From Pseudoalteromonas tetraodonis (GTDB lineage: Bacteria > Pseudomonadota > Gammaproteobacteria > Enterobacterales > Alteromonadaceae): DNA of 32,000 bases. The stretch lies in assembly GCF_002310835.1 (NCBI RefSeq), contig NZ_CP011041.1:2550001-2582000 (forward strand), written 5' to 3'. The position numbers and the translations under genes were made by a program. The notes beneath the pieces were generated by a model. It saw nothing but the letters and a program-made list of their open reading frames with translations, was not told where the DNA came from and ran no database searches. Within the stretch, counting starts at the first letter, position 1, and each line of letters opens with the position of its first letter. Of the stretch, positions 1 to 32,000 are shown in pieces.

Positions 1-149
1 CGTTCACGTTCAATATCCATTGAATCCAGAACTTGCTTCTGCATTTCACGGTCGGTTAAACCACCACAAACTTGGATCAAACGGTCAGAAAGGGTCGATT
101 TACCATGGTCAATGTGGGCGATGATCGAAAAATTACGGATATGCTTCAT
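1..149 (-). CDS. lepA: Elongation factor 4 (LepA), N-terminal fragment running off the window
   Basis: The reverse strand reads [30 protein letters not shown]..., with the GTPase G1 motif [12 protein letters not shown] is at 147-149. Its position downstream of rseC matches the conserved rpoE-rseABC-lepA order. Confidence 0.9.
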
Positions 150-200
150 AAACTGGATTCTAAACTTCTATTTTAAAAGACTAAGGCCATATGCCTAAAT

Positions 201-233
201 AACTTGAAAATACTTGCTGTGTATTTTCAAGTT
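201..233 (-). terminator. Hairpin between rseC and lepA, a possible operon terminator or attenuator
   Basis: Perfect 13-bp inverted repeat AACTTGAAAATAC / GTATTTTCAAGTT with a 7-nt loop. The stem is AT-rich and the following T-tract on the minus strand is poor. Confidence 0.3.
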
Positions 234-271
234 ACTGTGGCATAAAAACGCAATTTTACATTTAATTGGCG

Positions 272-721
272 TCAATCACCATCTATTTGAGTTAAAGGGA
301 GGCTAATTGGATGAATTTTTATCACTTTTATCTCATGTCTTAATGATTTCACCCATGTTTTAGCAATTAAAAAGCCGGTGATCCCACCCAATATCGCGGC
401 TAAAATTTGCCAGCCTTCGGCTAACAATATCAATTCACTGGCTATTAAAGCGAATATTAAACTCAAAAACAAAGGCAGCATGTAAACTGCAAAGGCATGC
501 TTTACAACATGGCTATCATCCAATGACAAAGTTACTTTTTGGCCTATTTCTAACTGTGTTTCAAATTTATAAGGTAATGTTTTTTTGGCGGTACCAAATA
601 ACTTACTAAACACTTGTGAGCCACAACGTCCATTACAGCCTTCACAGGCCTGTTTTTGTTGGGCTTCTAAATGCGCAACGTGGCCACTAAGGGCCACGAC
701 GGTTAACGTTTGTTCAATCAT
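272..721 (-). CDS. rseC: SoxR-reducing system / sigma-E regulatory protein RseC
   Basis: 149 aa. N-terminal Cys cluster (CEGCNGRCGS) followed by two hydrophobic helices, as in RseC. It is the last gene of the rpoE operon. Confidence 0.85.
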   Translation of the reverse strand: MIEQTLTVVALSGHVAHLEAQQKQACEGCNGRCGSQVFSKLFGTAKKTLPYKFETQLEIGQKVTLSLDDSHVVKHAFAVYMLPLFLSLIFALIASELILLAEGWQILAAILGGITGFLIAKTWVKSLRHEIKVIKIHPISLPLTQIDGD

Positions 722-733
722 AGTTTAGTTACT

Positions 734-1687
734 TTATAATGCCCGCGATACAGACTCAGCAATGGCTTTGGCACTCATGGTTGGAATGTTTCCCACCACA
801 GAGACATCAAAATTTCCGCCGTTGTGTACATAAATCGTAGTTGCCCCTGAGGTGAGGGCACCGCTTAAACGCTTACCCGGTAGTGGTCGTTGTACAAACA
901 CCGATACTTCAACAAACCCATCAGAAAATAAATAATAATCTGTTAATTCATTATTTAAGTCGAGCTTATGCCTGTCTGACTTAAGTAATTCAAACCCCTC
1001 AGGTAACCAGCCAATAGTCCAGTTCATGGCATTCGCTTTAGTTTGTTCATCAATTGAATTGGCAGGTAATGGGGTTGGAAAGTTACGATTAAGCACTTCT
1101 AATAATAAGTTTGCCGGTTGCTCAGTCACGCTAATATGAGTGAGCTGTAATTGCTCAAGCGCTTCACCTTGATGATTAACATACGCCGCTTTTAATAATA
1201 ACGACGACTCAGTATCAATCCATATCCAATAGTTGTATTTATCTTCGTTTTTAGATTCAATTCGAACTAATTGCGCAGGACGCCCAGCAATACGGCCTTT
1301 ACCACCAAGCACAAAATCATAATGCGCACTTAAGCGGTTAATATCTTTAAAAAGCACTTCAGGAATAGGGCCGGCAATTGAGTCGGTTGTTAGTGAATAC
1401 GGCTCTGATTGTGGCTCAAAATAGGTAACTTGGTTGTCAATGCGGATCATTTCAAGGCCAGCACCGTTGAGTAAACTCAAATGCTCAAGCTCAACGTCCC
1501 CCTGTTTAGCATGCACCCAACGGTAGGGCTCCATACTTTTGCCTTTAACAACAACAAAAGAGGCATCAAAATTACGTGTATGAACTGCACTGGCCATTTC
1601 AAGCAGTAAATCTTTAGCGGGGTTTGTGTCATTGGCAAAAGCATTAAAACTTAACACCAACGACATAACAAAAGTTATTACTTTCAT
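734..1687 (-). CDS. rseB: Sigma-E regulatory protein RseB (MucB family), periplasmic
   Basis: 317 aa with a signal peptide (MKVITFVMSLVLSFNAFA). Size and position between rseA and rseC fit RseB. Confidence 0.88.
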   Translation of the reverse strand: MKVITFVMSLVLSFNAFANDTNPAKDLLLEMASAVHTRNFDASFVVVKGKSMEPYRWVHAKQGDVELEHLSLLNGAGLEMIRIDNQVTYFEPQSEPYSLTTDSIAGPIPEVLFKDINRLSAHYDFVLGGKGRIAGRPAQLVRIESKNEDKYNYWIWIDTESSLLLKAAYVNHQGEALEQLQLTHISVTEQPANLLLEVLNRNFPTPLPANSIDEQTKANAMNWTIGWLPEGFELLKSDRHKLDLNNELTDYYLFSDGFVEVSVFVQRPLPGKRLSGALTSGATTIYVHNGGNFDVSVVGNIPTMSAKAIAESVSRAL

Positions 1688-1691
1688 CTAA

Positions 1692-2306
1692 TTAGTTTTT
1701 TTCCTCTTGTGACGTTTCATCTGTTTTCGCAGTTTTCAACGAATGAGCCACACGTGCTTGACGCTGGTGTTCAAGTACTAGAGCGCCAATACGTTGCTGT
1801 TGAAGCTCTCGTAAGCCTTGCTCTGCGTTCTCTAGCGCCGGTGCTGATGAATAACTCACTGGCGATGCCATGCCGGTTAACGGCGTGGTTTGTAATAAAG
1901 GAATTTCGTTTTGCACAGCATCTTCACCTTGCGGCAAGGTGTTCACGCCAACAATAGTAAACATTGCCACGCTAGCTGCAATTGCTAACTGCGCAACCGG
2001 CTTGCGCCAATTAAACGCCACGATTTTATTATCGGCTTCAGTATTTACCGGCTTTGCCACACTTTCAGACTGGCTAAAGTCTGCATAAACCGGCTCACTA
2101 TCAAGTGCTAACGAAATGCGATCGCTAATATCAAAATCCATATTTTTGTTGTTTTCTTTAGCTCGCATTGCATCACCGATTAACGCGTAACGGCCAAATG
2201 TAGCTACATCAGCAGATGCAATCTCGGCATCATTTAATGCTTGCTCACCGTCAAGTAATGCTGATAACGATTCGTTATCTAAGCGGTTAACGTGTGCTTT
2301 TGTCAT
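1692..2306 (-). CDS. rseA: Anti-sigma-E factor RseA
   Basis: 204 aa. N-terminal LSALLDGE motif typical of RseA and a central TM segment (VAQLAIAASVAMFTIVGV). It starts 1 nt after the rpoE stop. Confidence 0.85.
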   Translation of the reverse strand: MTKAHVNRLDNESLSALLDGEQALNDAEIASADVATFGRYALIGDAMRAKENNKNMDFDISDRISLALDSEPVYADFSQSESVAKPVNTEADNKIVAFNWRKPVAQLAIAASVAMFTIVGVNTLPQGEDAVQNEIPLLQTTPLTGMASPVSYSSAPALENAEQGLRELQQQRIGALVLEHQRQARVAHSLKTAKTDETSQEEKN

Positions 2307-2307
2307 A

Positions 2308-2889
2308 CTAAGACTCGCCTATTAATGGGTTTAATTTGTTATCAATTGCTTCACGGGCACGAAAAATACGCGAACGCACCGTCCCGACTGGGCAATCCAT
2401 CACCACGGCTATTTCTTCATAGCTCATCCCCTCAATTTCTCTAAGGGTAATCGCGGTTTTAAGATCTTCAGGCAAACTATCAATCGTATTAAAAATAACA
2501 GCGCGTACTTCTTCGCTTAATAGTAAATTTTCAGGTGATGCGTTTGAACGCATTGAATCAGCACCCTCATAAAACTCGGCATCGTCAGCATCTATATCAT
2601 TTGCTGGCGGTTTACGCCCTTGAGCCACTAAGTAATTTTTAGCACAATTAACGGCGATACGGTAAAGCCAAGTATAAAAAGCACTGTCACCACGAAAATT
2701 AGGAAGGGCACGATACGCTTTAATAAACGCCTCTTGTGCTACATCAGCAATGTCACCCTGATTTGATACATAACGTGAGATCAAACCGGCAATCTTGTTC
2801 TGATACTTCTTAACTAATAGGTTAAAGGCGTTTTTATCTCCCTGCTGAACCCTTTTCACTAACGCTAAATCTAATTCCTGCTCGCTCAT
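2308..2889 (-). CDS. rpoE: RNA polymerase sigma-E (ECF sigma-24)
   Basis: MSEQELDLALVKRVQQGDKNAFNLLVKKYQ... aligns by eye with the E. coli RpoE N-terminus. I chose the ATG at 2887-2889 rather than the ORF-track start at 2949, because the predicted sigma-E promoter would place the transcription start near 2949. Confidence 0.92.
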   Translation of the reverse strand: MSEQELDLALVKRVQQGDKNAFNLLVKKYQNKIAGLISRYVSNQGDIADVAQEAFIKAYRALPNFRGDSAFYTWLYRIAVNCAKNYLVAQGRKPPANDIDADDAEFYEGADSMRSNASPENLLLSEEVRAVIFNTIDSLPEDLKTAITLREIEGMSYEEIAVVMDCPVGTVRSRIFRAREAIDNKLNPLIGES

Positions 2890-2955
2890 TCGAGCCGGTA
2901 CTCCTCTGATTGATTCTTGCTTATTATTCATAGTGTCGCCATTGTTCACACCTAC

Positions 2956-2982
2956 TCTGACCCTTAGATGAATAAAAAGTTC
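2956..2982 (-). promoter_or_regulatory. Candidate sigma-E-dependent autoregulated promoter of rpoE
   Basis: The minus strand reads GAACTT-N16-TCAGA (GAACTT TTTATTCATCTAAGGG TCAGA). This is close to the sigma-E consensus GGAACTT-N16-TCNAA and lies about 65-90 nt upstream of the 2889 start. Confidence 0.5.
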
Positions 2983-3134
2983 TGCTTCATATTGTTTTTT
3001 TATAAAATAGCTAAAAAATTACGTATTTATACGCTAAAACCACTTAGTAGTAGTTCAACAAATATGGTACAACTATAAGTATTAAAAATAAATATTGCTC
3101 TATCTGAGCATTGTAACCGCAAAGTACCTCACAG

Positions 3135-4745
3135 ATGAACCAAAATAAACATCACATTACCGATGTCGCTATTATTGGTAGCGGCGCAGCAGGCTTATCA
3201 CTTGCTTTATCTTTGGCTAATTACTGTAACGTTACCGTAATTAGTAAAGGTGAATTAACCGAAGGTTCTACTCTTTATGCCCAAGGCGGAATTGCCGCTG
3301 TTTTTGATAAAAAAAATGACAGTATAGAGTCTCACGTTGAAGATACCTTAGACGCCGGTGGCGGTTTATGCGACAGAGAGGCGGTTCATTATACTGCCAG
3401 CAATGCTCATGACTGCCTGCAATGGCTGATTGACCAAGGCGTGCCTTTTGATATGGAGTTTGATAGCAAAGGTAAAGAGCGCTTTCATTTAACTCGTGAA
3501 GGTGGGCATAGCCACCGACGCATTTTGCATGCAGCCGATGCCACAGGCAAAGCTGTGCAAACAACCTTGATTAGCCAAGTTCAAGCGCACAGCAATATCA
3601 CCTTGTTAGAGCATTACAACGCGATTGATTTAATTACCGATAAAAGTATTGGCAAAACGGGCACACATGTTCATGGCATGTATGTGTGGAATAAAAAAGC
3701 CAAAAAAGTAGAAACAATTGGCGCAAAATTTGTTGCCCTAGCAACGGGTGGCGCAAGTAAAGTATACCTTTATACCTCTAACCCTGATGTTTCTAGCGGT
3801 GATGGTATTGCCATGGCATGGCGTGCAGGGTGTCGCGTTGCTAATATGGAATTTAATCAATTTCATCCAACCAGTCTTTATCACCCTGAGTTGCAAAACT
3901 TTTTAATTACCGAAGCAATGCGTGGTGAGGGAGCCTATTTAAAACGCCCTGATGGCACGCGATTCATGAAAGAGTTTGATGAGCGAGAAGAACTCGCCCC
4001 GCGCGACATAGTCGCGCGCGCTATCGATTTTGAAATGAAGCGCCTTGGTGCAAATTGCTTATATTTAGATATTAGCCACAAAGACAAAGATTTTATTATT
4101 GAACACTTCCCAACGATTTACGCCAAATGTTTAAGCGTAGGGCTTGATATCACCAAGGAGGCAATTCCTGTTGTCCCTGCTGCGCATTATACCTGTGGCG
4201 GCGTTATGACCGACTTTAATGGCAAAACCGACTTAGCTAATTTATACGCTGTGGGTGAAGTGGCTTACACTGGGTTGCACGGTGCTAACCGTATGGCAAG
4301 TAACTCATTATTAGAGTGCATTGTATTTGCCCATGCAGCAGCAAAAGACATTTTGAGTAAAATAGAGACCGCTCCTGCACTGGTTGAGTTACCTAGTTGG
4401 GATGAAAGCCGCGTATCTAACTCAGATGAAGAAATCGTGATCACCCATAACTGGCATGAGCTGCGATTATTTATGTGGGATTATGTTGGGATTGTGCGCT
4501 CAACCAAACGACTTGAACGCGCGCTTCATCGTGTTGAACTATTACAGCAAGAAATCCACGATTACTACGCGAACTTTAGAGTGAGTAATAACTTACTTGA
4601 GTTACGTAACTTAGTTCAAGTAGCCGAGCTTATAATTAGAAGTGCTATGGAACGTAAAGAAAGTCGCGGACTGCACTTTACCATTGACTACCCAGAGCAA
4701 AACGAAAATCCAACGCCAACTATTTTGACTCCAAAGCGCAATTAA
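3135..4745 (+). CDS. nadB: L-aspartate oxidase
   Basis: 536 aa. FAD-binding GSGAAGLS motif at the N-terminus and fumarate-reductase/succinate-dehydrogenase-like flavoprotein motifs ([18 protein letters not shown]). Divergent from rpoE, as in enterics. Confidence 0.95.
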
Positions 4746-5139
4746 TTGCCGCAAGTGTTGCCCGTTTTAAACGCGTGTAGCTTTGCTCATCAACACTATT
4801 GGCTGAGATAATCAGCCAATAGTTTTCACTAAAGCCATTAATATACAACCACACACTGCGACCAAGTAATCGGCTTTGCTTACCAATAACCCCTTGAATT
4901 AGCAGCTTTTCATTCTCAAAACGAAATTGATTTGGCTCTAATAATATAACGCCCTGCTCTGGCTGAGCAGCCACGATTTTTCGCCAAACGATAATGCCAG
5001 CAACGATATTAAGCGCAATGCAAAAAAGAGTTGCCAAAATAGAAGTGGTAAATAAGCATAATATTAAAGTTAGCACACAAAAAAAGACCACAATCTGTTT
5101 GTGGTCTGTCTGATTATTTGTGACGGTAAACCTATACAC
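4720..5139 (-). CDS. YgfX/CptA-like inner-membrane protein (DUF1434-like)
   Basis: 139 aa with two adjacent TM helices, then a soluble tail with [20 protein letters not shown] resembling the YgfX C-terminus. It overlaps the sdhE stop by 8 nt, matching the conserved sdhE-ygfX pairing. Confidence 0.6.
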
Positions 5140-5383
5140 GAACTCGGTCTAAAATTAGCTCAACCATACTGTTTAGCTCAACGTCTTTACATTTTTCATG
5201 GCCCATAAACCAAGCAAATAAATCTGGGTCTTCTTGTGTTAATAAGCGCTGAAAAGTCGCCTGCTGTTTAGCATCTAACGAATCATAAGCTTCTTCAACA
5301 AACGGCATAAACAAAACATCTAGTTCTAACATGCCACGGCGGCAAGCCCAACGGATACGTGCTTTACTATGTATTTCAACCAT
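5132..5383 (-). CDS. sdhE: FAD assembly factor SdhE (YgfY)
   Basis: KARIRWACRRGMLELD...DPDLFAWFMGH matches the SdhE signature region. I chose the second ATG (5381-5383) because GAGG lies 6 nt upstream of it. The ORF-track start is 5395. Confidence 0.85.
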   Translation of the reverse strand: MVEIHSKARIRWACRRGMLELDVLFMPFVEEAYDSLDAKQQATFQRLLTQEDPDLFAWFMGHEKCKDVELNSMVELILDRVRV

Positions 5384-5535
5384 TTTAAACCTCATATTTA
5401 ATTAATTCGAGTTTAACAAATGCACGTTAATTTAACAGCACTAAATTATAAAAAAACAACGCTTGTTGGTGGCTGTACCATCGGCTTTAACTACGTTATT
5501 ATGTGGTTTCATTTGTTATTGCAAAGAAGGTGTTT

Positions 5536-6447
5536 ATGTCTCTGGTTTATGCATGTCCTTTATCACATCAGGTTATTAGCCTCTCAGGCACAGATAAATT
5601 ATCTTACCTACACGGACAAATCACTCAAGATCTCAATAAAATCAACAACAACAACTTTTTGTGGACAGGTCACTGTAGCGCAAAAGGTAAGCTGTGGGGT
5701 GTATTTAAGCTATTTTCTTACCAGCAAAACTATTATTTAACCGGATCAAGTGCTGAAGTAGAACGCTCACTGGCTGAGTTAAAAAAATACGCTGTATTTG
5801 CAAAAGTTGAAATTAATAAAGCCCCAGAGCGATTAATTGGTTTATTAGGTGATGACCTAACTGATTTGCTTACGCAACTTGATATTCACTTTAGTGACGA
5901 TGCCACAGCATGCGACTTTGCTAACGGCAAAGCCCTTAAACTTGCGCCAAACCGCGTTTTACTTATGGTTGATAGCCAATTTTGCTTACCTGATGAAGTA
6001 TCTACCCTCGACAACGACGCTATGTGGCAACAGGCCTCACTGCTAGCTGGTGAGCCTCAGTTAAGCGTTGATGCAATTGATGAGTATGTGCCGCAAATGG
6101 TTAACCTTCAAGCCATCAATGGCATCAGTTTTAAAAAGGGTTGCTACACCGGCCAAGAAACCGTCGCACGTATGAAATACTTAGGTAAAAATAAACGTGC
6201 CATGTATATCGTTACAGGGCAAAGTGAAGGATTGCTCGATGCACCCGATATCGAAACCCAGTTAGGTGAAAACTGGCGCCGCGCGGGCAAACTTATTGCG
6301 CAAAGCTTTAATGAAAAAACACACACTTTAACTGGCTTAGTTGTGTTGCCAAACGATACTGACACCGCTCAGGTTCTTCGTGCAAAACATACCCCTTCGG
6401 TAGAGCTAAACATTCTGCCTCTACCTTACTCTCTTGAAGATGAATAA
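5536..6447 (+). CDS. ygfZ: tRNA-modifying folate-binding protein YgfZ
   Basis: C-terminal KGCYTGQE motif typical of YgfZ/GcvT-like proteins. Divergent from sdhE, as in E. coli. The ATG at 5536 is preceded by AAGAAGG. The ORF-track start is 5503. Confidence 0.85.
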   Translation: MSLVYACPLSHQVISLSGTDKLSYLHGQITQDLNKINNNNFLWTGHCSAKGKLWGVFKLFSYQQNYYLTGSSAEVERSLAELKKYAVFAKVEINKAPERLIGLLGDDLTDLLTQLDIHFSDDATACDFANGKALKLAPNRVLLMVDSQFCLPDEVSTLDNDAMWQQASLLAGEPQLSVDAIDEYVPQMVNLQAINGISFKKGCYTGQETVARMKYLGKNKRAMYIVTGQSEGLLDAPDIETQLGENWRRAGKLIAQSFNEKTHTLTGLVVLPNDTDTAQVLRAKHTPSVELNILPLPYSLEDE

Positions 6448-6458
6448 TAGGAATGACT

Positions 6459-6944
6459 ATGATCGTTGCAGCAAATAAAGTGGTAAAAATGCATTACTCT
6501 GTACTAGATAATGACGGCAATACCATTGATAACTCATTTGGCGGTGAGCCATTAATTTTTATCGTTGGTACGGGTTACCTGATCTCAGGACTTGAAAACG
6601 CGCTGCAAGGCAAACAAGCTGGCGATACACTAAGTGTAAAAGTTGAACCTGAAGAAGGTTACGGTGAGCGTCATGATCACCTAATGCAAGCCGTGCCAAA
6701 ATCAATGTTTGAAGGCATGGACATTGAAGTGGGCATGCAATTTCGTGCAACCACCGATGACGGCGACCAGTCAGTCATGATCATCGATATTCAAGACGAA
6801 GAAGTGATTGTTGATGGTAACAACCCACTCGCTGGTATTACGCTCAATTTTGATGTAGAGATTTTAGAAGTACGCGATGCAACGGCTGAAGAGCTTGAGC
6901 ATGGCCATGTACATGGTGAAGGCGGTTGTGGTCACGACCACTAA
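6459..6944 (+). CDS. slyD: FKBP-type peptidyl-prolyl isomerase / metallochaperone SlyD
   Basis: FKBP fold with an IF-domain insertion and a His/Cys-rich tail (HGHVHGEGGCGHDH). The ATG at 6459 has AGGA 6 nt upstream. The ORF-track start is 6453. Confidence 0.9.
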   Translation: MIVAANKVVKMHYSVLDNDGNTIDNSFGGEPLIFIVGTGYLISGLENALQGKQAGDTLSVKVEPEEGYGERHDHLMQAVPKSMFEGMDIEVGMQFRATTDDGDQSVMIIDIQDEEVIVDGNNPLAGITLNFDVEILEVRDATAEELEHGHVHGEGGCGHDH

Positions 6945-6960
6945 GCCCTAATCCAGTAAT

Positions 6961-6987
6961 AAAAAAAGCGCCTCAGGCGCTTTTTTT
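6961..6987. terminator. Bidirectional rho-independent terminator
   Basis: A7-GCGCC-TCA-GGCGC-T7, lying between the convergent slyD and the 161-aa membrane protein gene. Confidence 0.85.
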
Positions 6988-7471
6988 ATAGCATATTATT
7001 ATGCGTACGTAATTTAACTTGAGGCTCTGCTGCTGGTGCTTCGCCAGGGGTTATTTTATCTTCAAGTGCAGCAACTAATCCGGCTTGGTCATTAGTGCCT
7101 AAGCGGTATTGGCTGCCATCTTTAAGCGTTAATTGCACGGCACTAAAGCCTGATACTGAATAAATCCAACCATCATGCGTAATGCGAATACCAATACCGT
7201 GACGGTATGAGTTTTGTACTGCTTTTACGTCAACTATGTCCTCTAGTGCTAATTTTTGACCCGCAACGCCTGGACCAAATGCCCAGCTAATATGGGCTTC
7301 ATCAACTTTAATGGTTAAACCATGAAATAAAAAACCCACCAGCAATAAAATACCTGCAAATACCATTAACGGCACATCGGCACCCATTAAATTCCATGCA
7401 AGTGCAACAAACCCACCTATCCATGCCAATACTACAAATATAAATATCGCATACTGCTTATGCTGATACAT
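6986..7471 (-). CDS. Hypothetical membrane protein (two N-terminal TM helices plus a small soluble domain)
   Basis: 161-aa ORF with two hydrophobic helices in the first 55 aa. I did not recognise a family. Confidence 0.6.
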   Translation of the reverse strand: MYQHKQYAIFIFVVLAWIGGFVALAWNLMGADVPLMVFAGILLLVGFLFHGLTIKVDEAHISWAFGPGVAGQKLALEDIVDVKAVQNSYRHGIGIRITHDGWIYSVSGFSAVQLTLKDGSQYRLGTNDQAGLVAALEDKITPGEAPAAEPQVKLRTHNNML

Positions 7472-7498
7472 AACACTCTCAATTAAAAAGTTAAAAAA

Positions 7499-8311
7499 TT
7501 AAAAACTGTATACTAACGTTGCGCTGAGCTCTGAATCATATTTAAGCTTATCTTCTTCAGGCTTAGAGTTATAACGGTACATATAAGCAAACTTGAGCGA
7601 TACAGCCCCAACCACTTGGCTAATTAAGGCGGTTTCTGACTTTAACCGTGAGTTAAGCCCAGATAAAGACTGCTCTATACTAATGTCTTGATTAAATCGG
7701 GTGCGCTTAGATACTAATCGCTCCCATTGCATGGCAATACGTAACAAGTAACCCATTTTGTCTTTATCGTCTTCGCTTATTGTTGACTCATCATCAGCAA
7801 CGGAGCGATATAAACCAGGGCCAATATCTATATCTACTTTATTTTTAACCCCTTGATAAATACGTGCACCATAACCGGTTGCCACCGTACTTTTAAAATC
7901 AAGACCGCTAAATTCATCCTCTTCATAATCGCCATAAATAAAGAAAGACGAATTTTTAACACCAACTTTATAGTTACCCTGCGCAGAAACAAACACGCGA
8001 TTAGCCGTAACATCCGACTGGCCCGTTTCTTCATTTTCGTCACGTTTGTATAAGGAATCTATTTTGAATTGATTACGCCAGTTTTCAAAATCTTGGTAAA
8101 GATTACCTTTGAGTTTAAAACTGGTTGAGTTGGTATTACCTTTACTTAAAATAAAACCAAACTCGGTATCACCATAAAGTACTTCGCCTTTGTGTAGCTC
8201 ATGAATTTCTTCATCAGAGAGCTCCCCATATTGATGAAAATCTTCAAAGGGATCTACTGCCCAGCTGTAGGAGCTAAATAATAAAAGCAGTAATACAACG
8301 TACTTTCGCAA
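7499..8311 (-). CDS. DUF481-like (YdiY-like) outer-membrane beta-barrel protein
   Basis: Signal peptide ...VVLLLLLFSSYSWA, GNTNS motif, alternating beta-strand pattern and C-terminal ...TLVYSF. I propose a TTG start at 8309-8311. The longer ORF to 8407 has no signal peptide at its N-terminus and overlaps the upstream gene. Confidence 0.6.
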   Translation of the reverse strand: MRKYVVLLLLLFSSYSWAVDPFEDFHQYGELSDEEIHELHKGEVLYGDTEFGFILSKGNTNSTSFKLKGNLYQDFENWRNQFKIDSLYKRDENEETGQSDVTANRVFVSAQGNYKVGVKNSSFFIYGDYEEDEFSGLDFKSTVATGYGARIYQGVKNKVDIDIGPGLYRSVADDESTISEDDKDKMGYLLRIAMQWERLVSKRTRFNQDISIEQSLSGLNSRLKSETALISQVVGAVSLKFAYMYRYNSKPEEDKLKYDSELSATLVYSF

Positions 8312-8357
8312 AATACATTCTCTTGCAAATGGTAATAATGAAAAGGGGCCGAAAAAG

Positions 8358-8678
8358 TTATTCACTTTCTTTCCATAAAATATGGCAAAAAGGCGCGTCT
8401 TTATCACGGCTAATTAAAATTTTCGCAAATAAGACGTCTTCGTTATCAAACTCAAGGCCTACTAATACTTGAATAAAATGCTCAGGCTCTATTTCTAGTG
8501 CAACAAAATCTTGCCACTGTTCATCGGGCTCATCTTCTTCAATAAAGCCAAGTTCTTCACGATGCAGGTTAAATTCTTCAACATCTTTATCACTCAGGTT
8601 GTTGGGAGCCAGCTCCAAAAAAATATCATAAGCTTGATGGGTTGCTTCTTCTACCGTAAATAAACGTGGACCTGACAT
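8358..8678 (-). CDS. yciU: dsDNA-mimic protein (YciU / HI1450 family)
   Basis: 106 aa and highly acidic. EEATHQAYDIFLELAPNNL...FAKILISRDKDAPFCHILWKE aligns by eye with E. coli YciU (EQAYDIFLELAADNL...[21 protein letters not shown]). Confidence 0.8.
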   Translation of the reverse strand: MSGPRLFTVEEATHQAYDIFLELAPNNLSDKDVEEFNLHREELGFIEEDEPDEQWQDFVALEIEPEHFIQVLVGLEFDNEDVLFAKILISRDKDAPFCHILWKESE

Positions 8679-8816
8679 GAGTGGTTAACCTCTGAGCTTT
8701 TAAGTTGGCGCCATAATATCAAAAGTTGTTAGTGTTTTGATAAAAAAAACACGTTAAATACTGACTTTTTTACTTTTACCTAATACTTATAGATATTAAT
8801 GGATTGGTTAGCATTA

Positions 8817-8865
8817 GGGTCTGTTGGCCTTTCAAGATTAAGTTTGCCTTGAAAGATAACAGACC
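8817..8865 (+). repeat. Palindromic intergenic repeat, copy 1 (REP/MITE-like)
   Basis: GGGTCTGTTGGCCTTTCAAG...CTTGAAAGATAACAGACC with nested inverted repeats. It is clearly similar by eye to the reverse complement of 18218-18274. Confidence 0.65.
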
Positions 8866-8968
8866 GCAATTGCATTAAAAAATTCACTTTGTTTTTTATT
8901 CATCTTCATCCACTTTACTTAGCACGAATAAAAACATAAGCTCAAGTAACAGGTCAGAGGAGTGCGAG

Positions 8969-9760
8969 ATGATAAAACTAGAAAAAAAACAGGGCATTGC
9001 CACCGTCACATTAAATCGAGTAGAAAAACAAAATGCCTTAAGCTTTACTATGTTTATTGAGCTTAACAAGGTGATTAAAAATATTAAAAAAGATGCCAAT
9101 ATTCGTGCGGTTGTATTAACCGGTGAAGGCGAACACTTTTGTGCAGGGCTTGATATTAACGCGGTTATGGCCTCGCCAATAAATATTATAAAACTCCTAT
9201 TTAAATGGCTTCCTGGTAATCAAAATTTAGCGCAAAAAGTAGTACTTGGTTGGCAATCATTGAGTGTGCCTGTTATTGCAAAAATAAACGGAAATTGCCT
9301 TGGGGGTGGATTGCAAATAGCACTGGGTGCCGATTACCGGATTGTTCACCACGATGCCAAACTCGCCATTATGGAAGCGCGCTGGGGGTTATGCCCAGAT
9401 ATGGGCGCTAATGTTATGCTTTCAGGCTTAGTAAAACGCGACCAAGCGCTTTGGTTAGCAAGTCACGCAAATCCAATAAACGCACAACATGCTTTTGAAC
9501 TAGGTTTAGTAACCAAAACAACCGACGATACAGATAAAGCAACTAAAGAGATGCTTGATACACTGCTAGCGCGCTCACCTGACACATTAGCTGCAATAAA
9601 GCGTGTAACTCAACAAAGCTATAAAGCCCCTGCTCGAAAAATACTCGCTAAAGAAACATGGAGCCAAATTCGCTTACTGATCAACCCTAATACTAAAAAA
9701 GCCATTGCTAAAGCTAAAGGGAAAGCTGATATTGAGTTTACAAACGCCAAGCGCTGGTAA
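8969..9760 (+). CDS. Enoyl-CoA hydratase/isomerase (crotonase) family protein
   Basis: 263 aa. Crotonase pattern: VTLNRVEKQNALS, FCAGLDI, ING.CLGGGLQIALGADYRI. GAGGAG Shine-Dalgarno upstream. Confidence 0.85.
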   Translation: MIKLEKKQGIATVTLNRVEKQNALSFTMFIELNKVIKNIKKDANIRAVVLTGEGEHFCAGLDINAVMASPINIIKLLFKWLPGNQNLAQKVVLGWQSLSVPVIAKINGNCLGGGLQIALGADYRIVHHDAKLAIMEARWGLCPDMGANVMLSGLVKRDQALWLASHANPINAQHAFELGLVTKTTDDTDKATKEMLDTLLARSPDTLAAIKRVTQQSYKAPARKILAKETWSQIRLLINPNTKKAIAKAKGKADIEFTNAKRW

Positions 9761-9843
9761 CATTGATGGTAATACTAAGGCACAATGCATAAAACAGCGT
9801 TATTTGTTAAAGTTAGGCTCTTCTATTCTAGTGAGCCAAATTA

Positions 9844-10197
9844 ATGAAATACCTACTAAGTAGCGCAATTATTTTATTGTGCTTGGCAACAAGCAAATTC
9901 ATTATGCATCTTCTTGATGCAAGTTTTCCTGCTCCTCTACTCGCCATGGTTTTGCTGCTAACGTTACTGTTATTGGGCATAGTTAAAGAACATCAACTCG
10001 CTCCCTGCGCATCACCTATTTTGAATGTAATGCCTATTTTCTTTATTCCTGCAGGCGTCGGTTTTATAGAACATTTAGGGCTAATTAAATCACATTGGCC
10101 TTTCTTAACTGCGGTCATCTTATTAGTCCCACTCAGTAGTTTAATTTTAGTGGCAAGCCTAGTGGGCTATTTTAAAGGCAGAGCTAATAATGACTAA
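9844..10197 (+). CDS. CidA/LrgA-family (YohJ-like) small membrane protein
   Basis: 117 aa with four TM helices. An 8-nt overlap couples it to an LrgB-like gene. Confidence 0.8.
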   Translation: MKYLLSSAIILLCLATSKFIMHLLDASFPAPLLAMVLLLTLLLLGIVKEHQLAPCASPILNVMPIFFIPAGVGFIEHLGLIKSHWPFLTAVILLVPLSSLILVASLVGYFKGRANND

Positions 10198-10921
10198 CTT
10201 AACCACCAGCATAACCCCCAGCCTATGGTGGTTAACCGTGCCATTTATTATTATTCTCTTTATTGCACTAAGAGCGGTTAATCTTAAAATAAATCAGACT
10301 ATTTTAAAGTCATTAACCAACCCTGTTTTTTTAAGCATTGGCATTATTGCCCTACTGTTAGTCAACCTTAAATTACCCTATTCACAATTTGCCTCACATA
10401 GTCAGTTACTAAGTTGGCTATTAGAGCCGGCCATTGTTGCTTTAGCCTTGCCGCTTTATCAGCAATTTATGCACGTACGTAAAAACTTACTATTAATTGT
10501 CGCTACTTGCAGTATAGGTATTGTTAACGCCACACTAGTGGCTTTTGTATTAAGTATTTTATTTGCTGTGCCCTCACAATTGAGCGCCTCTGTTGCGGCA
10601 CTTAGTGTAACAACCCCTATCACACTGCTGGTTACTGACTCATTAGGAGGAATTAGCTCACTTGCCGCTGCCATGGTTATTTTTATTGGTTTATTGGGGG
10701 CTTTGTTTGGCTTTATGTTACTCAAATTAGTTAAGATTTATAACTTTGAGGCACAAGGAATTGCAATCGGTACCGCGTGCCATGCAATTGGTACGGCGGC
10801 AGCTATTGCCGAACACCCAAAAATAGGCGCATTTTCATCAGTGGCTATGGCACTCAGTGCATTATTAACCGCAGTGATAGTACCACTATTATATCCAATT
10901 TTAGTTAACACTTTGTTATAG
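10190..10921 (+). CDS. LrgB/CidB-family (YohK-like) membrane protein
   Basis: 243-aa polytopic membrane protein, the typical partner of the LrgA-like gene. Its start overlaps the upstream stop (ATGACTAA). Confidence 0.85.
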   Translation: MTNLTTSITPSLWWLTVPFIIILFIALRAVNLKINQTILKSLTNPVFLSIGIIALLLVNLKLPYSQFASHSQLLSWLLEPAIVALALPLYQQFMHVRKNLLLIVATCSIGIVNATLVAFVLSILFAVPSQLSASVAALSVTTPITLLVTDSLGGISSLAAAMVIFIGLLGALFGFMLLKLVKIYNFEAQGIAIGTACHAIGTAAAIAEHPKIGAFSSVAMALSALLTAVIVPLLYPILVNTLL

Positions 10922-10958
10922 TAAGCAGATAACAGTATCGCTAAAAATAGAGCCCAGC

Positions 10959-11792
10959 ATGATCAGTTCCGAAATTCAGCAATTTGAAAAGTACTACGCC
11001 CTACTTACCGAGTATTTAGTTACCTACAGTATGCAAATAGTGGGCGCTATTTTTATTCTACTCGTTGGCCTGTGGGTCGCTAAAAAGCTCGCCGAAGTTG
11101 TCGCAAACTTAATGACCCGCCATAACATTGATATCACCCTGACTAATTTTGTCAGTAATGTTGTAAAAGTACTGCTGATCATTATGGTGATCATTATTGC
11201 GCTTGGTAAAATTGGCATTAGTGTGACCCCATTTGTAGCTGCAATAGGTGCCGCCTCATTAGGCGCAGGCTTAGCGTTACAAGGTATGCTTTCTAATTAT
11301 GGCGCGGGGCTTGCTATTATTGCTACGCGGCCATTTGTGGTTGGCGATACCATAGAAGTAAAAGGCGTTAGTGGCCAAGTAAAAGTAATTGAGCTGGGGC
11401 ACACCATATTAATTAATGAAGAAAAAGTAGAAATAACCATTCCTAATAAACATATTGTTGGCGAAATTCTGCATAACTCATTTAATTATTCACTGGTAAA
11501 AGGTGAAATAGACATAGCCTACAGTGCCTGTAGTGATACTGCGATAAGCCTTATTGAAAACGTATTAGTCAATCATGAACTCGTAGCTAAACACCCTAAT
11601 GCACAAATTGGTATAGAACGTTTTGCTGATAGCGGCGTCACCATTAGTTATCGTTATTGGGTGCCCACCACTAAAATTATTGAAACTAAACTCGCAATAA
11701 ATGGCGATGTGTATAAAGCGATTAACGATGCCAATATTGAAATTCCGTTTCCACAACGCATTGTTACGCTTAATAAAAGCGACCTAAAATAA
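10959..11792 (+). CDS. Small-conductance mechanosensitive channel (MscS family)
   Basis: 277 aa. GAASLGAGLALQGMLSNYGAGLAIIATRPFVVGD...IPN aligns by eye with the E. coli MscS TM3/beta-domain region. Confidence 0.85.
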   Translation: MISSEIQQFEKYYALLTEYLVTYSMQIVGAIFILLVGLWVAKKLAEVVANLMTRHNIDITLTNFVSNVVKVLLIIMVIIIALGKIGISVTPFVAAIGAASLGAGLALQGMLSNYGAGLAIIATRPFVVGDTIEVKGVSGQVKVIELGHTILINEEKVEITIPNKHIVGEILHNSFNYSLVKGEIDIAYSACSDTAISLIENVLVNHELVAKHPNAQIGIERFADSGVTISYRYWVPTTKIIETKLAINGDVYKAINDANIEIPFPQRIVTLNKSDLK

Positions 11793-11801
11793 ATAAAAAC
11801 C

Positions 11802-11826
11802 TTAATATGATTTTAAATCATATTAA
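11802..11826. promoter_or_regulatory. 25-bp perfect palindrome immediately upstream of the STAND-regulator gene
   Basis: TTAATATGATTT-T-AAATCATATTAA: 12-bp perfect arms around one central base. It lies in the 76-bp gap between the mscS-like stop and the 11869 start. Whether it is an operator or a weak terminator is unresolved. Confidence 0.3.
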
Positions 11827-11868
11827 ATTAATTAAGCGTGCTTACAAATAAAATAATAACGAGTCCTT

Positions 11869-14800
11869 ATGCATCAATCACCTTTTTATCTAGGCGACTG
11901 GCAGGTAACACCTGCCAGCAATTGTATACAATGTGCTGAAAAAGTAACGCAATTAGAACCTAAAGCAATGGATGTATTATTATATCTTTGCTTACAAAAA
12001 GGCGATATGGTCACCAGCGACGAATTACTCAATCAGTGCTGGCAAAACATTGAAGTAGGCGATAACCCACTGCATAAAACCATCACACAACTGCGAAAAG
12101 CACTGGGTGATAAGGCAAGCTCCCCGCTATACATAGAAACCATTCGCAAACGCGGCTACCGTATTATTGCAAAACTTGAGTTTCCATTTGCAGAAGATAC
12201 ATCAAGCTCTATAAATACGTGGCAAGGCGGTTCTCCTTTTTTAGGTTTAAGCGCGTATAACCCAACCGATACCCATTTATTTTTTGGTCGAAACCAAGCC
12301 ATCACCACCTTACTCGAAAACGTATCAAACCAAGTGAAATGTGGTCGTGCTTTTTGCTTAATACTTGGCCCAAGTGGTACGGGTAAATCGTCGTTAGTCA
12401 ATGCGGGTATTTTACCAAAGCTACTTGATGAGCGTGGTTATGATGGTATTGGCGTTGTTTCATACACTCAGCTCGACTTTGCAGATGTGCATCAAACTAG
12501 GCTGTATTTAGATTTAGCCTCTGCCATGCTTGATTGGGATATAAACCAACACCCCGTATTTGAAGGATTAAGCTCGCAAACACTGGCGCAGCAATTAGAG
12601 CACACAATTGACGAAGTGATAAACACGTTACAAACTGCAATCAGTAAGGCAAATACAAAACTAAACACACCGCAGTTTTTTTTGTTTATAGACCGCTTAG
12701 AGGTGCTGCTTTCATCGCCACTATTTAGTCCCAACACCCGAAGTCATTTTTTATCGATTATTGAACGTTTAGCCACCTCTAAAGCGGTGATCGTATTTAG
12801 TGCGTGTCGTAACGACTTTTACCCTTTAGTGGTTGAGCAACCCAGCCTTATGGCCGCAAAAGCGAATGGCGCCCATTATGATTTAACCCCGCCCAACCGC
12901 CAGGAACTACAACAAATTATTCGCTTGCCGGCATTAACCGCTAATTTAACGTTCTCACACGACCCGCAAACCAAAACTCCGCTGGATGAAATACTGTGTG
13001 CCGATACCGCCAACAACCCTGATGCCCTGCCCATGTTGCAATACACACTGCAAGAGCTGTATTTACAGCGCAGTGAAAATAATGAGTTATTGCACAGCGT
13101 GTATGAAAAACTCGGCGGTATTGAAGGCGCCATTGGTAAAAAGGCAGAAGATGTTTTTATTGGGCTGAGCGCAAAACAACAACAGCAACTAAAAAGCGTA
13201 TTATCGCAGTTAGTGACGCTAAACCCAGATGGTAAAACCATTACTAGCCGTGCGGCCCGCTTACAAGCATTAACCAACACCAGCCAAAAAGAGCTTGTAC
13301 AAGCCATGGTCGACAGTCGCTTATTTGTATCGCACTTACAAAACCAAGAAGCCTGCTTTAGCCTTGCCCACGAGGCATTATTACGCCAATGGCCACGTGC
13401 CAAACAGTGGATAAACGATCATAAAGATGCCCTTGCTATTAAAAGCCGTTTGCACCACCACACGCAACAGTGGCTTAATGAACATAAAAGTAGCGCTTAC
13501 CTATTAGCACCGGGTAAACCATTGCAAGAAGCGCTCACGTTATTAAACGACAATATATTCAAACTAGACAATGACGAACGCGCCCTTATAAATAACTCTC
13601 TCAAAAATAGTAAAACAAAAACAATAATAAAACGCGGCACGATTGCACTGCTTTGCTTACTTACCTGTGTTGCCCTATTCATGAGTTTCACTAGTTTTCA
13701 AGCGCAGCAACTTGCACAGCAAAAGCGCCAAGAGGCCGAAAGCCTACTTGGCTTTATGGTCGGTGACTTTGCCGATAAGCTGCGCAGCGTTAAGCGTATG
13801 GACTTACTTGATGGCATTAGTAATAAAGCGCTGGAGTATTTTACCAATCAAGCAGAAGAGCCCAGCTCTCTTTTTAGTTTTAACGACCAAAAAGCCGAAT
13901 TTAACAACCGCTTTCAATATGCACAAACTCTTGAGGCCATGGGCGAAGTGGCCTATTCGCGCGGTAAAACCAATGAGGCTAAAACCGCCTTTGAAAACGC
14001 CCGCACGCGTCTTGAGGCACTTTTAAAAATACAACCAAATAATTTAGAACTACTCACCCTTGCCGGTGCCAATGCCTTTTGGCTCGGTCAGCTTCATTAT
14101 GATAAAAGTGATTACGCTGCTACTGAGCCATTATTTAAAAAATATCATGCCTACAGCGAGAAAATGTATTCATTAGCACCCAATGACTTTAACTCCATTA
14201 TGGAGTTGTCGTATTCACATAATTCATTGGGGTCTTTGTATTTAAAGCAATTTAACTACACTGGCGCGAAACAACGCTTTACAGAGTCGCTCGCCCTTAA
14301 AAATGAAGCCCTTGAGCTTAAACCCAATAACAAAAATTTATTGCGCGATAAAGCAGACACCATTAGTTGGCTTGCAAAAACTGAAGAAAGGCTTGGTAAC
14401 TTTAATGCCGCATTAACCATGTATGAAAATGCATCTAATGAGTTAAAAAGTTTATTAATTGAATATCCAGATGATGCCAGTTTATCAAGCAGTTTAGCTT
14501 ATACTTATATTCAACAAAGCTACCTTTTGAGCTACCTGCCAAATAAACAACCAGCCTACAAAAAAGCACAGCAAGCCACAAAAACAGTTAATACCGCACG
14601 ATTGCAAGATCCAAAAAGTAAAGACATTCAACATTCTTATTATCGTTTTTTAGCCCACCAGCTAATGCTTTCACCTAATAAAAACATTGATAACCGAGTT
14701 AAGGATATTATTAACTTTTTGAAAGTGCAGGACTTTAAAAATAACTTTGCAATTAATACTCAATTGATCCTTATACAGTACTTTATTGATAGACAGTCAC

Positions 14801-15123
14801 CACTTAAAGCATATGAGTTTTTAACAGCCCTTGAAAATGATACAAGCTACCAACAGTACATAGCTAATAAAGCAAAGAGTGGTGATAATGTAGACTTTAC
14901 GAATATAAATTTACTTAAAGCTAAATTAGCTGAAAATACCGTACAGCGAGAGCAATTTTGCTTAAATGCGCTTAAAGCCATTGCTGAAACAGTAAAAATA
15001 AACCAAAGCGTTCACGTAACGCACCCGCTGTTACAGGCATATACCTGCTTAAATAGAGCAAACGAAATCCCCAAAATAAAAGCAAGTCTAGTTAAATTAG
15101 GCATTACTCACTTTAAACTATAA
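11869..15123 (+). CDS. Membrane-anchored transcriptional regulator: CadC/ToxR-type winged helix + STAND (nSTAND-like) P-loop NTPase + TM helix + TPR-like repeats
   Basis: aa 8-103: OmpR/PhoB-type wHTH (LEPKAMDVLLYL...TITQLRKALGD...IETIRKRGYRI). aa 122-141: SPFLGLSAYNPTDTHLFFGRN lead-in. Walker A GPSGTGKSS at nt 12367-12393. Walker B-like FFLFIDRLEVLL (aa 270-281). CRNDFY (aa 313-318) and ALPMLQYTLQELY (aa 386-398) resemble conserved nSTAND motifs as I recall them. Hydrophobic segment TIALLCLLTCVALFMSFTS (nt 13639-13695) is preceded by KTKTIIKR. The C-terminal half is helical-repeat rich. Confidence 0.8.
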   Translation: MHQSPFYLGDWQVTPASNCIQCAEKVTQLEPKAMDVLLYLCLQKGDMVTSDELLNQCWQNIEVGDNPLHKTITQLRKALGDKASSPLYIETIRKRGYRIIAKLEFPFAEDTSSSINTWQGGSPFLGLSAYNPTDTHLFFGRNQAITTLLENVSNQVKCGRAFCLILGPSGTGKSSLVNAGILPKLLDERGYDGIGVVSYTQLDFADVHQTRLYLDLASAMLDWDINQHPVFEGLSSQTLAQQLEHTIDEVINTLQTAISKANTKLNTPQFFLFIDRLEVLLSSPLFSPNTRSHFLSIIERLATSKAVIVFSACRNDFYPLVVEQPSLMAAKANGAHYDLTPPNRQELQQIIRLPALTANLTFSHDPQTKTPLDEILCADTANNPDALPMLQYTLQELYLQRSENNELLHSVYEKLGGIEGAIGKKAEDVFIGLSAKQQQQLKSVLSQLVTLNPDGKTITSRAARLQALTNTSQKELVQAMVDSRLFVSHLQNQEACFSLAHEALLRQWPRAKQWINDHKDALAIKSRLHHHTQQWLNEHKSSAYLLAPGKPLQEALTLLNDNIFKLDNDERALINNSLKNSKTKTIIKRGTIALLCLLTCVALFMSFTSFQAQQLAQQKRQEAESLLGFMVGDFADKLRSVKRMDLLDGISNKALEYFTNQAEEPSSLFSFNDQKAEFNNRFQYAQTLEAMGEVAYSRGKTNEAKTAFENARTRLEALLKIQPNNLELLTLAGANAFWLGQLHYDKSDYAATEPLFKKYHAYSEKMYSLAPNDFNSIMELSYSHNSLGSLYLKQFNYTGAKQRFTESLALKNEALELKPNNKNLLRDKADTISWLAKTEERLGNFNAALTMYENASNELKSLLIEYPDDASLSSSLAYTYIQQSYLLSYLPNKQPAYKKAQQATKTVNTARLQDPKSKDIQHSYYRFLAHQLMLSPNKNIDNRVKDIINFLKVQDFKNNFAINTQLILIQYFIDRQSPLKAYEFLTALENDTSYQQYIANKAKSGDNVDFTNINLLKAKLAENTVQREQFCLNALKAIAETVKINQSVHVTHPLLQAYTCLNRANEIPKIKASLVKLGITHFKL

Positions 15124-15146
15124 CCACGAATACAAAAGGAAATAAT

Positions 15147-15524
15147 ATGGATAGCTCTCAAGAACAAATTAACTTTACTGTAAATATTGAATTAGACAGT
15201 AACGACAACGCCAATTTTACATACTTTAAAGATAACAAAGAAGTCTCTGGCGGTGGCGTTGTTAGAACTGAAACCGCAGGTATTTATAGCTTAAATGAAG
15301 CAACACTTGCTAAAGGTTTTTTATTCACCGGAGCCACTATCACTGATAAAGAAGGCGACTGTGCTGGTGATTTTAAATCAGAAATCAATGATGATGGCCA
15401 ATCAATCACCATCACAGACACAGATGAAAATAATGGCACTGTGTGTTTAATATTTAATGTTGAGTGCAATGGTAAAGCCTATGAAAGCGCCGACCCACAA
15501 ATTGAAAATAAAGACAAAAATTAA
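15147..15524 (+). CDS. Small acidic hypothetical protein, probably co-transcribed with the STAND regulator
   Basis: 125-aa ORF starting 23 nt after the upstream stop, with AAAGGAAA Shine-Dalgarno 6 nt before the ATG. No signal peptide. D/E/N/T-rich with a beta-strand-like alternation. C-terminal ADPQIEN motif. Confidence 0.7.
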   Translation: MDSSQEQINFTVNIELDSNDNANFTYFKDNKEVSGGGVVRTETAGIYSLNEATLAKGFLFTGATITDKEGDCAGDFKSEINDDGQSITITDTDENNGTVCLIFNVECNGKAYESADPQIENKDKN

Positions 15525-15561
15525 TCAACAACGCTTAATATTTAATTTTTGTTTTCCAAAT

Positions 15562-15586
15562 TGCACAGGCCTTTAACGCCTGTGCA
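15562..15586 (+). terminator. Hairpin after the small gene, a weak or atypical terminator
   Basis: TGCACAGGC-CTTTAAC-GCCTGTGCA, a perfect 9-bp stem. It is followed by ATAATAAAAAA rather than a T-tract. Confidence 0.35.
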
Positions 15587-15705
15587 TAATAAAAAATACT
15601 ATTAATCAAAAACTTAAAAGCAGAAGATTACCGAAAGGTTTAATTGCACTTTTTTATGTAAATTTGTAGACATCAAAAACGTCTGTATCATGCTAAGGCT
15701 AAAAC

Positions 15706-16701
15706 GTGTCTAAACAAATTAATAAAAAAGAGACTCCAGCGGTTAAAAACGATAAAGCACTCCCCTTCGATTGCGCTTTATCGAGTCCTTTTTCTCATAC
15801 CCAATTTGGCGCTTTAATTGAATTATTTAACGGCACCGCCGAAGGCATTTTTGTACTTAATGAGCACGGTGGTTTTGAGTTTGCAAACCCAAAAGCAGCA
15901 CAGCTATTAGGTTACTCTCAGCAATCTCTAATAGGCGAAAATTTACTGTCGTTTTTACACGGTGCAGACCTTGATAAATATAAACAGACCTTATTAAATT
16001 GGGTAGACATTAAAGATACTACCCTTAGCTTTGGCCCAAATGAAATAAAAATAAATAAAGCGAATGGTGATGTTATTGAAGCAGACTTATCAATATCAAG
16101 CATGCCAAAAAGTATTGCATCGGCGCAAAAATTATACGTTTGCATACTTCATGATCTTAGTACGCATAAAGCCATGTATAACCGTTTAAAAATACAGGCC
16201 TCAACCGATCACTTAACTGGGCTCGCTAATCGTTTAGCTTTAGATGAGTCACTAAAAAAATACTGGCAAGAAAGTATTCAAAGCCAACAACCTCTAACCA
16301 GCATATTGATTGATGTTGACCACTTTAAAAAATTCAACGACACCTATGGGCATATTAAAGGTGATAAATGCTTACAAAAAATTGCAAAAATGCTTTTGCA
16401 TTGTATTCCGTCAAGAGAGTGTTTGGCTGCGAGATATGGCGGTGAGGAGTTTGCTATTATTTTACCGCGTTGCGATATAAAAAGTGCAACGATTGTTGCC
16501 AAGCATGTACAACAACAAATTAATGCGATGACATTTACAGATATAGGCCTACCACCGGAGGTTAAAGTTAGTGTAAGCCAAGGAATTGCCAGTGAAAATA
16601 ATAACCAGTACCGCACCTACGAGGCGCTGTTATATGCCGCAGACACGGCTTTATACCGAGCAAAAACAGAAGGTAGAAATAAAATAAGTACGATTGTTTA
16701 A
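15706..16701 (+). CDS. PAS-domain diguanylate cyclase (GGDEF)
   Basis: 331 aa. PAS-like N-terminal domain (AEGIFVLNEHGGFEFANPKAAQLLGY) and a GGDEF domain with an intact RYGGEEF active site. GTG start with TAAGG 7 nt upstream. Confidence 0.85.
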   Translation: MSKQINKKETPAVKNDKALPFDCALSSPFSHTQFGALIELFNGTAEGIFVLNEHGGFEFANPKAAQLLGYSQQSLIGENLLSFLHGADLDKYKQTLLNWVDIKDTTLSFGPNEIKINKANGDVIEADLSISSMPKSIASAQKLYVCILHDLSTHKAMYNRLKIQASTDHLTGLANRLALDESLKKYWQESIQSQQPLTSILIDVDHFKKFNDTYGHIKGDKCLQKIAKMLLHCIPSRECLAARYGGEEFAIILPRCDIKSATIVAKHVQQQINAMTFTDIGLPPEVKVSVSQGIASENNNQYRTYEALLYAADTALYRAKTEGRNKISTIV

Positions 16702-16742
16702 AGTTTAAATTAAAGGCCTTTTAATGACGCTATATCTATATT

Positions 16743-16769
16743 AAACGCCACTTCATGGAGGTGGCGTTT
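16743..16769. terminator. Hairpin between the convergent cyclase gene and mgtE
   Basis: AAACGCCAC-TTCATGGAG-GTGGCGTTT, a 9-bp stem with short T/A-rich flanks on both sides. Confidence 0.5.
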
Positions 16770-16791
16770 AGTTAAATAACGGCCAATTAAA

Positions 16792-18144
16792 TTAAAGTAA
16801 CAATAAACTACCTAACCCTAAAAAGGTCACAAAGCCGACAATATCAGTGACTGTGGTTAAAATCACTGAACCCGATAACGCAGGGTCAATTTTCATTTTA
16901 TCTAAAATGGACGGGATCACTACACCCGCCAACGATGCTGCCACTAAGTTAAGTAATATTGCCACGGTAATAGTTATACTAAGCATAATATCGTTAAACC
17001 ATACAAAGGTTAGCAAACCAATCACTAATGCCCACACCAAGCCATTTACCGCCCCTACTCGCAGCTCTTTTTTAAGTAATGCGTTTCGGTTTGAGTCAGT
17101 AACCTGACCCAGAGCCAGTCCTCGTACAATAACCGTTAAGGTTTGGCTACCGGCAATACCGCCCATTGACGCCACTACAGGCATTAATACCGCAAGTGCA
17201 ACCACTTGCTCTATGGTTGCGCCAAACAAACCGATAAACCACGAGGCTAAAAATGCTGTTGCTAAGTTTATACCTAACCAAATACCACGGTTTTTAGCAC
17301 TTTTACGAACACTGGCAAATAAGTCTTCGTCTTCTCGTAAACCACCGGCCTTTGCTGCCGCTTCGTCGGCTATTTCTTGACGTAATTCATAAGCTGATGC
17401 AATGGTTAAACGCCCTATTAATTTGTTATCGGCATTAACCACGGGCATGGCCATTTTCTCGCTATGAATAACCACTTCAGCGGCTTCATATAAATCATGG
17501 TCTGCGTGCAATGAGGTAAAATCATGATTAGCTAACGTCATTAAACTCTCGTTATCATGCGCTTTTATCAGATCATTAACCGCAACTTCACCGATTAAGC
17601 TACCTTTACGGCTCACCAAATAAATAACTTCGCTGTATTGCGGTAAGCCTTTGTGTAGCAGCTTTTTAGCGCCACCCGCAGTGAGTTTGTCTGACACCTT
17701 TAAAAAATCAAACCCAATCCAGTGACCTAATTGCTCTGGTGTATATTGCTGAGCCAGTTCGTATTGCTTAGTTTGTGCTTCATCGAGTTGTTTTTTAGCG
17801 TAATCAATAAAACGTTGTGGAATAACTTCTTCTAACTCAAGTAGCTCTTCAACATTTACTTCGTCTAATAATTTAAATCCGGCACTGTCGTCTAGTGTTT
17901 GTAGTAACCATAAACAGCTATCTTCACTTAAATTAACAAAAATTTCGTGCTGCGTGTCTTCATCTAATAAATGCCAAATTTCAAGACGCTGCTCTTTAGG
18001 GATCGCCTCAAACAATAAAGATAAGTGCTCAGTTGATAAAGTTTGCTGAGCATCTATAAGTAATTTATTTTTGCGCTCAGTGGTATCACACTGCAATAAG
18101 TCGTTTATGAGTTGTGGTAACTGATCAACCGGATACTCTATCAT
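16792..18144 (-). CDS. mgtE: Magnesium transporter MgtE
   Basis: 450 aa. Acidic N-domain, tandem CBS region and five C-terminal TM helices with the characteristic GIAGSQ and TDIVGF segments. Confidence 0.9.
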   Translation of the reverse strand: MIEYPVDQLPQLINDLLQCDTTERKNKLLIDAQQTLSTEHLSLLFEAIPKEQRLEIWHLLDEDTQHEIFVNLSEDSCLWLLQTLDDSAGFKLLDEVNVEELLELEEVIPQRFIDYAKKQLDEAQTKQYELAQQYTPEQLGHWIGFDFLKVSDKLTAGGAKKLLHKGLPQYSEVIYLVSRKGSLIGEVAVNDLIKAHDNESLMTLANHDFTSLHADHDLYEAAEVVIHSEKMAMPVVNADNKLIGRLTIASAYELRQEIADEAAAKAGGLREDEDLFASVRKSAKNRGIWLGINLATAFLASWFIGLFGATIEQVVALAVLMPVVASMGGIAGSQTLTVIVRGLALGQVTDSNRNALLKKELRVGAVNGLVWALVIGLLTFVWFNDIMLSITITVAILLNLVAASLAGVVIPSILDKMKIDPALSGSVILTTVTDIVGFVTFLGLGSLLLL

Positions 18145-18217
18145 TTAAAAACCCTAAAATAGTCGTTTCACTATAAATTTACTGTAATAAGTAAGTACTT
18201 ATTAATGAGATTAGCTA

Positions 18218-18274
18218 GGGTCTGTTTATCTTTCGAGGTTGAACACGTTTCAATCCAAAAAGGTCAACAGACCC
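18218..18274 (-). repeat. Palindromic intergenic repeat, copy 2 (inverted relative to copy 1)
   Basis: The reverse complement reads GGGTCTGTTGACCTTT...CTCGAAAGATAAACAGACCC. It shares the termini GGGTCTGTTG.CCTTT and GAAAGATAA(A)CAGACC with 8817-8865. Confidence 0.65.
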
Positions 18275-18382
18275 TTATAGTGTACATTAGTCGCTAATAA
18301 AAATATTAAAAAATCGCTGTGCTGTTAAATATTTATGGTTGTAGCAGGCAATAAACTATCGCGCTTTAGCTAAAAATAAAGC

Positions 18383-18416
18383 AAAAAAAAAGCCGTAACT
18401 AAATAAGTCACGGCTT
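18383..18416 (-). terminator. Rho-independent terminator of the chemoreceptor gene
   Basis: The minus strand shows AGCCGT...ACGGCT, a 6-bp stem with a 13-nt loop, followed by T9. Confidence 0.65.
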
Positions 18417-18444
18417 CCAAAAGCAATTAATAGCTAAGTGTTAT

Positions 18445-20112
18445 TTATATTTTAAACTGACCAACTAAATCACCTAAGTTTTGACCTCGTCCCGCTAAGT
18501 GCTGACTTACCGAAGAGGTCGTTTTACTCGATTGCGTTAATTCATTCACAATTTCTTGAATTGCATACACGTTACGGTTTATCTCTTCTGTAACGCTACT
18601 TTGCTCAGTAGCTGCGGTGGCAATTTGTGTACTCATATCGTTAATTGTTGTTACCGATGTAGTAACCGCACCTAGACTTTCAGATATAGCGCGTGAAGAC
18701 TCTACAGAGCGGTTACAGCTTTGTTGACTCGCTTGCATGGCTCCTACAGCCGCAGTGACTAAGTTATGTAATTCGCTAAGCATTTCATTAATTTCTAATG
18801 TGCTATCTTGAGTGCGGCTTGCTAAGCTTCTTACTTCATCAGCTACAACGGCAAAACCACGACCTTGCTCACCCGCTCGTGCAGCCTCAATAGCGGCGTT
18901 TAATGCCAATAAGTTCGTTTGCTCAGCAATACCCCCAATGACACTCAACACGCTATTAATCTTTTTAGACTGTTCACTTAACGAGTTTACTTGCTCAGCG
19001 GCTTGGTTAATTTCACCCATTAAATTTGAAACTTCACTGAGTGAAACATCCACACAATCTTGCGCATTGGCCACTTCTTTTGTTGCTGCCTGCGTTGATA
19101 CCGCAACTTGTGTGGTATTTTGTGCAACTTCATGCGAGGTTGCTGACATTTCAGTAATAGCGGTGACTACTAATTCAGTTTCATGATTATGTTTTAATAA
19201 TTTATCTTCAATTAATAAGGTTTGCGTATTGATATCTGATGAGGCCGTTTTAACATCGCTCGTCACATCGACCACACCGGAAATAATACTATGCAGCTTA
19301 CTAACAAACAGATTAAACGATTCACCCAATTGACCAATTTCATCATGGGTGTCAATCACTAATCTTCTGGTTAAATCACCTTCACCTTTTGCTATGTCAT
19401 CTAAACTTTGTACCATTCGATGTATTGGTTTAACCATATTACTCGCTGCATATAAAGCACCCACTGCTGCTAAACCAAGTAGCAGAAGTGATATTAAAAA
19501 TAAGGTGGTCATTTTTTCAGTTAAATGCTCAGCCATGGTTGCTTGGTATTTAACTAGTTCAGCCTCAATGTCATCCATATAAGTACCCGTACCAATCATC
19601 CAGTTAGTACCTGGGATCATGGCTGCATACCCTATTTTTTCAATCAAACCCGTCGTGTTGGGTTTTTGAAAGTGATAGGTAAAAGACCCCCCCCCTTTAC
19701 GAGCTTGCTCTAGTAAGCCAACCACTATTTTTTTACCGTTTGGGTCGGTCATGCCTATTTTATTTTGCCCTTCAATTGCATCGCCTAACAATGCATGAAA
19801 AACACTCACGCCATCGGTATCGTAAATAAAATAATAGCCATCTTCGCTAAATTTTAAATCTCTTAACGCATTTTTTGCGTCTTGTTCATTACCTTGTGCT
19901 AATTGGTATTGCACTATTTGAGAACCAATTTCAATTTCTGTTTTTAGCAGCGTTTGTTTATCTGCTATTAGTTTGGTTTTGAATTCATTAAAGTATTGCT
20001 GCTGATTTTGCTTCTCTAAATAATATGAGCCCGCCATAAAACTGATTAGCAATACAATTAATGGTAAAACAGCCAACAGTAGCAATTTGTTTTTTAAGCT
20101 TAAATTACCCAT
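18445..20112 (-). CDS. Methyl-accepting chemotaxis protein with a single-Cache-type periplasmic sensor and HAMP
   Basis: Two TMs flank a roughly 165-aa periplasmic domain ([17 protein letters not shown], Cache-like). HAMP domain, then the highly conserved signalling hairpin ([35 protein letters not shown]). The ATG at 20110-20112 is preceded by GGAGA. The ORF-track start is 20130. Confidence 0.9.
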
Positions 20113-20513
20113 TATTTCTCCAATTAACATTACAAGCCATCAAGCTCTTTTTATTTTGTAGCCCGTTAGCTAAAAAATTTCATTGTTTGCATTACTATAC
20201 AACGCATACCTGTATACAAATTAAGCACAAACGAGATCGTTTAGCAATTTAATACACTCTTGCAATAGTAAAACACACTAAAAAACACTTTATAACTAGA
20301 CGATAGTATATAAGCAATAATAAAGAACCAAAACCAATTTAGCCTTTCACATAGCCAGTACACAGCTTGTTAAACTTCCTTAAAGCTAAATTAACCTGAC
20401 TAACGCTATTTTAGCTTTAATGAAATTAAATATTGGGCATCACACAAAGGTCTTGCTTTCTGAGTTAAAACGCAAATAATGAAGCAACTAACTACTGGGT
20501 AAGAATGAGGAAA

Positions 20514-21344
20514 ATGAGTTACATACTAACCACCCAATGCGCCGATGATATTGGCTTAATCGCCAAAATTACCGGACTGTGTCACCGACATAACTTAAAC
20601 ATTATTCGTAATAACGAGTTTGTAGATAAAGATGCACAGCGCTTTTTTATGCGCACTGAACTCACTGGCGAACCCCACACTGAGTTTTTAGCACAGCTAC
20701 GTGAAGTATTACCCGCAGGTGCAAAAGTGGCGCTACACGGTGAAGAAAAAACCAAAGTTGTTTTATTAGCCACAAAAGAAGCCCACTGTTTAGGCGGCAT
20801 GTTGTTAAAGCAATTTGAACAAACCCTAAACATAGAGATACTTGCCGTGATTGCCAATTATCCTACATTAGAGCCTTTGGTTAAGGGATTTGATATTCCT
20901 TTTCATGTGGTTTCTCATGAAGGACTTACGCGCAGTGAGCACGACGAAAAAGTCGGTGACTTAATTGCCAGCTATAACCCTGACATTATTGGGTTAGCTA
21001 AATACATGCGTATTTTAAGCCCTGAGTTTGTTGGTCGATTTGAGGGTAAAATCATCAATATTCATCACTCATTTTTACCGGCTTTTATTGGTGCTAAACC
21101 GTATCATCAGGCGTTTGAGCGCGGTGTAAAAATTATTGGTGCCACGGCTCACTTTGTAAATAATGAGCTAGATGAAGGCCCTATTATTTTACAAGACGTA
21201 TCGAGTGTAACTCATGCTAATACGGCTGAAATGATGGCTAAAATGGGTAAAGACGTGGAAAAAACAGTGTTTTGTAAAGCATTGCAACTAGCATCAGAAC
21301 ATAAGCTATTTATTAATGGCAATAAAACCGTCGTATTTTCATAA
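20514..21344 (+). CDS. purU: Formyltetrahydrofolate deformylase
   Basis: N-terminal ACT domain plus a formyltransferase domain (INIHHSFLPAFIGAKPYHQA, GATAHFV). The ATG at 20514 is preceded by GAGGAAA. The ORF-track start is 20505. Confidence 0.9.
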   Translation: MSYILTTQCADDIGLIAKITGLCHRHNLNIIRNNEFVDKDAQRFFMRTELTGEPHTEFLAQLREVLPAGAKVALHGEEKTKVVLLATKEAHCLGGMLLKQFEQTLNIEILAVIANYPTLEPLVKGFDIPFHVVSHEGLTRSEHDEKVGDLIASYNPDIIGLAKYMRILSPEFVGRFEGKIINIHHSFLPAFIGAKPYHQAFERGVKIIGATAHFVNNELDEGPIILQDVSSVTHANTAEMMAKMGKDVEKTVFCKALQLASEHKLFINGNKTVVFS

Positions 21345-21360
21345 TTTTTACTTTTTAAAT

Positions 21361-21391
21361 AAAAATGCCAGCTAATAAGCTGGCATTTTTT
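21361..21391. terminator. Bidirectional rho-independent terminator
   Basis: A5-TGCCAGC-TAATAA-GCTGGCA-T6, lying between the convergent purU and the AbgT-family gene. Confidence 0.85.
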
Positions 21392-21417
21392 ATAAGTAAA
21401 TATTAAACCTTACTTAG

Positions 21418-23025
21418 TTAGGGTGTGTAATACGTTGGTGCCCCAGGGCCTACTGGCATACCTAAAACAAATACCCATAAGTAAAACAGCACCACCCAAC
21501 CAACAAAGAAAATAATACTATATGGCAACATAGTCGCTACCAAAGTACCTATTCCCATGTCTTTTTTGTATTTAGTGGCAACCGCGAGGATCAAGCCAAA
21601 GTAACTCATCATCGGGGTAATTAAGTTAGTTACCGAATCACCAATACGATAAGCTGCTTGAATTGTCTCGGGGGCATAACCTATAAGCATCAGCATAGGA
21701 ACAAAAATAGGGGCTGTTACTGCCCACTGCGCTGACGATGAGCCTAGCGTTAAGTTCACTAAAGCACACATTAAAATAAACAACACAAATACTTCCGGCC
21801 CCGTTAGGCTAAGTGCCTGTAATAATGCAGCGCCATTAATGGCTAAAATAGTACCTAAGTTAGTCCACTTAAAAAATGCCACAAACTGCGCAGCAAAAAA
21901 TACTAATACAATGTACATTCCCATAGAGCTCATACTTTTGCTCATGGCGTTAATCACGTCTTTATCATTTTTCATGGTGCCAACAACGCGGCCATACACA
22001 AAACCTGGAATACCAAAGGTGACAAAAATAAAAACCACAATCCCTTTTAAAAACGGCGAGTGAGCAACTAGGCCTGTTTCTGGGTTACGTAAAATACCGT
22101 CTGCGGGTACAACCGTCCACGCGAGTAGTAATGAAACAACAAGTAATGAGAATCCAGCCCATTTTAAGCCCGACTTTTCTTTATCAGTTAAACCGGCAAT
22201 GTTGTTTTGAGCTAAATCTTCACTGGCTTCGTCTGGGTTATATTTGCCTAATCGCGGCTCTACAATTTTCTCAGTAACTAGCGTGCCTAATATGGCAATT
22301 AAAAATACCGATATCATCATGAAATACCAGTTTGCTTCTGCGCCTACTTGGTAAGTTGGGTCAATCATTTGTGCAGCTGGCGTGGTAATACCGGCTAGTA
22401 ACGGATCAATAGTACCCAATAATAAATTAGCACTGTAACCACCAGATACCCCAGCAAATGCCGCAGCAAGACCGGCAAGCGGATGACGACCTAAGCTATG
22501 AAATATCATTGCCGCTAGCGGAATCAATACCACATAGCCAAGCTCAGAAGCTGTATTGGATAATATAGCGGCAAACACCACCATAAAGGTCACTAAGCGT
22601 TTTGATGCCCCCATTACCATGCCACGCATAGCGGCAGACAATAGCCCTGAATGCTCTGCTACACTCACACCTAATAGCGCAACTAATACCGTCCCTAATG
22701 GCGCAAAGCTAGTAAAGTTAGTCACCAGCCCAGTTACAATACGTTGTAAGCCTTCTGCACTGAGTAAGCTTACTACTTCAATAACACCATCTGGATCGCG
22801 CCCAGCAGAGCCCTCAGGCCGTGGATCGATAGCACTGAGTCCAAACCAATCGGCAACACCACTAAATAAAATAATGGCAATACAAAACAATGCAAATAAC
22901 GTAATTGGGTGGGGAAGCATGTTCCCTAAAAATTCTACAGTGGCTAAAAATCGATTAAACCAGCCGTTCTTTGCGACCTGATTTTCATCTTGGGATGTGT
23001 TTGGTGAGTCTATTGAGTCTGACAT
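21418..23025 (-). CDS. AbgT-family (p-aminobenzoyl-glutamate / MtrF-type) transporter
   Basis: 535-aa polytopic membrane protein. The N-terminal GWFNRFLATVEFLGNMLPHPITLF region is typical of AbgT-family proteins. Confidence 0.85.
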   Translation of the reverse strand: MSDSIDSPNTSQDENQVAKNGWFNRFLATVEFLGNMLPHPITLFALFCIAIILFSGVADWFGLSAIDPRPEGSAGRDPDGVIEVVSLLSAEGLQRIVTGLVTNFTSFAPLGTVLVALLGVSVAEHSGLLSAAMRGMVMGASKRLVTFMVVFAAILSNTASELGYVVLIPLAAMIFHSLGRHPLAGLAAAFAGVSGGYSANLLLGTIDPLLAGITTPAAQMIDPTYQVGAEANWYFMMISVFLIAILGTLVTEKIVEPRLGKYNPDEASEDLAQNNIAGLTDKEKSGLKWAGFSLLVVSLLLAWTVVPADGILRNPETGLVAHSPFLKGIVVFIFVTFGIPGFVYGRVVGTMKNDKDVINAMSKSMSSMGMYIVLVFFAAQFVAFFKWTNLGTILAINGAALLQALSLTGPEVFVLFILMCALVNLTLGSSSAQWAVTAPIFVPMLMLIGYAPETIQAAYRIGDSVTNLITPMMSYFGLILAVATKYKKDMGIGTLVATMLPYSIIFFVGWVVLFYLWVFVLGMPVGPGAPTYYTP

Positions 23026-23146
23026 ACCATGCTCTCTTAATTACAAAATGCCCGTAACCTAGCATTATTTACCCAGCAGGTCATGTAATAAAGATGAATG
23101 ACTTGTTATGTCATAGTAACTGAATGGTTTCGCGTGCTTGAGTTGC

Positions 23147-23167
23147 AAAAAAGAGGCTCTCGCCTCT
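23147..23167 (-). terminator. Rho-independent terminator of the response-regulator gene
   Basis: The minus strand reads AGAGGC-GAGA-GCCTCT followed by T6. Confidence 0.7.
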
Positions 23168-23179
23168 AATTTAACCTGT

Positions 23180-23830
23180 TTAAACTTGCTCTATGGGTTC
23201 TAGTTGTAATTTTGCGGCAATTAAAACAGCTTGAGTTCGGTTATAAACACCGAGTTTTCTAAATATGGCAGTTATGTGTGCTTTGACGGTGGCTTCTGAA
23301 ATATGCAGTTCGTAAGCTATTTGTTTATTCAGTAGGCCTTCGTGCAAATATTGCAATACACGGTATTGCTGCGGAGTAAGTGATGCAACTTGTGCGGCAA
23401 TTTCCCTATCTTCGCCTTCTATTTCAGCTACCTTACTTTTTAGTTCAGTTGGCAGCCAAGTGTCGCCTTCAAGTATTTGGTTTATTGCATTAGCAATATC
23501 ATCCGATGAAGATGATTTGGGAATAAACCCCATAGCGCCATAACCCATTACCTTAGAAACAATATTTACATCTTCACTACCCGAAACCACCGCAATCGGT
23601 AAGCTCGGATAATCTTCACGAATACGGATTAATCCGTATAAGTCACCGTTACCTGGCATGTGTAAATCTAGTAGTAATATATCAAGATCTTCTTGTTCGC
23701 TTAACACTTTCAATGTGCTATCAAAATCGGCCGATTCAAAAACCTCTAAACCTGCAAATTTTGCGCTCAAAGCGCCCTTTAATGCTTCGCGAAATAACGG
23801 ATGATCGTCCGCTATTAAAAACTGACTCAT
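23180..23830 (-). CDS. LuxR/FixJ (NarL)-family response regulator, CrbR/ErdR-like by context
   Basis: 216 aa. Receiver domain (IADDHPLFREAL, LLLDLHMPG with the phospho-acceptor Asp) and a C-terminal LuxR HTH (LTPQQYRVLQYLHEGLLNKQIAYELHISEATVKAH). It sits directly downstream of acs. Confidence 0.88.
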   Translation of the reverse strand: MSQFLIADDHPLFREALKGALSAKFAGLEVFESADFDSTLKVLSEQEDLDILLLDLHMPGNGDLYGLIRIREDYPSLPIAVVSGSEDVNIVSKVMGYGAMGFIPKSSSSDDIANAINQILEGDTWLPTELKSKVAEIEGEDREIAAQVASLTPQQYRVLQYLHEGLLNKQIAYELHISEATVKAHITAIFRKLGVYNRTQAVLIAAKLQLEPIEQV

Positions 23831-23841
23831 TGTTCACTCCC

Positions 23842-23876
23842 AAAAATTCGGCTGCTATCCGATAGACAACAGCCGA
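23842..23876 (-). terminator. Candidate terminator or attenuator after acs, abutting the response-regulator ribosome-binding site
   Basis: The minus strand shows TCGGCTG...CAGCCGA, a 7-bp stem with a 15-nt loop, followed by ATTTTT. The downstream GGGAG Shine-Dalgarno and ATG follow within about 12 nt. Confidence 0.5.
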
Positions 23877-23922
23877 TATACTACGTTTAGAATCAACTTC
23901 TAATCAAGCTTTTAACGCGAAA

Positions 23923-25863
23923 TTAACGATTTAATCGATTTTCTACTAGCTCATCAACGACTGACGGATCGGCGAGTGTCGACGTATCACCAAGCTGTTG
24001 ATACTCATTTGCAGCAATTTTACGTAAAATACGACGCATAATTTTGCCTGAGCGAGTTTTTGGTAACCCTGGCGACCATTGGATCATATCGGGTGATGCA
24101 ATAGGGCTCAGCTCTTTACGTACCCAATTACGGATCTCTTTTGTTAGCTCATCACTCACTGTTACACCCTCGTTAGGTGTAATGTAAACATATATGCCTT
24201 GGCCTTTAATATCGTGCGGGTAACCGACAACTGCAGCTTCAGCTACGGCTTCATGAGCAACTAAGGCACTTTCAATTTCAGCAGTACCTAAACGGTGCCC
24301 AGATACATTAAGCACATCATCCACACGCCCTGTGATCCAGTAATCTCCGTCTTCATCACGACGACAACCGTCACCGGTGAAGTAAACACCCGGGTAAGCA
24401 CTAAAATAAGTTTGCTCAAAGCGCTCGTGATCGCCATACACAGTTCGTGCTTGCGAAGGCCAGCTATCTAAAATAACTAGGTTTCCTTCAACAGCGCCCT
24501 CTAATGTATTACCCTCAGCATCAAATAACGCCGGTGCAATACCAAAAAATGGACGAGTTGCAGAGCCTGGTTTCATATCAGTTGCACCTGGAAGAGGCGC
24601 AATCATAATGCCGCCAGTTTCAGTTTGCCACCAGGTATCAACGATTGGGCAGTTAGATTTACCAATTTTTTCGTAGTACCACGTCCACGCTTCGGGGTTA
24701 ATTGGCTCACCTACTGAACCTAAAATACGCAGGCTATCTCGGTTTGAACTGGCAATTGGCTCATCACCTTTGGCCATAAGCGCTCGAATAGCAGTAGGTG
24801 CGGTGTATAAAATAGTAACGTTATGTTTATCAACAACTTCACCCATACGCCCTGCTGTTGGGTAAGTTGGCACACCTTCGAATACGACTTGCGTACACCC
24901 ATTAACAAGCGGGCCATAAGCAATATAACTGTGACCTGTGATCCAGCCCACATCGGCACTACACCAAAAAATATCATCTTCTTGTAAGTCAAAAACATAT
25001 TCATGAGTCATTGATGAATACACTAAATAACCACCAGTGGTATGTACCACACCTTTAGGCTGCCCCGTAGAACCTGAGGTATATAAAATAAACAATGGGT
25101 CTTCAGCGTTCATGCGCTCAGGCTCACACTCGGGTGCTTCATCAGCAACTAAGTCATGCCACCAAATATCATGGCTATGCCAATCAACATCGCCAGAGGT
25201 CAGTTTATGAACAACTACGTGCTCAACGGTAGTTACCGAATCTTGTAACACCGCTTCATCTACATTGGCTTTAAGCGGTACACAGTTACCGGCGCGTCGA
25301 CCTTCATCTGATGTGATCACCACCTTAGCGCCTGAATCATTAATGCGATCTGCAATAGCCGATGGTGAAAAGCCACCGAATATAACAGAATGAATCGCAC
25401 CTATACGGGCACAAGCTTGCATTGCATAAATAGCTTGTGGGCTCATTGGCATATAAATGGCAACACGGTCACCTTTTTTTACACCCAATTTTTTCAAGCC
25501 ATTGGCAAATTTAGCGACTTCGTCATGTAATTGTTGGTAGGTAATATTTTCACTTTGCGAAGGATCATCGCCTTCCCAAATAAGCGCTACTTTATCTGCT
25601 TTTGTTTTTAAGTGGCGGTCGATACAGTTGTAAGATGCATTAAGGTAGCCATCTTCATACCATTTTATATTAATATGGCCTTTATCAAATGAAGTGTTTT
25701 TTACTTTTGAATAAGGAGTAAACCAGTCAATACGCTTACCGTGCTCAGCCCAAAACCCTTCAGGGTCTTCTACAGACTGTTTATACATCGTATTATATTT
25801 TTCATTATCGACGAGCGCTGCGTTTTTAATATGCGCAGGAACTGGGTAGATACTTTGTGACAT
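23923..25863 (-). CDS. acs: Acetyl-CoA synthetase (AMP-forming)
   Basis: About 646 aa. [14 protein letters not shown]-binding motif, the WWQTETGG motif and C-terminal [12 protein letters not shown]. The ATG at 25861-25863 is preceded by GGAGA. The ORF-track start is 25875. Confidence 0.95.
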
Positions 25864-26062
25864 ATTAGTCTCCAATTTATATTACTTGCCTTAGGCTTTT
25901 CATCAAGGATTACTCAGCGGTGCACTATTAAATATTAGACATTAGTTGTATCTAGGTTCAAACAGCTATTATCTTATCTATAATCCCCTTAGTTACACTT
26001 GATATACATAAAAATACACATTATTAAAGCAAAGAATATGAACAACTCATATTTATTAAACC

Positions 26063-26079
26063 TTAGTCTAATAGACTAA
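26063..26079. promoter_or_regulatory. 17-bp perfect palindrome in the acs/porin divergent control region
   Basis: TTAGTCTA-A-TAGACTAA. It is 200 nt upstream of the acs start and 189 nt upstream of the porin start. The binding factor is unknown. Confidence 0.25.
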
Positions 26080-26267
26080 TAGTTGATTGAGTAAATTGTG
26101 TACATATACAACAGTAGCTTAAATATTTAAAAGTATTGACTGTTTATTAACAATCTTTATTTACTTACAAATTAAATTAAAACTATGTAAATTCAATTTG
26201 TTAGTACTATATAAGTAACACACGTTAGAAAAAACATACAACAAGTAGCCTATAAAAGGACACAACA

Positions 26268-27437
26268 ATGAAACTTACTCCAATTAAAACACTGGCAGCT
26301 ACAGCTGTACTTTGTGCACTTTCTAGCACAGCTTATGCCGCAACAGCTGCAAAAATAGGTGATACCGAATTCACCTACGGTGGATACATTAAACTCGACG
26401 CAATGTGGAGTGACTACTCAGCAGGTGCGCCTGCAGGCACCAGTGTTGGCCGTGACTTTTATGTACCAAGTACATTAACCGTTGGCAGCGATAATAACTC
26501 AGATGCTGTATTTGATATGCACGCACGTGAATCTCGCTTTAACTTTGGTACGTCTACACTTTTAGATAATGGCAAAACGGTTAAAACTAAAATTGAGTTA
26601 GACTTTTTAGCGTCTGCTCCTGGCGGCAACGAGCGTGTGTCCAATTCATATTCTCCGCGTATTCGCCATGCCTTTATTTCTTATGATGGCTGGTTATTTG
26701 GTCAAACATGGTCAAACTTTCAAAACGTCGGTGCATTACCAGAAGCGCTTGATTTTGTTGGCCCAGCTGAAGGCACCGTCTTTGTTCGTCAATCTCAAAT
26801 TAAATACACTACGGGCGCATGGTCTTTCTCTTTAGAAAACCCAGAAAGCACAATTACAACACCTGGTGGTGGCATGGCAGTGACAGATGATGCCTCATTA
26901 CCTGATTTTACTGCACGCTATACCCATAATGCTGACTGGGGTAACTTTGTAGTTGCTGCACTCGCTCGTCAATTAACTTATAAAGTAGGCGGTGTTGATG
27001 CCGATGAAACTTCTTTTGGTGTCAGTGCATCAGGTATGGTTAAACTAGGTGAAGACAACCTTAAATTTATGCTTACTCAAGGTAAAGGGTTAGGTCGTTA
27101 TGTTGGTCTAAACGTAGCACGTGGTGCGGTACTCAACGGTGATGATTTAGATGCCATTGATTCAACATCAGGTTTTATTGCTTATCAACATAAGTGGAAC
27201 AGCCAATGGCGCTCTACATTCCTATATTCGTTTTTCTCAGCAGATAACAATACAGACTTACTTTCATTCTCAGGTGATCCGACAGAATCAAGCCAAAGCT
27301 ACAGCGCAAATATTCTGTACTCACCGGTTAAACGCTTAACCTTTGGTGCTGAATTAAAACATGCAGAACGCGAGCTTGAAAGTGGCGTAGATGGCGATAT
27401 GGATCGCTTACAGTTCTCTGTTAAATATGCATTTTAA
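26268..27437 (+). CDS. Outer-membrane porin (beta-barrel, possibly DcaP-like without the coiled-coil)
   Basis: Signal peptide MKLTPIKTLAATAVLCALSSTAYA, amphipathic beta-strand alternation and an aromatic C-terminus ...FSVKYAF. Confidence 0.7.
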   Translation: MKLTPIKTLAATAVLCALSSTAYAATAAKIGDTEFTYGGYIKLDAMWSDYSAGAPAGTSVGRDFYVPSTLTVGSDNNSDAVFDMHARESRFNFGTSTLLDNGKTVKTKIELDFLASAPGGNERVSNSYSPRIRHAFISYDGWLFGQTWSNFQNVGALPEALDFVGPAEGTVFVRQSQIKYTTGAWSFSLENPESTITTPGGGMAVTDDASLPDFTARYTHNADWGNFVVAALARQLTYKVGGVDADETSFGVSASGMVKLGEDNLKFMLTQGKGLGRYVGLNVARGAVLNGDDLDAIDSTSGFIAYQHKWNSQWRSTFLYSFFSADNNTDLLSFSGDPTESSQSYSANILYSPVKRLTFGAELKHAERELESGVDGDMDRLQFSVKYAF

Positions 27438-27470
27438 TTTCTTTACTGATTAAAGTACTGATTTACTTCC

Positions 27471-27492
27471 TAAGCGGCTTCGGCCGCTTTTT
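27471..27492 (+). terminator. Rho-independent terminator of the porin gene
   Basis: AGCGGC-TTCG-GCCGCT followed by T6. Confidence 0.85.
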
Positions 27493-27575
27493 TTGTTTTT
27501 AACTAGCGCTCAGGTTAACTACAACCACACGCTTTATTTAAAAAATATCAAAGATGTGTAAAATACCGGGTTAAC

Positions 27576-27597
27576 GCAATTGCAAATCACTCTCATT
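27576..27597. promoter_or_regulatory. Weak candidate Fur box upstream of the TonB-dependent receptor
   Basis: GCAATTGCAAATCACTCTC matches about 12 of 19 positions of GATAATGATAATCATTATC by my hand alignment. It lies 42-63 nt upstream of the receptor start. Confidence 0.3.
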
Positions 27598-27638
27598 TAG
27601 ATTAAATTACACCCACATTTTATCTTATGGGAAACAAG

Positions 27639-29759
27639 ATGCTGTACAAACATAAAAACTCTGCATTTAAACTGAGTCTACTTACTTCACTGGTTTTATC
27701 TGGACATGCTATTGCTAACGACACGCAAGACGACCTACCTCTAGAAAAAATTGCCGTTTATGGGCAACATCATAAAAATTATATTACAGAAGAAGCACAG
27801 TCAGCGACTAAGCTAGGTTTAACAATTAAAGAAACTCCACAGTCAATCTCTGTTGTCTCACGTGCGTTGATGGATGACTTTTCACTTGATGATATTAATG
27901 CGGTATTAGAAAGCACCCCAGGCGTAACAGTGGAACAAATAGAAACCGATCGTACTTACTTTAAAGCCCGTGGTTTTGAAATAACTAACTTTTTAATTGA
28001 TGGTTTAGGCACGCCGCAAAGTTCAGGTTCAATTCAAGGTACACTTGATACGGCAATTTACGATCGCGTTGAAATAGTGCGTGGTGCCAACGGCATGATG
28101 ACCGGTGCAGGTAACCCATCAGCTACTGTAAATATGGTGCTAAAAAAACCAACCTACACAACGCAAGCTCATGCATCCGCTTCTTATGGTTCGTGGAATA
28201 ATAAACGTGTAGATATTGATGTTTCCACACCGATTAACGATGAACACGCTGTTCGTGCTGTATTTACAAAGCAAGATAAAGAGTCATACCTAGACCGTTA
28301 CCAAACCGATAAAACCGTTGCCTACCTTGCCTATGAGGGTAAGCTGACTGACGATACACTACTGAGCATTAACTACGTAAACGAACAAAAAGATGCCGAC
28401 AGTCCTTTATGGGGCGCGTTACCACTTTATTACACTGATGGCTCAGCGACTAACTATGATGACTCAACTAGCACAGCTGCAGATTGGTCGTATTGGGATA
28501 ATAGCACTGAACGTGTTTATGTAACACTTGAGCAAAACTTATCAGCGACTTGGGTCGCTAAAGCGCGTTATGCCCACATAAAAAATGAACAAAATTCAGA
28601 GTTGTTTTATGTGTATGGCACACCAGATAAAGAAACTGGTTTAGGTTTAACGGGATATGCGAGTCGTTATGATTACAAAGACACACAAGATTTGTATGAT
28701 TTATATGCCAGCGGTAAGTTTGAGCTATTTTCGCTAGAGCACGACTTATCATTCGGCATCAGCCAAGCAAACATGGACTTTAATGACCAATCGCTTTATG
28801 ACTACACTACAGGTAATGGTTTTCCAGGTATGCCTGATTTAGCAAGTTGGGATGGTGTTATTCCAGAAGCGACATTGGTTGATAGACCTAATGGCAGTGA
28901 TGTACAAAACACACAAAGGTCGGCTTATATATCAACCCGCATCAAATTAGCTGAACCATTGAGCCTTTTAGCTGGAGTACGCTATACCGATTGGGAAACT
29001 AAAGGTATTGCTTATGATGTAGTACAAACCCGTGATGACTCAGAATTAATCCCTTATATTGGCACAGTGTACGATTTTACCGAGTCGTTATCTGCGTATG
29101 CTAGCTATACCGAAACGTTTGTACCACAAAAAGAGTTAGACATTAACGCTGAACAACTGGCTCCTGTAATTGGCAAAAGTACTGAGGTTGGCCTAAAAGC
29201 ACAGCTTTTAGGTGAGCAAGTATTTGTTACACTCGCCTACTTTGATGCCGAGCAAGATGGACTTGCTGTTGCACTTCCAAACTCTCTTCCTAGCGATACG
29301 CGTTATTATGCTGCAGATGGTATCAATAGCGATGGATTCGAAATTGAGCTAAGCGGTCGCTTAACTGATGATTTAAGTGCCAGTATCAGCTTTAGTAATT
29401 TAAGTATTGATGGTGACGAACTTGTTAAAGACTACACCCCAGAAAACCAATTAAAAATGGCTGCCACTTATCAGGTGCCATTTATTGATGGTTTAACCTT
29501 AGGTGCTAATTACCGCTGGCAAGACTCTATTAGCCGCGTGCAAGTAAAAGATCCAGCAGGCAACGCATTGGTTACTACAAAACAAGGTGCTTATGGCTTA
29601 CTAGATTTAATGGCCACCTACGAAATCACTCAAAACGTCGGTGTTACCTTCAATGTTAATAACAGCACTGATGAAAAATACATAAACAGCCTCTATTGGG
29701 CTCAAGGTTACTACGGTGCACCGCGTAACTACTCACTGTCAGTTAACTGGCAGCTATAA
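27639..29759 (+). CDS. TonB-dependent siderophore-type outer-membrane receptor
   Basis: Signal peptide, a TonB-box-like EKIAVYG, a plug domain (ETPQSISVVSR, IEIVRGANGMMTGAGNPSATVNMV) and a 22-strand-type barrel ending ...YSLSVNWQL. The ATG at 27639 has GGGAAA upstream. The ORF-track start is 27627. Confidence 0.9.
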   Translation: MLYKHKNSAFKLSLLTSLVLSGHAIANDTQDDLPLEKIAVYGQHHKNYITEEAQSATKLGLTIKETPQSISVVSRALMDDFSLDDINAVLESTPGVTVEQIETDRTYFKARGFEITNFLIDGLGTPQSSGSIQGTLDTAIYDRVEIVRGANGMMTGAGNPSATVNMVLKKPTYTTQAHASASYGSWNNKRVDIDVSTPINDEHAVRAVFTKQDKESYLDRYQTDKTVAYLAYEGKLTDDTLLSINYVNEQKDADSPLWGALPLYYTDGSATNYDDSTSTAADWSYWDNSTERVYVTLEQNLSATWVAKARYAHIKNEQNSELFYVYGTPDKETGLGLTGYASRYDYKDTQDLYDLYASGKFELFSLEHDLSFGISQANMDFNDQSLYDYTTGNGFPGMPDLASWDGVIPEATLVDRPNGSDVQNTQRSAYISTRIKLAEPLSLLAGVRYTDWETKGIAYDVVQTRDDSELIPYIGTVYDFTESLSAYASYTETFVPQKELDINAEQLAPVIGKSTEVGLKAQLLGEQVFVTLAYFDAEQDGLAVALPNSLPSDTRYYAADGINSDGFEIELSGRLTDDLSASISFSNLSIDGDELVKDYTPENQLKMAATYQVPFIDGLTLGANYRWQDSISRVQVKDPAGNALVTTKQGAYGLLDLMATYEITQNVGVTFNVNNSTDEKYINSLYWAQGYYGAPRNYSLSVNWQL

Positions 29760-29813
29760 ACCTGAGTACTGGGCTCTCATGAACAGAGCTTAAGTCAATT
29801 TATAGCAAGCAAT

Positions 29814-29849
29814 AAAAAAGCGCTAACCTAATTGGTTAGCGCTTTTTTT
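29814..29849. terminator. Bidirectional rho-independent terminator
   Basis: A6-GCGCTAACC-loop-GGTTAGCGC-T7, lying between the convergent receptor gene and recA. Confidence 0.88.
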
Positions 29850-29886
29850 AAGCTCGGGTCAAATCAAGCTTTTAAAACTAATTGGC

Positions 29887-30930
29887 TTAAAGGTCGCCTT
29901 CGTCACCTAATACGTCTTCGCCATCTTCTGGCTCAACTGTTGCTTTTAGCAATAGCATTTCACGCAGTTTACCTTCAATTTCATCTGCAATTTCAGGGTT
30001 TTCTTTAAGGAACTTAATCGAATTAGACTTACCTTGGCCAACTTTGTTGCCATTGTAGCTATACCAAGCACCTGCTTTTTCAACAAGTTTGTGCTTAACA
30101 CCTAAATCAATCAGCTCACCCTGCTTAGAAATACCTTCACCATACATAATGATAAATTCAGCTTGTTTAAACGGCGGTGCAACTTTGTTTTTAACAATTT
30201 TAACGCGCGTTTCATTACCAACAACCTCGTCGCCTTCTTTTACCGAACCAATACGACGAATATCAATACGTACAGAGGCGTAAAATTTCAGGGCGTTACC
30301 ACCGGTTGTTGTTTCAGGGTTACCAAACATTACACCAATTTTCATACGGATTTGGTTAATGAAAATACATAGCGTGTTTGAGCGCTTAATGTTACCAGTC
30401 AGCTTACGTAATGCTTGTGACATTAAACGTGCTTGTAAGCCCATGTGTGAATCACCCATGTCGCCTTCAATTTCAGCTTTTGGCGTTAATGCTGCAACCG
30501 AATCGACAATAACCACATCAACCGCGCTTGAACGCACTAACATGTCACATATTTCCAGTGCTTGCTCACCCGTATCTGGTTGAGATACCAGTAACTCATC
30601 AATGTTAACGCCTAGTTTTTGTGCATAAATTGGATCAAGAGCATGCTCAGCATCAACAAAGGCACACGTTTTACCTTCTTTTTGAGCTTCAGCGATAACT
30701 TGCAATGTTAGCGTTGTTTTACCTGATGACTCTGGGCCATATACTTCAACAATACGCCCCATTGGTAAGCCGCCTATGCCTAAAGCAATATCAATACCTA
30801 GCGAGCCTGTTGATACAGCGTCAATGTTTAACGCCTTGTTATCACCCAATTTCATAATTGAGCCTTTACCAAATTGACGTTCAATTTGTGATAAAGCTGC
30901 GTCCAATGCTTTTTGTTTGTTATCGTTCAT
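29887..30930 (-). CDS. recA: Recombinase A
   Basis: [29 protein letters not shown]..., Walker [10 protein letters not shown] and an acidic C-terminal tail. The ATG at 30928-30930 is preceded by GGAGAG. The ORF-track start is 30942. Confidence 0.97.
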
Positions 30931-30964
30931 TTTACTCTCCAAATCCAGCTAATGCAGACAAGTA

Positions 30965-30984
30965 TACTGTATGAAATCACAGTA
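30965..30984. promoter_or_regulatory. LexA operator (SOS box) of recA
   Basis: TACTGTATGAAATCACAGTA fits CTGT-N8-ACAG and the E. coli consensus TACTGTATATATATACAGTA. It lies 35-54 nt upstream of the recA start. Confidence 0.85.
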
Positions 30985-30998
30985 TCAAGCTAATTTTA

Positions 30999-31487
30999 TT
31001 ATTTTATCTTCTCTATTATACTTTTCAATGAAAATACAATAGCTTGCAGCCTAACTTGCGCCCTATCTCCATCAAATACTTGCTCAAACGTCCAGTGTTT
31101 ACCGTTAATTTGTAGGCCAAACCACACAAGCCCTACCGGTTTGCCCTCAGTGGCACCATCGGGACCTGCAATTCCTGAAATAGCAATGCCAATATCAGCA
31201 TTAGCCGCCTTACATGCACCTGCTGCCATCTCAATGACTGTTTGTTCGCTCACCGCGCCAAATTCCTCGAGGGTATCACGCTTCACATTGAGCAATTCAT
31301 GCTTTGCGTTATTGCTATAAGTGACAAATGCGCGGTCAATATATGCAGAGCTTCCGGGGGTATCGGTAAGCGAATAACTCACTCCACCACCAGTACATGA
31401 TTCAGCGGTAGTGATCCATAAGCGTTTATCCGTTAAAATAGCGCCTAATTGCGCAGCAAGTGTCTTAATCTCTTGATGTAATTCCAT
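30999..31487 (-). CDS. pncC: Nicotinamide-nucleotide amidohydrolase PncC (CinA C-terminal-domain protein)
   Basis: TTAESCTGG motif, [15 protein letters not shown] and KPVGLVWF align by eye with E. coli PncC. The ATG at 31485-31487 has AAGG 6 nt upstream. The ORF-track start at 31550 would overlap mutS. Confidence 0.85.
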
Positions 31488-31508
31488 ATTCAGCCTTTGG
31501 GTAAATAC

Positions 31509-32000
31509 ATGTCGTTTGATCTTTATGCACCGCACACTATAAAACAACAAACCCCTATGATGCAGCAGTATCTAAAAATAAAATCAGAGCATCGCGATAT
31601 TTTATTGTTTTATCGGATGGGGGATTTTTACGAACTCTTTTTTGACGACGCAAAACGCGCCGCGCAATTGCTTGATATTTCACAAACACATCGTGGCAAA
31701 GCCGGCGGCGATCCTATTCCTATGGCGGGCGTGCCTTATCATGCAGTAGAAAACTATTTAGCCCGCTTAGTACAAATGGGCGAGTCGGTGGCTATTTGTG
31801 AGCAAGTGGGCGACCCAGCCACCAGCAAAGGTCCTGTTGAGCGCAAGGTAGTACGTATTGTCACCCCAGGTACCATTTCTGACGAAGCCTTACTGCAAGA
31901 ACGCCAAGACAACCTTTTAACCAGTGTTTGGCAAAATAAAAAAGGCCAATACGGTATTGCGTATCTTGATATCAACTCAGGGCGCTTTAATGTTGTTGAA
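31509..32000 (+). CDS. mutS: DNA mismatch repair protein MutS, N-terminal fragment running off the window
   Basis: Not in the ORF track because it has no stop in the window. Translation is [57 protein letters not shown]..., the MutS mismatch-binding domain. It is in frame to base 32000. Confidence 0.92.

Follow-up and report, generated by a model that had tools for sequence, protein, structure and literature searches.

On balance, the locus described here, which lies in the 32,000-nucleotide stretch of DNA from the marine bacterium Pseudoalteromonas tetraodonis that was analysed (the window), appears to be a signalling module of three genes that is conserved in Alteromonadales-type gammaproteobacteria, comprising a regulator gene (BIG), a gene for a small protein of the DP-EP (DUF1888) family and a gene for a PAS-GGDEF diguanylate cyclase. 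The module probably makes c-di-GMP synthesis respond to a signal from outside the cell, and even close relatives differ sharply in the outermost portion of its presumed sensor. More than 1100 homologues of the regulator were found, no functionally characterised one came to light, in agreement with the preliminary description, and the module is a variant on known kinds of system (STAND activators and ToxR-like regulators).

The regulator reading frame (11869..15123, + strand, 1084 aa) and the DP-EP reading frame (15147..15524, + strand, 125 aa) were confirmed where they had been described before, separated by 23 nt with AAGGA 5' of the second ATG, and Pfam bore out the identities given earlier to the neighbours of the pair, an MscS-like gene and the PAS-GGDEF gene. 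Conservation was assessed over 80 species-level orthologous loci from at least 10 genera. The DP-EP gene lies 3' of the regulator gene in 79 of these loci (median gap 22 nt), as expected from the proposal that the small gene is kept next to homologues, and a PAS-GGDEF orthologue follows in the same orientation in 70. Only these three gene families (regulator 80, DP-EP 79, PAS-GGDEF 70) are conserved over the set, every other neighbour being common to at most 16 of the 80 loci.

Architecture and topology of the regulator

The ORF, Pfam matches, homologues and the AF2 model agree on the order winged helix, nSTAND1 NTPase, transmembrane (TM) helix and TPR-like solenoid, and all four parts named in the preliminary description are present (Pfam, hydropathy, AF2). 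The profile search proposed there returned Trans_reg_C at aa 26-99 (E 4.3e-16), nSTAND1 (PF20703) at aa 123-541 and several weak TPR matches at aa 690-885. The CadC/ToxR-type DNA-binding domain (aa 1-105; 11869..12183, + strand) has no receiver domain, and the proteins of solved structure closest to it in sequence are CadC (DNA-binding domain, 5ju7, E 2.9e-15) and ToxR (E 6e-9); its recognition-helix residues G64-K77 are largely invariant in the orthologue alignment. The NTPase module (aa 123-541; 12235..13491, + strand) covers profile positions 1-377 of 379 (E 2.1e-87; 294.7 bits vs a cutoff of 27.1), which upholds its placement in the nSTAND class. The motifs listed earlier were all located, namely GL..Y/FFGR at 126-141, GPSGTGKSS at 167-175, FLFIDRLEVLL at 271-281, CRNDFY at 313-318 and ALPMLQYTLQELY at 386-398. 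Its landmarks, Walker A G167-S174 (K173), Walker B D275/E278, R314, P388 and H501, the last in an 'AHEALLR' motif after the winged-helix hairpin, are invariant in 80-81 orthologues. The AF2 model of the regulator (mean pLDDT 81.5) resembles STAND-TPR proteins, 6mfv being the best Foldseek match. Relatives with the same NTPase-TM-TPR chassis carry, instead of the winged helix, an N-terminus of about 200 aa that weakly resembles DUF4062, which is consistent with the earlier view that a DNA-binding domain here takes the place of another N-terminal module.

A TM helix with N-in/C-out orientation is predicted at aa 590-610 (13636..13698, + strand) from hydropathy, flank charge and the orthologues. 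The hydrophobic segment IALLCLLTCVALFMSFTSF (aa 592-610) has a Kyte-Doolittle 19-mer mean of 2.29, and the 15 residues N-terminal of it contain five K/R and no acidic residue. Across the 80 orthologues the position and charge bias are kept, with 5.3 K/R and 0.2 D/E on the N side and 2.8 K/R and 1.8 D/E on the C side, which supports the topology proposed earlier. AF2 renders the segment helical with low confidence (aa 594-671 being a low-confidence region). Hydropathy, flank charge and a conserved cysteine pair, the sole basis of the topology, suggest that the regulator is a single-pass inner-membrane protein whose cytoplasmic half joins the winged helix to the NLR-like NTPase switch and whose outer half is the TPR-like solenoid. 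Next to the membrane lies an invariant juxtamembrane motif containing AESLLGFMVGDFADKLRSVKRMDLLDGISNKALEYF (aa 616-660; 13714..13848, + strand), defined by invariant columns in alignments A1 and A2 and also present in P0351, P0363 and P0374, relatives with a different N-terminal module. The TPR-like solenoid C-terminal of the TM helix spans about 400-470 aa, and AF2 predicts the repeat solenoid that had been postulated as an all-helical structure at aa 674-1076 (pLDDT mostly >90).

The variable cassette and the DP-EP protein

The solenoid is divided into two parts of very different conservation. The membrane-proximal repeats (aa 674-840; 13888..14388, + strand; pLDDT >90) show 86-92% identity between species pairs whose NTPase cores are at least 93% identical, whereas the distal repeats (aa 841-1084; 14389..15123, + strand) show 53-63% identity among close species pairs. 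Nucleotide identity to L001 drops from 90-100% to 46-80% at about 14389, and dS against the closest relative is 1.26 for the distal repeats and 0.86 for DP-EP, compared with 0.17 for aa 1-840 and 0.13-0.17 for the flanks. To judge from these sequence comparisons, DP-EP and the final ~245 aa of the repeats presumed to be periplasmic form a recombining, hypervariable cassette. Within the hypervariable tip, both cysteines of the pair C1031/C1060 are present in 79 of 79 sequences. DP-EP and the tip vary together (partial r 0.48 given the N-terminal part of the regulator); this co-variation falls smoothly as distance from DP-EP grows, and in several close species pairs the tip has been replaced (31% identity) with DP-EP still 92% identical. 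As a separate observation, DP-EP has no signal peptide yet co-varies with a tip presumed to be periplasmic, which the preferred explanation accounts for by physical linkage only.

The small protein, previously described as an unknown acidic protein (pI 4.05), belongs to the known family DP-EP/DUF1888 (PF08985, E 6.2e-17), in which Shewanella SO1698 has crystal structures; it matches SO1698 by sequence with E 5e-5, and its AF2 model matches 3nji with TM 0.73/0.77. No hydrophobic segment or export signal was found in it by sequence analysis. Among 26 divergent orthologues the only invariant columns are F60, S114, D116 and P117, three of which form the S114-A-D116-P117 site near the C-terminus (15486..15497, + strand), and the titles of PDB entries name the SO1698 mutants S114A, D116A and P117A. 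By family, the window protein is a candidate self-cleaving-type DP-EP; it does not share D37 and K98 with SO1698, so that self-cleavage is no more than putative in its case. The suggestion that it is the first regulated target was not borne out: the gap before its gene is short, neither promoter nor box (see below) was found in the 23 nt, and a terminator-like hairpin with a T-run follows DP-EP in 46 of 72 orthologous loci, so that DP-EP is better regarded as a co-expressed partner. In the window, RNAfold gives a 9-bp G+C-rich hairpin at the corresponding place (TGCACAGGC-cttTaac-GCCTGTGCA; 15562..15586, + strand) that has no T-run and was not called by a consensus terminator scan; it is the probable end of the regulator/DP-EP transcription unit. 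DP-EP, a cytoplasmic beta-sandwich with an invariant Asp-Pro, may modulate or report on the regulator, and this role is the weakest link of the scheme.

The tandem repeat and the cyclase promoter

A tandem direct repeat with an 11-bp period, CAGAAGATTAC CGAAAGGTTTA (the box; 15621..15642, + strand), lies over the -35 position of the PAS-GGDEF promoter. The repeat (CAGAAGGTTAC-CAGAAGGTT) is conserved across genera, whereas the surrounding intergenic sequence is not, and its GAAGGT cores are essentially invariant. With a box PWM of 32.9 bits, the site at 15621..15642 reached a score of 34.3, against 15.1 for the best shuffle and -0.7 for the runner-up within the window, where the exact pattern is found a single time vs 0 expected. 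Of 81 sources, 73 contain the box, in every case on the + strand and 3' of DP-EP. The PWM scan gave no further copy elsewhere in the 1.19 Mb examined and none upstream of the regulator operon. A -10-like hexamer, TAAATT (15659..15664, + strand), begins 18 nt past the second repeat, and TAnnnT is present at this offset in all 66 distinct box sequences vs at most 11% at any other offset; the would-be -35 (AGGTTT) agrees with the consensus in one of six bases. In 70 cases the first ORF past the box is PAS-GGDEF, and in loci with transposases or other genes inserted behind DP-EP the box keeps its place beside the cyclase gene. In the two loci that have the box and lack a cyclase orthologue, a gene for an AraC-type regulator comes after the box, which fits a portable operator.

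Direct repeats of 11 bp over the -35 position are bound by tandem OmpR/PhoB-type winged helices, as is established for PhoB pho boxes, and the only protein of this type encoded in the locus is the regulator. By this analogy, the box is likely a PhoB-like activator site, which would make the cyclase gene, rather than that of DP-EP, the likely direct target. The predicted target (15706..16701, + strand, 331 aa; Pfam, orthologues) contains a GGDEF domain (E 8.4e-46) and a sensor PAS domain (E 7e-18); its GGEEF is intact, RYGGEEF is invariant in orthologues, and the RxxD I-site is absent from its sequence.

The explanation that we hold to be best, with moderate confidence, runs from a periplasmic cue through the STAND switch and box binding to cyclase transcription and higher c-di-GMP. 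The solenoid would bind the cue, probably via its variable distal repeats, and binding could alter the association of the invariant juxtamembrane/TM segment. The NTPase might then be able to swap ADP for ATP and to self-associate, which would bring a pair of winged helices, arranged head-to-tail, onto the tandem repeat of 11-bp period that stands in for the -35. Transcription of the diguanylate cyclase gene would thereby be turned on and c-di-GMP would rise. The sensor arm of a classical STAND protein is in contact with the NTPase, whereas in the regulator the two would be on opposite sides of a membrane, so that the coupling mechanism is conjecture.

Alternative explanations and related systems

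Binding of the box by the regulator is a prediction from sequence, and any response regulator of the OmpR family with its gene elsewhere could occupy the box. In that case the box would be the site of a different OmpR/PhoB-family protein, the STAND regulator would have other targets, and its linkage to PAS-GGDEF would reflect a shared pathway. The lack of a box upstream of the regulator operon itself would agree with this; it is nonetheless unlikely in view of the co-occurrence of box and regulator in 73 of 81 sources from genera whose other flanks all differ, the confinement of the box to this site within the 1.19 Mb, and the essential invariance of both recognition helix and GAAGGT cores. 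Quite improbable is a cytoplasmic solenoid, with the hydrophobic segment not spanning the membrane or acting as a peripheral anchor, that would sense DP-EP or its C-terminal tail as a matched receptor-ligand pair. TPR domains commonly bind C-terminal peptides, DP-EP has no export signal and co-varies with the tip, and in 6 of 80 orthologues the hydrophobicity maximum lies elsewhere (about aa 290-316). However, the hydrophobic stretch is fixed in position with its sequence drifting and its N flank strongly K/R-rich, the invariant cysteine pair in a hypervariable tip is consistent with a periplasmic disulfide, the smooth decay of co-variation is what linkage predicts, and the tip has been replaced beside a nearly unchanged DP-EP.

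The nSTAND1 family was defined in conflict systems (PMC8195603), chassis relatives have the weakly DUF4062-like N-terminus, and immune STANDs typically have a hypervariable sensor at the C-terminus, all of which would suit an anti-phage or abortive-infection system whose TPR tip senses an invader and whose winged helix is the effector or alarm output. A periplasmic sensor would, however, miss phage proteins in the cytoplasm, a cyclase promoter is the conserved output, the locus is chromosomal with synteny stable within clades, no meaningful PADLOC match to defence-system models was obtained at it, and no defence genes are among the conserved neighbours of the 80 loci; such a function is therefore very improbable. 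The same chromosomal setting makes the label of accessory unit doubtful. The preliminary description had also considered the regulator and the small gene, paired as they are in 79 of 80 loci, to be self-contained, the small protein being a ligand mimic or first target and PAS-GGDEF an unrelated neighbour. This is contradicted by the conservation of PAS-GGDEF as third member, by the sole conserved operator-like site of the locus lying before it and by the 23-nt gap devoid of promoter and box, and we give it hardly any credence.

Like ToxR/CadC/TcpP-type TTRs, the regulator has an N-terminal OmpR-type winged helix without receiver, one TM helix and a C-terminal, presumably extracytoplasmic, sensor. 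Unlike them, it has a STAND NTPase of ~480 aa between winged helix and membrane, a predicted periplasmic part that is a ~470-aa TPR-like solenoid instead of a small CadC- or ToxR-type domain, and a partner without signal peptide or TM helix, in contrast to ToxS, TcpH and VtrC. A survey of TTRs has ATPase domains of the AAA_16 type in only 34 proteins and does not discuss them (PMC10269533 supplement). With the STAND activators MalT, AfsR and GutR, the regulator shares a DNA-binding domain, a NOD-type NTPase switch and a helical-repeat sensor, together with Walker A/B, the sensor arginine and the His after the winged-helix subdomain. AfsR likewise carries an OmpR-type winged helix at its N-terminus, and its binding sites are direct repeats. 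It has been cited as a non-immune STAND (PMC13581612). In contrast, these activators are soluble with the sensor arm contacting the NTPase, whereas in the regulator a TM helix divides them, its NTPase belongs to the nSTAND1 clade and not to the MalT/MNS or AP-ATPase clades, and no BTAD domain was detected in it with Pfam. The nSTAND1 NTPases of predicted conflict systems (Kaur, Burroughs, Iyer, Aravind 2021, eLife; PMC8195603) are of the same Pfam family (full-length match, E 2e-87), and relatives have the chassis of NTPase, TM helix, juxtamembrane motif and TPR; the regulator differs in its specific DNA-binding domain in place of an effector or adaptor, in its context of a cyclase gene rather than effector or EAD genes, and in a sensor predicted outside the cytoplasm.

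SO1698 of Shewanella oneidensis (DUF1888/DP-EP; PDB 3n55, 3njf-3njn) resembles the window DP-EP in Pfam family, length, fold (TM 0.73-0.78) and S114/D116/P117, and differs in the D37 and K98 noted above. To our knowledge, work on it has been confined to structural genomics of the isolated protein, with no biological role or partner reported. Osipiuk et al. are said to have described, in J Biol Chem in 2012, its self-cleavage at D116-P117 and a K98-D116 link. The neighbouring SO1699 carries the annotation 'transmembrane transcriptional regulator' (PMC7253198); gene numbering and annotation make it the probable orthologue of the regulator. As in class II PhoB pho-box promoters, two 11-bp direct repeats abut the -10 at a fixed distance in the place of the -35, and the window promoter has no usable -35 hexamer; on the other hand, its half-site differs (RGAAGGTT), and the presumed activator would be switched by an NTPase instead of by phosphorylation.

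Architecture and predicted topology of the regulator

The two open reading frames of the preliminary description, at 11869-15123 and 15147-15524, both on the + strand and 23 nt apart, with the Shine-Dalgarno sequence AAGGA preceding the second, were confirmed, as was every other detail of that observation. The first encodes a regulator of 1084 aa with an OmpR-type winged helix at its N-terminus (Trans_reg_C, aa 26-99, E 4e-16) and without a receiver domain. Among solved structures, the closest by sequence to this winged helix are the DNA-binding domains of CadC (5ju7, E 3e-15) and ToxR, and the match of the NCBIfam CadC model is confined to aa 1-107. The P-loop region expected from the sequence was identified in Pfam as nSTAND1 (PF20703, aa 123-541, E 2e-87), with profile positions 1-377 of 379 aligned at 294.7 bits against a cutoff of 27.1, and the expected TPRs appeared as scattered weak matches at aa 690-885. 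K173 (Walker A), D275/E278 (Walker B), R314, P388, and H501 are invariant among 80-81 orthologues; by analogy, K173, D275/E278, R314, and H501 can be assigned as the lysine, the acidic pair, a sensor arginine, and an MHD-like histidine, respectively. H501 lies within AHEALLR, directly after the winged-helix hairpin, and in the AlphaFold2 secondary structure a β-hairpin (486-499) is followed by the HEALL helix, an arrangement that may resemble the MHD motif of NB-ARC proteins. By its profile match, its landmark residues, and its C-terminal repeat sensor, the regulator is an nSTAND1 protein; a nucleotide-dependent oligomerization switch is a feature of this class and is predicted here by class.

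The AlphaFold2 model of the regulator (59-sequence alignment, mean pLDDT 81.5) consists, in order, of the winged helix, the NTPase and its winged-helix subdomain, a long helix that continues into a hydrophobic segment, and the repeat solenoid that had been anticipated, which is all-helical (aa 674-1076) with pLDDT mostly >90. Its top Foldseek match is the crystallized STAND-TPR protein 6mfv, followed by TPR solenoids. The sole strongly hydrophobic stretch of the protein is aa 592-610 (Kyte-Doolittle 19-mer mean 2.29); of the 15 residues ahead of it, five are K/R and none is acidic. In the set of 80 orthologues, mean counts are 5.3 K/R and 0.2 D/E for the N flank and 2.8 K/R and 1.8 D/E for the C flank. 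Hydropathy and positive-inside bias are kept among the orthologues, and AlphaFold2 confidence is low at the segment (aa 594-671). A single transmembrane helix with a cytoplasmic N-terminus is predicted from this hydropathy and flank charge. In the tip, that is, the distal TPR-like repeats (aa 841-1084), C1031 and C1060 are present in 79/79 sequences and lie on adjacent helices in the model; they fit a structural disulfide and thereby hint at a periplasmic location of the tip.

When 1.84 billion representative proteins were searched with a profile, 10,794 matched with E values up to 1e-30. Of the top 150 representatives, all of them pairwise <50% identical, most are 1,040-1,140 aa long and align over the full ~1085 positions, and the complete architecture therefore constitutes a sizeable family. 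In the relatives P0351, P0363, P0367, and P0373-P0375, the match begins at profile position ~113; these proteins keep the nSTAND1 domain, the transmembrane helix, the juxtamembrane motif, and the TPRs, and their N-terminus is a stretch of ~200 aa that is weakly DUF4062-like (E 0.004, below the Pfam cutoff). The earlier suggestion that the winged helix occupies the slot of another N-terminal module is borne out by these proteins. Database names for the family are "nSTAND1 domain-containing NTPase" and "winged helix-turn-helix domain-containing protein". In the literature searched, no description of this architecture, of the repeat element discussed below, or of a role for DP-EP was found, and the nSTAND1 papers, the STAND phylogeny, the 2020 conflict-systems paper, and the TTR survey do not describe the architecture. 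SO1699 of Shewanella oneidensis is probably an orthologue of the regulator, and it was met in the literature in gene lists only. The L127Q substitution of SO1699, annotated as a "transmembrane transcriptional regulator", arose in a chemostat-evolved S. oneidensis clone (PMC7253198); the site corresponds to L127 of the regulator (window 12247 region), within the invariant S-P-F-x-G-L lead-in.

A recurrent unit of regulator, DP-EP, and PAS-GGDEF cyclase

A one-genome-per-species scan yielded 187 relatives of the regulator, of which the best 80, 46-88% identical to the window protein, were kept; they come from Pseudoalteromonas, Paraglaciecola, Shewanella, Rheinheimera, Colwellia, Alishewanella, Arsukibacterium, Agaribacter, Alteromonas, and one Porticoccaceae MAG. 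Counted from the regulator side, the small gene that had been proposed as a partner follows directly downstream on the same strand in 79/80 loci (iterative HMM search of all ORFs), and the remaining locus ends at a contig edge. Clustering of neighboring ORFs gave just three families widely common to the loci, namely the regulator (80), DP-EP, and a PAS-GGDEF protein (70), any other family being present in at most 16. The PAS-GGDEF gene, orthologous to that at 15706-16701 (+), lies downstream on the same strand in all 70 loci, and five of the ten loci without it end within about 1.4 kb after DP-EP. This cyclase has a GGDEF domain (Pfam E 8.4e-46) with an intact RYGGEEF motif, invariant across orthologues, and no RxxD I-site. 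The gap between regulator and DP-EP has a median of 22 nt, and DP-EP and cyclase are typically about 170 nt apart; in 46/72 loci, the latter gap holds a G+C-rich hairpin and a T-run. In the window, the hairpin at 15562-15586 is of 9 bp and lacks the T-run. The two-gene reading of the preliminary description, in which the PAS-GGDEF gene was unrelated to the adjoining pair, is contradicted by the presence of that gene in 70/80 loci with a shared element upstream, and it deserves hardly any credence.

The small protein (125 aa, 15147-15524) belongs to the DP-EP family (DUF1888, PF08985; E 6e-17, 62.5 bits against a cutoff of 25) and is homologous to SO1698 of S. oneidensis (phmmer to 3njh, E 5e-5). 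Its AlphaFold2 model (pLDDT 78) superposes on SO1698 structures with a TM score of 0.73-0.78 in Foldseek. The PDB entries term SO1698 "an aspartic peptidase" and include the mutants Y26F, D37A, K98A, S114A, P115A, D116A, P117A, and Q118A. Self-cleavage of SO1698 between D116 and P117 was reportedly described by Osipiuk et al. in 2012 in J Biol Chem. Among 26 divergent orthologues, 17-65% identical to the window DP-EP, the sole invariant columns are F60, S114, D116, and P117, and the scissile site is therefore the conserved feature of DP-EP. A regular expression for the tail matches 83/83 DP-EP ORFs versus 3 of 3556 other ORFs. On the other hand, D37 and K98 of SO1698 are not conserved in the window protein, where G and C/V stand at the aligned positions, and its self-cleavage is therefore not assured. 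The protein has a pI of 4.05 and neither a signal peptide nor a hydrophobic segment (KD19 maximum 0.61). A profile search for DP-EP in a word-indexed database reached Pseudoalteromonas and Paraglaciecola only, and a literature search on SO1698/DUF1888 returned nothing relevant.

Several loci carry additional genes around DP-EP. A second DP-EP follows the first in some Rheinheimera and Shewanella loci (L056:9901-10659, L073:9895-10653, L080:9652-10437, and L069:10177-10611), and three of these proteins, 252-261 aa long, carry the domain in their C-terminal half. In two Pseudoalteromonas species, including the window's closest genomic relative L001, an insertion between DP-EP and the promoter element (L001:9895-12050, L009:9888-12108) carries genes for two secreted proteins: an S8 subtilase with a proprotein-convertase P-domain, the gene for which is frameshifted in L001, and an ORF_2_N (PF18492) protein of 146 aa whose last ~14 residues (LSADPQVENNKRPN / LSPDPQVKNREE) copy the DP-EP tail; the remainder is unrelated to DP-EP, and the tail alone was aligned by hhalign. 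IS200/RAYT-like transposase genes recur in the same spacer in Shewanella, Rheinheimera, and Paraglaciecola (L032, L035, L036, L038, L044, L054, and L059), and in L032 an insertion split one PAS-GGDEF copy, which is followed by a second promoter element and an intact copy. Locus L024 (NZ_JBGQOM010000001.1), titled Flavobacterium sp. W21_SRS_FM6, contains a Paraglaciecola-like orthologue (53% identity) and DP-EP, which may be due to horizontal transfer or to an assembly that is mislabelled or contaminated.

A direct repeat at the cyclase promoter

The spacers between DP-EP and cyclase genes are unalignable between genera save for one element, CAGAAGGTTAC-CAGAAGGTT, which consists of two copies of an 11-bp unit and is hereafter termed the box. 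A weight matrix of 32.9 bits built from this element found sites in 73/81 sources, all on the + strand downstream of DP-EP, and none elsewhere on either strand of the 1.19 Mb scanned. The window box at 15621-15642 (+) scores 34.3 bits, compared with -0.7 for the runner-up in the 32-kb window and 15.1 for the top of 50 shuffles. A TAnnnT hexamer follows the second repeat at exactly 18 nt in 66/66 distinct sequences, other offsets reaching at most 11%; in the window, this -10-like element is TAAATT at 15659-15664 (+). The exact pattern including the -10, CAGAAGRTTRNCRRAAGGTW-N18-TANNNT, occurs once in the window versus 0 expected. The bases at the -35 position, AGGTTT, agree with TTGACA at one position. 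Paired 11-bp direct repeats in place of a -35 element, at constant spacing to the -10, are the classic arrangement at promoters activated by tandem OmpR/PhoB-type winged helices, as established for PhoB, and the regulator is the sole protein with such a winged helix encoded in the locus. For these two reasons, activation of the cyclase gene by the regulator through the box would be the most economical reading.

The PAS-GGDEF gene is the first ORF past the box in 70 cases, and fragments of it are in two more loci. The box remains with the cyclase gene when IS200/RAYT-like transposase or other genes are inserted after DP-EP, and in the Colwellia and Porticoccaceae loci, which have no cyclase gene, it precedes a gene for an AraC-type regulator. 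Rfam gave no credible RNA family on 15100-15800. When autoregulation was looked for, no box was found in the regions upstream of the regulator, where conservation is clade-specific only. Within the 76 nt that separate the stop codon of the mscS-like gene from the start of the regulator gene, a perfect AT-rich palindrome, TTAATATGAT-ttTaa-ATCATATTAA, spans 11802-11826; only L001 has an identical copy, and the palindrome may serve as an operator or as a weak terminator. In Pseudoalteromonas simplex (L022:4754-4790), three tandem half-sites, CAGAAGATTAC twice and CAGAAGGTTAA, are found instead of two. One Paraglaciecola MAG (L054:11013-12884) has an extra box before the gene for a predicted lipoprotein of 558 aa that has a CxxCH motif at the C-terminus and no Pfam match, a candidate further member of the regulon.

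The variable cassette and the proposed mechanism

Nucleotide identity to L001 is 90-100% from the upstream genes through regulator codon ~840, 46-80% from 14389 through DP-EP to about 15600, and 94.5% from 15604 onward. Correspondingly, dS is 0.17 for regulator aa 1-840, 1.26 for aa 841-1084, 0.86 for DP-EP, 0.14 for the cyclase, and 0.13 for MscS, and dN/dS between the window and L001 is 0.21-0.26 inside this cassette of tip and DP-EP versus about 0.10 outside. The cassette is therefore an import from a divergent lineage and not a product of rapid evolution in place. The window DP-EP is more similar to its P. prydzensis counterpart (84%) than to the L001 protein (64%), whereas in the rest of the regulator L001 is the nearer of the two. 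In 77 species pairs whose NTPase cores are at least 93% identical, mean identity is 93-98% for regulator aa 1-660, 53-63% for aa 841-1080 (minimum 9-28%), 79% for DP-EP (minimum 42%), and 93% for PAS-GGDEF (minimum 54%). The pattern is present in Pseudoalteromonas, Rheinheimera, and Shewanella alike, and in some pairs the tip alone is replaced (31% identity, with DP-EP at 92%). No tandem repeats were found in the variable region. A sharply bounded, recombining hypervariable tip suggests a strain-specific cue and is unusual for a housekeeping-type regulator.

Long-range, cytoplasmic co-evolution of the regulator with DP-EP was considered and rejected: the farther a regulator block lies from DP-EP, the lower is its partial correlation, in a smooth gradient for which linkage is the better explanation. 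Identity to L001 also drops slightly (70-83%) at aa 641-680 (13789-13908), where an acidic loop with AlphaFold2 confidence <50 joins the juxtamembrane motif to the first TPR. In L008 (Pseudoalteromonas sp. RW-H-Ap-1, complete chromosome; 6001-9257), the regulator ORF ends at aa 910, in the hypervariable region, and the C-terminal piece forms a separate ORF (8898-9257); either the gene is a pseudogene or the break reflects a frameshift or an error in sequencing.

The best explanation, which is considered probable, is that the regulator is a ToxR-like membrane-tethered activator whose on/off state would be set by its NLR-type NTPase and which would drive the diguanylate cyclase gene via the box. 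The conserved juxtamembrane/transmembrane segment would transmit the signal, the variable tip would bind a cue differing between strains, and DP-EP would be a co-expressed cytoplasmic accessory that may, as a guess, modulate the switch. In that it would work as a STAND-gated activator, the regulator resembles MalT and AfsR, but it is not a member of those families: they are soluble, with a sensor arm able to touch the NTPase, whereas a transmembrane helix is predicted between NTPase and repeats here, and the LuxR-type HTH of MalT and the SARP winged helix with BTAD of AfsR are absent, Pfam giving no match to GerE/LuxR or BTAD in the regulator at E up to 0.1. The winged helix without a receiver domain is shared with ToxR and CadC, as its tethering to the membrane would be; however, the adjacent DP-EP does not correspond to a membrane-bound periplasmic partner such as ToxS, TcpH, or VtrC. 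STAND/NLR proteins are understood to be cytosolic switches in which the sensor arm directly gates the NTPase, and the activation mechanisms of the ToxR/CadC class are still debated. Here, the sensor would sit across the membrane from the NTPase, which would extend the STAND paradigm to transmembrane signaling and add an ATP-driven switch to the ToxR/CadC class. The DP-EP/SO1698 family, with a structure and no known role, gains its first biological context, and the predicted operator with its single adjacent target gene forms a directly testable pair. The module is widespread in marine bacteria and tied to c-di-GMP, and therefore probably to the choice between biofilm and motility.

Several alternatives were weighed against this tethered activator. 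Another regulator may bind the box, which is unlikely. The repeats could instead be cytoplasmic, with DP-EP or its tail as their ligand; DP-EP lacks an export signal, and the flank charge and the cysteine pair point to the other side of the membrane, so that this arrangement appears distinctly improbable. A conflict system is scarcely plausible despite the nSTAND1 domain: Avs-like anti-phage STAND systems have a toxic effector domain and a defence island, whereas the regulator has a winged helix with DP-EP and the cyclase as neighbors and no defence context, and PADLOC gave P-loop-level noise only (E 3e-4, aa 149-179). A more speculative proposal, to which little probability is given, is a polymorphic recognition system in which tip and DP-EP would be strain-specific receptor-ligand allele pairs, recombined as a cassette and setting c-di-GMP and surface behavior. 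If true, these would be set by the neighbors or self-derived material present, and the locus would be the NLR-based counterpart, in Gram-negative bacteria, of the agr or comQXP pherotype loci. Alternatively, the ligand of such a system could be a peptide with the invariant tail S-x-D-P-Q-[IV]-x-N, a sequence that the secreted protein inserted in the locus in two species carries as well.
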